Program-made: the position numbers and the translations under genes
Shown: positions 1 to 64,000 of the stretch, piece by piece
How the letters are laid out: every line of letters begins with the position of its first letter
Position numbering within the stretch: position 1 is the stretch's first letter
NCBI GenBank assembly: GCA_000146465.1
Contig: CP001948.1
Length of the DNA stretch: 64,000 bases
Reading direction: 5' to 3' (one strand)
Notes under the pieces: generated by a model
Told to the model about the DNA's origin: nothing
Database searches by the model: none
The model's input: the letters and a program-made list of their open reading frames with translations, nothing else

Positions 1-25
1 GTTCTATCTCCGAGAAGTTTTTAAG

Positions 26-1624
26 ATGAAGGAGTTTAGGACAAACCAGAGAGAAGTTATACAGGCATGTCTGTCGGGGAAGGATGTATTTGTGTTGATG
101 CCTACAGGAGGAGGAAAAAGCATCTGCTACCAACTACCGGCTCTTGTTTACGAAGGTGTTACAATTGTTGTAAGTCCCCTTCTCTCTCTTGTGCAGGACC
201 AGATTCTGAATCTTCTGCAGAAGGATATTCTTGCACTTCCAATTAACTCGAATCTGAGTCGGACGGAAAGAAGGCTTGTGTTTGAGGCTCTCGGAAGTGA
301 CGAGCTAATTTGCAAGATATTCTATGTGACACCCGAGCTTATTGCAAAGAGCGGGCATTTCCACGAGGTGGTATCTGGGCTTGTCAGAAGAGGGAGACTG
401 AAGAGGTTTGTGATAGACGAAGCCCACTGTGTTAGCCAATGGGGACATGACTTCCGGCCGGATTACAAGGAGCTTGGGAGTATAAGGAGAAGATATCCTT
501 CGGTTCCTATTATAGCGCTGACAGCTACGGCAACGAAGAAGGTTGAGCTAGACATCTTGGAGAATCTTGGGATTCGAGGGTGTGAGACATTCAAGATGAG
601 TTTCAACAGGGCAAACCTGAGATATGAGGTGCGTGCCAAGACAAGCACAGTTGAACTTGACATTGTAAGCTTTGTTCAGACACATTTTCCTGACTGTTGT
701 GGAATAATTTACTGTACATCGAAGAAAGAATGTGAAATGATTAGCGAGAAGCTGAAGAAGCATATGAAGACAGCATTTTACCATGCTGGGCTTAGTAAGA
801 ACGAAAGGAATAGTGTACAAGAGAAGTGGAACAAAGGGGAGTTCAAGGTGATTGTGGCAACAATAGCATTTGGAATGGGGATTGACAAGAAAGATGTGAG
901 GTTTGTTATCCATTACTGCATACCCAAGTCGCTGGAAGGGTACTATCAGGAGACAGGGAGAGCAGGAAGAGACGGGCTGGAGAGTGTATGTGTACTGTTT
1001 TACACGTATGGGGACAAGAAGAAGATCAGTTTTATGATTGAAAAGGGAGATGGAGGATATGAGCAGAAGCAAAGGCAGAAAGAGGATTTGGAGGCGGTTA
1101 TCCAGTTCTGCGAGAACAAGACGGATTGTAGAAGAATGCAAGTACTGGCTCACTTTGGAGAGAAGTTTGATCCTCAGCTGTGCAGAAAGACATGTGACAA
1201 TTGCAGAAGAGAGACGATTGTCAAAAGAGATTATAGCAAGGAGGCCCGGGATCTGATTCTTCTAGTGTATACAAGTAGTCGTATCACCTTATGCCAAGCA
1301 GTGGATGTATATAAGGGACTGTCGAACAAGAAGAGTAGGGAGTACTCCTGGAGTGAGTACTATGGAAAGGGAAAATTGCTGAGGAAGATAACAATAGAGA
1401 GGATTCTCCGGAGCCTTATAAGCCATGGTTATATCCAGGAAAGAGTAGAGTTCATGGAACGGAGGTTTTCGTGGTCATATCTTGTGGCCAGGAAGACAAA
1501 GATTGATAGGCTTGAACTGGATGAGGAGGAGGATTCTGCCAATAAGACTGCGAAGGATAATGGGAGGAAAGAAGCTCCAAAGAGCAGAGGAAATAGAAAA
1601 GGTATAAAAAAGATTAAAAGATGA
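26..1624 (+). CDS. RecQ-family ATP-dependent DNA helicase. Carries the DEAH helicase core and a C-terminal RQC zinc-binding Cys cluster.
   Basis: Walker A motif [17 protein letters not shown]. Motif Ia [16 protein letters not shown] box [20 protein letters not shown]. Motif [17 protein letters not shown] Cys cluster CRRMQ...CDNC. A 532-aa uninterrupted ORF. Confidence 0.9.
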
Positions 1625-1686
1625 TGTTTCTTACTTTTGGAGGTGTAAAAATTCTGTAATTCCTAGAAATACTTGGGTGGAAAAGA

Positions 1687-2817
1687 ATGATAAACTTTGG
1701 TCTGAAGAAGGATATGGATAGATGTGATGTAAGGAAGCAAGTGAAAATACTGGAGAACATGGAAAGGATTAGTAACTGGCTGATTGAGATGGGAGGGGCC
1801 AAAGACAAGAAGGACAAGATGGTGAAGAGATATGTCAGGAACATTCTGAAAAGGAAGTACAAAAGATACAAGAGAATGGGAGTTCTGAACATTGAAGGAA
1901 AGCTTGATGGAGGGGTAGGAAGGCTTTCTGATCTTGGATATTATGAATTGAAGGCACGGAAGGAAGTTGAAGAAGTTCTTAGAGATTCCAAGCTCTGTGG
2001 GTCAGGATTAGAGTTGGAAAGAATATTTAAAGAATACATGGATGTACACCTGTGCAGTGGGTACAAAGAGTTTCTGAGGTGGGTTCATAAGCTTGAGGCA
2101 GACAAAACTAAGTTCAGATATCTGGAATATTTAAACGAGTTGAAGGAGTATCTATGTAGGCTTATGAAGATCAAGTACTTTAGAATGTTCAAGAGATTGA
2201 TGGCCTCTAGGATGGAGATTATCAAGAAAATAGAGGCACAGAGATACATTGAAAAGGACTTCACGAAGGAAGGAGGATTTCCAAAGGTGTACTGTCTTGG
2301 ATGCTCAAGAGAGGTTGCCGGAAGTGTGCTAAAGTATCACCTAAAGGGAAAGAAGCACTCCAAGAAAGGGGATGGAGAAGTTCTTTATAGTGATATAGAG
2401 ACTTTGGAAGCCGAGAATCTGATTCGAAGGGCCTTCTCCGTCCTGGATCGAGAAAGAAAGTATAGCATTTCTTTGTTTTCTAGAAGGAAGAAACTGGTGG
2501 GAGATGGAGTCCCAAAATGGAAGCGCAAGCAAAAAGACCTAGACATAGAGTTTGAGTGTGAGATTTGTGGGTATTTGGGGTACGGTAGAGATGGGTTTGA
2601 TAGGCACTTTGGAGAAGACTTGCACAGGAAGTGTGTAGAGGAGTACGGGATCAGGTATTCTCCTATATTCAAGGGAATTACAAGAATCGGGACTCTTATC
2701 CGGATGAAAGATAGAGTGGAGGAATCGGAAAGCTATTCAGAAGAGTTTGAGGACAGGGACGGAAATGTATTTGACAGGAGGACATATGAGGATCTTAAAA
2801 GGAATAACCTGATCTAG
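1687..2817 (+). CDS. Splicing factor SF3a subunit 3 (PRP9/SF3A3-like), with two U1/matrin-type C2H2 zinc fingers.
   Basis: Two C-x2-C...H-x4-H/C fingers: CLGCSREVAGSVLKYHLKGKKH and CEICGYLGYGRDGFDRHFGEDLHRKC. The C-terminal tail ...DGNVFDRRTYEDLKRNNLI closely matches the conserved SF3A3 C-terminus (..GNV..KKTYEDLKRQGLL). Confidence 0.75.
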   Translation: MINFGLKKDMDRCDVRKQVKILENMERISNWLIEMGGAKDKKDKMVKRYVRNILKRKYKRYKRMGVLNIEGKLDGGVGRLSDLGYYELKARKEVEEVLRDSKLCGSGLELERIFKEYMDVHLCSGYKEFLRWVHKLEADKTKFRYLEYLNELKEYLCRLMKIKYFRMFKRLMASRMEIIKKIEAQRYIEKDFTKEGGFPKVYCLGCSREVAGSVLKYHLKGKKHSKKGDGEVLYSDIETLEAENLIRRAFSVLDRERKYSISLFSRRKKLVGDGVPKWKRKQKDLDIEFECEICGYLGYGRDGFDRHFGEDLHRKCVEEYGIRYSPIFKGITRIGTLIRMKDRVEESESYSEEFEDRDGNVFDRRTYEDLKRNNLI

Positions 2818-2840
2818 AATTTACTTTAAGAGGGCCCTTC

Positions 2841-3176
2841 ATGATAAGACTCAAGGAACAGGCTACTTTTGGGAAGATCTACCAGATAAGATATAGAGAC
2901 AGAATGCTGCTGAAGAGACTCAGGGAAATAACCGTGATCCAGACATATGGAATTCGGATGGAGGGAAGCATCACATGCACAAATGAAGGGGATTTATTGA
3001 GAATCCTGAGGAGTTTGGCTCCCAAGAAGAAGGACATAGCAATACTGAGTCCTTCTACATTGATAATCAATGAAGAGATATACAAAATGTTCAGAATATT
3101 AAATGCAGCAGGGATATCGCTATTTCTGTTTGTTCTCCAAGACAACCCGGTTTGGTACATAGATGAAGTGTTGTAG
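2841..3176 (+). CDS. Hypothetical protein (111 aa).
   Basis: ORF fills the gap between flanking genes. No recognisable motif. Confidence 0.3.
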   Translation: MIRLKEQATFGKIYQIRYRDRMLLKRLREITVIQTYGIRMEGSITCTNEGDLLRILRSLAPKKKDIAILSPSTLIINEEIYKMFRILNAAGISLFLFVLQDNPVWYIDEVL

Positions 3177-3194
3177 GGTGAGGTGGATGCGTCT

Positions 3195-3476
3195 TTAGTT
3201 GCTGAAGTTTATTTTCCTTGCAGAGCTATACCTTTTTGATTCGGGGCTACCCATAATTTCTATACGGCTGCTAGGAGACAAGACCTTCACCCTTTTCTTA
3301 GGTGTTCCTATCTTCTTTGGTGTTTCCACAGCCTTTTTGATCTTCAGGGATCTGCTTCGTTTCAGTGGCTTGGTGGGTTTCTTTCTTATCAGTATGTCCA
3401 CGGAATTGACTTTTTTAAAGCACTCCTTTGCACTCCAGGCTCCGGAATTCTCCATTTGCAGTGGGATGCTGGGCAT
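3195..3476 (-). CDS. Hypothetical lysine-rich basic protein (93 aa). It competes with the overlapping hydrophobic plus-strand ORF 3199-3567.
   Basis: ORF only. K/R-rich sequence such as KKPTKPLKRSRSLKIKKAVETPKKIGTPKKRVK. Would sit divergent to the Dus gene. Confidence 0.25.
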   Translation of the reverse strand: MPSIPLQMENSGAWSAKECFKKVNSVDILIRKKPTKPLKRSRSLKIKKAVETPKKIGTPKKRVKVLSPSSRIEIMGSPESKRYSSARKINFSN

Positions 3477-3539
3477 TATTTATCTGTTTTTTGGAGGGAA
3501 GTTCTCTAGATACACTTTGCTTGCGGAAAGCACAATGAT

Positions 3540-4613
3540 ATGGTTAGAACAGATGCTTTACCCATGAATCTGGGGATAGAAATCAGCTTGGCGCCTATGA
3601 TGGATGTAACAACAGCCCACTTCAGAAGACTCATTAGATTAACGTCCTCGTCGACTATTCTATTTACAGAAATGATTGTGTCTAACACAGTGATCCATAT
3701 TTCCCGAGATCGTCTAAGAGAGAAGCTTGGAGAGTATGACGACAAGACAGTTGTACAAATAGGGGGGAGTGATGCGGGGCAGATAGTAGAAGCCGTAAAG
3801 ATCTTGCAGGATCTTGGATACAGGATGTTTAATCTTAATTGTGGCTGTCCTAGCTCGCGAGTGAAGAAGGGAAGCTTCGGGGCCGTCCTCATGCTTAACA
3901 AGGAGTTAGTTGCAGAGATAATCAACAAAGTTTATAAGGAGACAGGGGAAATTTTGAGTCTCAAAATTCGAGTGGGAGTGGATAACCATGAAGGTATAGA
4001 TTTCCTGAAGGAATTTGTTGGATACATAAAGGAAAATACCCCAAATAGGACGTTCTATGTCCATGCACGGAAGTGCTGGCTGGAAGGGCTTTCTCCGGAG
4101 CAGAACAGAAAGCTACCCCCTCTTGATTATGACAGTGTGTATATGATCAAGAGACTTTATCCAGAACTCAAGATTGTTCTTAACGGATGCATTGGAATCA
4201 ACAACCTGGATAGAATAAAAGACTTGGATGGAGTGATGGTAGGGAGAGAAGCTATCCGGGATATACTTGTCTTCTGGGACATTGACCGTAAGTTGTCTAT
4301 GAAGTGCGATAAAGGAGAGAGAAGGGATTGCGAGGAACTATTCCCATTTGATATGGACATGAAGAAGATCGAATGCAGATCAGACTCGGAAGCCAAGGAA
4401 TGGAGAGCCCAGAAGATTCGGTCTGTTGTCAGGGAATACTTTGAAGGGTTTCCGCCCTCTGATCAACTGAAGTCTATTCATATCCAGCCAATAATCAATC
4501 TTATGAGGGGGAAGAAAGGCTGTAAGGAATATAGAAGGAAGCTTAACTCTCTTTTGATGGAAAGAGTAAAGGCCGGTGAGGCATATGGCCTGATAGTAGA
4601 ACATCTCAAGTAA
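3540..4613 (+). CDS. tRNA-dihydrouridine synthase (Dus family). The true start may be the internal Met at about 3564.
   Basis: Dus TIM-barrel signatures: LAPMMDVTTAHFRRL near the N-terminus, and NLNCGCPSSRVKKGSFGAVLM containing the catalytic Cys. Confidence 0.85.
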   Translation: MVRTDALPMNLGIEISLAPMMDVTTAHFRRLIRLTSSSTILFTEMIVSNTVIHISRDRLREKLGEYDDKTVVQIGGSDAGQIVEAVKILQDLGYRMFNLNCGCPSSRVKKGSFGAVLMLNKELVAEIINKVYKETGEILSLKIRVGVDNHEGIDFLKEFVGYIKENTPNRTFYVHARKCWLEGLSPEQNRKLPPLDYDSVYMIKRLYPELKIVLNGCIGINNLDRIKDLDGVMVGREAIRDILVFWDIDRKLSMKCDKGERRDCEELFPFDMDMKKIECRSDSEAKEWRAQKIRSVVREYFEGFPPSDQLKSIHIQPIINLMRGKKGCKEYRRKLNSLLMERVKAGEAYGLIVEHLK

Positions 4614-4639
4614 TATAAGTAAAGAAAAATAACAACCCA

Positions 4640-5065
4640 TTGATGACAGAGCCTATCACCAGAGAAACGAGATTCAACGAACTTCCACAACAAATAAAGC
4701 AGAAATTGATCAATATCTATCGGAGCTCACATCAGCAATATCTGTCGATGGAAATGCTGAAGCCGACAAAGTTCAATCTTTTATACTCGCAAACACAAGA
4801 TCTACAGACAAGGAATCTGCAAAAAAATTTTAGGCTTCTTGTGGAGAGCGCAGAGAAGCTGAAAAGGATGTGGTATCTCTGCAAGGATGAGGTGGATTTC
4901 CGGTACCTACATGAAAACCTGAAGAAGGCGTTGGACGAGCTCAAGGGAGAGGTGATGCTGTACAAGAAGAATGAGGGAAACACAGAGTTTCTTGATGAGA
5001 TCTCTATGACATATGGGATGCTCAAGAACAAGCTTGAGAGCCTTACGAAGGAAAAAAGGATGTAG
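4640..5065 (+). CDS. Hypothetical coiled-coil protein (141 aa).
   Basis: ORF with heptad-like charged sequence. No family assigned. Confidence 0.4.
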   Translation: MMTEPITRETRFNELPQQIKQKLINIYRSSHQQYLSMEMLKPTKFNLLYSQTQDLQTRNLQKNFRLLVESAEKLKRMWYLCKDEVDFRYLHENLKKALDELKGEVMLYKKNEGNTEFLDEISMTYGMLKNKLESLTKEKRM

Positions 5066-5258
5066 GAGGGGTATAGTTTGTCACTATTAAATAAGCTTTA
5101 GTCTAGTGTTTTGTTGTAGATTTCTGTGGTCTGGATTTACAGGTGTCTTGGGCACGGTTTAGGAGGAGATGCGAAGAGGGTCTTTTGGTTGTGCCCTAAG
5201 GTTTATTTACCTGGAAAGAGACTAGATATAAAATTTTGCCCTGGTTGACCCCGACAAG

Positions 5259-6584
5259 ATGAGAGAAATAATTTCATTGCACATAGGACAGGCGGGAGTG
5301 CAGATAGGGAATGCATGCTGGGAACTCTATTGCAAGGAGCATGGGATCTTACCTGATGGGAGACTTGATCAAAACAAGATGGACGACGAGAGTGCAGAAT
5401 CTTTTTTTTCTCAAACAAGTGTTGGGACATACGTTCCGCGCACATTGATGGTTGACCTTGAGCCTGGGGTGCTTGAAAGCATCAAAACAGGGAAGTATCG
5501 AGAGCTGTACCATCCTGGGCAACTTATTTCTGGAAAGGAGGATGCAGCAAACAACTATGCGAGAGGGCATTACACAGTTGGGAAGGAGATAATTGAGCCG
5601 GTGATGGAGCAGATAAGAAGAATGGCAGACAATTGTGATGGGCTGCAGGGGTTCCTGATATACCACAGTTTTGGAGGAGGAACAGGATCTGGATTTGCAT
5701 CTCTAATGATGGACAGACTTGCAGCGGAGTTTGGAAAGAAGAGTAAGCTTGAGTTCAGTGTATATCCGGCACCAAAGATAGCTACAGCAGTTGTAGAGCC
5801 ATACAACAGCATATTGACAACCCATACAACTTTGGACTATTCTGATTGCTCGTTCCTTGTTGACAACGAGGCGATTTATGATATGTGCAGAAACCTAGGG
5901 ATCCAAAGGCCCTATTACACTGACATCAATAGGATAATTGCCCAGGTTGTTTCGTCGATAACAGCATCTCTTCGGTTCCCTGGATCGTTGAATGTCGATC
6001 TAACCGAGTTCCAGACGAATCTGGTTCCTTACCCTCGAATCCACTTCCCCCTTGTTGCATACTCTCCCATGCTGTCGAAAGAAAAGGCAGCACATGAGAA
6101 GCTGAGTGTTCAAGAGATTACAAATGCATGTTTTGAGCCACAAAACCAGATGGTACGATGCGACACAAAGAAGGGAAAGTACATGGCATGCTGTCTCCTG
6201 TTCCGAGGAGATGTGAACCCAAAGGAGGCTAACAATGCAACAGCCAATGTTAAGGCGAAAAGAACCAATCAGTTTGTTGAGTGGTGCCCTACAGGATTCA
6301 AAGTTGGAATAAACAGTAGAAAACCCACTGTTCTCGATGGAGAGGCGATGGCAGAGGTCTCCAGGGCTGTATGTGCACTTTCAAACACTACGGCGATATC
6401 CGAGGCATGGAAGAGGCTTAACAATAAGTTTGACCTAATGTTTTCGAAGCGAGCATTTGTGCATTGGTATGTTGGAGAAGGTATGGAGGAAGGAGAGTTC
6501 AGCGAGGCCCGTGAGGATCTTGCAATGCTCGAAGATGATTATGAAAGAATCTCTTCGAATGCAGAACCCATTGATGAGTATTAA
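5259..6584 (+). CDS. Alpha-tubulin.
   Basis: [31 protein letters not shown]-terminus. GGGTGSG GTP-binding loop. Acidic C-terminal tail ending EY. 441 aa. Confidence 0.95.
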
Positions 6585-6672
6585 ATTTATTTGGTCAATT
6601 GACATCTCTAGTGTACCTACCTTGAAATCGAAGTTATTCTCTTGTCATAAGGCTAGACTGTATCCCTTGAAA

Positions 6673-7047
6673 ATGGAAGGGGAAGGTAACATGGAAAAGG
6701 TTAAGGAGATGCTCCAAAGATACTCTTCTCGAGGTGGGTCATTCTCTGAGGGAAGCTTTCTGTCTGACATAGATATGTCGGATGCATCTTTTGGATCCTG
6801 GGAAGAGGAGTTGGTAGGTAGAATTATGAAGTCGCTCAGACACTGCAAGGAGATGGCGGAAATGGGGAGAAGAAGGAAAATACGTCTCTCACCCAAGGAG
6901 ACAGCAGAATGTGCATTGATATTGGATAGCATCAAAAGGAACATTAAGGGATTTGGAGAGACAAGGAAAAATTGGATACTCTGGGGTATCCCGATAGGCC
7001 TTTCCTTCCTTGGAATAGCATATATTTCTGCCAAGTATTATTTTTAG
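6673..7047 (+). CDS. Hypothetical tail-anchored membrane protein (about 125 aa). Start moved to the internal Met so it does not overlap the tubulin 3' end.
   Basis: Single C-terminal hydrophobic segment NWILWGIPIGLSFLGIAYISAKYYF. The longer 6457 ORF overlaps the alpha-tubulin CDS. Confidence 0.4.
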   Translation: MEGEGNMEKVKEMLQRYSSRGGSFSEGSFLSDIDMSDASFGSWEEELVGRIMKSLRHCKEMAEMGRRRKIRLSPKETAECALILDSIKRNIKGFGETRKNWILWGIPIGLSFLGIAYISAKYYF

Positions 7048-7109
7048 TCTCCCCTAAAGAAAATAAAGGAATCTTTGGGAGAAGTAAGACGTCTTGTAAA
7101 GGTTTATTC

Positions 7110-7457
7110 TCACACTTTCTCCTCGTCCTTAGACGTCTTTCTGGTCAGCCACTGCATCGCCCTTTGAAGTGATGATTTGACAATGGCAAACAGCTTTTCG
7201 ATTCCAGACAGAAATTGCTTCATAATCCCTGTTTTTTCCCCTATCGGAAAGGGAATCTCAGTGATATATTCCTTGAGCTCATTTATAGTATAGCCCCTAC
7301 TTTTCTCGCTGTGTTTGGGAGGGTTCTGGGCATTCGCAGAGGGCTGTATATTTGATGCTACTTGCTCGTGCATAATGTCGTCTCTTTCCACAATACCATC
7401 TGTATTTCCCTTTTCTTTCGCATGATGTTCTCTTTGCTCCTCCATGTTTGTTGACAA
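7110..7457 (-). CDS. Hypothetical protein (115 aa).
   Basis: ORF in the intergenic space between the tail-anchored gene and the formin. No motif recognised. Confidence 0.35.
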   Translation of the reverse strand: MSTNMEEQREHHAKEKGNTDGIVERDDIMHEQVASNIQPSANAQNPPKHSEKSRGYTINELKEYITEIPFPIGEKTGIMKQFLSGIEKLFAIVKSSLQRAMQWLTRKTSKDEEKV

Positions 7458-7579
7458 GGGTTGTCTTCCCGATATGATTACTCTTCAAGACATCCGGTAG
7501 AAGACACATAAGTCCACCGTGGATCTGGACAGCAATGGTTTGAACGAACCGTTATAAGTTCCCAGGAAAACTAGGACCC

Positions 7580-9619
7580 ATGGAATCCTGGAAGTCAAAG
7601 TCACTGGAGCACATCAATATACAGTTCCGAAGTATAATGGAGGGAATGGGAATAGACGAAGAGAAGCAGCATAAGCTGGCGGCAAAACTGAATCTATCGA
7701 AGAAGATCAGGACCATCACATCGATGCAAAGCCTAGACGAAAGAAAGAAGAAGATTAAGGAGTATGTGATCAAGCTGAAGGATAGGAATAGCGTACTTAA
7801 CCTTTTGAGCTTGTCGGTTTCGCTTGAAACCGGGCCCAAGGTCCTGTATGATATTTTCAATTCCGAGGGAGGACATGATGTGCTTGTGAGGTGTATGAGG
7901 AGAATGGATGAGGAGTTTGGAGATGTGGTCTGTGATGCCCTGTACATTGTTCTATCCAAATACGGGAACCGCTTTCCGCCATTCCTCAGGCCTCTACTTG
8001 ATGGATTTCTTGGGGGGAAGATCCATGAAACAAGATCTTTTTTCAAGATCCTCGAGTTTCTAGTCAACGAGAACAAGGCTGACGAGCTGTTTTTCAGTAC
8101 GGATTTCAACAAATGTGTTTGTAACACCTATCTGTCCAGGATTATGGAATTCATCAAGGGCATTCCGACGATTGAAGAGGAGTTGAACTTTTTGGTTCCT
8201 CTTCTCAAATCCCCAAAGGCTGTACATGTCCGATACATTTTGTTTGTGTCGGACCTTTCACAGCTTGAGCAGAGGGTAAGCAACAAGGAAGTCTTTGAAA
8301 CCATAATAAAGGAGATCAAACCTGGGGTCAGGCAGGATTGGAAGAGGGGCAGAATTAATGAGGTGGTGAGGCTAGCAGAGATGGAGGGGGTGCTTGATAT
8401 TGCATGCTGTGTTTTTGAAGCATTTGCATTTCGAGACAGCAAGGTATTTGCAGATGTCGAGAAAGCTGTGGAAAAGATGAGCATTCTGGAAGGGGTTGAA
8501 GGAGAAAAGAAGGAACTTCCAAAGGTTGAGAAGAAGGAAGAAGTAGTTAGAAAGCCAGAGGCTGGGAAGACAAAGGGGCCAAAAAAGATAATCAAGAAAG
8601 CGGTTAAGAGTGGAGGGCCAACAAAAAGATATGTTCAGGTGAAGTGGACGAAGATGGGAAAGGGAAATAGCCTATGGAGCAAGATAAATATAGAGGAGAT
8701 GGAAAAGACATTTGGGACCGAGGAGTTTGATGGATTTGAAGTGAAAGGGGAAAAGCCAAAGATATCCCATGGGGAAGCAGAGAAAAGAAGGCCAAGTGTA
8801 TTTTCCGAGAAGAAGAACTATGCGATTAACATTGCTCTTGGAAGGGTGAAGGAAAGCAATCGAGATCTGAAGCGGGCAATACTAGATATGAGGGAGGGAC
8901 TTAATGAAAATCTGGTGAAGCAGCTTCTTTTTTACTTTCCGACGGATGAAGAGATCGAGCTGTTACAAAACACCGAGAATGTATTTGGAAGGGGAGAGGA
9001 GTTTTTCAAAGAAAGTATTGAGGAGATAGAGCTTATGAAGAGGTGCCTTTATTACCTTTACTTTATGATATCATTTAGAAATCAGAATGTATGCAAGACT
9101 CTTAGGATTCTGGAGAGGTATTACACAGTACTTCTAGAAAGTAAGGAGTTCCGACGATTTCTAGGGATTACTCTAGTTGCGGGGAACCATCTGAACAGGG
9201 GGAGCTTCTTGGGAAATGCCGAGGGGTTTACTATGGAATCTATTCCAAAGATATTGGAAGTGAAGAATGATGGAGAAAGCCTGCTAAGCCTGCTGAAAAG
9301 AAAGATCGATGGCGAGCAACTGCTCAAGGATCTGAGTGTGGTATATGATGCAAGCGGAGTCAACTTCGAGGCGTTATGCATGGAAGTTGAGGAGCTCAAG
9401 AAGAACTACATCAATGCAAGCGGATCCACCTTTCTTAAGATACAGGAAAGGATGGAGAGTATACAGGAAGAGTACGAGAAGATATGCTCTCTCCACGATA
9501 AGGTTGGAAAGCTCCATCGGGATTGCAAGGAGTACTTTGGGGAGAAGGTTGATGACGAGTTCAATAGCTGGATTATACTTCTTTTGGACAGGATGTCTCA
9601 TGACATGAAAAAGAAGTAG
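7580..9619 (+). CDS. Formin (FH2-domain protein), with a Lys-rich rather than Pro-rich linker.
   Basis: FH2 signature LGITLVAGNHLNRGSFLGNAEGFTMESIPKILEVKN matches the consensus GN-MN-G...A-GF-L. An N-terminal armadillo-like GBD/FH3 region is present. No poly-proline FH1 is visible. Confidence 0.75.
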   Translation: MESWKSKSLEHINIQFRSIMEGMGIDEEKQHKLAAKLNLSKKIRTITSMQSLDERKKKIKEYVIKLKDRNSVLNLLSLSVSLETGPKVLYDIFNSEGGHDVLVRCMRRMDEEFGDVVCDALYIVLSKYGNRFPPFLRPLLDGFLGGKIHETRSFFKILEFLVNENKADELFFSTDFNKCVCNTYLSRIMEFIKGIPTIEEELNFLVPLLKSPKAVHVRYILFVSDLSQLEQRVSNKEVFETIIKEIKPGVRQDWKRGRINEVVRLAEMEGVLDIACCVFEAFAFRDSKVFADVEKAVEKMSILEGVEGEKKELPKVEKKEEVVRKPEAGKTKGPKKIIKKAVKSGGPTKRYVQVKWTKMGKGNSLWSKINIEEMEKTFGTEEFDGFEVKGEKPKISHGEAEKRRPSVFSEKKNYAINIALGRVKESNRDLKRAILDMREGLNENLVKQLLFYFPTDEEIELLQNTENVFGRGEEFFKESIEEIELMKRCLYYLYFMISFRNQNVCKTLRILERYYTVLLESKEFRRFLGITLVAGNHLNRGSFLGNAEGFTMESIPKILEVKNDGESLLSLLKRKIDGEQLLKDLSVVYDASGVNFEALCMEVEELKKNYINASGSTFLKIQERMESIQEEYEKICSLHDKVGKLHRDCKEYFGEKVDDEFNSWIILLLDRMSHDMKKK

Positions 9620-9645
9620 TATTTTGACCATGTCCAAACCCTTGA

Positions 9646-10017
9646 ATGAGAACTATGAAAGAACAATGGGACTCGTTTGAAACAGGGAATCTCACAAAGG
9701 AAACAACAAAGGATCTGTTGAGATTATGTGGATTTGCGCCTCGAGAAAAAGACATATCAATACCTAGGACATTTGATGAGTTTGAGCAGCTTGCGTCCAG
9801 CATTGCATCACCAATACCGAAAGACGAGATGAAGAAGATGTTGAAAATGTTTATACATGAAACACACATCACCAAACAGGATCTTGGAAAGTACATGTCG
9901 ATGGGGGACAAGTTAAGCGAAGAAGAGATGGAGGAGTTCTTTAGAAGCTGTCCATTTGACAGAAACGGGGAGATCACTGCCGACGAGCTTCTTGACTTTC
10001 TGTATGGTTCACAATGA
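9646..10017 (+). CDS. EF-hand calcium-binding protein (calmodulin / myosin light-chain-like).
   Basis: C-terminal EF-hand loop DRNGEITADELLDFL. 123 aa. Confidence 0.6.
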   Translation: MRTMKEQWDSFETGNLTKETTKDLLRLCGFAPREKDISIPRTFDEFEQLASSIASPIPKDEMKKMLKMFIHETHITKQDLGKYMSMGDKLSEEEMEEFFRSCPFDRNGEITADELLDFLYGSQ

Positions 10018-10021
10018 ATAA

Positions 10022-10324
10022 ATGTTTTGTTTTCGTCTGCCTTGCTTTTGTCTTGAAGAGATATTCACTGATAATGATGGCCCTCTGATGCTGACCATTG
10101 ATGAAATAGTGGGGGAAAAGGATCTTGTCCAGCTGTTCCGAACGATTGTAAGGAAAGGGGAAGTAAAGTTCCTAAACAGACAATATATAGTAAAGAGGAT
10201 AAGAGAGTTTGCGCCTTTGTCGATGGAGGATCTTGAGGGGCTTTACGATGAAGATATTCTAGAGGAGCTGGAGAGAAACAGAAGGTGGTCTATTTTAAGG
10301 AGGCTGAAAAGAGACAGGAAATGA
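10022..10324 (+). CDS. Hypothetical protein (100 aa).
   Basis: ORF only, beginning 4 nt after the previous stop. Confidence 0.3.
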   Translation: MFCFRLPCFCLEEIFTDNDGPLMLTIDEIVGEKDLVQLFRTIVRKGEVKFLNRQYIVKRIREFAPLSMEDLEGLYDEDILEELERNRRWSILRRLKRDRK

Positions 10325-10394
10325 GAGCCCTGGCTGATCTGATTGATTTTGCTGTTTCACCCACCCTTATAAACAAAAATACTGAAAATCCCTA

Positions 10395-11009
10395 ATGGTG
10401 GTTCTCACAACCCAGGGGAATTCCAATAGAAAGATCTTTGAAATAAGAGATGGAACTGCATTGGGAGACTTGCTCCGAGACTATGTTCGGGCATTGGAAC
10501 TATACTCGATCGATATGGAGAGTGTGAGGGAATCTTTATCCTCGATTTTTGCATACATATTTCTTTTAACTGTGCAGATCTTCGGGTTCCTGTGGGTCGT
10601 CTCATGGACTGAAGGCAAAAAAGGGATAAGTTCTGCTGCAGGACTGTCTTTTGGGGCCTTTTGTGTGATGACTATGTTCTTCTTTGGAGCCGGATATATT
10701 TACAAAGAAATCCTCAAGAAAAGAGCTGATTCGTCATACATCTCGTATGTCTATGTGGTTGGGCTTTCTGTTGTACACTACCCGTATCTTATGTTTATAG
10801 GACTATTGGCAAAGAATATATGGATGTTTCTTTGTATGATGGCCATCACCTCGATTTCCCAGTTTCTTATCCGATCATCTATGCTGAGGAACCACAACTT
10901 CGAGAGCAGTAGAGATGGATTTATGTTTGACATTGCCTCGTTTATCCTCCAGTGTGGGTTCTGTTTTGGAAGTCTTTCTCTCTTTAGTTTCCTATCGCCT
11001 GGGAATTAA
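10395..11009 (+). CDS. Hypothetical polytopic membrane protein (about 4 TM).
   Basis: Four hydrophobic helices, for example IFAYIFLLTVQIFGFLWVV and FGAFCVMTMFFFGAGYIY. Confidence 0.45.
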   Translation: MVVLTTQGNSNRKIFEIRDGTALGDLLRDYVRALELYSIDMESVRESLSSIFAYIFLLTVQIFGFLWVVSWTEGKKGISSAAGLSFGAFCVMTMFFFGAGYIYKEILKKRADSSYISYVYVVGLSVVHYPYLMFIGLLAKNIWMFLCMMAITSISQFLIRSSMLRNHNFESSRDGFMFDIASFILQCGFCFGSLSLFSFLSPGN

Positions 11010-11057
11010 ACTTTTTAAGTAAGAACAGAATATTTACTTTATTTAACTCTGTTTCCT

Positions 11058-12038
11058 TCAGTTGTATGTCTTGTTTAACTCGTATCCCTTTCCAGATGCC
11101 CAAGCAATATTGATTCCATTGTTTGTGTCCACCTGATGGATGGTTTTTCCATCTTCAATCCCAAGGTTCTTTATGAAAGAAATCAGATAAAACAACCTAC
11201 GGCATTCGAGAGACTCAAGAAGATTGCACTTCTTGTAGAACTTGTCCTTGACTTCCTTCATGCTTGTCTTCTCGCCTCTGGCAATCTTTCCAAACTCGTC
11301 ATGGAAGTAAGAAAGTAGATACAAGCTGTCGACATCATTTAGGAAGGGCTTTCTAACTACGTTTGCAAGCTTCAATACGATGTTTGTAGCACACAATTCC
11401 TGGCTATTGTCATCCTTGGACTTGCACTCTTCAGGATCCGACAAACCAAGGGATGTGATTCCAAGGTCGATTGACTCGGAAGTCACTCTTCCGTTCTTTT
11501 CTAGAAAAGATATTTGAGTACTTCCTCCGCCCATGTCGATGATTCCTAGGCTTTTCTGCTCGTTTTCCTTTCCCTTGTTGGAGAGAATTAGTGCCATGAG
11601 AGCAAATCTTCCTTCATCTATCCCATTTATCACCTCGATCTCCTTGAGATTGTATTCCTTTAGCTCATTCCTTACAAGATCCAGAATGTGGTCTGAACGC
11701 GATTTGTCCAATGTTCTGAATCCTGCAGTTCCGTAAAACCCAATAGGCATCTCCTTGATGTTGTTGTAGAACGGCTTTGCATGTGTGAAGAGTTCTCTGA
11801 TTGAGTTTTGGATCTCCTCGTCACTTTTTGCACCTGCTAGGCCTTGAGAATTTGTAAAAAGGCCCTGGTGCTTGATCTCTCCATCAACAAACCCATATAT
11901 ATTCAATCTTGTTCCTGTGGATCCTGCATCTATTACCCCACTGTATGTCATCTTGGACGGGGAAAAGGCCTTGGAATTGGAGGGGGAAGAAAGACCTAAG
12001 ATAATTCCTGGGAGCAAGAGGAGCAGCATAGTATCCAT
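11058..12038 (-). CDS. GDA1/CD39-family nucleoside phosphatase (apyrase/NTPDase), with an N-terminal signal/anchor.
   Basis: Apyrase conserved region ACR1 GVIDAGSTGTRLNIYGF. ACR2-like GTAGFR. ACR4 IIDMGGGSTQISF. N-terminal hydrophobic MLLLLLPGIILGL. Confidence 0.8.
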   Translation of the reverse strand: MDTMLLLLLPGIILGLSSPSNSKAFSPSKMTYSGVIDAGSTGTRLNIYGFVDGEIKHQGLFTNSQGLAGAKSDEEIQNSIRELFTHAKPFYNNIKEMPIGFYGTAGFRTLDKSRSDHILDLVRNELKEYNLKEIEVINGIDEGRFALMALILSNKGKENEQKSLGIIDMGGGSTQISFLEKNGRVTSESIDLGITSLGLSDPEECKSKDDNSQELCATNIVLKLANVVRKPFLNDVDSLYLLSYFHDEFGKIARGEKTSMKEVKDKFYKKCNLLESLECRRLFYLISFIKNLGIEDGKTIHQVDTNNGINIAWASGKGYELNKTYN

Positions 12039-12181
12039 TTGAGTTTGTTTTTTTGTTCGAAGCAGAAATCTTCCATCTTGTTTTAGATCATCAACGCCGA
12101 AAAGATAAAGAGGCTCAACAGAAGTACTATATGGGAGTTGGATGGATTTCTATTGAATAATAGATTTGAAGTCTCCCCTGT

Positions 12182-13126
12182 ATGGCAACGCTGTCTCAGA
12201 AGAAACTTGTAGAGTCCATAAAACTGATTGAAAGAGAGTGGATAAAGATGCACAAGGCATTAGCCAGATCAAGATGTGGAGAGGTAAAGGAAGTCAAGTA
12301 CAAGTATGTCGAAATGATTGGGAGAGGGTCTTTTGGAGTAGTTGTTAAAATAATGGATGACAGACTTAATTTCTTTGCTCTGAAGAGAGTTTACCAAGAC
12401 AGGAGATATCACAATAGAGAACTCAGTATATTGATGGAAGTAGACCATCCAAACATTGTGAGACTTGTATCGTACTTCTATACGGATAAGACCCCATCTG
12501 GAATGTATCTTAACATTATTACGGACTTTGTTGGGATGAATCTGGAGGAGTACATGAAGGCAAATAGAAATGTAGAAATAGACACGATTAGACCAATATA
12601 CAGGCAGATTTTGGAAGGGCTGGAATATTTACATGAGAAGAAGATATGCCACAGAGATATGAAACCATCCAATATACTCATAGGCCCAAATGGGTTGGTC
12701 AAGATTTGTGATCTTGGAAGTGCAAAGGTTATTGGCAATGGGGAGAAGAATATAACATACATATGCTCCAGATTCTACAGGGCACCCGAGAACCTTCTGG
12801 ACTACAAGGAGTATGATTTTAAGATAGACATATGGTCTGTAGGATGCGTTGTTGCAGAGTTTAGACACTCTGGGCCTATGTTTAAAGGAGATACGAGTGG
12901 ATCCACACTCAACAGGATTCTGGAAATTGTTAAAGCTTCTGAGGACGATTTGATTGGACTCGGATGCCAAAGGACCGATTACAAGCCTGGAGTAGGGGTG
13001 AGGAAGTATCTTGAGAAGCTCTTCGATGATCCCGATCTTCTTGAAGTTCTGGAGAAGTCCTTGGTATTTTCTCCCAGTAAGAGATCCACTGCTTCTTCGT
13101 TGCTAAAGAGTCGGTTTTTCCAATGA
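12182..13126 (+). CDS. Ser/Thr protein kinase, GSK3-like (CMGC group).
   Basis: GRGSFGVVV glycine loop. HRDMKPSNILI catalytic loop. DLGSAK. The GSK3-type activation segment YICSRFYRAPE. Confidence 0.85.
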   Translation: MATLSQKKLVESIKLIEREWIKMHKALARSRCGEVKEVKYKYVEMIGRGSFGVVVKIMDDRLNFFALKRVYQDRRYHNRELSILMEVDHPNIVRLVSYFYTDKTPSGMYLNIITDFVGMNLEEYMKANRNVEIDTIRPIYRQILEGLEYLHEKKICHRDMKPSNILIGPNGLVKICDLGSAKVIGNGEKNITYICSRFYRAPENLLDYKEYDFKIDIWSVGCVVAEFRHSGPMFKGDTSGSTLNRILEIVKASEDDLIGLGCQRTDYKPGVGVRKYLEKLFDDPDLLEVLEKSLVFSPSKRSTASSLLKSRFFQ

Positions 13127-13250
13127 GTACATGCCCATTGGTCTTCGATATTGTACAGCCGAATTTTGTTCTGCATGTAATGCAGAGTGTATTTTGATGT
13201 AATTAAACATCTTTTTGAACAGGAAGAAGATTAGAAATGGGGATTTTTAT

Positions 13251-15362
<2,112 letters not shown>

Positions 15363-15459
15363 TTATTTATACATGAAAAGAAGGTTAGATGAAGTTTATT
15401 GATAAACAAAATTGATAACCAATTAATTTCCATGAATTCATTATCTTGGGAGGGGATTT

Positions 15460-16164
15460 GTGGAAAGCAATAGACTTCAGATATCCCCAATGAGAATTTC
15501 TCTGAAAGACGAGAAGTTTTTTCGAACCATGATAGGTGTATTTGCCGATAAAGGGAACATCGAATTTGATATAAGGCCGGAGGAAATCACAGCCTCATCG
15601 TGTGGTCAAAGTAATTTTTATTTGGTGATAAATAACGATGTGTTTACGGCTGATGGAGAATGTTTATCATTTGTTGTGAAAGCTCAGCACCTACTTGAGG
15701 GTATAAATGCTCTAGGCCGATATGATCTCGTTATTGAGGACGATCTTAAGCTTTTAGACGGAGGGAACACTATATTTATTCCTTTTCTACCAGCGCCAAA
15801 AAGCGAATACGAGGAGCCTGACACTCCTGTCGCAAAGCTCGTTGTAAGCCCTGAGCTACTGGAGGCATTTGGGATGCTGAAGGGGGTTGTGACATATGAA
15901 ATAGAGGGAAACAAGCTATTTATTAGAAAGGCCGGAAGCGATGTTCTGGAGGAAATTGAATTTTTGACGGGAGGATTCATTATAGCTGGAGATCTTCAAT
16001 TTAAGTGTAATAACAGATGGACAGATGTGTTGGCCGGGATCAAGAGTTATGTTGACTCCATAATGCTTACATTTGGCGCAAACACTCTGTGCATTCAATT
16101 TCTATTTAAAAAGTATTCTAGAAGTTATTTAGAGTTGCAGGTCTGGAGATCCCTCGGGGATTGA
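15460..16164 (+). CDS. Hypothetical protein (234 aa). A PCNA / 9-1-1 clamp-like fold is only a weak guess.
   Basis: ORF occupying a clean intergenic slot. No strong motif. Confidence 0.45.
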   Translation: MESNRLQISPMRISLKDEKFFRTMIGVFADKGNIEFDIRPEEITASSCGQSNFYLVINNDVFTADGECLSFVVKAQHLLEGINALGRYDLVIEDDLKLLDGGNTIFIPFLPAPKSEYEEPDTPVAKLVVSPELLEAFGMLKGVVTYEIEGNKLFIRKAGSDVLEEIEFLTGGFIIAGDLQFKCNNRWTDVLAGIKSYVDSIMLTFGANTLCIQFLFKKYSRSYLELQVWRSLGD

Positions 16165-16206
16165 TTTAGGGCCCGGAGATAAAAAGAAACGGCCATAATA
16201 CCCCAA

Positions 16207-16977
16207 ATGGAAAGCAAAGGGTCGAATTACCACTGGGCCGAGTCCGACTTGTCTGGCTGGGCAAAGGATAAGATCAAGGAGACCTTAGAACATCGAGGCT
16301 ACAAAGTGAATGAGATGGATGTGATGGTTAAGATATGCCAAAGGATGAATACATTAGGGCTGGTGTATATGATAGGCTTTGAGTGCACGAAGGATGGAAA
16401 GTATTGTAGCATAAGAAACTTCTACTCTGTGTCTGAAAAGGCAGAAGGGATGGAAGACTTCGAATGGTTTCCCGGGTTTTTCTCGGAGCTTGAGGAAGAG
16501 GCAATACTCAAGTTTGGAAGCCGAGTTCTGGATACTAATAGGCAAGTGGAGGAGAGAAAACCTTGTGTCAGGAGTATAGATGCTGAGGATGCAAAGACTG
16601 TAGACATAAGTTACAAGGCAAGCATTAACTGCGAGATTAATGAGTTCAAGAATTTCATCCTATCCCAAGAATATATTTCCATGTGGAGTGGGTATAGGGC
16701 AACCTTTGATGGAGACGACATCCTAATTGACGGGGTAATCATCCGGAGACTCCGAGAAGAGAACGGATGTATCAGGATGGAGTGGAAACTCGAGAGATGG
16801 AGTCACTTCACAGAAGTTAAGATATCTCTCGAGTCTTTTCTTAATAGCTCAAAGGTAACAGTGAAACAAAAGGCTGTTCCAATCAAGGAAGAGAAAAGCA
16901 TTAGAATGTGGTGGCATGAGAAAGTATTTGCCTCGATTTCTACTTGCTTTGGATTTATCCTAAAGCCTCTAGAATAA
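16207..16977 (+). CDS. Aha1-family activator of Hsp90 ATPase.
   Basis: N-terminus SNYHWAESDLSGWAKDKIKETL matches the Aha1 N-terminus (NVNNWHWTERDASNWSTDKLKTL). The C-terminal Aha1/START-like domain is present. Confidence 0.75.
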   Translation: MESKGSNYHWAESDLSGWAKDKIKETLEHRGYKVNEMDVMVKICQRMNTLGLVYMIGFECTKDGKYCSIRNFYSVSEKAEGMEDFEWFPGFFSELEEEAILKFGSRVLDTNRQVEERKPCVRSIDAEDAKTVDISYKASINCEINEFKNFILSQEYISMWSGYRATFDGDDILIDGVIIRRLREENGCIRMEWKLERWSHFTEVKISLESFLNSSKVTVKQKAVPIKEEKSIRMWWHEKVFASISTCFGFILKPLE

Positions 16978-17027
16978 TCTGCAGGGCTTGACTACAATAA
17001 AACACAAGATTTCTAAATCGAGTATAA

Positions 17028-17459
17028 ATGTGGACTCCTGCATCAACAGACATGGTGGCATGGAAAGATGGAAGGGGCGATTGTATCATAAGATGTTTTG
17101 GATGTGGCAATGTTGTCTGTAGAAGGGCAAGACGGGCCATGCTTCTATCCAATGTAAAGATCGAAGTATATTCGGCAAATGTTCCCACAGAATGTGTGAA
17201 GTGTGTAAGAGACGGTTACCTGGCATATTCATGTCAGTGTATTGTTGTTGATGCAGAATGTAGATGTTGCCGAATGATTCTAGGATATCATATTTTACAT
17301 CCATGCAAGTTATGCGAAGAGATTGGAGGCATCAGACATGCATGGATCTTTGATACAAGCTCTGTCATTTCCTCCATCAGAAGGGAAAGATCAGAGGCTT
17401 GCTTGAACGTGTCTGCAGCATGGAATGGGGAAGGAGACAACGAAGTGAAGATAAGATAG
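17028..17459 (+). CDS. Yippee/Mis18-like zinc-binding protein.
   Basis: Two CxxC pairs about 50 residues apart: CFGCGNVV and CRCCRMILGYH. The second resembles the Yippee C-x-x-C-x-x-LGW-Y motif. Confidence 0.55.
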   Translation: MWTPASTDMVAWKDGRGDCIIRCFGCGNVVCRRARRAMLLSNVKIEVYSANVPTECVKCVRDGYLAYSCQCIVVDAECRCCRMILGYHILHPCKLCEEIGGIRHAWIFDTSSVISSIRRERSEACLNVSAAWNGEGDNEVKIR

Positions 17460-17551
17460 TTTGAGAATTAAACAAAACAGCCTAAATGACTTTATTGCTA
17501 TTTCTTTAAAGTAAGCACCAAAACATATGCTGAATGGCAGAAAAATAGAGC

Positions 17552-18562
17552 TCATGACTTATTCAAGAGCCTGATGTACATTTCTATCATTTGCGATATT
17601 ATCAAAACAACATTACTTAATATTATAATAATCAGAACAACCTCGAACTTTTCAATACTGCTCCTATTTGTGTTTTCGTTGAGGATCTCTAGTATTCCGT
17701 TAATCACGTCACACCTCCTGTTCAGCAGGTCTGCCCTTGGCTTGATATCCAAATACCTCTTACATGTTTCATAGAGAGACGAAAATGCAGGGTAGTCCCA
17801 CACAAACTCAGGCTCATCAAGAATATTGGATCCAAGATTTAGATTGAACCTTAGTCTATGCAATTTACCTATCATCTTCAATATCTCCTTCTTGCTTTTG
17901 CTGACCTTTCCCTCCCTCTCGACCTCTTCAGGGAACTCCTTAACTGCATCGATCGTGTTGTCCACAAGATTCTCGAAGTAGTCCAGCTTCACACTCTTGG
18001 CTATTGCAATCGAAATCACCATCTTTGTAAAGTGATTTTCAGAGTTCAAGTATATTACATCGTTGATAATAAATGGATTATCCGTTATACCATATTTGAA
18101 GGACTCAATCTCCACCTCGCTCGGCTCATGTCCGTTTTCCTCATACTTCTCAACAAGCTTGACTATCATCGATTCCTGCATCTCAGACATTCCCCAACAC
18201 ACTACAACACCGTACTCGTAGAAGAAGCAGTCATGTCTTTCTCCACTGCCCTTGAAGTTCATCAGAGTGTACAGACATTCCCCAAAGTACATGGAGACTT
18301 TGTTGCATAGAGAGTTGCTCTTCAAATACTTGTACAGATTCTTGAGGTCGTATCCGTCTGCAGTACAATAGGCTGTTACTCTGAACAGCTTCGTGTCTGG
18401 GACCGTGTTTTCCTCTTTTGGCATCATGTCTGTTTCAATCTTCAGTGCATATGCATCCTTGAGGGCTCGAAGCTCTATCCTGGCCTGCTTCCTGCCTCCA
18501 GCATTTGGTTCTCTACTTATATCAGTCAAGTATACCTTCTGTTTGTTGTAGTCTTCGGCCAT
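17552..18562 (-). CDS. DUF155 / RMD1 (Sif2)-family protein with a C-terminal TM.
   Basis: Central motif FFYEYGVVVCWGMSE resembles the DUF155 core. C-terminal hydrophobic stretch VVLIIIILSNVVLIISQMI. Confidence 0.45.
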   Translation of the reverse strand: MAEDYNKQKVYLTDISREPNAGGRKQARIELRALKDAYALKIETDMMPKEENTVPDTKLFRVTAYCTADGYDLKNLYKYLKSNSLCNKVSMYFGECLYTLMNFKGSGERHDCFFYEYGVVVCWGMSEMQESMIVKLVEKYEENGHEPSEVEIESFKYGITDNPFIINDVIYLNSENHFTKMVISIAIAKSVKLDYFENLVDNTIDAVKEFPEEVEREGKVSKSKKEILKMIGKLHRLRFNLNLGSNILDEPEFVWDYPAFSSLYETCKRYLDIKPRADLLNRRCDVINGILEILNENTNRSSIEKFEVVLIIIILSNVVLIISQMIEMYIRLLNKS

Positions 18563-18636
18563 AAATGCTCAGGGATAAAATTTTGGGGTTAGAAATCGGT
18601 CTCCTTACTTCAAAAGGAGAAGAGACATAAACGGAT

Positions 18637-19482
18637 TTATTGATTGGAAAAATATTCACTCACCTCCTTCTTGAACTCAGGGGACCTCTTCCGGTTTCCC
18701 TGGGGCCTTGTAAAGTACTTGAAGAGCTCACTTCGCTTAAAAATCTTTTCGTCCTCAAACATCCTCAGATACTCCTGGATCTTTTTCTTCTCCTTTCCAT
18801 TCTCAACAATCTCCTCGGCAGAGCTTAAGAGAGCTTTCGTTGAAATCAGATTCCCTATGCCCTTGCATTTCCTAAGGCCACCATCAAACATTAGAACTTC
18901 TTTTCCGATACTTTCGTCGGAAAGTCCATGGCTTCGAAGTAGATTTACAATATCTTCCGATTTGTCCTCTCCAGACTCCATCAACCTTTTCATCTCGTCC
19001 TGGTACTTATCATCTTCTTCATCTCCAGGATTAAAATAGGCATCATCCCGTTCCAAGGAATTCCTCTCTACATCCTTGAGAATCATTCCATTTAGTTTGG
19101 AGCTTTTGACATCGGATATCTTTCCGCAAGCCAGGCATTCTAGAGATAACCCGCCATTGTTGATATAGAATGTCTCTGGGTTGTTGCAAAATGGACACAT
19201 AACATATGCATCGATGAAGTCATATATCAGGTCTTGAATCCTCGAGGATTCATATCTCCCGTTCACAGCATACCGTCCCTTTCCAATGTCTGTCCTAGTA
19301 GCCAGTTCATAACTCATAAACTTTAGAATGTACAAAGGCGGCCTCTTCAGAGAGGAGCTGATATCCTCCAGATTCACAATCACTGTTCTTGTGTTTCCAG
19401 CCTTTCCTTCCTGCTTTACAACTGCTCTAGGCATCTTGTACCTATAGTAAAAGTCATTATTTGTTCTATTTATGTCGATCAT
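18637..19482 (-). CDS. Translation initiation factor eIF5 (eIF2beta/eIF5 zinc-ribbon N-domain plus a partial W2 domain). Start set at the internal Met.
   Basis: MIDINRTNNDFYYRYKMPRAVVKQEGKAGNTRTVIVNLEDISSSLKRPP...CPFCNNPETFYI...CLACGK matches the eIF5 N-terminal domain. The longer ORF runs to 19740 and adds an 86-aa low-complexity extension. Confidence 0.75.
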   Translation of the reverse strand: MIDINRTNNDFYYRYKMPRAVVKQEGKAGNTRTVIVNLEDISSSLKRPPLYILKFMSYELATRTDIGKGRYAVNGRYESSRIQDLIYDFIDAYVMCPFCNNPETFYINNGGLSLECLACGKISDVKSSKLNGMILKDVERNSLERDDAYFNPGDEEDDKYQDEMKRLMESGEDKSEDIVNLLRSHGLSDESIGKEVLMFDGGLRKCKGIGNLISTKALLSSAEEIVENGKEKKKIQEYLRMFEDEKIFKRSELFKYFTRPQGNRKRSPEFKKEVSEYFSNQ

Positions 19483-19560
19483 GCCATAAATGGGAATGTG
19501 TATATTGGGGGATTTACCCATAAACACATGGCTTTGATAAAAAATTGCTAAGGATCCTCC

Positions 19561-21213
19561 ATGGGTAAGAGCAAAAGTACTGGAAGAACAAGGCTGGATA
19601 AGTATTATAATCTTGCAAAGGAAAAGGGCTACAGAGCAAGATCTGCATTCAAACTCCTTCAAATTAATAGGAAGTATGCATTCCTTGAGAAAGCACATGT
19701 GCTCATCGACCTGTGTGCAGCTCCGGGGTCGTGGTGCCAAGTTGCAGCTCAGGAAATGCCTCTAAGAAGGAAGATAGTTGCAGTTGATTTGGAGCCGATA
19801 AAGTTCATGGGGGATGTCGACACGATCACAGCAGACATAACCTCAGATGAGTGCAGGCTTAGACTACGGGAGATACTTGGAACACACAAGGCAGATGTTG
19901 TACTCCACGATGGAGCACCAAATGTGGGAACGTCATGGGAAAATGATGCATTTAATCAGAATCTCCTTGTATTGCATTCAGCCAGGCTCACAGCGGAGTT
20001 TCTAAAGAAGGGCGGTGTATTTGTTACAAAAGTGTTCCGATCCCAGGATTACTTTTCATTGCTGAATATATTGTCGCAGCTTTTTGAGACTGTTGAGACC
20101 TCGAAGCCGCTCAGCTCTAGAAGCCAAAGTGCAGAAATATTTCTTGTGTGCCTTGGGTTTATTGGAGAAGAGGAGGTAGACTACTCGATTCTGGATCCTT
20201 CTGCAGTCTTTACGGAAATGAAGGAGACAGGAGGGTATGAGGATTTCAACTTCCACAAGAAACTGAAGCTTACAGAGTTCCTGAAGGAGGAGAATCCCGA
20301 AATTTTGTCTGAGATGCTTTTAAAGTATTCGGAGATTGTAGTTGATATAGATGAAAAAGACATAGAGAAGATCTTGGAGCCTGAGTTTCTGTATCTGTTT
20401 AAGGATCTCCAATTACTAGGAAAGGGAGAAGTCAGAAAGATTCTAGCCAAGAGGAAGAAGATCATTCGGGCAGTGCGGAAAGGAGATGTTGACATTCCAG
20501 CACTGGACTTCCTTGGAAGAAATGAAGAAGAGGAGATTGAGATGAAAGAAAAGAGTGTTGAGGAGAAGATAGAGGAGATAGAGATGCTTCTTGAAAAGAA
20601 AAAAAAACAGTCCCGCCGTGAAGAGTGCAAGACAAAGAATGAACAACCAGCCGAGTGTTTTTTTAAGGACTCAGTGTTTGATAAGCTGAATATTATAAGT
20701 GATAATGAAGAGGAATTGGAAGAAAGTCCGGAGCAGGATATTGAAGTGAGCAGTTGTTCGGACAGTCTAGATCTCGATGAAGAAGAGCTTATGTGTATTG
20801 CAAAACTTAAGGAGGATCCCGAGGGGTTTGTGGAGGATACCATTGACAGATACATCCGTGATCCCAATGAAAAGCTTCCAAACTATCTTCGTGAGGACCA
20901 AGAAGCCTTTTTTTCAAGGCCTTCAAAAGCCGAGGAAAGAAGGCTCACAAAAAAGGAAAAAGAGGCACTTAGCAGACGTAAGACAAGGGCTGAGAGGAGA
21001 GCTGAAATGTTTATGAAAGATCTGGTAATAGATGATTCTGAAGAAGAGGGCAAGGTAGCAAAGAAGATTTATAAGTCATCCTTTAAGAAGACAAAGACTA
21101 AGCCGAGAGTTGTGTTCCCTAAGAAGGGAAGATGTGGAGTCCCGCGAGGGAAGGGGAGAGTTGTGATGCTGGATAGAAGGCTAAAGAAGGACAAAAGAAA
21201 AGGAAAGGCCTGA
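19561..21213 (+). CDS. SPB1: AdoMet-dependent rRNA 2'-O-methyltransferase SPB1 (FtsJ domain plus a charged Spb1 C-terminus).
   Basis: RSAFKLLQINRKYAFL...LIDLCAAPGSWCQVAA FtsJ SAM-binding motifs. Long K/E-rich C-terminal domain. Confidence 0.85.
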   Translation: MGKSKSTGRTRLDKYYNLAKEKGYRARSAFKLLQINRKYAFLEKAHVLIDLCAAPGSWCQVAAQEMPLRRKIVAVDLEPIKFMGDVDTITADITSDECRLRLREILGTHKADVVLHDGAPNVGTSWENDAFNQNLLVLHSARLTAEFLKKGGVFVTKVFRSQDYFSLLNILSQLFETVETSKPLSSRSQSAEIFLVCLGFIGEEEVDYSILDPSAVFTEMKETGGYEDFNFHKKLKLTEFLKEENPEILSEMLLKYSEIVVDIDEKDIEKILEPEFLYLFKDLQLLGKGEVRKILAKRKKIIRAVRKGDVDIPALDFLGRNEEEEIEMKEKSVEEKIEEIEMLLEKKKKQSRREECKTKNEQPAECFFKDSVFDKLNIISDNEEELEESPEQDIEVSSCSDSLDLDEEELMCIAKLKEDPEGFVEDTIDRYIRDPNEKLPNYLREDQEAFFSRPSKAEERRLTKKEKEALSRRKTRAERRAEMFMKDLVIDDSEEEGKVAKKIYKSSFKKTKTKPRVVFPKKGRCGVPRGKGRVVMLDRRLKKDKRKGKA

Positions 21214-21310
21214 TGCTATAGCCCGTCCTGAGTAATAGAGCATATCATTAAAAGGATTTACTTATTTATGGAATTTAAAGACACCAAAAGATCAAGTTTA
21301 TTTCAGATTT

Positions 21311-21775
21311 TCATTCATTGCCTATGCTCGATGATATAGCCATTGCACACACAAGCCCGAGAAGGCCAACAACCTCTCCAAAGATTAGTATTAAGAAGAA
21401 GATACTGTTGAACTTCTTTTGTTGGGACCTTGTGACACATGCAACCTTTGCAGAGTAGCCTATGGAATATCCAGCAACACCTGAGGATACGCCATTAACC
21501 ACACATGCACTCAGGACCAAAAGGCCATCCTTGAGAGATTCAATCTTCTTGTCATAAACCATGAAGTATAGAATCACAGAGTACATTGTTGGAGCTGTAA
21601 TGAAGATGATTGGAACAAGGGAGTAGGTGGTATTAACAACATTTTCAGCAGCCTTACAGATGCCCTCCGAGCCTGCTATGAATCCCAGGCCTCCGCCTAT
21701 GGCAGAAAGAGAAATCATCAGTCCTGGGCCTAGCTTTGAAATGATTAAACTTAGTGTCTTCTCGTCTAACTCCAT
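21311..21775 (-). CDS. V-type H+-ATPase 16-kDa proteolipid subunit c.
   Basis: Four TM hairpins. GYSIGYSAKVACVTRSQQKKFNSIFFLILIFGEVVGLLGLV parallels the VMA3 segment ...[31 protein letters not shown] with the conserved Glu. Confidence 0.75.
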   Translation of the reverse strand: MELDEKTLSLIISKLGPGLMISLSAIGGGLGFIAGSEGICKAAENVVNTTYSLVPIIFITAPTMYSVILYFMVYDKKIESLKDGLLVLSACVVNGVSSGVAGYSIGYSAKVACVTRSQQKKFNSIFFLILIFGEVVGLLGLVCAMAISSSIGNE

Positions 21776-21875
21776 GTATACCCTTGTTTTATTTTGATAA
21801 ATATTTTAGAAAACAAAGTTTCCAAATCGAAACAACCTGTACTTACCAGATTGGCCAATACAAAATGGGAGGCGT

Positions 21876-22367
21876 ATGGAATGTCCCATGGGGAAGAGCG
21901 ACTTTCTCGCAAAGTTTGAAGAGATGAAGGATGGGACGTTTACGCCTAAGGACCAGTCCCAGAATTGGTGCCGGCATTTTGGAGTGAAGAAGGACAAGAG
22001 GCTGCACCTGTACCCCGAAGAGATGCTGTACTTGTACGACAGAAATCCTAAAGAAGAATACTCGGTGAGAACAAAGGCATACTTCTTTATCAGAAACAAC
22101 TGCTACAACCTTCTTCTCGGAGAGGACGGTAGATTTCTTCTGTACAGGAGGCATAAGAACTTCAATAGAAAGAAGGATAAGCCGATCTGCTTGATGAGAT
22201 ATGTACACAGGGATGAGTGGATGGAAGATTCAACCAAAGACATTGTCGATGAGTCTTTCTGTGTGCTATCTGATGATGTGTTTACCTTTCTGAGGATCCG
22301 AAAAGTCTTAAAGCTTGGGATGGACACTCCTGAAAATTTGAGGAAATGGGATGGAGAACCCTTTTGA
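21876..22367 (+). CDS. Hypothetical protein (163 aa). A possible tRNA-splicing endonuclease Sen54/Sen15-like subunit.
   Basis: ORF. The motif LHLYPEEMLYLYDRN resembles the LLPEEALYL motif of Sen54-like proteins. This is a weak assignment. Confidence 0.4.
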   Translation: MECPMGKSDFLAKFEEMKDGTFTPKDQSQNWCRHFGVKKDKRLHLYPEEMLYLYDRNPKEEYSVRTKAYFFIRNNCYNLLLGEDGRFLLYRRHKNFNRKKDKPICLMRYVHRDEWMEDSTKDIVDESFCVLSDDVFTFLRIRKVLKLGMDTPENLRKWDGEPF

Positions 22368-22406
22368 ACCCCTCATCTTTTTCCCAAGACTTCTCAAGCC
22401 CTTGAA

Positions 22407-23165
22407 ATGAGTAGGAACGGACAAGGAGACCAAGGACAACTGACAAAAACAATAATAGCCGTTGGATTCAATGACCAGAAACATCAGGAAGAAGTAAGAG
22501 GCAGGGTTGAAAAGCATTTTGATGTAAGAGAAAGCTACAAAATCCAAAACGACCATAGAGTGCTTTGCATACTCTTTTACGACGAGAGGAGGGCAAGAGA
22601 AGCGATTTCTTTCCTCAAGGAAGAGGGTATTTCATCCTACCACATAATAAGCAAGTATGAGATTCCCAGGGATATGGACAAATGCGATGAATCCCGAAAC
22701 CAAAGCACACTGCTATTTACTTTCAAGAACTTAGCGGGCTCTGTTGACGACAAAGAGTTTGGAGAGCAGGTTGGGCGATTTGGAGAAGTGAAGGACATTC
22801 GATACGTTAAGACACATCAAAGATGTGTGGAGTTCTATGACTCAAGAAGTGCAGTTGCAGCTTTCCATGGAATGAACGAGCTGAAGTTTATGGATGGAAT
22901 GATGCAGGCAAAGTGGGTGTGGGATCTCTCCACAAAGACGAGATGGGAGCTTATAAGGTTAACAGACAGTATTTTGAAGGAATGTAAGTTGGAGATAAAG
23001 ACGCCTACAAAGAGAGAGAGTGAGGAGAGCAAGGAAGAAATAAAGAGAAAGAAAAAAGTACAGGACAGCGACACGGCACACCCTAGAAATATATTCTTGA
23101 AAAGGTTTGATTCCTTCATTGCTTTGAATATTGACCATATAACCGAGGGATATGTCAATGACTGA
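22407..23165 (+). CDS. RRM-type RNA-binding protein (two degenerate RRMs).
   Basis: RNP1-like segments RVLCILFYDERRAREAI and QRCVEFYDSRSAVAAFHGMN. Confidence 0.5.
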   Translation: MSRNGQGDQGQLTKTIIAVGFNDQKHQEEVRGRVEKHFDVRESYKIQNDHRVLCILFYDERRAREAISFLKEEGISSYHIISKYEIPRDMDKCDESRNQSTLLFTFKNLAGSVDDKEFGEQVGRFGEVKDIRYVKTHQRCVEFYDSRSAVAAFHGMNELKFMDGMMQAKWVWDLSTKTRWELIRLTDSILKECKLEIKTPTKRESEESKEEIKRKKKVQDSDTAHPRNIFLKRFDSFIALNIDHITEGYVND

Positions 23166-23271
23166 TTAAGCAGGGAATTTCTGGAGCCTTATTTAAGATG
23201 CAAGCACTACCTGAACATCCACCTTTAAAGAAGCAAGTAAAGAACCAGAAGTAAATGTTTAATATAACTTC

Positions 23272-23667
23272 TTATTTCTTCTTCATCGTTTTGAGGGGTT
23301 TCTTGGGCCTCAGATCCTTACTGTCGCACTTTCTGCACTTCTGTGCAGACTTCCCAGACCTCGCATAACATCTTCGACAGATAAGACAGTCGTTTTTTTC
23401 CTTCATGGCCATGGCACCGTCGTTTTCAGACATGTTTCCCCCTCCTCCAAGAAGTCTGGGATACATTGTAATTGTATCGAGATTCCTTATGCCATAGCTT
23501 GCCACTGTGTTGGAATCCTCCAATATTCTAGAGTTGTGCTGCAGAACTACCATTGAAGAACTAAGTCCACAGGCGTTTCCGGCAAGGCCTTTCAAAGACA
23601 GAATAGGCTCCGATGGATCGGCCTGAACAAACGAAGTCTTTCCACAAAACCTCACTACAATCTTCAT
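23272..23667 (-). CDS. Ubiquitin-like / ribosomal protein L40e fusion. The Ubl moiety is strongly divergent from canonical ubiquitin.
   Basis: C-terminal L40e motif ...CLICRRCYARSGKSAQKCRKCDSKDLRPKKP matches CRKCYAR...NLRPKK. The N-terminal about 76-aa Ubl MKIVVRF...RLLGGG ends in a Gly-Gly-like site. The longer ORF to 23757 overlaps the neighbour, so the start is set at the internal Met. Confidence 0.8.
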   Translation of the reverse strand: MKIVVRFCGKTSFVQADPSEPILSLKGLAGNACGLSSSMVVLQHNSRILEDSNTVASYGIRNLDTITMYPRLLGGGGNMSENDGAMAMKEKNDCLICRRCYARSGKSAQKCRKCDSKDLRPKKPLKTMKKK

Positions 23668-23749
23668 TCTTAAAGGGCAAAAATTTCCAGAGTAAAATCT
23701 GTGAAGTTCTCCAGACAGCCTGGGGACAATACAAGTAAAGACATTTATT

Positions 23750-24004
23750 CTACTCAAACATTCGATGGCAAATCCAGTACACTCGGCACATGGGGCATAT
23801 TTTCCTCTGCTGGAGCCACAATGCTATGCAATGCGAATGGAAGGTGTGTTTACACTTGCCTATGCATGGCTTGCACTCGATAGGATGCTTACATTTTATG
23901 CACATCTGGTCAAAACTCTGCTGGCATATCCCGCATATATCGCTTTCTATGTCCCATTTCCAATTGTAAACAGGATAGACTTTCTTAATCTTTATTTCGA
24001 CCAT
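23750..24004 (-). CDS. RING-H2 finger protein, APC11 / RBX1-like E3 core subunit.
   Basis: 84 aa. MVEIKIKK... then the RING-H2 Cys/His spacing CGICQQSFDQMCIKCKHP..CKPCIGKCKHTFHSHCIALWL....CPMCR. Confidence 0.75.
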   Translation of the reverse strand: MVEIKIKKVYPVYNWKWDIESDICGICQQSFDQMCIKCKHPIECKPCIGKCKHTFHSHCIALWLQQRKICPMCRVYWICHRMFE

Positions 24005-24201
24005 TCTATCGGACAGGTTTTATGATTGTGGGGAGTCACTTTCGCTCGAAGATAAGCCTGTAGAAAATTCCAGACTTACAGAGAGAGCCTCATGCAATGG
24101 AACCAAAAGGCAGTTGAAAAAGACAAGATTGGATCTCTAGATGATAGAATGAAAAATTTGCAAAGAGTCCCAGAAAGAGGGAGAAAAAACGTAGCCCTGA
24201 A

Positions 24202-24753
24202 ATGGGGATAAAGTACAGCTATGAGATACATGATCCTTCGAAGGCTGTGAAGGGTAAGATCGACAATGCAAAGGTAAGCTTCAAGAAGACTAGAGAGACT
24301 TGCTGTACTCTAAGGAAGAGGAAGCTGCTTGACGCAATTCAGTATCTGAAAAACGTGATTAGCAAGACCGAATGTGTACCGTTTAGAAGATACAACCGTG
24401 GATGCGGGCAAACACACCAAGCAAGGAAGTTCAGCATACCTAGAAAAGAGATTGTGAAGGCCAATGGAGAGAAAGTGATTAAAAGGGGACATGTCCAAAC
24501 AAGAGGGAGATGGCCTAAGAAGTCTGCCGAGTTCGTAATTTCACTTCTTGAAAGCGTCAAGGAATCTGCAGAATCCAAGAGTTTGGATGTGGGAAGTTTG
24601 GTGATAACACATATCCAAGTCAGCAAAGCTCCAAAGATCTTTGGAAGGACCTTCCGAGCACATGGAAGAGTAAATCCATTCAATAAGAGCCCATGCCATA
24701 TTCAGGTTGTTGCAGAAGTGTTGGAGAGCAACGATGTTAGCATCGAGGCCTAA
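24202..24753 (+). CDS. RPL17: 60S ribosomal protein L17 (uL22).
   Basis: MGIKYSYEI...[13 protein letters not shown]...[13 protein letters not shown]...[16 protein letters not shown] matches eukaryotic L17e throughout. Confidence 0.9.
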
Positions 24754-24810
24754 GCTACCTTACGATTAAAGGTTTTCTTCTTATTTTTTATTCCTTCCTA
24801 AAGGCCCTAC

Positions 24811-25677
24811 TTGATGCTGAACAATAAGGGAAGGATCCATTCTATGAGCGGAGGATTTAATCTAAGAGCACCAAGGGAATATGGATTGTTTGAGGACATT
24901 GATTTTCCTATGTCTTTAGATTCCATGGATGAGCTGGACACTAGAAGTAGCATAGGGGCCATGAATGGAACAGAACTCCGAAAGGATGGCATAGAGAGTT
25001 TGTTTATAAGCAAAAAGAATGACTACAAAGAAGTGAAGGAGGAGGAAAAGTTCAACCCGTACGAAGACAACTCGGGAACAACTGTTTGCTTGAAACAGGA
25101 TGACTTCATTATTGTTGCTGGAGATACAAGACATTCGTCGGACATGGTCATTAACTCTCGAGAAATGTCAAAAATATTTCGGATGGGGAACTTTCTTTTG
25201 ACCGGGACAGGATTTTATGCAGACACCTATGAAGTCTATAGGAAAATGACAGATGAAATACTCCAATACGAAGTCGATGGGCCCATGAGTATTCATAGCT
25301 CGGCAAATTTGCTCTCAAAGATTTTGTACTCAAGAAGGTTTTTCCCATACTACTCGTTCTGTACTCTAAGCGGATTTGAGAAGGGAAAAGCTTACCTTTA
25401 TCAATATGATCCTCTAGGATCTTATGATCTTACAACATGTGTATGCAAGGGAAGTGGAAGAAGCATGATTCAACCTCTGCTGGACTCGTTTATTGACAAA
25501 AAGAATTGGAATAACGCGAGTGATGCACAGATAAGCCAGGAAGACTGTATAAGACTGGTTGTAAAGGCATTCAATTCGGTAGCAGAGAGGGATATAAAGA
25601 CTAAGGACAATCTGGAGATCTATGTTGTAAGAGAACACGAGCTGACTCACCAAATTCTCCCTCTGAGAAGAGATTAA
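24811..25677 (+). CDS. Proteasome catalytic beta-type subunit with a long propeptide (Gly-1/Thr1 processing site).
   Basis: ...NSG|TTVCLKQDDFIIVAGDTRHS matches the mature N-terminus of active beta subunits, with Thr1 after Gly-1. Ntn-hydrolase fold motifs are present. The propeptide is about 90 aa. Confidence 0.8.
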   Translation: MMLNNKGRIHSMSGGFNLRAPREYGLFEDIDFPMSLDSMDELDTRSSIGAMNGTELRKDGIESLFISKKNDYKEVKEEEKFNPYEDNSGTTVCLKQDDFIIVAGDTRHSSDMVINSREMSKIFRMGNFLLTGTGFYADTYEVYRKMTDEILQYEVDGPMSIHSSANLLSKILYSRRFFPYYSFCTLSGFEKGKAYLYQYDPLGSYDLTTCVCKGSGRSMIQPLLDSFIDKKNWNNASDAQISQEDCIRLVVKAFNSVAERDIKTKDNLEIYVVREHELTHQILPLRRD

Positions 25678-25767
25678 AATCGATGTCTTATGCCTTGATT
25701 TTTTACCTTGTTGGGAGTCCCTTAATTTTTGGACGATTTTTAACCCGGGAAAGATATCCCCAAGCAT

Positions 25768-27621
25768 TTGCAGATGAATTTCTTGTTTCCCATGTTTCTT
25801 TCGCTTGTCTGCTCCGAAAACTTGGGGATTCGATATGAAGACGTGATCAGCAAGTGGGTCAATTACGAGAAGAGGAGAATGAGGGATGGGCCTCTTGGGG
25901 TTTCGCCTTCTTCGTTTACTATCGAGAATGGAATGCCTAAAAGTAGAAGGCTTCTGGACTCGAAAACAATTTGGAATCCAGTAAGGATGTTTGAAGACGA
26001 TTTTGAAGGACTAGAATGCAAAGGAGTTTTAAAAAAGATCTCTAGAGATGGAGACTCGAAATATTTGAGTGAGGGATATGAAACGCTGCTCGATGAATCA
26101 GGAATCAACTATTTGTGTCTATCGACGGCAGTTAGGCCGTTAAGAATCAGCATAGAGGGGATTACAAATGTAGCAATTGGATATAGAGGGTATTTTGATG
26201 AACAAAAGGCACAAAAACTAGGGGAATGTCTTTCTAGAGTTCTGAATGGAATGGAAGTGTGTGTTATTCCGGAATCCCTCTGTGGGTTGGTATCGAAGCT
26301 GGAGCATGTGGGAGAAGACGTTTCCTTGCACTGCATGGTAATTATGACTTCAGGGAGAAAGACAGTATTTTCACTTTACAAGGTGGAGATAAAGGACAAG
26401 GAGAGAAGATTTGAGAATCTGTTCCATGAGAGCCTTGACGGAATATCTGATTGGAAGATGGAAAGAATAGTATACGATTACATAGAGGAAAAGCTTAAGG
26501 AATACATTTCCATCAAAGACGATATTTCGGAGACAAGCAGAAACGTGGCATTCTATCCCCAGATAGAAGAGGGACGGGACTCTAGTTTGAGAATTGACAT
26601 GAGGCCTATATACAAGGAGATCAGAAATGCTCTAAGATATGAGAATCCAAGGGGAGGAGTGAAGATGGTTAATGGGGTCAGTGTTGTTGATGGAGAAGAA
26701 AATGTAAGGTTTGTTATTGAGGCACCTATTTTTAACATTGAAGAAATTCAGAAAAGACTTGAGGAATTTGTTAAAGAGAACGAAGGGGAATTTGGCAGGA
26801 TGGTTAAGGAGATAAAGAAGAAAGCGGAGGAGATTATTGAGCCAGGGGGTTACAGTGTGATGATGAGGTCTGAATTCTATGGGAATCCGATATTTGACAG
26901 GATCTTTGGCAATTTTGGCAAGAGAGACCACATAAGATCGGAAAGCATTGAGAAGGGAGCAGCAAGGATTATGAGAACAGAATATATGGTGATTGATCCG
27001 AAGATTCTACGTGTAAAAGGAAGAAGTGGAAATGGAGAAGCTTACTTGGATGAAGTCAAGGCAAGAAGGGAGATTGGAGAAATACTTGAGAAAAAGAAAG
27101 ACAAAAAACTCAGAGATATTTTTGAGCTGGTACCTGATTCATGTATAGAAGAAGCAGATGAGATCTTTTCGGACGTTAGTGAGCTGGACTCCATCAAGAG
27201 GGCAGTGGAGAAGTGGAAAGAATTGGAAGCCAAAGACGGAGAGATTAGAGAAGAGAAAAGGTTGAGAGAGCAAGCTCTGAAGGATCTAAAAGAGGCGATA
27301 ATTTCGGCAGAGAAGTTGGGAAAGAGTAATTTGGAAGTGTGGGATTCGGGATTGAAGGACGAGGTGACAAAAGCACTGGAGCATCTGAACATCATGAGCG
27401 CCGATAGCAAATATAAAAAGAAAGATATTGAAGAGGTGGAGTTCAACCTGATTATTAGAAGCAAAAGCCTGTTTAATGCATACGAAGAAAAGGCCAGGAA
27501 AGAGGCTGAGAAGAAGGAAGAAGAAAAAGCCGAGGGAGACGGAACTGAAAAGGAAGCTGAGGTAAACAAAGACTCTGAGGAGAAACCGGAGTCGGGAGAG
27601 GAGGGTAGATCTGAGCTCTAA
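25768..27621 (+). CDS. Hypothetical protein (617 aa) with a hydrophobic N-terminus and a highly charged K/E-rich C-terminal third.
   Basis: Long ORF in a clean slot. N-terminus MQMNFLFPMFLSLVCSEN could be a signal peptide. No family recognised. Confidence 0.45.
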   Translation: MQMNFLFPMFLSLVCSENLGIRYEDVISKWVNYEKRRMRDGPLGVSPSSFTIENGMPKSRRLLDSKTIWNPVRMFEDDFEGLECKGVLKKISRDGDSKYLSEGYETLLDESGINYLCLSTAVRPLRISIEGITNVAIGYRGYFDEQKAQKLGECLSRVLNGMEVCVIPESLCGLVSKLEHVGEDVSLHCMVIMTSGRKTVFSLYKVEIKDKERRFENLFHESLDGISDWKMERIVYDYIEEKLKEYISIKDDISETSRNVAFYPQIEEGRDSSLRIDMRPIYKEIRNALRYENPRGGVKMVNGVSVVDGEENVRFVIEAPIFNIEEIQKRLEEFVKENEGEFGRMVKEIKKKAEEIIEPGGYSVMMRSEFYGNPIFDRIFGNFGKRDHIRSESIEKGAARIMRTEYMVIDPKILRVKGRSGNGEAYLDEVKARREIGEILEKKKDKKLRDIFELVPDSCIEEADEIFSDVSELDSIKRAVEKWKELEAKDGEIREEKRLREQALKDLKEAIISAEKLGKSNLEVWDSGLKDEVTKALEHLNIMSADSKYKKKDIEEVEFNLIIRSKSLFNAYEEKARKEAEKKEEEKAEGDGTEKEAEVNKDSEEKPESGEEGRSEL

Positions 27622-27743
27622 GGAATTAAAATTGAGTCTTTTATATTCTGTATATGAATGGTCAGGTTTCTAAGTGGGAATTCCTTCTGCAGCACTTTAC
27701 CTGAATTTTTGTAGGGAAAAACAATAGACCCTTAGAGATATAC

Positions 27744-30700
27744 ATGGACGAGAGCCGAGAGAGATACGAGGCAGAAATGACAAAGAAGCTGGATGCATTC
27801 AAAACAGCAAAGGAATGGTCTGACTTTATTTCCCTTCTGAGCTCACTGGACAACACGATTAGGAAGTTTTCCATACCAGAAATACCAAAAAAGAAGCTTT
27901 TGTTTAAGAGGCTAAACCAGTGTCTAAATCCGGTTTTGCCTGCAGGAATCCACAACAAGACCTTGGAAACATATTCTTTGGTGTTTGAGAAGATTTCCAG
28001 AGAGAACTTCCTCAAGGAGTTTGACTTTTTGACACTGGGACTCTTCACGTTTTCGGCACATTGTAGAATTCTTGTGATAAGTTCTTTTCTGGACCTTATA
28101 GAGAAGTATATTGTTCCATTGGGGGCGGATGTGGAAAGATATTCCACAAGCATACTTATAGGGCTTCTTCCACCGATGGAGTTCGAATCTGGAGAACATT
28201 ACAGCCGAGCACACCTCATAGTAACCGAGTTTAAGTCTCTGGTTTCTCTAGAAGTATTCTACTCTTCGATGTGGAGCATCCTTCTTAACGACGAAAGACT
28301 CAGAACATCTGTGGTGAATTATATGCTAAGCCTAGGCTGGGAAGAGCAGATATTGGGGAATGAAAGACTTGTGGTAAGAGCTCTGTGTGCAGGCCTTGGA
28401 AGCGAATCGACTTTAGTGGTAAGAAACTGTTTAGATCTCCTGATTTTTGTATTTCCCGATAAGGATCACGTTTGTAAAGAGGATATGCTGGACGACCTTA
28501 CGGAGGCGGTGATAAGGTTGTTTGTAAAAAGAGACCTTTCTCTCAACAAGAGGATCTACGGATGGATGTGTATGGCAGATAACTTTAACGAGGCCGACGT
28601 GGCTTTGTTAAGTAGGGCTCTTAAAAGGTTTTTGGACAGAAACAGCGCAGAAGACATCCAACTCTTCTTTAGGATCATGATGACGCTTCAAGACAAGGGA
28701 AAGCTCTGCGAGAAGATTATGGAGAACCTTCTTTTTGATGTTCTATCCTGTCTTCAAAAGCATCAAAGGAAGGGTGTGAAGGAAAATGTAGATTCAGATG
28801 CATTTGAAGAAAGACAGGGCGAGAGCATTGATGTTGAAAAGATTGCAAGGGCATTTTTAACCACAGATCTGGATTCGATATGGAAAATATTCTATCTCCG
28901 GCTGAGAAATGTCCTGAAGGAGGCCAAGGAAAAAATGCTTTTGGACTTGAATCTAATTGACGACGAAGAGCTTAATGACAGTGTGATGAGAGAGGAGATA
29001 TATAGTATGCATACGATGTCGTTAATTCTTAATGAGGGGCAAATAGTTCTATCAGAGGGGTCTTCTCTTAATAACTCTCAGGACCGGAGTTCAAACGAAA
29101 AGATTTCAGAAGCAGAGGAAAGAAGTTCTTTCGAAGAAATAAGCCCGAGGAAAGAAGAGATAGTAGCAAAAGCGTTAAAAGTCGAAAAAAGACACCGAAA
29201 CAGAAGAGATTCAAGAAGGCCCACCCAGGTTCTTTCCTTCATAAGGTTTGCCGTGGAAAATTACTCTGTAGTGGACTCGGAAGTCTTCCACTACCATCTT
29301 CCGTTTCTGGTCCATTTAGTCCTTTCTGACTTTCTACTGTTTGACGCTCAGATTGTTTTTTCGTTTCTGGATTTCAGTGCAAAGATAATGAAGTTTAAGG
29401 AAAAACAAGTTGAAGGAGGAAGGAATCTGCAGAAGCTGATTGGGAGATTTTATCTGGAGGAGGACACCAGCGTACTGGACGATGTCTCGTCAACAATACT
29501 TTACAGCATTTCGGACAAGATTGGAATAGCTATTGAAAGTAATGTTGAATTATCTCTTCCATTAATGTCCACTTTCATTAAGATCTATGGAGAGGATGTT
29601 TTCCCCAGTGGTTTTATACCGAATTATCATAACTTCATACTGAAGTCTTCCAACAGGCTTATAAAGGAGCATCTTGAAGTTTACAAGATAATTGATTGCA
29701 CTCGACTTGATTCCCAAGCCATGTTCGATGTCCTATGGACAAGATTCTGCCACGTGGAGAAAGACCTCTATCTGGAGAATCCAAAGGAGTCTGACACCAA
29801 CAACGGAATGCAAAGGATATCCAGAAGAAACATAACAAGTAGATTCTTTATTACAGGCAAGGGACCTCACCGCAGGGCATTGGTTGAACTTCTATGGAAG
29901 TATAACGCGATCTTTGGGCGGAGCTTTGAAAAGTTTCTTCTAAAAAGAATTGGAGAAGGAGAGGTAGAGGAAATTAGTTACTTTCTCCTTCTTAAGATTG
30001 AGAATTTTAAAGGGAACTTCGACTTCTTAGAGCTGTATTACATCATTAACTGCAAGCTTGATCCTGAAGATCTGGTGTTGAACACATTTCTTTGCTCTCT
30101 TACGTGTTTTGATGATCTATTTAAGTTCCTCTTGAAGAAACTTGAGGATTCAAACATACAGACAAGTGACACCTTCTTTTCGGAGTCCATTGATCTTAAT
30201 CAGATAGTTGGAGTGTTCAAGTGCATCAAGAATCTTCTGGAGTATTCCAAAGGATTTAAGTCGATGCTTGTAGACTCTGAAGAGAAGTTGTATTCCAAAG
30301 TACTCCCTCTGGAGGAGCCGGTATCATCCAGAGAAATCTTGTATAGAATACTAGTGCATTTGCTTGTGAACAGAAAAGAATACGATGGAAGGGATTTCGA
30401 CTTGGAGATCATCAAGGTTCTCGAGGCTCTAATGAGAGGGGGGATTCTTGACAGCAGTGTGATGAATGTGGTAGATCTTTCCAAGATTGTGGATGTGGCA
30501 AAAGGATACAGAGGAGATCCTGCAATTGTGTTGGGAATTGCTCCGTTGATTAAGCATAGTGGAAACAGTATGGCAATCCAAGACCTGTGCAGTATACTTG
30601 ATAGTCAATGCTTCTACTACCATGAATTCCTAGGGTTTGTCTTTTCATTAACCGATAGACTCCAAAGAAAGGTACTTTCAAACGTGCTCTTTTCACTAGA

Positions 30701-32399
30701 AAACCAGGACTTTGCACTCATGATAGTCTCGGAAACAATAACTAACATGCTGGTTAAAAGAGGAGTTGAGGGCGAGCTGCCTGGCTTCATAGACAAAAGC
30801 ATGAAGTTTATTTTTGAGTTCTTTGAGAACCAGTACGTCGATGTAAACGAAGCAGAAAGTGAGGGAAATAAGGTTAGGAGTGTAGTTCGGAAAGACAAGT
30901 TTGATGAGCAGTCTATTGGTGGCGATGATCTGGTTGTGTTTGAGGAAAGGATTAACACAAGAATGAATGCTTTGAGATTCTCGACGGCAAAGGAGTTGTC
31001 GTCTCTGTTTTTCAAGAAGGTGCCTATTGGGTTTGTCGAGATGATCCTGGGGAATCCGCCGTGCATTCCGTTTTTGAAGTCTATTGACTTCCGGGAGCAG
31101 CTTTACATGTCAATTATGAATCTTTACTCAACAAATGCTATGAAGGTGTTCAAGTTTCTGGGCGTGCTGAACAAGGTCATGGATCCTCAGGAAATGATAG
31201 GGGTTTTCAATAAGTCAAAGAATCTTCTCGAAAAAATCTCTTCCTACAGGATAGGGTCTGACTATTCTCCCTTAAACTTTGTCTTGGACTTTCTACAGTC
31301 TCTAGACCTTCAAGAGGATGCAGAGGCTCTTGTTCAGTCGGCCATCATAAACTCCGTTTACTTCTTACAGAAAAGGTTGGATCTAAAAATAAGGAATGGA
31401 GAGAAAGAATTCGAAGATGAAATTGGATTACTTGATAGAATAACAAACTTTAAGTTCCAGGGAGTAGTTCTTTCGGCTGTTCCCAGTCTGATCACAGTCA
31501 TCCTTACCTTGGTTAATTCGAATAGTCCTAATCTCAAAAATGTCGGAATTGATACTCTTGCAAAGTTGAGCAGCAAGGGTCTTGAGGAGAAGTATTGGAA
31601 GAAAGAGTATATAGAGATATTTCATACACTTGACTTCTTTACATACCGTCTATACAAGAAGTCAGATCTCATGAAAAAAGTTGTGGCTAAAGACCCTTCC
31701 ATTATTAACGACCTGATTGTCAGGCTGGACAGTGGATTTTTTGTCTCGCAGGCATCGGATGCCAACAACAAAACTCTAGTACTGAAAAGGATCTCGTTCA
31801 TTATATTTTCAGCACCCTACAACTACTTTGCAAGCTTCTCTTTGAAGCTCATCGAGAAGATAGCGAGTCTGATAAATTATCCTTCTTCAAAGGTCAGAAG
31901 GGAGGTGTTTCTGCTTTCTAAGATGCTGGTTCTCAAGATTTCCCACGACAAGCTAATCAATCTGTATCCCATTCTTCTCTATGATATCGGGATAATAATC
32001 GAGAGTTCTGATTTTGAGGACGTGATGCTTCTCGCCGAGGTGCTGAAGCTATTGGATGTGGTGTTTCTGTTGAACACACCTCAATTTACAGAGACGAGGG
32101 TGGTGTTTCTTGGGCCTCGATGCACCACGACGATGGAAGGAGAAGGAAAGAAGCCTGGCTTAGAGAATCTAAGGGATTTGTTGAATTGCAAGTACGGGAA
32201 GGAGATTCCCAGCGAGTTCCGAAGACCTAAGAAGAAGATCCCGTTTCTGGGGCCAGGGAAAAAGGATATCGACGAGATATTGGACTTTACAAGCAATGCA
32301 TTGGAGTATTATAACTGGCTCGATGAGAACTGCTCTGAAATCGACTATGAATACCTATTCAACCTCACTCTGGAAGAGCTGACAGAAACGACCGAGTAA
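27744..32399 (+). CDS. Dopey/Dop1-family protein (Golgi/endosome trafficking, 1551 aa).
   Basis: N-terminal Dopey_N motif ...KEWSDFISLLSSLDNTI...KRLNQCLNPVLPAGIHNKTLETYSLVFEKI parallels Dop1 (KEWADYISFL...[27 protein letters not shown]). Length is typical for Dopey. Confidence 0.8.
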   Translation: MDESRERYEAEMTKKLDAFKTAKEWSDFISLLSSLDNTIRKFSIPEIPKKKLLFKRLNQCLNPVLPAGIHNKTLETYSLVFEKISRENFLKEFDFLTLGLFTFSAHCRILVISSFLDLIEKYIVPLGADVERYSTSILIGLLPPMEFESGEHYSRAHLIVTEFKSLVSLEVFYSSMWSILLNDERLRTSVVNYMLSLGWEEQILGNERLVVRALCAGLGSESTLVVRNCLDLLIFVFPDKDHVCKEDMLDDLTEAVIRLFVKRDLSLNKRIYGWMCMADNFNEADVALLSRALKRFLDRNSAEDIQLFFRIMMTLQDKGKLCEKIMENLLFDVLSCLQKHQRKGVKENVDSDAFEERQGESIDVEKIARAFLTTDLDSIWKIFYLRLRNVLKEAKEKMLLDLNLIDDEELNDSVMREEIYSMHTMSLILNEGQIVLSEGSSLNNSQDRSSNEKISEAEERSSFEEISPRKEEIVAKALKVEKRHRNRRDSRRPTQVLSFIRFAVENYSVVDSEVFHYHLPFLVHLVLSDFLLFDAQIVFSFLDFSAKIMKFKEKQVEGGRNLQKLIGRFYLEEDTSVLDDVSSTILYSISDKIGIAIESNVELSLPLMSTFIKIYGEDVFPSGFIPNYHNFILKSSNRLIKEHLEVYKIIDCTRLDSQAMFDVLWTRFCHVEKDLYLENPKESDTNNGMQRISRRNITSRFFITGKGPHRRALVELLWKYNAIFGRSFEKFLLKRIGEGEVEEISYFLLLKIENFKGNFDFLELYYIINCKLDPEDLVLNTFLCSLTCFDDLFKFLLKKLEDSNIQTSDTFFSESIDLNQIVGVFKCIKNLLEYSKGFKSMLVDSEEKLYSKVLPLEEPVSSREILYRILVHLLVNRKEYDGRDFDLEIIKVLEALMRGGILDSSVMNVVDLSKIVDVAKGYRGDPAIVLGIAPLIKHSGNSMAIQDLCSILDSQCFYYHEFLGFVFSLTDRLQRKVLSNVLFSLENQDFALMIVSETITNMLVKRGVEGELPGFIDKSMKFIFEFFENQYVDVNEAESEGNKVRSVVRKDKFDEQSIGGDDLVVFEERINTRMNALRFSTAKELSSLFFKKVPIGFVEMILGNPPCIPFLKSIDFREQLYMSIMNLYSTNAMKVFKFLGVLNKVMDPQEMIGVFNKSKNLLEKISSYRIGSDYSPLNFVLDFLQSLDLQEDAEALVQSAIINSVYFLQKRLDLKIRNGEKEFEDEIGLLDRITNFKFQGVVLSAVPSLITVILTLVNSNSPNLKNVGIDTLAKLSSKGLEEKYWKKEYIEIFHTLDFFTYRLYKKSDLMKKVVAKDPSIINDLIVRLDSGFFVSQASDANNKTLVLKRISFIIFSAPYNYFASFSLKLIEKIASLINYPSSKVRREVFLLSKMLVLKISHDKLINLYPILLYDIGIIIESSDFEDVMLLAEVLKLLDVVFLLNTPQFTETRVVFLGPRCTTTMEGEGKKPGLENLRDLLNCKYGKEIPSEFRRPKKKIPFLGPGKKDIDEILDFTSNALEYYNWLDENCSEIDYEYLFNLTLEELTETTE

Positions 32400-32420
32400 A
32401 TGTGTTTTTGATATCTCTAC

Positions 32421-32816
32421 TTGTTTTTATTTTTAGATACAAGAAATAACATGGGAAAGGCTTCAGGGCCCTGGACAAGCCGGATGAAGGATACCATGGC
32501 TATCTTCAAAAAAAATCAGAAAATATATTCTACAGGCGCCTTTGATCCGCTGATTCTAGATGCAGTGACTGGATTGAGGGAGATGGCCAGGATGGCCTAT
32601 GGGGATGAGTTACTCTATGTTGAGGCGAGGGGATGGGTGATCAGCTCTCTTTTCGGAGTAAATGACGTAGTTGTGATCTTAGTAAGCAGGGGACTAGATT
32701 CAAAGAAGCTGAAGCATATCTACGAGTCGTACCGTGTATGTGAAGCTTACAAAGACATTGGACTCATGGATATCCTTCTAAGGATGTATGGCAAAAAGGC
32801 AGGAGCAGGGAGATGA
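32421..32816 (+). CDS. Hypothetical small protein (about 120-131 aa). The start is probably the Met at 32451.
   Basis: ORF only. Possibly a longin/roadblock-like fold. Unassigned. Confidence 0.4.
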   Translation: MFLFLDTRNNMGKASGPWTSRMKDTMAIFKKNQKIYSTGAFDPLILDAVTGLREMARMAYGDELLYVEARGWVISSLFGVNDVVVILVSRGLDSKKLKHIYESYRVCEAYKDIGLMDILLRMYGKKAGAGR

Positions 32817-32882
32817 TGTATCCCAGTAGTGCCAGTGTTCTTTCAAAGGCTAATAAAAATTTTTAGCAAATGGCCCAGAGAA

Positions 32883-33186
32883 ATGGTAAGTCGGCTTTAG
32901 ACTGGTTAATTTGTAGAGTAAAGGTACAGCCAGCTTTGGAAAAAAGAACAAGAGGAACACGGAAATGTGTAGAAGATGCGGAAGACAGAGTTATCACAAG
33001 CAGAAGAATTCATGCTCATCATGCGGATATCCTACTCCGAAGATGAGAAACCCAGGGTCTATCAAGGCAAGACGTAGACGCACTGTCGGAACGGGCAGAA
33101 TGAGATACATGAAAAGAGAACTGAGGGCTGCAAAGAACGGACATAGGGGAAATCCAATATTGAGGCCCCTCTGGAGTGGAAATTAA
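32883..33186 (+). CDS. RPL37: 60S ribosomal protein L37e, spliced. Exon 1 is the ATG alone (32883-32885), the intron is 32886-32916, and exon 2 is 32917-33186.
   Basis: The ORF from 32965 encodes [22 protein letters not shown]...TGTGRMRY (the L37e zinc ribbon) but lacks the conserved N-terminus. Reading upstream in frame gives [16 protein letters not shown], which matches the L37e N-terminus MTKGTSSFGKRRNKTHT, and stops at a TAG. That TAG is the AG of a 3' splice site. An ATG immediately followed by GTAAGT lies 31 nt further upstream. Confidence 0.85.
32886..32916 (+). other. Spliceosomal intron (31 nt) of RPL37: GTAAGTCGGCTTTAGACTGGTTAATTTGTAG.
   Basis: Canonical 5' splice site GTAAGT directly after the start codon. 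Branch-like TTAAT lies a few nt before the terminal TAG. Removing it restores the conserved L37e N-terminus. Confidence 0.8.
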
Positions 33187-33235
33187 AGTGGTTTTCTTTC
33201 TGTTTTAATCAGTAATGCCTCATACATAAAAGACT

Positions 33236-33952
33236 TTGGGCCTAGACCCTGAAATGAACTTGTTGTGGGCGGGATATGTTTTTGGGAAAATGATTACACA
33301 CGAGGTCGAGAGGGTCTTGGAAAGGCCAAGCGAAATGGAGCCATTAAAGACCATCTCCAATGGAATGTCGAGTTTACACCTTTACTTGCAAGAGACCGAG
33401 GGAGACGTGTATGAACCGGCTTTTTCCCAGCTTGTGCAAAGGCTCAAGAACATCCCGGATTTTGTTATGGAGCAGGGAGACAAGATCTATCGCATTGTTC
33501 CTTTTGAATCGATTGAGATAGATTCTCCTGGAGGAAAGAAAAATCATGGGAAGTTCCATGAGATAGCAAGCATGGGAAACGAGGTGGTCATGACATACAC
33601 AAGCAGTGGACGTGATGGCGAAGAGGGCATGTATACAACCATAACAGTTATCTTTACATCCTCTGATGGAGAAGAGAAAATAGAGAAGATTTACAGTGGA
33701 TGGTCGGAGTCCTGTCTTCTAAGGGTTTCGACACCAAAGCTCAAGGTTAAGCACAGGAAAAGAATTCTGTCCATGTATCTTGAGGATTTGGAGAGTAAGG
33801 ATCCAAAGGAGGAGGCCATTGGACACTGGATTGAGGGGGTTAATTCCGAAGGAAAAGGATTTAACAACGACGCCATTCTTAAAGAGGAGATGATGATATT
33901 CGAAGAGGCAGGAAGAAAGGACAGTGGGGACTCTGTTAAAAAAGCAGACTAG
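33236..33952 (+). CDS. Hypothetical protein (238 aa).
   Basis: ORF. No motif recognised. Confidence 0.45.
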   Translation: MGLDPEMNLLWAGYVFGKMITHEVERVLERPSEMEPLKTISNGMSSLHLYLQETEGDVYEPAFSQLVQRLKNIPDFVMEQGDKIYRIVPFESIEIDSPGGKKNHGKFHEIASMGNEVVMTYTSSGRDGEEGMYTTITVIFTSSDGEEKIEKIYSGWSESCLLRVSTPKLKVKHRKRILSMYLEDLESKDPKEEAIGHWIEGVNSEGKGFNNDAILKEEMMIFEEAGRKDSGDSVKKAD

Positions 33953-34026
33953 ATGATGAAAGAGATTAAAGGTTTTGTGGATTTTATCTATGTCGGCGAG
34001 TAACGCGAGCCCTTTCCTAATCAGCA

Positions 34027-34097
34027 AGGGCCCTTAGTATAATGGTAGAACACTTGGCTTCGGACCAAATAGTCCGGGTTCGAATCCCGGAGGGCTC
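34027..34097 (+). tRNA. tRNA-Arg (anticodon TCG).
   Basis: Cloverleaf: acceptor GGGCCCT/AGGGCTC with one G-U pair. T-arm CCGGG-TTCGAAT-CCCGG. Anticodon loop CTTCGGA. The anticodon stem has one C-A mismatch. Followed by GTTTT. Confidence 0.7.
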
Positions 34098-34137
34098 GGT
34101 TTTATGCCATCCTTTTCAATCAGATGAAAACAATCCT

Positions 34138-34872
34138 TTATTTCTTTCTAATCTTGTTTTTTTCCCTCAGATAAAAAGCCATTTTCTCTCCAAAGCTTCT
34201 GTTTTCCCTCACCTTTAAAGCCTCCGCATCCCTGTTGTATCCCTGCTTCATCTCGAGGACTCTCTTGCTCGGCTCGGGGACTATAGTATCGAAGAGACCC
34301 AGGAAGTCATCAATAAATTCGGGGTTCTCAAGAAGAGATAGGCCTGCCTTCAGGAAAACCTGGCTTTCAAAGGAAGGAGAGTCTTCGATGTCTTGAGGAG
34401 CATAACTTACAAAGAAGATAGAGACATCGTATTTCTTTATGAACTCAAGATGCTTTTCCCCCAGGGCGCCAAATGTCCTATATCCAGGTATATTTCCAAG
34501 CAAGCATTTTTTGGTGTATTTCAGACCATAGTGTTTTGGAGGCAATGTCTTTCTAAACACATACATGCACGGGGTCCTAACTTTCAGCTGTCCCGTTAGG
34601 ATTAGACTCTCTTTTGGAACAGAGCCGAGAATGTAGCTCAAGCAGAAGTCTCTTTTGAGAGTGATTATTCCGCAAAGATAATCCAGACTGGGATGTCCTA
34701 CTAACTTCAATATGGACTGGTGGATGGACGGGAATTCTTCAGCACTTCTTTCAAAGTGTTTCTTAAACGGCTCAAGAAGCAAAGTCTTTTTGTCCAAAAG
34801 CCTCCTCTTTCGATTCACAAGGAAAAAGCAAAATGCAAGAGCCAAAGCCACAATAACTACGTCGTGCAGCAT
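34138..34872 (-). CDS. Hypothetical type II membrane protein (244 aa, N-terminal signal anchor).
   Basis: N-terminal hydrophobic VVIVALALAFCFFLV followed by basic residues. No confident family. Confidence 0.45.
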   Translation of the reverse strand: MLHDVVIVALALAFCFFLVNRKRRLLDKKTLLLEPFKKHFERSAEEFPSIHQSILKLVGHPSLDYLCGIITLKRDFCLSYILGSVPKESLILTGQLKVRTPCMYVFRKTLPPKHYGLKYTKKCLLGNIPGYRTFGALGEKHLEFIKKYDVSIFFVSYAPQDIEDSPSFESQVFLKAGLSLLENPEFIDDFLGLFDTIVPEPSKRVLEMKQGYNRDAEALKVRENRSFGEKMAFYLREKNKIRKK

Positions 34873-34948
34873 CGGGGCAACAATATATTACCCTAAAAAC
34901 CAACATCGGTTTGCAGAAGCAGATGGGTTCCTTTGGGGCCTATCTTGA

Positions 34949-35021
34949 ACCCTGTTAGCTCAATAGGTAGAGTGTTGGACTTTTAATCCAACGGTTACGG
35001 GTTCGAGTCCCGTGCAGGGTG
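34949..35021 (+). tRNA. tRNA-Lys (anticodon TTT).
   Basis: Acceptor ACCCTGT/GCAGGGT. D-arm GCTC-AATAGGTA-GAGT. Anticodon stem TTGGA/TCCAA with loop CTTTTAA. T-arm ACGGG-TTCGAGT-CCCGT. Followed by TTCTTTT. Confidence 0.85.
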
Positions 35022-35071
35022 TTCTTTTGCTCTTCAAAACATTTTTCGAAATAGAAAACATCTTTAATCTC

Positions 35072-35767
35072 CTACCGCAACAGGTATTTACAGTACTCGG
35101 CCAGCTCGACCATTTCCCTGCACCTCACTCCAAAAGCATCTTCCAGCTCATTCAGTCTCTTGCTCAAGTAGGAAACCTTTCTTTTCTCCTCTTCGTACAT
35201 CCCCTTAGCCTCTTCAACTTGCCCAACCAAAAACTCTATTCTTTCATTGTTTGCCTTCCGGAGAGACTCCATTTTGTCTTCACTTGCAAACAAATCCCTC
35301 TTCAACGCTTGAATGTAACTTTTCAGCCTGTATTCATTAGACTTTAACCTTTCTATCTCCTCATTCATGATGGTACTCTCCAAAAGAATCTTCTCCTTTT
35401 CGTTTCTTTCCAACGCATACGTAAGAGTTGCGTCGTAGTTCCTCAGCATTCTATTGCATTCCTCTTCTTTTTTTTTAAGATCCTCTATCATTGTCCTGCT
35501 GGAGGCAAGTTCGGAACAGGTCTTCTCATAGTCAGACCTCTTCAGAACAATGGTTTCGTTGTCGGGATTGGTAGTCCTTCTGCAGCCCTCTGTCTTTTCA
35601 TTCATATCTATTGAACTTAGAGGAACTGTGGATTCTTCAGCAGGAGCATGGGTACTTGAGGAGATGCTCATGACCAGGGAGCTCAGATTTGCAATGGAGT
35701 CTGAAAGATACTTCACAAACTTCGATCCCATGTGATGGGCCTTGGCAACAGTCCCTATTAAATCCAA
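35072..35767 (-). CDS. Hypothetical coiled-coil protein (231 aa).
   Basis: ORF. Extended heptad-like charged C-terminal half. Confidence 0.45.
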   Translation of the reverse strand: MDLIGTVAKAHHMGSKFVKYLSDSIANLSSLVMSISSSTHAPAEESTVPLSSIDMNEKTEGCRRTTNPDNETIVLKRSDYEKTCSELASSRTMIEDLKKKEEECNRMLRNYDATLTYALERNEKEKILLESTIMNEEIERLKSNEYRLKSYIQALKRDLFASEDKMESLRKANNERIEFLVGQVEEAKGMYEEEKRKVSYLSKRLNELEDAFGVRCREMVELAEYCKYLLR

Positions 35768-35782
35768 ATGTCCAAAAGAAAA

Positions 35783-35902
35783 AGTTACAGCACCCGGGAT
35801 TCCCGAGTGGTCTCCCGCCTCAGTACTATCCGGGCTCGCACAGGCTTAACTGCGGAGATCTGACGAGTTCCGGTGCTTTTCCGTGGATATGGCCGTAACT
35901 GT
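35783..35902 (-). rRNA. 5S ribosomal RNA (about 120 nt), a Pol III gene with a downstream oligo-T run.
   Basis: Reverse complement reads ...AGTTACGGCCATATCCACGGAAAAGCACCGGAACTCGTCAGATCTCCGCAGTTAAGCCTGTGCGAGCCCGGATAGTACTGAGGCGGGAGACCACTCGGGAATCCCGGGTGCTGTAACTTTTT. It matches the eukaryotic 5S consensus block by block: GCGGCCATA, GAAAGCACCG, CCGATCTC, AGTTAAGC, TAGTACT, GGGAGACC, GGGAATNCCNGGTGCTG. The terminal helix AGTTAC/GTAACT is present. End coordinates are plus or minus 3 nt. Confidence 0.85.
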
Positions 35903-36034
35903 CCCAAATCCTAATCAGAGTTAAATACTCTACTCCACAATCCTCATAGACACTCCACCGGCCAACACTACAAAATCCATCTCTATTCTTAGCAAATTTA
36001 ATATAGTAGAATAGAATAAGCCCACTTGCCCATT

Positions 36035-39000
36035 CTATATCTTTTCCTCGGAATCCACAGCTTTACTTTTCCCTATCTTTTTTCCCCCAAGCATCCCACC
36101 TATCAGAGGCTGCACAACAAATATCACAACAGTAGTCAATAATACAGAGATCAAAACTAATCCTACTTCAAACCCATTTGTCTCTACAAACTTGTATTTA
36201 CTCAGCCACCAGGACGTCCATCTTGGAAATAGATACACCGTCATCAGGAGACCCATGGTCACTAGAAGGGAAAGACAGGTAAAGCTTTTGAATAGTAAGT
36301 TGTCTCTTAACTCTTGTCTATGTGGAGAACAGTCGCTCAGATACAACCCGTTGAGGATATAGATAAATGTCATGGCAAAAAACACTAGCTCGGATGCAAT
36401 GGACTGGTCGTTCATGACAGGGCTAGACTCCCCGTATCGGGACAAGACCAGAAGGGTTAAGCTTTCAAATGCTATGGTCAGCCAGAACGGGATGAAATCC
36501 TTCTTTGATAAAGGAAATATATCCGGGCGCCTTGGATACAGTTTATCGGATGTGTTAAAACATGTCAGCATGTATGCAACAGGGACCGAGACAAACAGCT
36601 CTGTGTGCATTGTCTGCAAATCACTCAGAAAGTTTCTCTTGAAGAGAAGAAAAAGAAGCCCTACATAACCGATCACACAGGAAGAGACAACATATTTGAA
36701 TGTGGCAGTCGACGTCACAAACGCCGAGCGTCCCTCCTTTATCAGGTCCAGGACAGATCCTATGTCGGAGGAAGTGAAATTCGCTGCCAGGCTGGCTTCG
36801 TTCTGTGCTAGAGCCAGGCCGACATTAGCACTGCTAAGAGCTCCGCTATCGTTTGCTCCATCTCCACAAAACATTGTGATCTTTCCAATGGCCCTCAGAT
36901 TCTCTATCAGGGCCTTCTTTTGTCCAGGGTTGAAGCGTGCAAATATAGCTCCTTTCTCAAGAATAAACTGAAAGTAGTGAGTGTTTCGGAAGAAGTCAAA
37001 CTCCCTTCCTTCGCATGCAACAACAAACTCGTTGTTGGATACCCTGTCGTTTCCCCTGTAAAGACTCAACCTCACCTTATCGAAAGTAAATTCCTCCTCA
37101 TCTCCAACACAAAGCCAGTCGACATCAAAAATGGATTTTGCATTCTCCTCAATAACAGGAAATATCACCGGAACAAATCCTTCAACAATCTTACACTCTT
37201 TGCCCACCGATATGGCTGTTAGTATGTTGTCCCCTGTGCACATGATACTTCTAATGCCTGCCTCATTAAGCTCCTCAATAGTTCTTCTGGAATTCTCCTT
37301 GAGCTTGTTTGAAAACACTATGAGAGCAAGAAACATCATCTCAGACTCATCTGTAGCTCTATCAATGCTTTTGCTTATTTCTTTGTATGCCAATGATATC
37401 ACCCTGTATCCAGCCAAGGAATACCCCTTAACTTTCTCTTCATATTCCTTTGGGCTGCTCTTCAGAATCTTCTGGATCGACTCTGGAGATCCTTTTGTAA
37501 ATACATACCTCTTACTTCCATCGTCTACCACTACACTCATTCTTCTAATGTTCGAATCAAACTCGTAAGTCTTCATAATCACCGCATTGATCTTGTCTCC
37601 TTTTACTTCTTCAGTACAATTGTTTAAGCCATATCTGTTGACCTCGTCAGTATCAAGGACTACCGAGGAAAAGTCCTTGTCTTCTTCATAAGTGTTTGTG
37701 TCTCCAACAGCAAACTTGCTCCCATAGATCCGATCTTTCTGATAATACACCATTTCTTCACTGTCGTTGTACTCCTTCAGAATGGGCCCGTAAATCTTAC
37801 TATCCCCTCCAATAACTACACTCCGTGTGTTCTCATTCTGAACAAGTTTTGATGAAGAAAAAATAAACATCTTCAAGTCAAGAGTATCTCCAGAATACCT
37901 TCCATCCAACTCATACACTAGATGGCATGTGCTTAGCCCAATTCTGGTCAGGATGCTAACTTTCTCAACATCATCTACGGCCTCCTCGAGATCGTCGATG
38001 CAAAGAAGATCAAGACCCTCGCACGTCAGCGTTCCTGTCTTGTCAAAAACTGCTGTGTCCACTCTTCCGGCAAGATGAATCTTACTCAGATTGTTGCAGT
38101 AGATGTTCTTCTTGATCAGCTTTCTGTAGCATAGCTGAGCCCCAAGCTTCAGGTACGTTGGAAGAGCAGGATTTGCTAGTGTGAAAAACAGATCAAGATT
38201 ATATACAAGATTCATGGTCTTGTTGAAGCCCATAATGTTGAGCATATAGGCTATACCAATAGAAATAATAATTGCAATCCCGGTTATGCTGAAGATTATC
38301 ATTTCTGCCTCTCTTATAAATCGGTTTCGAGTAGGTCTTGAGTCAAGCATATTCTTTAGAATTTGCCCCCGTGCTGTCTGGAAACCCGTTCTAAGTACCA
38401 TTCCAATAGCAAAATTCTCTGGGATGTTTATAGACCCAACCTCCCCAGAGAGCCGAGGTTTATTCTTACCCGTAAGACTTCTAACCCTACAAAGATTTTC
38501 ATTTCTCAAGCTGTTGAATATCGGCATTGTGTTGATACTCTTCAAAACATCTGTTCCCGAGTATACTGTGGAAAGCTGCTCGGCATTCTTGTATATTGGA
38601 ACCGCCTCTCCCGTAAGGAGACACTCATTCGTTATAGCATCCCCAAGAATCACAAGAGCATCACAAGGAAATTCCTTGCACGGCTCAATATACATTATAT
38701 TTCCAGGATATATTTCTCGGCTGTCTACTTCCATAAATTTCCCTCCTCGAAGTATTCGGACCATTCTCTTCTTCATAAGCTTTTTCATATTGATCGAATG
38801 TAGAATCTCTTCCCAGTTTGTAAACACAAACGAATAGACCATAAGCACCCCCATCACCAATGCATAGCTGGTGTATTCAATGAACTTCCATACAAATAGG
38901 CATGTCACATTTGACAGAAATGTAATACTGAGTATATTCTTCAGAATTATGTTTGAAACACTGGGGATAGGGAGGTTTGTGATGTTCTTCCCATAGAATA

Positions 39001-39460
39001 TGTTTCTTTGTACGCCCTCTATCCTTTCGGTCTCCAGAGACTTTGAAACCTCTGTCCTGTAGAACTCTTCAAAATCCCCTGAAGGATGCTTCTGCTCTGG
39101 AGGAACAACAAATTTCCCTAAAACAACGTCATATATAAACCGGAAAAACTGAGAGTCTATCACACGAGCCTTTCCCCCCAATGTATATCTCCTAAGCGAG
39201 GGAATTCCGGCCGTATCGTAAAAAAGAACATCAACAAATTCTTCTTTTCCATTCTGTGATGTTATTATGGCGCAATCTGCATCCAAAAGGCTGCAAGGAG
39301 AGCTAAGAAGAAAATGCTTGACCCGGGGTAGATACCTACACAACATGTAGAGCCCTCCCAAAGTCAGCATGCAAAGAATGTTGTAAAGACGCACAGACAT
39401 TCTTCTTCTTCTTCCCTCAATACTTATAAACGGCCTTTCCTGCTTAATTCCCACAAACAT
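36035..39460 (-). CDS. P-type cation-transporting ATPase, P5 subfamily (Spf1/ATP13A-like).
   Basis: Phosphorylation site AVFDKTGTLT. TGDN. Hinge GDGANDSGAL. The P5-type TM4 motif ANPALPTYL. 1141 aa. Confidence 0.85.
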   Translation of the reverse strand: MFVGIKQERPFISIEGRRRRMSVRLYNILCMLTLGGLYMLCRYLPRVKHFLLSSPCSLLDADCAIITSQNGKEEFVDVLFYDTAGIPSLRRYTLGGKARVIDSQFFRFIYDVVLGKFVVPPEQKHPSGDFEEFYRTEVSKSLETERIEGVQRNIFYGKNITNLPIPSVSNIILKNILSITFLSNVTCLFVWKFIEYTSYALVMGVLMVYSFVFTNWEEILHSINMKKLMKKRMVRILRGGKFMEVDSREIYPGNIMYIEPCKEFPCDALVILGDAITNECLLTGEAVPIYKNAEQLSTVYSGTDVLKSINTMPIFNSLRNENLCRVRSLTGKNKPRLSGEVGSINIPENFAIGMVLRTGFQTARGQILKNMLDSRPTRNRFIREAEMIIFSITGIAIIISIGIAYMLNIMGFNKTMNLVYNLDLFFTLANPALPTYLKLGAQLCYRKLIKKNIYCNNLSKIHLAGRVDTAVFDKTGTLTCEGLDLLCIDDLEEAVDDVEKVSILTRIGLSTCHLVYELDGRYSGDTLDLKMFIFSSSKLVQNENTRSVVIGGDSKIYGPILKEYNDSEEMVYYQKDRIYGSKFAVGDTNTYEEDKDFSSVVLDTDEVNRYGLNNCTEEVKGDKINAVIMKTYEFDSNIRRMSVVVDDGSKRYVFTKGSPESIQKILKSSPKEYEEKVKGYSLAGYRVISLAYKEISKSIDRATDESEMMFLALIVFSNKLKENSRRTIEELNEAGIRSIMCTGDNILTAISVGKECKIVEGFVPVIFPVIEENAKSIFDVDWLCVGDEEEFTFDKVRLSLYRGNDRVSNNEFVVACEGREFDFFRNTHYFQFILEKGAIFARFNPGQKKALIENLRAIGKITMFCGDGANDSGALSSANVGLALAQNEASLAANFTSSDIGSVLDLIKEGRSAFVTSTATFKYVVSSCVIGYVGLLFLLFKRNFLSDLQTMHTELFVSVPVAYMLTCFNTSDKLYPRRPDIFPLSKKDFIPFWLTIAFESLTLLVLSRYGESSPVMNDQSIASELVFFAMTFIYILNGLYLSDCSPHRQELRDNLLFKSFTCLSLLVTMGLLMTVYLFPRWTSWWLSKYKFVETNGFEVGLVLISVLLTTVVIFVVQPLIGGMLGGKKIGKSKAVDSEEKI

Positions 39461-39741
39461 TCAGGGGCTTGCCCACCAGGCCGATTTTAGAATGATTATC
39501 TCCGGAACATTAAGGAGATTTCCAAAATCGTTATGTTCAATACCATTTATTGTGGAAAATTAAAATAACTACGCCAGTCTCAATGCACTGCCTGCAAAGG
39601 AGACATTCAAAGCACCCCTCGGAGCAAAATCGTCATCTCCATAAATTAATGAAGCACTCGATTCTTTTTTGTATGAATAAAAGTATTAACTGTTAATTGG
39701 GTAATGAATAAATAAAATTCAATTAAAAAATCCAAAGTAGG

Positions 39742-40545
39742 ATGACTGATGTAGATAGAACAACTAACATTTTTGATTTCACTGATGCCGTGCATAACAT
39801 ACTTAAACAGAGAGAAAAGCTGTTTGGAACTAGCAAAGTCCTTTTATTTGTGCTTTTTTCCTGCTCTTCAATCATGATATTTCAAGGAGAAAGCTATAGA
39901 AACTTCTGCTTGTCAATAATAGTTGGGTTATGCATGATAGCTTCCGACTCAAGAGTGCATGAAAGACTTCTAGGAATGAGCTCCGAGTATGGAGGGGTGC
40001 GTGGAGCAATAGGTAGCTTTCTAGGGAAGATTTTTCTCAACAAACTATTATTTTGCATTCTATGTTTTTTGGTTGCATTAACGATCAACATGTCTATGAT
40101 TCCAATTACTTGGATGCTTGCAGCCTCTGTAGGAATCTCCTTGCTTAAGAAGATCTTCACAGAGGACTTAGAAATAACAAACATGAGCAATATTCTTTTC
40201 CATTTGGGATTTTTGGCATTACTTGTCTTTTCCCTCAACAATCTCAAGAAATCCAAAATAGTCATATATTCAGTTTTCTTTAGCTTCTTTGGATCGACGA
40301 TTCTATGGATTACTCTCGAGGCGATTCTGAATGAAAACCTTGGGTTCAGCCGTGCGTGTAATGTGTTTTTCCGTGGGGAGTTTATGGACTTCATCGGAAT
40401 ATCGCAGCTGTATCCTTTTTTACTCTTGATGGCCATTGGAGTTTTTACCCAAGTAAGAATCAATACTTTAGTCTTTGCATACGGAAAAAAGCGGTTTGCC
40501 TCGATTATTGTTAAGCGAAGTGAAAATAAAGTGATAGAAGTCTGA
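39742..40545 (+). CDS. Hypothetical polytopic membrane protein (about 5-6 TM).
   Basis: Multiple hydrophobic helices. No confident family. Confidence 0.5.
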   Translation: MTDVDRTTNIFDFTDAVHNILKQREKLFGTSKVLLFVLFSCSSIMIFQGESYRNFCLSIIVGLCMIASDSRVHERLLGMSSEYGGVRGAIGSFLGKIFLNKLLFCILCFLVALTINMSMIPITWMLAASVGISLLKKIFTEDLEITNMSNILFHLGFLALLVFSLNNLKKSKIVIYSVFFSFFGSTILWITLEAILNENLGFSRACNVFFRGEFMDFIGISQLYPFLLLMAIGVFTQVRINTLVFAYGKKRFASIIVKRSENKVIEV

Positions 40546-40644
40546 GTTTTATTGGGCTTATGGATGTTAGTATTCTTGGGTATTTCTAGAAGTAGGGAAG
40601 TATTTAGTTAAACAATGGTTGGGCACCTATGGGAGGGCTTATGA

Positions 40645-40716
40645 GGGGAGTTAGCTCAGCGGTAGAGCGCTTGCTTAGCATGCAAGAGGTCATGGGTTCA
40701 ATCCCCATACTCTCCA
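40645..40716 (+). tRNA. tRNA-Ala (anticodon AGC).
   Basis: GGGGAGTTAGCTCAGCGGTAGAGCGCTTGCTTAGCATGCAAGAGGTCATGGGTTCAATCCCCATACTCTCCA. G3:U70 Ala identity pair. Anticodon loop TTAGCAT. T-loop TTCAATC. Followed by TTTT. Confidence 0.9.
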
Positions 40717-40839
40717 TTTTGCATCGACTAACTTCCATTGGGACTAAGTATATTATGGCCAAAGTCAATCTGAAACCATCAAGATCCTCTTGAAACACAG
40801 CTGCATTTAGAAGATTGCAGAGTAAACAAAAAGCCAATA

Positions 40840-49466: not shown

Positions 49467-52331
49467 TTAAACTACAGATTGTAGAGGCGTTCCTTCTCGA
49501 CTTCTTGCGGCAGTGCTAAGAGATACAATCTCTATATCACTCACCAATGGCCCCAGCTTCTGGACAATATCGCCTATAACTTCATCATCCGAAACCAACA
49601 TGCTTTCATTAGGGATTTTCTTTTCCTTTATCTTCTCTACAATCCTATCGATTTCCCGGCTCTTGCTCTTTTCTCCAACACTCATCGTTTGTGGATATGC
49701 CGAGGAAGTCGATGAACTGTAAAAAGTAGTGGTTTCTTCCTCCAGATCTGATTCCAAAAGCGGCTTCTGTGTGGTAGAACTTTCTATATTTGTTGTTGAA
49801 GAAAAGACTTCGCTTGGCTCCACAGTCTTAGTAGAAACATTATTTCCACTATATATGGCCGATTTTGATACTACAGAGGATATTCTTCCAAGGCTAGATC
49901 CATCTTCTTTTGCAAAGCTTTTCCGGGTTTCAGCAGCTTTGAGGCTCAGTAGCTCGTTTCCTATATGGGCGACCTTACTAGAAAACTCGTTCAGTTTTTC
50001 CTCAAGTCTCTTTACATGGTCTTTGACAACGGAGTTGACAGCACTAAGATGCATGCTACTATCAAACTCTCTTATTACTGTAGTTCTTACCGTATCAGTT
50101 ACGGTTTTGTACTCTATGTCTTTCCTTCCGTTCCTTGAAAGTGTGAGAATTTCGTATTTGTAACTTTTCGGGTTGGTGGGTTTTGTAACTATACCATCTT
50201 CCTTCTCTATCGATGTTTTTTCCTTCATGAATTTGTTTCTTGAATTAGTTTTCTCTTTGCTAGAGAACTCCTTGAAAAGTGTGGCTACAGATGGAAGTGA
50301 ATGTTCTTTGTGATTCTTCTCATTTAAAGGACCAAAGTCCGAAATCGGCGAAAGAATTGGATCGATTTCATTATCGTTTCCGCTTTCCTCCCCAGAACCT
50401 CCAGCCATCCCATCTTGATTGTAAGACAGAGAAGAAATCTCTTCTATTGTATCCTTTCTATTTGGAGTTCCAAGGTTGCCGGAAGCATTTTCAATCTCAT
50501 ATGCATTATCCTTCCATCTTTTATCCAAGCCTGTAGTATAAGGCATAGGACCTAGCTTTAAACGCTTTTCAGACATTAAACGAGAGGCAATGCTCTTTTC
50601 ATAAGAGCTATCATCCTTGTATACTTCATACAGCTTCTTCAATAATTCAAAAGAGTCATCTTCATCTCTCTCTTTTTTTCTAATAGACAATATTGTATTC
50701 ATAAGATTCTTGTACTGCTCTTCGTTCGCCACAATCCTCTGATACAGATTATCCATCTTTTTTGCATAATCTTCATAAATATATATACTCGGCACTTCCT
50801 CTTTCTTGAATGAAGAGATAGAAAGGATATAAGGGCCTTTTGTCTCCACAGGGGGAACAGCCGAATTAACAATTGTGTAATCCTTAACTTTTGTACTTGT
50901 TTTGGTTATGGTGGTTGTGGTCTCCTTGGTTATTGTATTTCTGCTAGTGCTAGAGGAAAGTCTTTTGGTAAAGGCAGTGGAGTTTCCCCCCTTTAACATA
51001 TCAAAGATGCTTCTTATTAATTCCTTGGTATGGTCGTCATAGAATGAACCTCCTGCCTCTTTTACATAAGAATCTACAGACGGCAGCCTACTTGCAGTCG
51101 TTGTACGTGTTCTCTCGACAGTAGTAGTTATTGTCTGAGGATCAACGGATGTTCTTGGCTTTGAAGCTGTAACACTGGTGCTGGAGCTTGTATTTATAGG
51201 ACTACTTCCCTGTATACTGAGCAAACTCTTGATCTTCTCAAGAATTTCAATATATGCCGAACTATTTCCCACTTCTCCGAATGCTGTTTTCTCAGAACTT
51301 TTTCTTGGGTTCGTAGATAGTACTGTATCCAATTCTTGATTTTCCATCAATTCCATCTTGCTTCTTCTATTTTTCGAGTTCTCCACAAATACCGTCTTTA
51401 AAACGGTTTTTACATCATCACCCGACTCTCGATGCAAGGAGCTCCATTGCCTTGTGATCGTCCTAGTTATTAGTATGGTCTGTGTTTTAGTCTTTTTTAT
51501 AGGTTCAATACGTTCCTGATCCCTAATCTTTGTGGTTGTAGTTGTAGTTGTAGTTGTTACACTAGTCGTCTTTAAGGTAACTACAGAGACAGATCTGCTA
51601 GAATCTCTAAAGGGAGTTCCACTTCCACCATTTTGGCCCTCAGAATCAGGGACAAAATCAAAGGATTCTTTGATGAAAACAGGTACAAGATTGTTTTTCT
51701 CCAGAATTATTGGCTCGGGATGGTCGGCAGGGATTCGAGATGAAATCAAAAGAGGGTCTGTTGAATTCTGGTATCCAATAGGATATTCAGATGAGTTTTT
51801 TCCACAGATCTTTTCTATCCTAGGATTTCCCAGAACATACTCGTAAAGGGCTTTTATATCATCTCCCATTCCAAGACGTTCTTTTGTTCCATAATTTCTG
51901 ATGGCCCAACTGTGCAGATCGCAGATTCTATATGTGGATCCGTTATAAACGATGGTATTGTCATCCCCATCAAAGATTTTCTGAACAGGCTTTCTCGGTA
52001 TGGAATCGTCTTTTTCCAGAGTCATATTATTTGTATTCTTTTCGATATTCTTCTTTACAAACTTGATGAAAGGCCGTTCCTCTCGTTGCAAGATCTTTTT
52101 GATTGTCATGGCTGGAGGGCTTTTTACCTCTACGGTTCCCAGAATCTTGGTCCCTTTATTTTCAGGATTGTATACTTTAAAGCAAGAATCTCGGCACCTT
52201 TGATCATCGGATCTGCAGTTGCAGGAGATTCCCGGGACTGGATTTCCTTCGCTAGCCTGAAGAATCATAGTCTGAGCAATTACATATCCAGCTATAAGAA
52301 AACATCTGAGAAACAGCTGGGTGGCAAGCAT
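49467..52331 (-). CDS. Secreted Thr/Ser-rich mucin-like protein (954 aa) with a signal peptide and a Cys-containing N-terminal module.
   Basis: Signal peptide MLATQLFLRCFLIAGYVIAQT. CNCRSDDQRCRDSC near the N-terminus. Poly-Thr TTTTTTTTTK encoded by a (gtagtt)n-like DNA repeat near 51530-51560. Long S/T-rich tracts. Confidence 0.65.
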   Translation of the reverse strand: MLATQLFLRCFLIAGYVIAQTMILQASEGNPVPGISCNCRSDDQRCRDSCFKVYNPENKGTKILGTVEVKSPPAMTIKKILQREERPFIKFVKKNIEKNTNNMTLEKDDSIPRKPVQKIFDGDDNTIVYNGSTYRICDLHSWAIRNYGTKERLGMGDDIKALYEYVLGNPRIEKICGKNSSEYPIGYQNSTDPLLISSRIPADHPEPIILEKNNLVPVFIKESFDFVPDSEGQNGGSGTPFRDSSRSVSVVTLKTTSVTTTTTTTTTKIRDQERIEPIKKTKTQTILITRTITRQWSSLHRESGDDVKTVLKTVFVENSKNRRSKMELMENQELDTVLSTNPRKSSEKTAFGEVGNSSAYIEILEKIKSLLSIQGSSPINTSSSTSVTASKPRTSVDPQTITTTVERTRTTTASRLPSVDSYVKEAGGSFYDDHTKELIRSIFDMLKGGNSTAFTKRLSSSTSRNTITKETTTTITKTSTKVKDYTIVNSAVPPVETKGPYILSISSFKKEEVPSIYIYEDYAKKMDNLYQRIVANEEQYKNLMNTILSIRKKERDEDDSFELLKKLYEVYKDDSSYEKSIASRLMSEKRLKLGPMPYTTGLDKRWKDNAYEIENASGNLGTPNRKDTIEEISSLSYNQDGMAGGSGEESGNDNEIDPILSPISDFGPLNEKNHKEHSLPSVATLFKEFSSKEKTNSRNKFMKEKTSIEKEDGIVTKPTNPKSYKYEILTLSRNGRKDIEYKTVTDTVRTTVIREFDSSMHLSAVNSVVKDHVKRLEEKLNEFSSKVAHIGNELLSLKAAETRKSFAKEDGSSLGRISSVVSKSAIYSGNNVSTKTVEPSEVFSSTTNIESSTTQKPLLESDLEEETTTFYSSSTSSAYPQTMSVGEKSKSREIDRIVEKIKEKKIPNESMLVSDDEVIGDIVQKLGPLVSDIEIVSLSTAARSREGTPLQSVV

Positions 52332-52532
52332 ATATATAGTCTTTTGTTTACTCTGTTCTTCTCATGGTTTTATTTTGTTTCACATGCAATGGATACTTGC
52401 AGAAAGTAAACCATGAGTGAATAAATAAAGAAGCTTTTAATGAGTTGCATTTCTCTGAACACTCTCCTTTAAATTCGGATGGGCCATTCTTCATTGTACC
52501 GAAGTCATTGATATATAAATAAAGATAAAACA

Positions 52533-53804
52533 TTGTTTTGGGTTCTCTATAAAAGTTCAAGTATGTTTATTTATATAATAATGAGGTGTGCTCTACTATT
52601 TTTTCTTCTTAAGTACGTCTTTTCATCGGTGGAAACTGCTTCTTCCGATCCTAAGAAGGGGGTAATGGAAAGCCCTAATCAAGAGATATCATACCGTCCA
52701 GGGGGAAGCAACGAGAAGGTTGGGGTGAAGGGAACTCAAGTAGAATCAGATGGACTGTCTCTTCGAAGACACACCGATGAGGGAGGATTGGTTGTATTTT
52801 TGGCTCCAAATCCTTACGAAGAATGGAGTTTCTCATACACTTTTACCAATGCAAAGCTTAGATTCCCACATATAGGTGGTGTGTATCTATGGTATACCTC
52901 CGAAATCCAGGACCAGGGAAGTTACAGAGGAGGCCATGACCTGTTTGAGGGAATCATGGCAGGTCTTGAGTTTAGAGGATCCCAGCCCGAGATAGTCATG
53001 GCAATAAACGATGGGAAGACCAGTCTTGTGGGTTCAGAAGAAATGACTTTGTATAGAGATACAGTAAACCCGGAAAGACTTAAGGGAGTAAAAGACATCA
53101 CGGTTAAGGTGATCTCCACACATAAGAATTTTAAAGTCGAACTATATGACGGAGACAGACTGCTATACGATAGCTTCAGGTATTACCGTAAAGGAACACT
53201 AGCAGGAATTGGATCTGGAAAGTACTTTAACATTACGTCGTTCTACGACAAAGCACCTTCTGATAGCGTTTATAAGCTCAAAGAGGCACAGCTATTTGAA
53301 AGGACAGAGACAAGTGACTACGAAGTTCATAGTATTCATGCACCGTCGGTGGACAAAACCCCAAGATCTCCAGACGGAATCATGCATGAAGATGAAGAAG
53401 TAAGACATCTTATCTCAAAGATCGAGTATCTGAATGAGTATCTCCACCTGGTAGTCGGAGAGCCTCATAACTCATCGTTTGATAAGGTTGTTCACATTCT
53501 TTCTGAACAACTCAAAGCATTTACAAAGAAGTTTGAAGATACCATCACGCCAATAAGAAGTGTAGGAGGTTCGGAGACAAAGCTTATGAATCTGAATGAA
53601 AAAATGAATGGGATTGACATAAAACTTCAGAAGATTCAAAAAGCATTTGCAGACTTGGATCATGTGGTAGGTTCTCTCAAAAATGACTACAGCCGAAGCT
53701 CGAACTTTCTTGTTTACATAATCCTAGGAGTTGGGGCTGTAGGACTAGGACTTATGGCAATGAAAGAGTATAATGCATTGAAGTTTAGGCAAAAGGCCCT
53801 CTGA
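52533..53804 (+). CDS. L-type (legume-like) lectin-domain type I membrane protein, an ERGIC-53/VIP36/Emp46-like cargo receptor.
   Basis: N-terminal signal peptide. HIGGVYLWYTSE...GGHDLFEGIMAGLEFRGSQPEIVMAINDGKT parallels the ERGIC-53 segment GADGLAIWYAE..GPVFGSADLWNGVGIFFDSFDNDGKKNNPAIVIIGNNG. Coiled-coil stalk. Single C-terminal TM VYIILGVGAVGLGLMAM with a short tail. Confidence 0.6.
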   Translation: MFWVLYKSSSMFIYIIMRCALLFFLLKYVFSSVETASSDPKKGVMESPNQEISYRPGGSNEKVGVKGTQVESDGLSLRRHTDEGGLVVFLAPNPYEEWSFSYTFTNAKLRFPHIGGVYLWYTSEIQDQGSYRGGHDLFEGIMAGLEFRGSQPEIVMAINDGKTSLVGSEEMTLYRDTVNPERLKGVKDITVKVISTHKNFKVELYDGDRLLYDSFRYYRKGTLAGIGSGKYFNITSFYDKAPSDSVYKLKEAQLFERTETSDYEVHSIHAPSVDKTPRSPDGIMHEDEEVRHLISKIEYLNEYLHLVVGEPHNSSFDKVVHILSEQLKAFTKKFEDTITPIRSVGGSETKLMNLNEKMNGIDIKLQKIQKAFADLDHVVGSLKNDYSRSSNFLVYIILGVGAVGLGLMAMKEYNALKFRQKAL

Positions 53805-53849
53805 GAAATAAATATTTCCGATCATTTTTACTGCTTTATTAAATAAATA

Positions 53850-54893
53850 ATGTGCGACTCTATCCATATGAGAAGATTCTGGGAGGAAATACAAAAACCA
53901 TATCTTGCAGTTGCACCTATGGTTGGAAACTCCGAAGAGGCTTGGCGCAGATTATCAAAGAGACATGGGGCAAATCTATTTTACACAGAGATGGTACATT
54001 GTGAATCTTTTTTACGTGGATCCAGGAACCCCGTGAAGAATCGATGGTACACAACGTCTGAGAGTGATAGGCCTCTGGTAATTCAGATATGCGGAAATTC
54101 GCCAAAGACCATGCTAGAAGCAGCTTTGATAATGCAGAACCATTGTGATGCAATTGATATCAATTTTGGATGTCCACAAAAAGTGGCTAGAAAGGGAGGT
54201 TACGGTGCATATCTGCAAGAGAACTGGGATTTGACAGAGAGGATAGTGAAGGTTTTATCTACAGGCCTTAATGTTCCTGTCTCCTGTAAGATAAGGGTGT
54301 TTGAATCGATAGAAAAGACAGTGGAATATGCAAAGATGATAGAGAAGGCTGGATGCTCTTTACTGGCAGTTCATGGTAGAACAAGAGATCAGAAGGGGCC
54401 AGCAATGGGGCTTGCGAGCTGGGATCACATCAAGGCAGTAAAAGAAAACCTAAAAATTCCTGTCCTTTCAAATGGGAACATAATGACTCATGAGGATGTC
54501 TGGAAATGCTTGGAATATACGAAGTGCGATGGAGTGATGGTTGGAGAAGCTCATCTTTACAATCCTCTTATATTCACAGGAGAAAATAAGTCATGTTTAG
54601 AGATAATTAGAGAGTATTTGGACATATGCATGGAGTCTCCTGGATGTGCAGAAACAGGGCACATCAAATCGCACATGTTTAAATTACTGCATAGTTACTT
54701 CACCATCAATCCAGAAAAACAACCTGATCTCGATTCCTGCAGCACCATAGACCAATTTTATAATCTTTATTTAAATCTCGTGAAGGAAGCGGAGTCTGCA
54801 GTAAGCAAAGAAGTATATTTAAGCATCTACAAAATGGCACCTCTTTCTATTTCTGGCGCGAGCATACATGAAAACAATAGTAAAAACAAATAA
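53850..54893 (+). CDS. tRNA-dihydrouridine synthase (second Dus paralog).
   Basis: LAVAPMVGNSEEAWR... and INFGCPQKVARKGGYGAYL containing the catalytic Cys. Confidence 0.85.
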   Translation: MCDSIHMRRFWEEIQKPYLAVAPMVGNSEEAWRRLSKRHGANLFYTEMVHCESFLRGSRNPVKNRWYTTSESDRPLVIQICGNSPKTMLEAALIMQNHCDAIDINFGCPQKVARKGGYGAYLQENWDLTERIVKVLSTGLNVPVSCKIRVFESIEKTVEYAKMIEKAGCSLLAVHGRTRDQKGPAMGLASWDHIKAVKENLKIPVLSNGNIMTHEDVWKCLEYTKCDGVMVGEAHLYNPLIFTGENKSCLEIIREYLDICMESPGCAETGHIKSHMFKLLHSYFTINPEKQPDLDSCSTIDQFYNLYLNLVKEAESAVSKEVYLSIYKMAPLSISGASIHENNSKNK

Positions 54894-54926
54894 GAAGTAT
54901 TATGTCTCTTTATTTATACCCATCAA

Positions 54927-55511
54927 ATGCTTGAAGAAGATATTATAGCTTTAATAGAGGAAGAGAAGGCCATCGAAGAAGATTTAAAAGCCTGTGAAGA
55001 AAGTCTGGAGAATATAGGAGCTCTGGCCATCCGGATACAATCGTTTTCTAGATCTGTTTCCAGTTTGGAAACAAACAACCCTGAAGTGGAACGACTATCT
55101 AAGCAAGCCGATTTGTTTAACAAGTCTATTCTGAGACTTGGAAGCCAGAGATCTAAGAAAAGAAATGAGGAAAAAGAGGAGATGGCCCGATCCAATATAA
55201 ATGTAGATAGGGAATACATGGAGAACACAAGTGTGCCCCAGCCGGTTAGTGATGATGACTTTTTTTCGTCCAGCACAAAAAGGATAAATGATGTTCTTAT
55301 GAATGCAATGGATGCATTTGAGACTGTCAAGAGGCAAAATATATATATAAACAGAACGAGCGAAAGGATAAAGACTGCACTTGAACGAATAGGCCTTAGC
55401 AAACAATTGGTTGATCAGATCGACAAAAGGTATCTATCCGACAGAGTCCTTTTCATGGGAGGAATTGTTTTACTGGTTATTATGTTTTTCCTTCTTAGGT
55501 TTTTCTTATAG
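54927..55511 (+). CDS. Tail-anchored SNARE-like protein (Qb/Qc type, Bos1/Gos1-like).
   Basis: SNARE-type heptad motif NDVLMNAMDAFETVKRQNIYINRTSERIKTALERIG about 30 aa before the C-terminal TM VLFMGGIVLLVIMFFLL. Confidence 0.55.
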   Translation: MLEEDIIALIEEEKAIEEDLKACEESLENIGALAIRIQSFSRSVSSLETNNPEVERLSKQADLFNKSILRLGSQRSKKRNEEKEEMARSNINVDREYMENTSVPQPVSDDDFFSSSTKRINDVLMNAMDAFETVKRQNIYINRTSERIKTALERIGLSKQLVDQIDKRYLSDRVLFMGGIVLLVIMFFLLRFFL

Positions 55512-55566
55512 AAGACCCTTTTGGAGAAAAGATATCGAATTTACACATTAAAATTTTCTTTTAGGG

Positions 55567-56286
55567 CTATTCTTGTGTTTTCTTCTGGCCAACGAGTCTG
55601 TCAATTCTTTGGGTTATCCTTTTTGTGTTGAATCTAAACCTGGATTTTCTCATGGCCTCAAGTAGATATGAAGCTCTTTTGAAAGCGGCTGAAACAATAG
55701 AATATCCTCTTCTATATTCCCCCTTTGTCAGCTTCTTTATCGATAACCACTTGATCTCTTCGATTTCTTTTCTCGTCTGGGCTTCAAATGGAAAGGATGG
55801 CCTGACATTGAATACAAAGTAAAGGGTAATCTTATCGAATATCGTTATTGGGAGATTACATATTTTGTTCTGCACATCGTAACCGGTTTCCTCATAAACT
55901 TCTCTGATAGCACAGCTTGTACCATCCTCATCCATGCATTTCTTTCCCTTTGGGAAGGAGTAATTCTTTGTTTTCTTCTTTTCCTTAACAGCCAGTACAT
56001 GAGAAATGTTAGAGTCCACAAGAATCGCTCCATAGACCTTTACAGACTGCCTGTATCTAACGAAGCTTTTAAGAGCCTCCTCGATGTTCACCTTGATCCC
56101 AACATGATCCAAAAGCTGGCGGCTGAAGTCTCCAAACGAGGTGTCCAAAATTTTATAGTTGTCTATCAAGAACCAATGGGCTTCCTCTACTGCAAAGAAG
56201 AGCCTCTCGACTGCATTTTTTTCCTGGTCTTCCAGACCTAGTAGGAACCTCGAGGCTATACTATCTAAAATATCTGGCGAGATCAT
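55567..56286 (-). CDS. DCP2: mRNA-decapping enzyme Dcp2 (Nudix hydrolase). Start set at the internal Met.
   Basis: Box A region LEDQEKNAVERLFFAVEEAHWF. Nudix box GKKCMDEDGTSCAIREVYEETG. The longer ORF extends to 56373. Confidence 0.75.
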   Translation of the reverse strand: MISPDILDSIASRFLLGLEDQEKNAVERLFFAVEEAHWFLIDNYKILDTSFGDFSRQLLDHVGIKVNIEEALKSFVRYRQSVKVYGAILVDSNISHVLAVKEKKKTKNYSFPKGKKCMDEDGTSCAIREVYEETGYDVQNKICNLPITIFDKITLYFVFNVRPSFPFEAQTRKEIEEIKWLSIKKLTKGEYRRGYSIVSAAFKRASYLLEAMRKSRFRFNTKRITQRIDRLVGQKKTQE

Positions 56287-56330
56287 TTGGGGCTCTGTGA
56301 ATTCTATTTTGACACAATACAAGCCCTTGG

Positions 56331-57605
56331 ATGAGTAGAGACAAATCAGAGCAGGATAATCTTCAAGACACAACTACAATAAACTTGAAGAGACGTAAAA
56401 GAGTGAAGGAAAGTAAGGCAGCTTCTAAACCTCCACAGGTATATCCTCAGATGAAGTGTAAACTAAGGTACTTGAAATTGAAGAAACTAGCTCATTTGTT
56501 GTCATTGGAGGACAGTATATTGAGCTTGTGCGAGCCTGACAAGTCCTCCGAAGGATCCAACAGCCAAAAGCATGTTGTCGAGCAACTTCGTGGGAGTCCT
56601 CTCTCTGTTGGGACACTTGAAGAGTTTATTGACGACCATCATGGAATAATTACTACTGGTGTTGGCTTGGAGTACTATGTCAATATAATGTCCTTTGTTG
56701 ACAAAGACTTGCTTGAGCCTGGATGTACTGTTCTTTTGAACTATAAAGACAACAGTGTTGTGGGAGTTCTGGAAGGAGAAATGGATCCTATGGTTAATGT
56801 AATGAAATTAGAAAAGGCACCTTCTGAGACTTACGCAGATATAGGAGGTCTTGAGGAGCAAATCCAGGAAATTAAGGAGAGTGTTGAACTTCCGCTTATT
56901 AATCCAGAGCTTTACCAGGAAATGGGGATAAAGCCCCCAAAGGGGGTAATTTTATATGGGCTTCCTGGAACAGGAAAGACTCTTCTAGCTAAGGCTGTGG
57001 CAAACCAGACGTCTGCAACCTTCCTTAGGGTTGTTGGAACAGAACTGATACAGGAGTACCTTGGAGAGGGGCCAAAGCTTGTTCGAGAACTTTTTAGGGT
57101 TGCCGACATGCATGCTCCATCGATAATCTTCATCGACGAGATAGATGCAATTGGAGGAAGAAGATACAACACATCCTCTGGGGGTAGAAGAGAGGTTCAG
57201 AGGACAATGTTAGAGCTCCTGAATCAGCTGGACGGATTTGATACTAGGAATGATATCAAGGTGATAATGGCTACTAATAAGATAGAGGCTCTTGATCCGG
57301 CTTTGATCAGGCCTGGAAGAATCGACAGAAAGATCGAATTTGGAATGCCAGACGCAGCTACAAAGAAGAAAATCTTCGATATTCACACTTCAAGAATGAC
57401 TTTGGATGAAAGTGTAAATATCGAATCTTTGATAACAAGTAAGGAGGATTTGAGTGGTGCTGACATAAAGGCTATATGCACGGAAGCTGGGATGATAGCA
57501 TTAAGAGAAAGAAGAAAAACTGTTACAATGAAAGATTTTATTTCTGCAAGAGAAAAGGTATTCTTTTCAAAACAGAAAATGGTCTCAGCCGGGCTTTATT
57601 CTTGA
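56331..57605 (+). CDS. RPT2: 26S proteasome regulatory AAA-ATPase subunit Rpt2 (S4).
   Basis: N-terminal basic region [26 protein letters not shown] matches the Rpt2 segment [27 protein letters not shown]. The AAA core ...[57 protein letters not shown]... is nearly collinear with Rpt2. Confidence 0.9.
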
Positions 57606-57657
57606 ATAAATTGTTCCTTACCACACTCGTATTTCTCTTCTTAAGGTTGAGCTATTT

Positions 57658-57876
57658 TCAGCCGGAGCTATTCCTCTGAAACTTCTCTATTTGTTTCAGC
57701 AATAGATTGATCCTATTCCCAGTCACCGGCTGGTTTCTTCTAGTTTTCTGCATGTACAATCTCCTTTGAACGGCTTTTTGTGCTCGAATTCTTTCTATCT
57801 CTTCCTCAGTTTTTCTATTTTCTCTTTTCCGAATGGATTTGTCTTGTTTTTTTCCATCTTCTTTTCTATACTTCAT
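57658..57876 (-). CDS. Hypothetical small basic protein (72 aa).
   Basis: ORF only. Highly K/R/E-rich. Confidence 0.3.
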   Translation of the reverse strand: MKYRKEDGKKQDKSIRKRENRKTEEEIERIRAQKAVQRRLYMQKTRRNQPVTGNRINLLLKQIEKFQRNSSG

Positions 57877-57892
57877 CGAGGCTAAGAGACTA

Positions 57893-58354
57893 TTATTTTT
57901 TTATGAACCGATTAGCTTTCATTTTGGATCCAATAAATATGTACTCTATTCCATTATGAGGAATTATGAAATCAGTTGTTCCCTTTAAGTAAGTTTTTAC
58001 CGAGTTATTTTCCAGGACAACAACTATCGAATTGGCTCTTTCTTCGACTATTATTCCATGCGTTCCTCCCACAACCTTGATCTTTGCACCTGTTAGCTCA
58101 CACATGTACATTTTGTTTACAAAAGTTGATGGGCTCATTCCTCCCTTTAACTCGGATAGATACTCAGTAAACTTTTTACTTATCTCCACGAAGTCCTTAT
58201 ATCTTATTTTTTGTCTTTCAACACTTGGAATCCCTGCGGTCTGTTTCCTTTTGGAAGTTTTGACGCTTTTGTTTGCCAACGAAAATCTTTGGGAAAGAGC
58301 TCGAATGGTTTCCTTCCTCATGTACGAGCCATAATGATCCTCTACGCTAAACAT
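57893..58354 (-). CDS. RNase P/MRP protein subunit Rpp29/Pop4-like. Start set at an internal Met.
   Basis: C-terminal Rpp29 domain pattern ELTGAKIKVVGGTHGIIVEERANSIVVVLENNSVKTYLKGTTDFIIPHNGIEYIFIGSKM. The 100-aa N-terminal extension of the long ORF is low-complexity and overlaps the plus-strand ORF. Confidence 0.55.
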   Translation of the reverse strand: MFSVEDHYGSYMRKETIRALSQRFSLANKSVKTSKRKQTAGIPSVERQKIRYKDFVEISKKFTEYLSELKGGMSPSTFVNKMYMCELTGAKIKVVGGTHGIIVEERANSIVVVLENNSVKTYLKGTTDFIIPHNGIEYIFIGSKMKANRFIKK

Positions 58355-58361
58355 CTCGCCT

Positions 58362-58673
58362 TTGCCTGGGGATAGAAAATGCATCAATGTTGCATTAAGT
58401 TCCATGGAGAAGAAGAACAGAGAGCTGGCTAGAGAAAACACAGAACTCAAAAAAAAGATTACATCTATGAAGAGGATCGAGGGAGACTTACTGAAGGACA
58501 AGATAAAAAAGGAGTACTTTGGATTTAGGGTATGGAAGAGGATTTCTGGAGAGCTTGAAAAAAACATTAATATGGTTGAGAATGTACTGTCCAGTCTTAA
58601 GAACCTTAAGATGGATATTCCCAAGAACGGGCCAGAAGAGGTTTTAGGGGACAAGTCGAATCAGAAGGAATAA
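58362..58673 (+). CDS. Hypothetical small coiled-coil protein (103 aa).
   Basis: ORF with heptad-like charged sequence. Competes with the extended Pop4 ORF. Confidence 0.3.
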   Translation: MPGDRKCINVALSSMEKKNRELARENTELKKKITSMKRIEGDLLKDKIKKEYFGFRVWKRISGELEKNINMVENVLSSLKNLKMDIPKNGPEEVLGDKSNQKE

Positions 58674-58736
58674 GTCTTCCCAATGCATCTTATTGCTGGG
58701 AGTAGTAGATTTCCAACTTATTATTTCAAGCCCTAG

Positions 58737-60164
58737 ATGGTGCCAATAACACAAAGGATAGTGGAAGCTTTGAAGGTACAGGATGAAGTAAGATCTTCTG
58801 ATATTGAAGGGCTTTATTCGGAGGTACATGGAGCATTGATAAGCCTTGAGAGCAAAGGGATATGCAACTTGAGAAAGGAGGAATCGTATGAGGAAGTGTT
58901 GACTTCTGAAGGAGAAAAAATAGAGAAGAATGGAAGCCAAGAGTATTTGCTCTTTCAATCGATAGGAGAAGATGGAATAAGTACCGACAAACTGTCAGGA
59001 CATGAGGTGGGAAAGATGAATGCATTCAAGAATAAATGGATAAGAAAAGAGGGAGACAAAATTTTTCGAAATAGAGAAGATGTTGAAGACATGGTTCGGA
59101 ATATGGTTTTAAGCATGAAAAAAGGTACAGCTTCTGCAGAGGAGATAGAGTTATTGAGGAAAAGGAAGCTAGTGGCAGTGAAGAAAAACATTACGTTCAT
59201 AGTAACGAAGGGTCCTATGTTCTTTGATAGTACTTCATATGCAGCTGAGCTAACATCGGAAATGATTCTAGACGGGACCTATAAAAACCTTAGTTTCAAA
59301 CACTACAATTTCAATACCACAGGAAACATTCCTCGATGTGGATCGATTCATCCTCTTATGAAGATAAAAGAAGATTTCAAAAGAATATTCATTGAGTTAG
59401 GATTTAGTGAGATGTCGACAAACCAATATGTCGAATCGTCTTTTTGGAATTTTGACGCATTGTTTCAGCCGCAGAACCATCCATCCAGAGATGCACATGA
59501 TACTTTTTTCCTTTCGGACCCCGAACTAAGCTCTAGATTTCCAGAAAACTATCTTGAAGAGGTTAAGGAAACACACTGTGGAGGAAGGCATGGATCCTTA
59601 GGATATATGAACAGCTGGGACATTAAAGAGGCGCAAAAAAACATATTAAGAACACATACAACATCGGTCAGCGCTAGAAACCTATATCAACTTGCAAAAA
59701 AAGAATTCAAGCCTGTGAAGCTCTTTTCGATTGACAAGGTTTTTCGAAATGAGAGTGTGGATGCAACGCATCTTGCTGAATTCCACCAAGTAGAGGGTCT
59801 GATTGCAGGAAAGGGTTTAAACATAACTCATCTCATGGGAATTCTTCAAGAGTTTTTCAACCGACTTGGGATGAGCGACATCCGATTCAAGCCCGCATTC
59901 AATCCGTATACAGAGCCCTCGATGGAGGTGTTTGGGTACCATAAAGGGATGAACCGATGGATGGAAGTTGGAAACTCGGGGATGTTTCGGCCGGAAATGC
60001 TAGGGCCCATGGGATTTGATCCTGATATAAATGTCATTGCATGGGGATTGTCTTTGGAAAGACCTGCCATGATAAAATATGGACTAAAGAATATCAGGGA
60101 GCTTGTTGGGCATAAGGTCGACATCGAATTCTCCAGAAAAAGCAAAATATGTTTCTTTGATTAA
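58737..60164 (+). CDS. Phenylalanyl-tRNA synthetase alpha subunit.
   Basis: Class II motifs FNPYTEPSMEVFGYHKGMNRWMEVGNSGMFRPEML and HQVEGLIAGKGL. 475 aa. Confidence 0.9.
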   Translation: MVPITQRIVEALKVQDEVRSSDIEGLYSEVHGALISLESKGICNLRKEESYEEVLTSEGEKIEKNGSQEYLLFQSIGEDGISTDKLSGHEVGKMNAFKNKWIRKEGDKIFRNREDVEDMVRNMVLSMKKGTASAEEIELLRKRKLVAVKKNITFIVTKGPMFFDSTSYAAELTSEMILDGTYKNLSFKHYNFNTTGNIPRCGSIHPLMKIKEDFKRIFIELGFSEMSTNQYVESSFWNFDALFQPQNHPSRDAHDTFFLSDPELSSRFPENYLEEVKETHCGGRHGSLGYMNSWDIKEAQKNILRTHTTSVSARNLYQLAKKEFKPVKLFSIDKVFRNESVDATHLAEFHQVEGLIAGKGLNITHLMGILQEFFNRLGMSDIRFKPAFNPYTEPSMEVFGYHKGMNRWMEVGNSGMFRPEMLGPMGFDPDINVIAWGLSLERPAMIKYGLKNIRELVGHKVDIEFSRKSKICFFD

Positions 60165-60202
60165 ACACTATCTATATTATCAATGCAGGTTCCCCCTTCC
60201 GA

Positions 60203-63010
60203 ATGTTTTACTTAAGTCGAGCTGTTGTGAACATGGATCTCTATATGAAAGTATTATGCAACTCGTCAGACATATACTTAGTGCAATCTTCGTCGATAGC
60301 TATTTATACAATTAAGCATGGAAAGCTAATATATGTAAGGAAGACAGAATTTTTTGATGTGATCAAGTCGGCAGTCATTATTGGAAACGAGCTTCTTGTA
60401 GTCTTCAACGGATACATTGTATTTCTGGACAGATTTCTTGATGAAAGGACCCGGTACAGACTTGGAAGAAGCTCCGTAGACTATAGACACGTTGGAGCAT
60501 ACATTGCATGTGGAAAATCCAGTATCTGTCTTACATCTTTTTTTGGGAACATGACTTTCTGTACCCTTGGAAGTGGCTTGGAGAGTCCTATCGAATACTC
60601 TGCTGACAAGAGTGTAATTATCGACTTCAAGAGCGTGGAAGGGACAGGACAGTACATTTCATTAGAAAAGAACCCAAAGGGAACATTTGCCAAGATTTAT
60701 GAGCATAGTCCGGAAATTATAGAAGTATTAAGGGAAATAAGTGTTCCTGGAGGATACATGATTGTTCCATTAAAAGATAGATTTGCAGTATTTTCAACGA
60801 ATAGGGTATTCCTTTTTAGAAGAAATGAAGAAGTTGAAATCTATAAGGTTTCGAAAGGACGAGTTGGAAGCTTAGACTTGGCCCTTGATGAGGGAAATGG
60901 AGAATGCAGATGCTCAGATACTTTGGAAGAGAAGATGTTTACATGTTATACGTCATATTGTGATGAAAAATGTTTGTTGACGTTGATTGTGGATGAAGAT
61001 GGAGAGCTTTTCAATCTTAATACCACCTATGGTCTAAAGATGGAACATGTAGGAAAGATCAATCCTTCAAAGGATATAGCAATCCATTCTTCTGGACTCT
61101 TAGTTTCAATAGGCTATAATTCCGATAACTGTATATATTATATAGAGAGAAAAGAGGGGAAAATTAGTCTTAAGCTGGTTGCCATGATTGAGACGATAAG
61201 AAGATTCAATACTTCTACAATGGTTTTCGATGGAGTATATCATACCTATGTCTCTGATGGAAAGTACATAGGAGAGATAGTTGAGAAAACACCTATTTCT
61301 TTTCGGAGCGAATTGAACCTTTTTGAAAATGGGAAGGAAAAGATAGTAAGAGGTTTGTTCAATTGTGGAGCGTTTGTATGTGCCCAATACGAAGATGAAG
61401 TCCATTGCCTCTACTTAGAAGGAGAAGAGTTAACAAGTATATATAAGTTTGTGTCTGATGACGAGATAATTGGATATTTCAGGTTGGGAAGGATTGACTT
61501 TTACATGTCTGGAGGGTTAGTTAGGGCATACGAGATGAATGGGGAAGGAGAGTTAGACACAAAGGAATATAAAATCGATTACACCTCATTTTCATCAAAC
61601 TCTCATTGTATATTTCTTGGACAGAGAAATAAAATAATCAAGCTAGGATCTGAGGGGCTAGAAACTATTGAAATAGAGTTTGCTATCAAAGAAATGGAAT
61701 CTGACGAGAGATATTTATTCATACTGACTGGAAAAAGAGTCCTTAGAGTATACAGTATAGATGGTAGGAAATTTGTATTTATCCAGTCGTTCCGTTTTGA
61801 TGTGATATTTCTGTCGGTGTTTGATGGATACCTATATACGATCGGATCGGATATATATAAGTTTCAAATAAAAGAGGATGGATCTCTCTCTCTTCCTATA
61901 AGAATGAAAGAGGCAGGAAGGCCCATAGGGAAGAAGGAAAGATTGATAATATTTGATTCGCAAGTTATGGATCTAAAGTACGAAGGAATTTTAAACATTG
62001 ATGGATGGAAGAGTATCTTTTCAAGAGATATGATATTGGCTTCAAATGAGCATGGGATAAAAGTTTATGAGTACAGGAAACATAAAGTAGTCCTTGTCGA
62101 TGAGATTAGCAAAGAAAAAGATTGTAAAATTTTGGGTAAGGAGCAGATGTATATCGATAACAACCTAGATGGATTTGTAATAAGAAGATTTAACGGATCT
62201 TCCGTAATAGAAGGACATGGCGAGGCCATTGGATTTTCCTCTTCTGAATACCAAATTGTTTCCATGCGCAGGATCATACCAGGTCTTGAAAAACCCGAAA
62301 GTAAATGCTTCTTAAAGATATACAAAGAAGGAAGTTTCATGTACGATTTTGAAACACCTTACAGGATTGATATAACTTACACAAGCAGAGGAGAAGTTTA
62401 TTGTAGTGAGGAAAACAGACTTTATTGCTATGAAGTAGGAGTGAAGTCATTGCTCAGAAAGTTTAAGTTAAAGTTTCCATCAAAAATAAGCGGAATATGC
62501 TCTGACAGGGACAAACTATTTGTCGGAACAGAAAAGGACTCTGTATTCATGGTAAAGGACAGAAGAATTGTTTGTAGAGATAAGTTTCCAAGACGAGTGG
62601 TAGCCTTGGAGAGAATGAATGATGGGAATTTAGTGGTTGGAGATTGGGCAGGAAATATAATTGTCATGGAGGTTAAGGACGATTCCTTAATCTCGGGAGC
62701 ATCAATATTCGTCAATGACATGGTTGTTCAATTTATTTCTCAGGACAAAGTCTTTGGAATATGCATGAGCGGAAAAGTAGTCGAGATAGTGGAGATTGGA
62801 GAGGAGTTGTTTGAGTTTCTTGAGACTATCGGGGAGAAGATAACTGAGGCCTTAAATAGGCCATTTTTTCAGGCTTTTAGGAGAAATAGATTTATCAACT
62901 CGGAGTACATCAAAGAGTTCAGTAAACTGAGTGAGCAGCAAATCAAGGAAGTACTGGAAAAAACGAATGTAGATATCGAAAAGATATTTGAAGTGGTTAA
63001 TGCAATATAA
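60203..63010 (+). CDS. Large beta-propeller protein of the CPSF-A / DDB1 / SF3B3(Rse1) family (935 aa). Subfamily unresolved.
   Basis: Long ORF rich in beta-strand repeats. C-terminal FRRNRFINSEYIKEFSKLSEQQIKEVLEKTNVDIEKIFEVV resembles the conserved CPSF_A C-terminal tail. Moderate support. Confidence 0.5.
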   Translation: MFYLSRAVVNMDLYMKVLCNSSDIYLVQSSSIAIYTIKHGKLIYVRKTEFFDVIKSAVIIGNELLVVFNGYIVFLDRFLDERTRYRLGRSSVDYRHVGAYIACGKSSICLTSFFGNMTFCTLGSGLESPIEYSADKSVIIDFKSVEGTGQYISLEKNPKGTFAKIYEHSPEIIEVLREISVPGGYMIVPLKDRFAVFSTNRVFLFRRNEEVEIYKVSKGRVGSLDLALDEGNGECRCSDTLEEKMFTCYTSYCDEKCLLTLIVDEDGELFNLNTTYGLKMEHVGKINPSKDIAIHSSGLLVSIGYNSDNCIYYIERKEGKISLKLVAMIETIRRFNTSTMVFDGVYHTYVSDGKYIGEIVEKTPISFRSELNLFENGKEKIVRGLFNCGAFVCAQYEDEVHCLYLEGEELTSIYKFVSDDEIIGYFRLGRIDFYMSGGLVRAYEMNGEGELDTKEYKIDYTSFSSNSHCIFLGQRNKIIKLGSEGLETIEIEFAIKEMESDERYLFILTGKRVLRVYSIDGRKFVFIQSFRFDVIFLSVFDGYLYTIGSDIYKFQIKEDGSLSLPIRMKEAGRPIGKKERLIIFDSQVMDLKYEGILNIDGWKSIFSRDMILASNEHGIKVYEYRKHKVVLVDEISKEKDCKILGKEQMYIDNNLDGFVIRRFNGSSVIEGHGEAIGFSSSEYQIVSMRRIIPGLEKPESKCFLKIYKEGSFMYDFETPYRIDITYTSRGEVYCSEENRLYCYEVGVKSLLRKFKLKFPSKISGICSDRDKLFVGTEKDSVFMVKDRRIVCRDKFPRRVVALERMNDGNLVVGDWAGNIIVMEVKDDSLISGASIFVNDMVVQFISQDKVFGICMSGKVVEIVEIGEELFEFLETIGEKITEALNRPFFQAFRRNRFINSEYIKEFSKLSEQQIKEVLEKTNVDIEKIFEVVNAI

Positions 63011-63054
63011 AATTTATTTCTTAAAAATTTACATCAGGAAAATACCCATTTAAA

Positions 63055-63600
63055 ATGTACAAGGCTGAGCCTATGCTCCCCAGTGATGTCTTCTCGTTGG
63101 ACTGGGTGAATCTTGACGAGAAATCTGAAAGCTTTCCCTTAAGTTATTATCTTTATTACTTAATCAACCACGGGGAAGATTGTATTGTTATTCCTTCTCT
63201 AGAAGAAAGAGTGACTTCTTTTGCATATAAGAGGGTCTCCTATGCATACATGATAGGAAAGTTAGAAGAGAAAGACAGAGTTATATGTATACATATTTCA
63301 GCGGTTTCGGTTGCTCCTTCTTTCAGAAGAAATTGCTTTGGAAAGCTATGCATGGACATAGCTGAAGAGAGCGGTAATGTTTATAATGCACATTTTTCCG
63401 ATTTGTATGTAAGGGAAGGAAATAGAATTGCAATTGAATTTTACAAAAAATTAGGTTATGTTGTTTATAGAAAAGTATTCGATTACTATATCGATGGGGG
63501 TGGCGAAGACGCGCTCGACATGAGAAAGTCATTAAAAGCAGATAAGGGGAAAATATACATGGCGAGAGGTACAGACATTCCAGCCTCGGAGTTAAAATGA
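63055..63600 (+). CDS. NAT3: N-alpha-acetyltransferase 20 (NatB catalytic subunit, GNAT fold).
   Basis: Collinear with Naa20. LPSDVFSLDWVNLDEKSESFPLSYYLYYL matches FTCDDLFRFNNINLDPLTETYGIPFYLQYL. ISAVSVAPSFRRNCFGKL matches VTALSVAPEFRRLGLAAKL. ...LGYVVYRKVFDYY...DALDMRK matches LGYSVYRTVIEYY..DAYDMRK. Confidence 0.8.
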   Translation: MYKAEPMLPSDVFSLDWVNLDEKSESFPLSYYLYYLINHGEDCIVIPSLEERVTSFAYKRVSYAYMIGKLEEKDRVICIHISAVSVAPSFRRNCFGKLCMDIAEESGNVYNAHFSDLYVREGNRIAIEFYKKLGYVVYRKVFDYYIDGGGEDALDMRKSLKADKGKIYMARGTDIPASELK

Positions 63601-63698
63601 CTGGAAATAAAATATAGCCAAATTCTTTTTAGGTTTCTTATAATTCAAATGTTACTTTGGAGGAAGTCTTGCTTTGAAATGGATAGGGTTATGATGCG

Positions 63699-63959
63699 TT
63701 ACAAAGACTTCCTATATTTTATGAACTCATCAAGATTTTCAAAGCTTTTTCCTTCGTACACTAAGTTATCATCCACTGTAATATATTCCTTATAGTTGCG
63801 TCCATTGCGATACATCATGCAAAGTTTCCCAGGATATTTCTCACTGAAGAAAAACCCATATCTTATGTAGCTTCCTCCTTGATTAAGATAATCCAGAAGT
63901 TTTTCCTCATCCTCGAAGTAGTACTTGTGATTCTTTATGTTCTTAACGTTCGTAAGCAT
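63699..63959 (-). CDS. Hypothetical protein, possibly 5'-truncated by the window end.
   Basis: ORF only. The reading frame may continue beyond 63959 towards the window edge. Confidence 0.3.
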   Translation of the reverse strand: MLTNVKNIKNHKYYFEDEEKLLDYLNQGGSYIRYGFFFSEKYPGKLCMMYRNGRNYKEYITVDDNLVYEGKSFENLDEFIKYRKSL

Positions 63960-64000
63960 CTTCTTGGCTACTCTGGATATGAGTTCATCTAAATCGTCGT

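Follow-up and report, generated by a model that had tools for sequence, protein, structure and literature searches.

How does a ribosomal protein gene give a full-length product when its first codons are separated from any start codon by a stop? This question is raised by positions 32883-33186 of a 64-kb stretch of DNA (the whole stretch analysed, 64,000 nucleotides, is called the window below). An intact ORF at 32965-33186 encodes 73 amino acids of ribosomal protein L37 (eL37), and the conserved amino terminus of the protein is encoded in frame upstream of this ORF. The original prediction, made from the sequence alone, proposed that a 31-nt spliceosomal intron lies directly after the ATG of RPL37.

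The window is from Encephalitozoon intestinalis ATCC 50506, chromosome VII. The genes neighbouring RPL37 carry the annotated tags Eint_071400 and Eint_071420, which indicate this chromosome, and among its neighbours is a 1551-aa ORF for ADM11902.1, the dopey-like protein of E. intestinalis. Our analysis leaves little room for doubt that 32883-33186 is RPL37, encoding eL37, and that its start codon is directly followed by a 31-nt spliceosomal intron of the canonical U2 type with GT-AG ends. The feature is already known: the intron is included in the public E. intestinalis annotation and belongs to a published class.

Structure of the RPL37 locus

Read directly from the sequence, positions 32880-32930 (plus strand, as for all parts of this gene) consist of gaaATG, followed by the intron GTAAGTCGGCTTTAGACTGGTTAATTTGTAG and then by AGTAAAGGTACAGCCAGCTTTGG. 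Exon 1 (32883-32885) is the initiator ATG only, an arrangement common to nine fetched orthologous loci and to a tenth, L013, described below. The intron (32886-32916) is 31 nt long, in phase 0 and of the GT-AG type, running from GTAAGT to TTAATTTGTAG. Its 5' splice site, GTAAGT (32886-32891), is invariant across the 10 intron-bearing loci; if the preceding G at 32885 is included, GGTAAGT (32885-32891) is the exact complement of ACUUACC, the motif with which Encephalitozoon U1 snRNA binds the 5' splice site (PMC5499648). A branch-point motif, TTAATTT (32906-32912), includes the hexamer TAAYTT as TAATTT (32907-32912), 4 nt before the AG of the intron. This hexamer is found in 13/13 accepted E. 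cuniculi introns (PMC2483917), and the branch adenosine is presumed to be that at 32909, 7 nt ahead of the G of the 3' splice site.

The 3' splice-site AG (32915-32916) lies within a TAG (32914-32916). These last three bases of the intron are also the in-frame stop at which the frame of exon 2 is closed on its upstream side, so the stop codon cutting off the L37e amino terminus is where it had been predicted to be, as is the ATG followed by GTAAGT (32883-32891), 31 nt upstream of exon 2. Exon 2 (32917-33186) carries codons 2-90, including those of the zinc ribbon, and the stop codon TAA (33184-33186). Joining the ATG to 32917-33186 gives 273 nt, which translate into 90 amino acids ending in WSGN*. 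The predicted junction in the spliced mRNA is ATG/AGTAAAGG (over a longer stretch, ATG/AGTAAAGGTACAGCC; here and below the slash marks an exon end). If the intron is retained, the gene reads ATG GTA AGT CGG CTT TAG, or MVSRL*. Because there is no in-frame ATG between the TAG at 32914-32916 and Met18, codons 2-17 of exon 2 can be translated solely after splicing. An alternative 3' AG at 32917-32918 was considered and rejected; the resulting 33-nt intron would leave ATG TAA.

Identity of the product

The spliced product matches the Pfam profile PF01907 (Ribosomal_L37e) through its residues 2-46, which cover profile positions 1-45 of 53 (E 6.1e-18; 65.1 bits against a gathering cut-off of 27.6 bits). 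For the 73-aa ORF starting at ATG 32965, the match begins at profile position 17 and scores 45.9 bits. The product also aligns over its entire length (1-90 of 90, E 8e-54) with the E. cuniculi eL37 chain 7qep_O7 of structure 7QEP. The eL37 chains of 6RM3 and 7QCA (which we take to be the ribosomes of Vairimorpha necatrix and Spraguea lophii, respectively) and of 6ZU5 (labelled Paranosema locustae) align from residue 1 or 2 of the spliced product. The CxxC...CxxC zinc ribbon is present in the translation as C19-R-R-C22 and C34-S-S-C37 and aligns with that of eL37 in solved ribosomes.

An exact look-up identified the 90-aa product as '60S ribosomal protein L37 [Encephalitozoon intestinalis ATCC 50506]', with four accessions (ADM11904.1, KAL7345452.1, KAL7349361.1 and UTX45660.1) on four contigs. 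The 73-aa unspliced ORF was absent from the protein collection in the same type of exact-sequence look-up. The shorter ORF, which the original prediction called the annotated one, thus exists, but to call it annotated is misleading: it is the spliced CDS of 90 aa that the public annotation contains, and the 73-aa form is undeposited. In the telomere-to-telomere (T2T) assembly study, introns were put into the Encephalitozoon annotations by hand (PMC10158259).

Conservation of the intron among microsporidia

We fetched the genomic DNA of L37 orthologues and read their 5' ends. Ten loci (L001-L009 and L013) bear an intron. It is 31 nt in E. romaleae (3' end CTAATTTGTAG), in two strains of E. cuniculi (ATAATTTGTAG) and in L013, an Encephalitozoon-like sequence from Logan run SRR21633403 (contig SRR21633403_88324; CTAACTTGTAG). 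Two strains of E. hellem have 29 nt and Ordospora colligata 30 nt, all ending in the same TTAATTTGTAG as the intron in the window. The length is 30 nt in Vairimorpha ceranae (TTAATTTTAG), 20 nt in Anncaliia algerae and 19 nt in Tubulinosema ratisbonensis (both TTAATTAG). In all 10 loci the intron directly follows the ATG, begins with GTAAGT, measures between 19 and 31 nt, has a TAAT or TAAC motif a few bases ahead of its AG and includes an in-frame stop. Its removal gives a full-length eL37 of 90-93 aa in the nine loci that were translated; L013 was read across the junction only. The prediction was correct to the base, and the position of the intron is kept across microsporidian genera.

Some relatives are without an intron at this site, including Binucleata daphniae and Pancytospora philotis. 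A third, L012 (Logan run SRR29713748, contig SRR29713748_4858), comes from a contig of 79 kb, the fetched part of which has 54% GC. Its gene order is that of the window (dopey-like gene, small ORF, L37, next gene) and its eL37 is 78% identical. The intronless gene reads ...GGGGTATAG ATG AGT AAG GGA ACA GCG AGC TTT GGA AAG... Its ATG/AGTAAGGGA is, in DNA, the junction that is predicted for the spliced E. intestinalis mRNA.

Upstream signals and choice of start codon

Microsporidian ribosomal-protein genes are preceded by AAATTT-like and CCC-like signals (PMC2803860, Peyretaillade et al.), and in E. cuniculi the 5' UTRs associated with the CCC-like motif are <7 nt (PMC2803860). Upstream of RPL37, AATAAAAATTTTT (32852-32864, + strand) is kept before the L37 ATG in the Encephalitozoon and Ordospora orthologues and, by comparison with the published signals, would function as the AAATTT-like element. 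It includes an AATAAA (32852-32857, + strand), which could also be the poly(A) signal of the upstream gene ending at 32816. A CCC-like motif (32874-32876, + strand) lies 7 nt before the start codon; it is presumed to be the transcription-start signal, which would imply a very short 5' UTR in E. intestinalis as well. Additional file 3 of PMC2803860 includes the entries 'L37: AAAAAATTTTAGCAGATGGCCCAGAGAA (intron)' for E. cuniculi and 'AAGTATTTTTTTTATTTTTCACCCATAAA (intron)' for N. ceranae, and these strings agree with our fetched loci L003 (E. cuniculi) and L007 (V. ceranae), respectively. Together, the signals and the published strings independently mark ATG 32883 as the start codon.

Another ATG, at 32870, is present in E. 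intestinalis and E. cuniculi and absent in E. romaleae. If transcribed, it would open a short upstream ORF reading MAQRNE* after splicing. We rejected it as the true start: it is out of frame, overlaps the CCC signal and is not kept in E. romaleae. The CCC signal and the very short 5' UTRs argue that it sits upstream of the transcript.

Other candidate introns in the window

A composite signal, GTAAGT-N(8-38)-TAAYTT-N(1-6)-AG, was scanned on both strands of the 64 kb. There is one match compared with 0.17 expected (about 6-fold), and at least one match was obtained in 14/100 shuffles. The splice signals by themselves are thus only weakly significant in the window. The case for the RPL37 intron comes instead from its conservation in other species and from its position and frame, such that its removal recovers 16 conserved codons.

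A strict scan (GTAAGT or GTARGW, with YTAAY and AG) and a relaxed scan (GT followed by at least 3/4 of AAGT, with TAAYT and AG) found no other credible intron in the window, in agreement with the original claim that this is the only one evident. The remaining matches lie opposite genes on the antisense strand, between genes on the wrong strand, or within long ORFs where removal breaks a domain or the frame. For example, 17763-17689 (minus strand) falls within DUF155, and a second copy of ATGGTAAGT, at 42224, lies within an 845-aa ORF and is a chance match. The match at 33795-33851 (57 nt) is in frame, without a stop, and has a weak 5' site; this and a further match at 61346-61437 (92 nt) were also rejected. 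With about 37 introns per genome of 2.3-2.9 Mb, roughly one would be expected per 64 kb.

An apparent 1-kb gap at 18562-19561 was considered as the site of a split gene and rejected, as a minus-strand ORF (18637 to about 19470) is found there. The product of this ORF looks like a factor of the eIF5 / eIF2-beta type.

Splicing and the spliceosome

The proposed pathway is as follows. Transcription would begin past the AAATTT-like and CCC signals, a few bases before ATG 32883. The ACUUACC of U1 snRNA would pair with GGUAAGU at the boundary of exon 1 and the intron, and the U2 snRNP would recognise UUAAUUU, with the adenosine about 7 nt from the 3' AG. AUG would then be joined to AGU AAA GGU..., giving the 90-aa eL37. 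From an unspliced mRNA, translation starting at ATG 32883 would give MVSRL* alone, and the 16 conserved amino-terminal residues would not be made. Splicing of every previously annotated E. cuniculi intron has been observed by RNA-seq (PMC3629993), and from orthology we infer that the spliceosomal steps occur in E. intestinalis too.

Two proteins that could act in trans as U2 snRNP components are encoded in the window, which bears on the suggestion in the original prediction that the spliceosome is retained. The first, at 1687-2817 (+ strand), is a homologue of SF3a subunit 3 (Prp9), with a match to Pfam SF3a60_Prp9_C (E 1.2e-20). The 376-aa ORF has an exact counterpart in the deposited protein KAL7349330.1, named 'DUF3449 domain-containing protein', and the name 'splicing factor 3a subunit 3' is carried by ADM11873.1, a form of 367 aa that clusters with it at 90% identity. 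The identification of this gene as SF3a3 is well borne out.

The second, Eint_071640 (60203-63010, + strand; 935 aa), had been put forward as a possible SF3B3-family gene. It belongs to the CPSF_A / SF3b3 / DDB1 beta-propeller family, with a borderline score against Pfam CPSF_A (26.7 bits for a cut-off of 27 bits) and zero matches among PDB sequences using phmmer. The CPSF_A domain family is common to SF3b3/Rse1, CPSF160 and DDB1. On grounds of structural homology (TM 0.82), Table 1 of PMC10158259 lists GPK93_07g12500 as 'Splicing factor 3b subunit 3', and it assigns CPSF1 and DDB1 to other chromosomes. Counting genes in steps of 10 from GPK93_07g12330 (39742-40545), 07g12500 falls on 60203-63010; an equal count puts 07g12140 (Spb1) on 19561-21213, an ORF with FtsJ and Spb1 domains. 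The gene count is thus consistent with 60203-63010 being GPK93_07g12500. On the basis of the published structural homology, the ORF is probably SF3b subunit 3, which is in keeping with the earlier suggestion.

Searches against Rfam, both with the gathering score and with E values of up to 0.5, revealed no snRNA genes in the window. The only Rfam matches there are one 5S rRNA and three tRNAs.

Alternative explanations

A first alternative accepts the intron and gives it a function: it would be kept as a regulator, and inefficient splicing, possibly sensitive to eL37, stage-dependent or autoregulated, would throttle eL37 output, since a transcript left unspliced encodes a peptide of just 5 residues. 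Short-intron splicing is inefficient in E. cuniculi, with 30/37 introns spliced at <50% and 22/37 at <20%, and 11/37 junctions shift between time points (PMC3629993). Because of this inefficiency most L37 transcripts may retain the intron. In addition, the intron site has been held from Encephalitozoon to Anncaliia and Tubulinosema despite extreme genome compaction. However, the authors of the RNA-seq study did not find that splicing of ribosomal-protein genes plays a strong part in compensation or regulation (PMC3629993), and L012, B. daphniae and P. philotis have lost the intron with no obvious consequence. The interior of the intron does not favour such a role either: among the 10 loci both interiors and lengths drift while the splice signals are unchanged, and the orthologue comparison found no conservation inside the intron beyond these signals. 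We consider a regulatory function unlikely.

According to a second explanation there is no splicing: a 73-aa eL37 would be made from ATG 32965 and the upstream coding stretch would be a decaying relic. The ORF at 32965-33186 is intact and retains its L37e match, and truncated public models are found elsewhere (75 aa in O. colligata, 69 aa in V. ceranae and 67 aa in A. algerae). Yet each of these truncated models has ATG/GTAAGT...AG standing just upstream, so they are to be read as missed introns. The upstream codons are not those of a relic. In codons 2-17 (32917-32964), 11 of the 13 nucleotide sites that vary among Encephalitozoon and Ordospora are third positions, and two codons alter the amino acid (K/R at 11 and T/M at 16). 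Ser2 is encoded by AGT or AGC in one group and by TCA in Anncaliia and Tubulinosema, and is serine throughout the nine distinct exon-2 sequences. These 16 codons, reachable via splicing only, are clearly under purifying selection. A relic is also difficult to reconcile with splice signals that are invariant at 10 loci around drifting intron interiors, with the contiguous amino terminus of the intronless L012 and with the splicing of all annotated E. cuniculi introns in RNA-seq (PMC3629993). This explanation is very improbable.

Finally, an assembly or sequencing artefact, or a pseudogene in which a 31-nt insertion disrupts an intronless L37, has nothing in its favour other than the interrupted reading frame and can safely be dismissed: the four E. 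intestinalis accessions, on four contigs, give the identical spliced product, and eight other species or strains have the interruption at the orthologous place, complete with canonical splice signals.

Comparison with known introns

The closest relative of the spliceosomal intron in RPL37 is that of the E. cuniculi gene (CAD25678.1 / NP_586074.1, in AL590447.1), with which it shares the gene, the phase-0 position after the ATG and the length of 31 nt. The two introns are identical at 28/31 bases, including GTAAGT and TAATTTGTAG; they differ in three adjacent bases (positions 19-21 of the intron) immediately before the TAAT core, with GGT in E. intestinalis and CAA in E. cuniculi. Identity between the two proteins is about 92%, and E. 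cuniculi also shares the upstream AAATTT and CCC signals and the synteny (dopey-like gene, small ORF, L37). Transcript-level proof of splicing of the L37 intron is from E. cuniculi only and is extended to E. intestinalis by orthology. The original annotation of the E. cuniculi intron goes back to Katinka et al. 2001, a source given by both PMC2784321 and PMC6349667. L37 is among the ribosomal-protein introns of E. cuniculi, and a homologous intron is present in Octosporea bayeri (PMC2784321).

These introns belong to a microsporidian class (L19, L27a, L37a, L37, L39, S26 and others) found in E. cuniculi, O. bayeri and N. ceranae. Shared traits are GT-AG ends, a strict GTAAGT and a TAAYTT near the 3' AG (PMC3629993, PMC2483917, PMC2784321, PMC6349667). 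The introns are 22-76 nt long in E. cuniculi and are located at or just past the start codon, and their retention leads to a stop or a frameshift. The intron in the window is a typical case of what has been described in E. cuniculi, where ribosomal-protein introns are short and biased towards the 5' end (PMC6349667, PMC2784321); the prediction, which regarded such introns as a hallmark of reduced genomes, held in this respect too. Its branch heptamer is TTAATTT rather than the commonest CTAAYTT (9/13 E. cuniculi introns); otherwise nothing material differs. The RPL37 intron has each testable defining trait of the class.

In yeast, ribosomal-protein introns are roughly ten times longer, are spliced efficiently and use UACUAAC. 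Unlike yeast, E. intestinalis combines a 31-nt intron with a branch-to-AG distance of about 7 nt and a heavily reduced spliceosome. The likeness lies in the distribution of the introns: in Saccharomyces cerevisiae and in cryptomonad nucleomorphs, introns are enriched in ribosomal-protein genes and lie in or beside the start codon (a comparison made in PMC2784321). In both, too, strong consensus splice signals occur in an intron-poor genome (branch consensus in PMC2483917).

Significance

As a discovery the intron carries little weight, since it is already in the E. intestinalis GenBank annotation. RPL37 is, nevertheless, a clean example of how ORF-based gene calling truncates genes with mini-introns. 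The L37 models of O. colligata, V. ceranae and A. algerae miss the intron and can be corrected. If inefficient splicing did throttle eL37 output, this would explain why an intron has been retained at one site despite extreme genome compaction. The precise loss of the intron in the close relative represented by L012 is a natural experiment, on a small scale, in how reduced genomes lose introns.

Annotation of L37 in other microsporidia

The public or automatic L37 models are short and begin at an internal methionine in Ordospora colligata (75 amino acids; GCA_052575955.1, locus L006, 1426-1728), Vairimorpha ceranae (69 amino acids; GCA_000988165.1, L007, 899-1210), Anncaliia algerae (67 amino acids; GCA_000385875.2, L008, 909-1204) and an Encephalitozoon-like relative from Logan SRR21633403 (73 amino acids; L013, ~550-822); coordinates are local to each retrieved stretch. 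In all four, the same ATG/GTAAGT...AG intron as in the window is present a little way 5' of the short model, and splicing recovers an L37 of 90-93 amino acids, L013 being read across the junction. These short models are annotation errors, since the mini-intron was missed. In V. ceranae, a dopey-like gene is still linked to L37.

Two genes of the window also differ in length from their deposited models. The longest ORF for splicing factor 3a subunit 3 (1687-2817) has 376 amino acids against 367 annotated, and that for Eint_071400 (32451-32816), called 'vesicle trafficking protein Sec22B' in a newer annotation, has 121 against 110. These differences reflect start-codon reassignment in the public annotations.

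Loss of the L37 intron

An intronless L37, reading ATG AGT AAG GGA, was found at 601-873 of locus L012, on a 79-kb contig (Logan SRR29713748_4858) from a GC-rich (about 54%) Encephalitozoon/Ordospora-like microsporidian. Its protein is 78% identical, the local gene order is the same as in the window, and a GGG-like motif replaces the CCC-like motif before the ATG. This is a precise intron loss. L37 also has no intron in the more distant microsporidia Binucleata daphniae (L010, 1001-1306) and Pancytospora philotis (L011, 1001-1267), so at least two more lineages have lost it. P. philotis retains the linkage between L37 and a dopey-like gene, on the opposite strand.

Other features of the window

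The string at the L37 5' splice site, ATGGTAAGT, occurs again at 42224-42232. This copy was judged to be a chance match and was rejected as an intron start: it lies within an 845-amino-acid ORF (40840-43377), and a scan 3' of it picked up no branch motif close to an AG. The ORF itself has no Pfam match and its exact-start form is absent from the protein collection.

A seeming 1-kb gap is occupied by a minus-strand gene (18637-19470) whose product, by its sequence, looks like a translation factor of the eIF5/eIF2-beta type (MIDINRTNNDFYYRYKMP...CPFCNNPETF...). Its mechanical ORF reaches 19740, overlapping the start of the opposite-strand Spb1 methyltransferase gene (19561-21213). Small RNA genes are clustered amid protein genes at 34028-40716: tRNA-Arg(TCG) (34028-34098), tRNA-Lys(TTT) (34949-35021) and tRNA-Ala(AGC) (40645-40716) on the plus strand, and 5S rRNA (35782-35900) on the minus strand.

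The region upstream of L37

Eint_071400 and L37 are separated by a spacer of 66 nt. An AATAAA (32852-32857), 36 nt past the Eint_071400 stop, shares its bases with the AAATTT-like promoter signal ahead of L37, AAAAATTTTT (32852-32864). Because of this overlap, the single 13-nt element may be poly(A) signal and promoter element at once.

An out-of-frame ATG (32870-32872) overlaps the CCC motif in ATGGCCC and lies 13 nt 5' of the L37 start. It is present in Encephalitozoon intestinalis and E. cuniculi and absent from E. romaleae (ATTGGCCC). If transcribed, this ATG would open a six-codon upstream ORF ending just beyond the splice junction.

Follow-up and report, generated by a model that had tools for sequence, protein, structure and literature searches.

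A predicted L-type-lectin-fold membrane protein and a fast-evolving, probably secreted protein as divergent neighbours on chromosome VII of Encephalitozoon intestinalis

The gene pair on chromosome VII

The window, that is the whole stretch of 64,000 nucleotides analysed here, belongs to chromosome VII of the microsporidian Encephalitozoon intestinalis. We focused on a divergently transcribed pair, Eint_071560 (954 aa, minus strand) and Eint_071570 (407 aa, plus strand); our literature search found no mention of either gene. Both genes and their divergent orientation, proposed beforehand from the letters of the DNA alone, were confirmed.

49467..52331, minus strand: Eint_071560, 954-aa ORF, 100% identity to Eint_071560
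52581..53804, plus strand: Eint_071570, predicted 407-aa type I membrane protein, homologue of L-type-lectin-fold cargo receptors
52332..52580, no strand: spacer between the two start codons, 249 bp, with ends conserved and middle not conserved in a six-species alignment

The sequence-only reading had started the plus-strand gene at a TTG at 52533, an artefact of reading the ORF in a bacterial style. Across species, the conserved start is instead the ATG at 52581, which yields the 407 aa of RefSeq, and the spacer therefore measures 249 bp and not 200 bp. Divergent junctions account for 10 of 46 in the window, with spacers of 44-998 bp (median 157 bp), and a divergent arrangement with a 249-bp spacer is ordinary for this window.

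The 954-aa protein

52182..52223, minus strand: invariant Cys motif CxCx6Cx3C, aa 37-50 of the 954-aa protein (alignment of 7 orthologues)
51530..51557, minus strand: hexanucleotide repeat encoding T9, aa 259-267 (TRF period 6, 4.7 copies)

Several features read from the sequence of Eint_071560 were borne out. Its sole strongly hydrophobic segment, aa 1-24, resembles a signal peptide and is kept in the orthologues, in agreement with the proposed N-terminal signal peptide, a call that rests on hydrophobicity rather than on a dedicated signal-peptide predictor. We found neither a TM segment nor a GPI-like C-terminus in this protein. The small Cys module is indeed present (C37/C39/C46/C50), and its four cysteines as well as C137 and C176 are all invariant in 7 orthologues. 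Likewise, the poly-Thr run is encoded by a DNA hexamer repeat, a 28-nt array whose unit reads TTGTAG on the plus strand, equivalent to ACT ACA codons; where E. intestinalis has T9, the aligned orthologues have T5-T6.

The claim of very long Ser/Thr tracts proved wrong, as the longest pure S/T run spans 9 residues, the second longest 6, and the richest 40-aa window is 50% S/T. The description as mucin-like was overstated, since the protein has no long PTS domains and its Thr-rich segments are short, positionally conserved motifs; we found no tandem repeats in the S/T-rich segments beyond the 28-nt hexamer array. Overall, S+T reaches 21.9% and P 4.4%, with S+T at 6-18% in 44 other ORFs of the window (three S/T-rich genes left out). 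This enrichment of about twice the local background, distributed over four S/T-rich patches, would fit a genuine mucin-type, heavily O-glycosylated wall protein, as would the signal peptide and the O-mannosylation known in microsporidia. However, no 40-residue window exceeds half S/T, tandem repeats are absent from the protein, and non-S/T residues in K/E-rich, helical or disordered stretches make up about 75% of it. Moreover, the Thr residues keep their places invariantly from species to species, within motifs of alternating T/V/I that are strands in the AF2 model (mean pLDDT 35.5, uninformative as a whole), which is unusual for PTS domains. We consider a mucin-type protein rather unlikely.

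Searches of Pfam and PDB with the 954-aa protein gave no match, and only 10 relatives were retrieved among 1.84 billion representatives. Its identity to the E. cuniculi and E. hellem orthologues, 47-48%, is the lowest among 13 neighbouring genes. On sequence comparison, the protein is clade-restricted and the fastest-evolving of these 13 genes. It would represent a secreted, rapidly evolving protein that, outside the Encephalitozoon/Ordospora clade, occurs in a single more distant relative only, and it apparently combines a moderate S/T enrichment with a small disulfide motif and with conserved strand-like motifs rich in Thr/Val/Ile.

O-mannosylation exists in microsporidia, and the mannosylation of spore-wall and polar-tube-type proteins has been documented. 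Like such proteins (for example O-mannosylated PTP1, SWPs), the 954-aa candidate carries a signal peptide and conserved cysteines, is enriched in S/T, evolves rapidly within a restricted lineage and has no Pfam domain; it differs in that we found no sequence similarity to any named PTP or SWP. Most likely, Eint_071560 is an extracellular or surface protein of the spore stage, and it may be O-mannosylated.

The lectin-fold membrane protein

52662..53309, plus strand: predicted lumenal beta-sandwich with L-type lectin fold, aa 28-243
53394..53696, plus strand: helical, coiled-coil-like stalk, aa 272-372 (long helices in AF2; the full-length profile matches coiled-coil PDB proteins)
53706..53801, plus strand: TM helix (aa 376-394) and 13-residue cytosolic tail KEYNALKFRQKAL (hydropathy, tail comparison, alignment)

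AF2 models the lectin domain of Eint_071570 with a pLDDT of about 90, and the top 41 Foldseek matches are all ERGIC-53, VIP36, Emp46p, Emp47p or Entamoeba LLL structures (E 1e-11 to 6e-8; TM by target about 0.65-0.78 for domain-only chains). The modelled fold resembles plant lectins and GH16 less closely than it does these cargo receptors. A domain-only profile searched against PDB matched the ERGIC-53/VIP36/Emp46p/Emp47p family in 10 of 10 cases, the best being Emp46p (E 0.002). On the other hand, PF03388, the profile suggested as a check, scored 16.2 bits on the full protein and 17.9 bits on the domain, both below its curated gathering score of 24 bits, so that homology rests mainly on predicted structure. 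The signal is weak but consistent, as 13 of 16 family members matched the same profile below its threshold (best E 6e-5), and pairwise hhalign gave an E of 2.9e-4 with 40% probability.

The orthologues share an N-terminal hydrophobic leader, one hydrophobic window (aa 373-395 in Eint_071570) and a tail of 9-15 residues, and the C-terminal TM helix noticed earlier is the only one by hydropathy. The order of a signal peptide, a lumenal CRD, a helical stalk, a single TM and a short tail is that of a type I membrane protein. The gene, present from Encephalitozoon to Nosema and Anncaliia, is single copy per species; in the comparison that gave 47-48% for the 954-aa protein, the lectin is 82-85% identical between species, equal to ThrRS. 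Considering the predicted fold, the family-only profile matches and this architecture, we find support for placing Eint_071570, as a type I membrane protein with an L-type lectin fold, among the cargo receptors of the ERGIC-53/VIP36/Emp46-47 group. The 'conserved L-type lectin core' previously attributed to it holds for the fold but neither for the Pfam threshold nor for the Ca2+/mannose residues.

These residues were examined at the positions of Asp121, Asp152/Phe154/Asp155/Asn156/Asp157, His178 and Asp181 of ERGIC-53/VIP36. The alignment places Gly or Ala at Asp121 in all 17 members, a 7-residue deletion removes the DSFDND Ca2+ loop (HMMER and hhalign alignments agree), and the His178 region is variable. 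Compared with ERGIC-53, Eint_071570 thus has Gly/Ala for Asp121, lacks the DSFDND(G/N)K Ca2+/Asn156 loop, has no conserved His178 equivalent and does not end in a KKFF tail, while sharing with ERGIC-53/LMAN1 and VIP36/LMAN2 the helical stalk, the C-terminal TM and, across its family, the motifs GxxxWYT, F-x-G, P-x-I-V...N-(D/N)-G and R-D.

Yeast Emp46p is the closest parallel in these respects: its layout likewise runs from a signal peptide through CRD and coiled-coil stalk to the TM and a short tail, Gly stands in place of Asp121, and the segment ahead of the NDG motif is short and devoid of the Ca2+ loop. The alignments indicate that the canonical Ca2+/mannose site is lost in Eint_071570, as it is in Emp46p. 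Since Emp46p shows the same two site features, this argues against an ERGIC-53/VIP36-type site, not against family membership. The two systems nevertheless differ: identity to Emp46p/Emp47p is only 11-14%, the K+-site Tyr131 of Emp46p corresponds to a variable hydrophobic residue, the tail ends in RQKAL instead of the canonical KXKXX, and yeast has the Emp46p/Emp47p paralogue pair where microsporidia have one gene per genome. The legume-lectin-like domain of Entamoeba histolytica (PDB 5zbt) belongs to a separate lineage, and we found no evidence of its orthology with Eint_071570. Among the tails, 13 of 17 carry Lys at -3 and most end in Leu or Ile; those of Encephalitozoon end in RQKAL or RQKSL, and a canonical KKXX occurs only in Nosema-clade sequences (KKNL, KKIQ, KKLK).

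One could argue that such a protein is no longer a cargo receptor and has taken a structural or organising membrane role, for example in the polaroplast, polar tube or spore wall. The loss of the Asp121 equivalent and Ca2+ loop, the unconserved Emp46p Tyr131 and the non-canonical Encephalitozoon tail would agree with this, as would a promoter made of a TATA and a palindrome, like those of neighbouring secretory/spore-type genes and not CCC-like (see below). However, the full receptor architecture is retained, including the stalk, TM and short tail with Lys -3 (KKXX in the Nosema clade), the protein is as conserved as ThrRS, and Emp46p, which works as a receptor in yeast, aligns here with Gly at Asp121 and a short loop too. 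We regard a non-receptor role as improbable.

Instead, Eint_071570 would represent the ERGIC-53/VIP36/Emp46p-Emp47p family in microsporidia, in single copy, with its beta-sandwich facing the ER/Golgi lumen, a helical stalk that probably oligomerises the protein, and a short basic tail (Lys -3, terminal Leu) that probably engages coat proteins for cycling. Microsporidia have been reported to lack N-glycans, and hence the N-glycan ligands of ERGIC-53. Given the loss of the Ca2+/mannose site, cargo capture would most likely be Ca2+-independent, via O-mannose or protein contacts.

The spacer, synteny and the relation between the two genes

52344..52351, minus strand: GTAAACAA element, 20 nt upstream of the ATG of the 954-aa gene, conserved in E. 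cuniculi and E. hellem
52376..52382, minus strand: TGAAACA element, 51 nt upstream of the same ATG and exactly 24 nt from GTAAACAA
52527..52539, plus strand: palindrome AAAACA-T-TGTTTT upstream of the lectin gene, an invariant alignment block with a single occurrence in the window
52548..52555, plus strand: TATA-like TATAAAAG, 33 nt ahead of the lectin gene's start codon

In the six-species alignment, a conserved block lies within about 70 nt of each ATG and the intervening ~100 nt are unconserved. Each gene thus appears to have its own proximal promoter, and the single 200-bp promoter proposed for both finds no support. The palindrome of the lectin gene is a degenerate form of TGAAACATTGTTTCA from a distant relative, and is perfect in L006. 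TGAAACA-type elements occur upstream of the 954-aa gene, where the element is kept in E. cuniculi, E. hellem, E. romaleae, the Logan species and the JGI species, upstream of three other nearby secretory genes and, in degenerate form, at the lectin gene; in both genes of the pair they sit 45-55 nt from the respective ATG. Co-regulation could still occur, because both genes carry such elements. In PMC2803860, additional file 5 gives the GTAAACAA element for ECU07_1590 as well, and the supplement gives the TATA-like TATAAAAG for ECU07_1600. The CCC-like motif present at most housekeeping genes (PMC2803860) is absent upstream of both Eint_071560 and Eint_071570.

The adjacency of the pair is kept in four Encephalitozoon species, Ordospora and one further relative. 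It is not specific to the pair, since the entire ThrRS-to-DCP2 block (~20 kb) is syntenic in Encephalitozoon and Ordospora. A more distant JGI microsporidian keeps synteny on both flanks, yet the head-to-head order of the pair is absent there: the homologue of the 954-aa gene is divergent from a membrane-protein gene, and the lectin gene lies downstream of a same-strand gene. In Nosema and Anncaliia, we found no 954-aa homologue beside the lectin gene. The two genes also evolve under contrasting regimes, the identities between species given above being far higher for the lectin than for the 954-aa protein. At the level of sequence, nothing ties Eint_071560 and Eint_071570 into one unit.

A co-regulated receptor-cargo unit, in which a sorting lectin and its O-glycosylated mucin-like cargo share one bidirectional promoter, could draw on the head-to-head order at 249 bp, the conserved adjacency, the similarly placed TGAAACA-type elements and the common absence of the CCC-like motif, but it is distinctly improbable in view of the separate gene-proximal promoter blocks, the block-wide synteny, the different neighbours in the JGI microsporidian, the lectin genes of Nosema and Anncaliia without such a neighbour, a 954-aa protein that is not mucin-like and a lectin whose canonical sugar site is missing. 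We think it likely that these are two independent neighbouring genes, one for a site-lost L-type-lectin-fold cargo receptor and the other for a fast-evolving secreted protein, with the head-to-head position being a by-product of genome compaction.

A very divergent L-type-lectin-fold receptor appears to have been retained across microsporidia, below the Pfam threshold and with its canonical sugar/Ca2+ site gone. This family would offer a concrete handle on the sorting of polar-tube and spore-wall proteins in a minimal eukaryotic secretory pathway. The TGAAACA/GTAAACAA layout of the promoter is inexpensive to test and could lead to the stage-specific control of genes in a parasite that resists genetic work.

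TGAAACA is the optimal site of yeast Ste12, and a Ste12 homologue is annotated in E. cuniculi. Besides the 954-aa gene, the candidate TGAAACA secretory set comprises three genes at 40.8-46.2 kb, of 845, 517 and 313 aa. It is conceivable, albeit highly speculative, that microsporidia, reported to lack N-glycans, keep exactly one site-deleted L-type-lectin receptor to sort O-mannosylated or unglycosylated spore-wall and polar-tube cargo, and that this receptor is switched on together with fast-evolving secretory genes via TGAAACA. The TGAAACA set and the lectin receptor would then form a Ste12-like 'secretory/sporogony regulon'.

As a separate observation, UniRef still names ECU07_1600 and Eint_071570 'threonyl-tRNA synthetase fragment'. 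We consider this propagated name misleading, and the assignment of the gene family as a divergent L-type-lectin-fold receptor would correct it.

Identity and annotation of the two genes

The window derives from chromosome VII of Encephalitozoon intestinalis ATCC 50506. On its minus strand, the ORF at 49467-52331 matches Eint_071560 with 100% identity (E. cuniculi orthologue ECU07_1590), and the plus-strand gene is Eint_071570 (ECU07_1600). The start of the latter had been placed at 52533, which falls on a TTG at the midpoint of a palindrome conserved in the promoter and is not a start codon. The gene instead begins at the ATG at 52581, which is conserved across species and also used by RefSeq, and encodes 407 aa. 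With the corrected start, the spacer measures 249 bp, not 200 bp as claimed.

49467-52331, minus strand: Eint_071560, gene for the 954-aa protein
52332-52580: spacer between the two start codons
52581-53804, plus strand: Eint_071570, lectin gene

RefSeq labels both genes "uncharacterized". In UniRef, and likewise in GenBank, ECU07_1600 and Eint_071570 are called "threonyl-tRNA synthetase (fragment)"; this name is wrong and was probably carried over from the true ThrRS gene two genes off (46238-48178). UniRef names the orthologues of E. hellem, Ordospora and Anncaliia "L-type lectin-like domain-containing protein". Literature searches for either gene or for the 40.8-46.2 kb cluster (the 845-, 517- and 313-aa secretory genes), by locus tag and accession, as well as on Emp47 in microsporidia, found nothing, and no mention was found in the supplements of PMC3879972 or the text of proteomics papers.

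A divergent Emp46/47-type lectin

Eint_071570 adds a divergent new member to a known family and is located beside an orphan secreted protein. Against PF03388, the profile suggested for checking the assignment, it did give a match (E 0.007), but at 16.2 bits this falls below the gathering score of 24; 13 of the 16 family members touch the same profile, with a best E of 6e-5. Since a full-length profile search of the PDB was swamped by coiled-coil matches, we used a domain-only profile. This lumenal-domain profile retrieved ten sequences at E <1 (best E 0.002), every one of them Emp46p, ERGIC-53, an Entamoeba lectin-like domain or VIP36. Comparison of the family with an LMAN1-type alignment by hhalign gave an E of 2.9e-4 and a probability of 40%, the template being partial because the rat p58 fragment query yielded only exon-sized fragments. 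At the sequence level, these matches weakly but coherently suggest an L-type lectin.

The AlphaFold model, built with 17 orthologues, comprises an all-beta domain (pLDDT ~90 over aa 28-243), then long helices and finally a membrane-spanning terminal helix. Hydropathy likewise indicates one TM (aa 376-394), with a 13-residue tail, KEYNALKFRQKAL. The first 41 Foldseek matches were all VIP36, ERGIC-53, Emp46p, Emp47p or the Entamoeba domain (E 1e-11 to 6e-8), so that the predicted fold argues strongly for family membership. Considering the sequence and structural matches together, the sequence-only reading had assigned the family correctly. The gene is single-copy in each species and kept as far out as Nosema and Anncaliia, at 30-48% identity.

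HMMER and hhalign agree on the alignment with ERGIC-53, in which G-A-D121-G-L-A-I-W-Y pairs with I-G-G-V-Y-L-W-Y of the microsporidian protein. The sugar- and Ca-coordinating Asp is replaced by Gly (Ala in Anncaliia-like sequences) in 17/17 microsporidian members. Furthermore, F-F-D152-S-F-D-N156-D-G-K-K-N-N-P pairs with E-F-R-G-S-Q-P, so that seven residues are deleted and, with them, the Ca2+ ligands and Asn156; the region corresponding to His178 is variable (residues are numbered as in work on ERGIC-53). This Gly and an equally short loop are also present in yeast Emp46p, the best sequence match, which places the microsporidian protein with the fungal Emp46/47 type and not with the metazoan Ca2+-dependent type. 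Emp46p Tyr131, mutated in 2a6x (Y131F), pairs with a variable hydrophobic residue. We conclude that the protein is an Emp46/47-type receptor homologue, sub-threshold in sequence and with the canonical site deleted. A Lys occupies position -3 of the tail in 13 of 17 sequences; the tail is a canonical KKXX in Nosema-clade orthologues and RQKAL in Encephalitozoon.

Microsporidia are reported to lack N-glycosylation. A protein O-mannosyltransferase belongs to the microsporidian core gene set, and polar-tube and spore-wall proteins are mannosylated (PMC3879972). A survey of fungal lectins reported housekeeping glycoprotein lectins to be absent from Microsporidia (PMC8227253), evidently having missed this family through its divergence. 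Elsewhere in the window, 11058-12038 (minus strand) encodes a nucleoside phosphatase of the GDA1/CD39 family that carries an N-terminal signal or anchor; it is Golgi GDPase-like, an enzyme type that supports mannosylation in the lumen.

The 954-aa protein

The ORF and its N-terminal hydrophobic leader are real, as are the Cys module (C37/C39/C46/C50; C137 and C176 are conserved too, and all six are invariant in seven orthologues) and the poly-Thr run from a DNA repeat, a T9 encoded by (TTGTAG)x4.7 at 51530-51557. All orthologues have T5-T6 at this run, indicating that the ACT-ACA hexamer array has grown by ~3 codons in E. intestinalis. On the other hand, we did not find the "very long Ser/Thr tracts" previously described: the longest pure S/T run has nine residues, and S/T content over 40 residues peaks at 50%. 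The description "mucin-like" is thus overstated. Ser and Thr are indeed raised, at 21.9% against 6-18% in all but three of the 47 ORFs of the window, but the Thr stretches lack typical mucin PTS character. The threonines are instead positionally invariant and lie in motifs in which T alternates with V and I, among them TLKTTSVTTTTT, QTILITRTITRQ, VKTVLKTVFV, TITTTVERTRTT and KTVTDTVRTTVIRE. These motifs are drawn as long strands in a low-confidence AlphaFold model (mean pLDDT 35.5), which gave no usable signal. The homologue of a more distant metagenome microsporidian (hereafter the JGI relative) repeats the related VRTVTVE.

Neither Pfam, run on all seven orthologues, nor a PDB profile search gave a match, and when 1.84 billion representatives were searched exhaustively with a HMMER profile, only ten relatives were recovered, those assigned to a genus belonging to Encephalitozoon or Ordospora and the rest being Logan contigs and the JGI relative. 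BLASTP against the 845- and 313-aa proteins detected no significant similarity. Those two proteins (40840-43377 and 45248-46189, both plus strand) are paralogous to each other over a ~100-aa domain (BLASTP E 2e-10, 31% identity) and end in CxCx4Cx3C; a similar CxCx6Cx3C lies near the N-terminus of the 954-aa protein, with no detectable homology.

Over the 13 genes compared between E. intestinalis and both E. cuniculi and E. hellem (39742-58000), the 954-aa gene is the fastest-evolving, with 47-48% identity against 59-97% for the others. The 40.8-46.2 kb cluster proteins are 59-69% identical between species; the lectin, at 82-85%, resembles ThrRS, and the AAA ATPase reaches 97%. We infer that the 954-aa protein is probably a secreted, spore-stage surface or matrix protein, which may be O-mannosylated. 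A 224-aa ORF (57893-58567, minus strand) carries an RNase P/MRP p29 domain in its C-terminal third only; its orthologues have 153-157 aa, and the real gene is therefore shorter than the ORF.

Synteny, spacer and upstream elements

The two genes had been proposed to form a co-regulated receptor-cargo pair under a bidirectional promoter. Our data do not support this reading, as their adjacency is background synteny and their conserved promoter ends are separate. In E. cuniculi, E. hellem, E. romaleae, Ordospora and one further relative, synteny covers the entire block ThrRS-TEL2-like-954-lectin-Dus-SNARE-DCP2-AAA, so that adjacency of the pair in those species carries no specific information. 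In the JGI relative both flanks are syntenic, one contig reading 954-homologue-387aa-ThrRS and the other lectin-331aa-Dus...DCP2. There, the divergent partner of the 954-homologue is a gene for a membrane protein, and the lectin is preceded by the end of a same-strand membrane-protein gene; a single gene likely separates the two, and the contigs, tested for abutting, showed no sequence overlap. In Nosema bombycis and Anncaliia, the neighbours of the lectin gene are unrelated. Moreover, 10 of the 46 junctions in the window are divergent (median spacer 157 bp), and a head-to-head arrangement is therefore a default outcome in a compact microsporidian genome.

In a six-species alignment, the 954-aa gene side of the spacer conserves TGAAACA at -51 and GTAAACAA at -20, the latter a match to the forkhead consensus. 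The lectin side conserves the palindrome AAAACA-T-TGTTTT (52527-52539) and TATAAAAG at -33, and the ~100 nt in between are unconserved. Rather than one shared promoter, the simplest reading of this pattern is that the spacer would hold two proximal promoters. E. cuniculi 5' UTRs are <7 nt, with signals near the start codon (PMC2803860).

The upstream region of the 954-aa gene and that of the 845-aa Ser-rich gene (start 40840) share the bipartite TGAAACA-N24-GTAAACAA, with identical spacing. It ends 10-12 nt before the ATG and is kept in both E. cuniculi and E. hellem; for E. cuniculi, the upstream sequences given in additional file 5 of PMC2803860 show the same layout.

TGAAACA elements upstream of four genes
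845-aa gene, plus strand: TGAAACA 40791-40797, GTAAACAA 40822-40829
517-aa gene, plus strand: TGAAACA at 43510 (-46)
313-aa gene, plus strand: TGAAACA at 45173 (-75) and at 45183 (-65, palindrome TGAAACAAGTTTCA)
954-aa gene, minus strand: TGAAACA 52376-52382, GTAAACAA 52344-52351

Five sense-oriented TGAAACA copies in the window lie no more than 120 nt from a start codon, and all of them precede one of these four genes (40.8-52.3 kb), which are S/T-rich or encode a signal peptide. Enrichment within one window is unremarkable, since 75 of the 3916 7-mers are found in four or more upstream regions, and the case consequently rests on positional conservation across species. TGAAACA is the optimal yeast Ste12 site, or PRE (PMC12712937), and a "STE12 transcription factor" is annotated in E. 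cuniculi as NP_586509 (PMC2474625). Over the 80 nt upstream of each ORF, most housekeeping genes of the window carry the published CCC-like motif (PMC2803860), directly ahead of the ATG. It is absent from the 845-, 517-, 313- and 954-aa and lectin genes, which have TATA-like or GTAAACAA elements in its place. The lectin may be co-regulated with secretory cargo genes; any such co-regulation would act through a shared element class and not a shared promoter, and would not link the lectin specifically with the 954-aa gene.

The lectin-gene palindrome is conserved across microsporidia, and a TATA box follows it in every case. The JGI relative has it in perfect form, TGAAACATTGTTTCA (~50 nt upstream), Ordospora has TAAAACATTGTTTCA and Encephalitozoon a degenerate AAAACATTGTTTT, while the N. 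bombycis gene has a TGTTTCA half-site and then a TATA box. A similar promoter layout precedes the gene of a 204-aa multi-pass membrane protein (10395-11009, plus strand), with TGTTTCA (10353-10359, minus strand) and then TATAAACAAAAA ~25-42 nt upstream.
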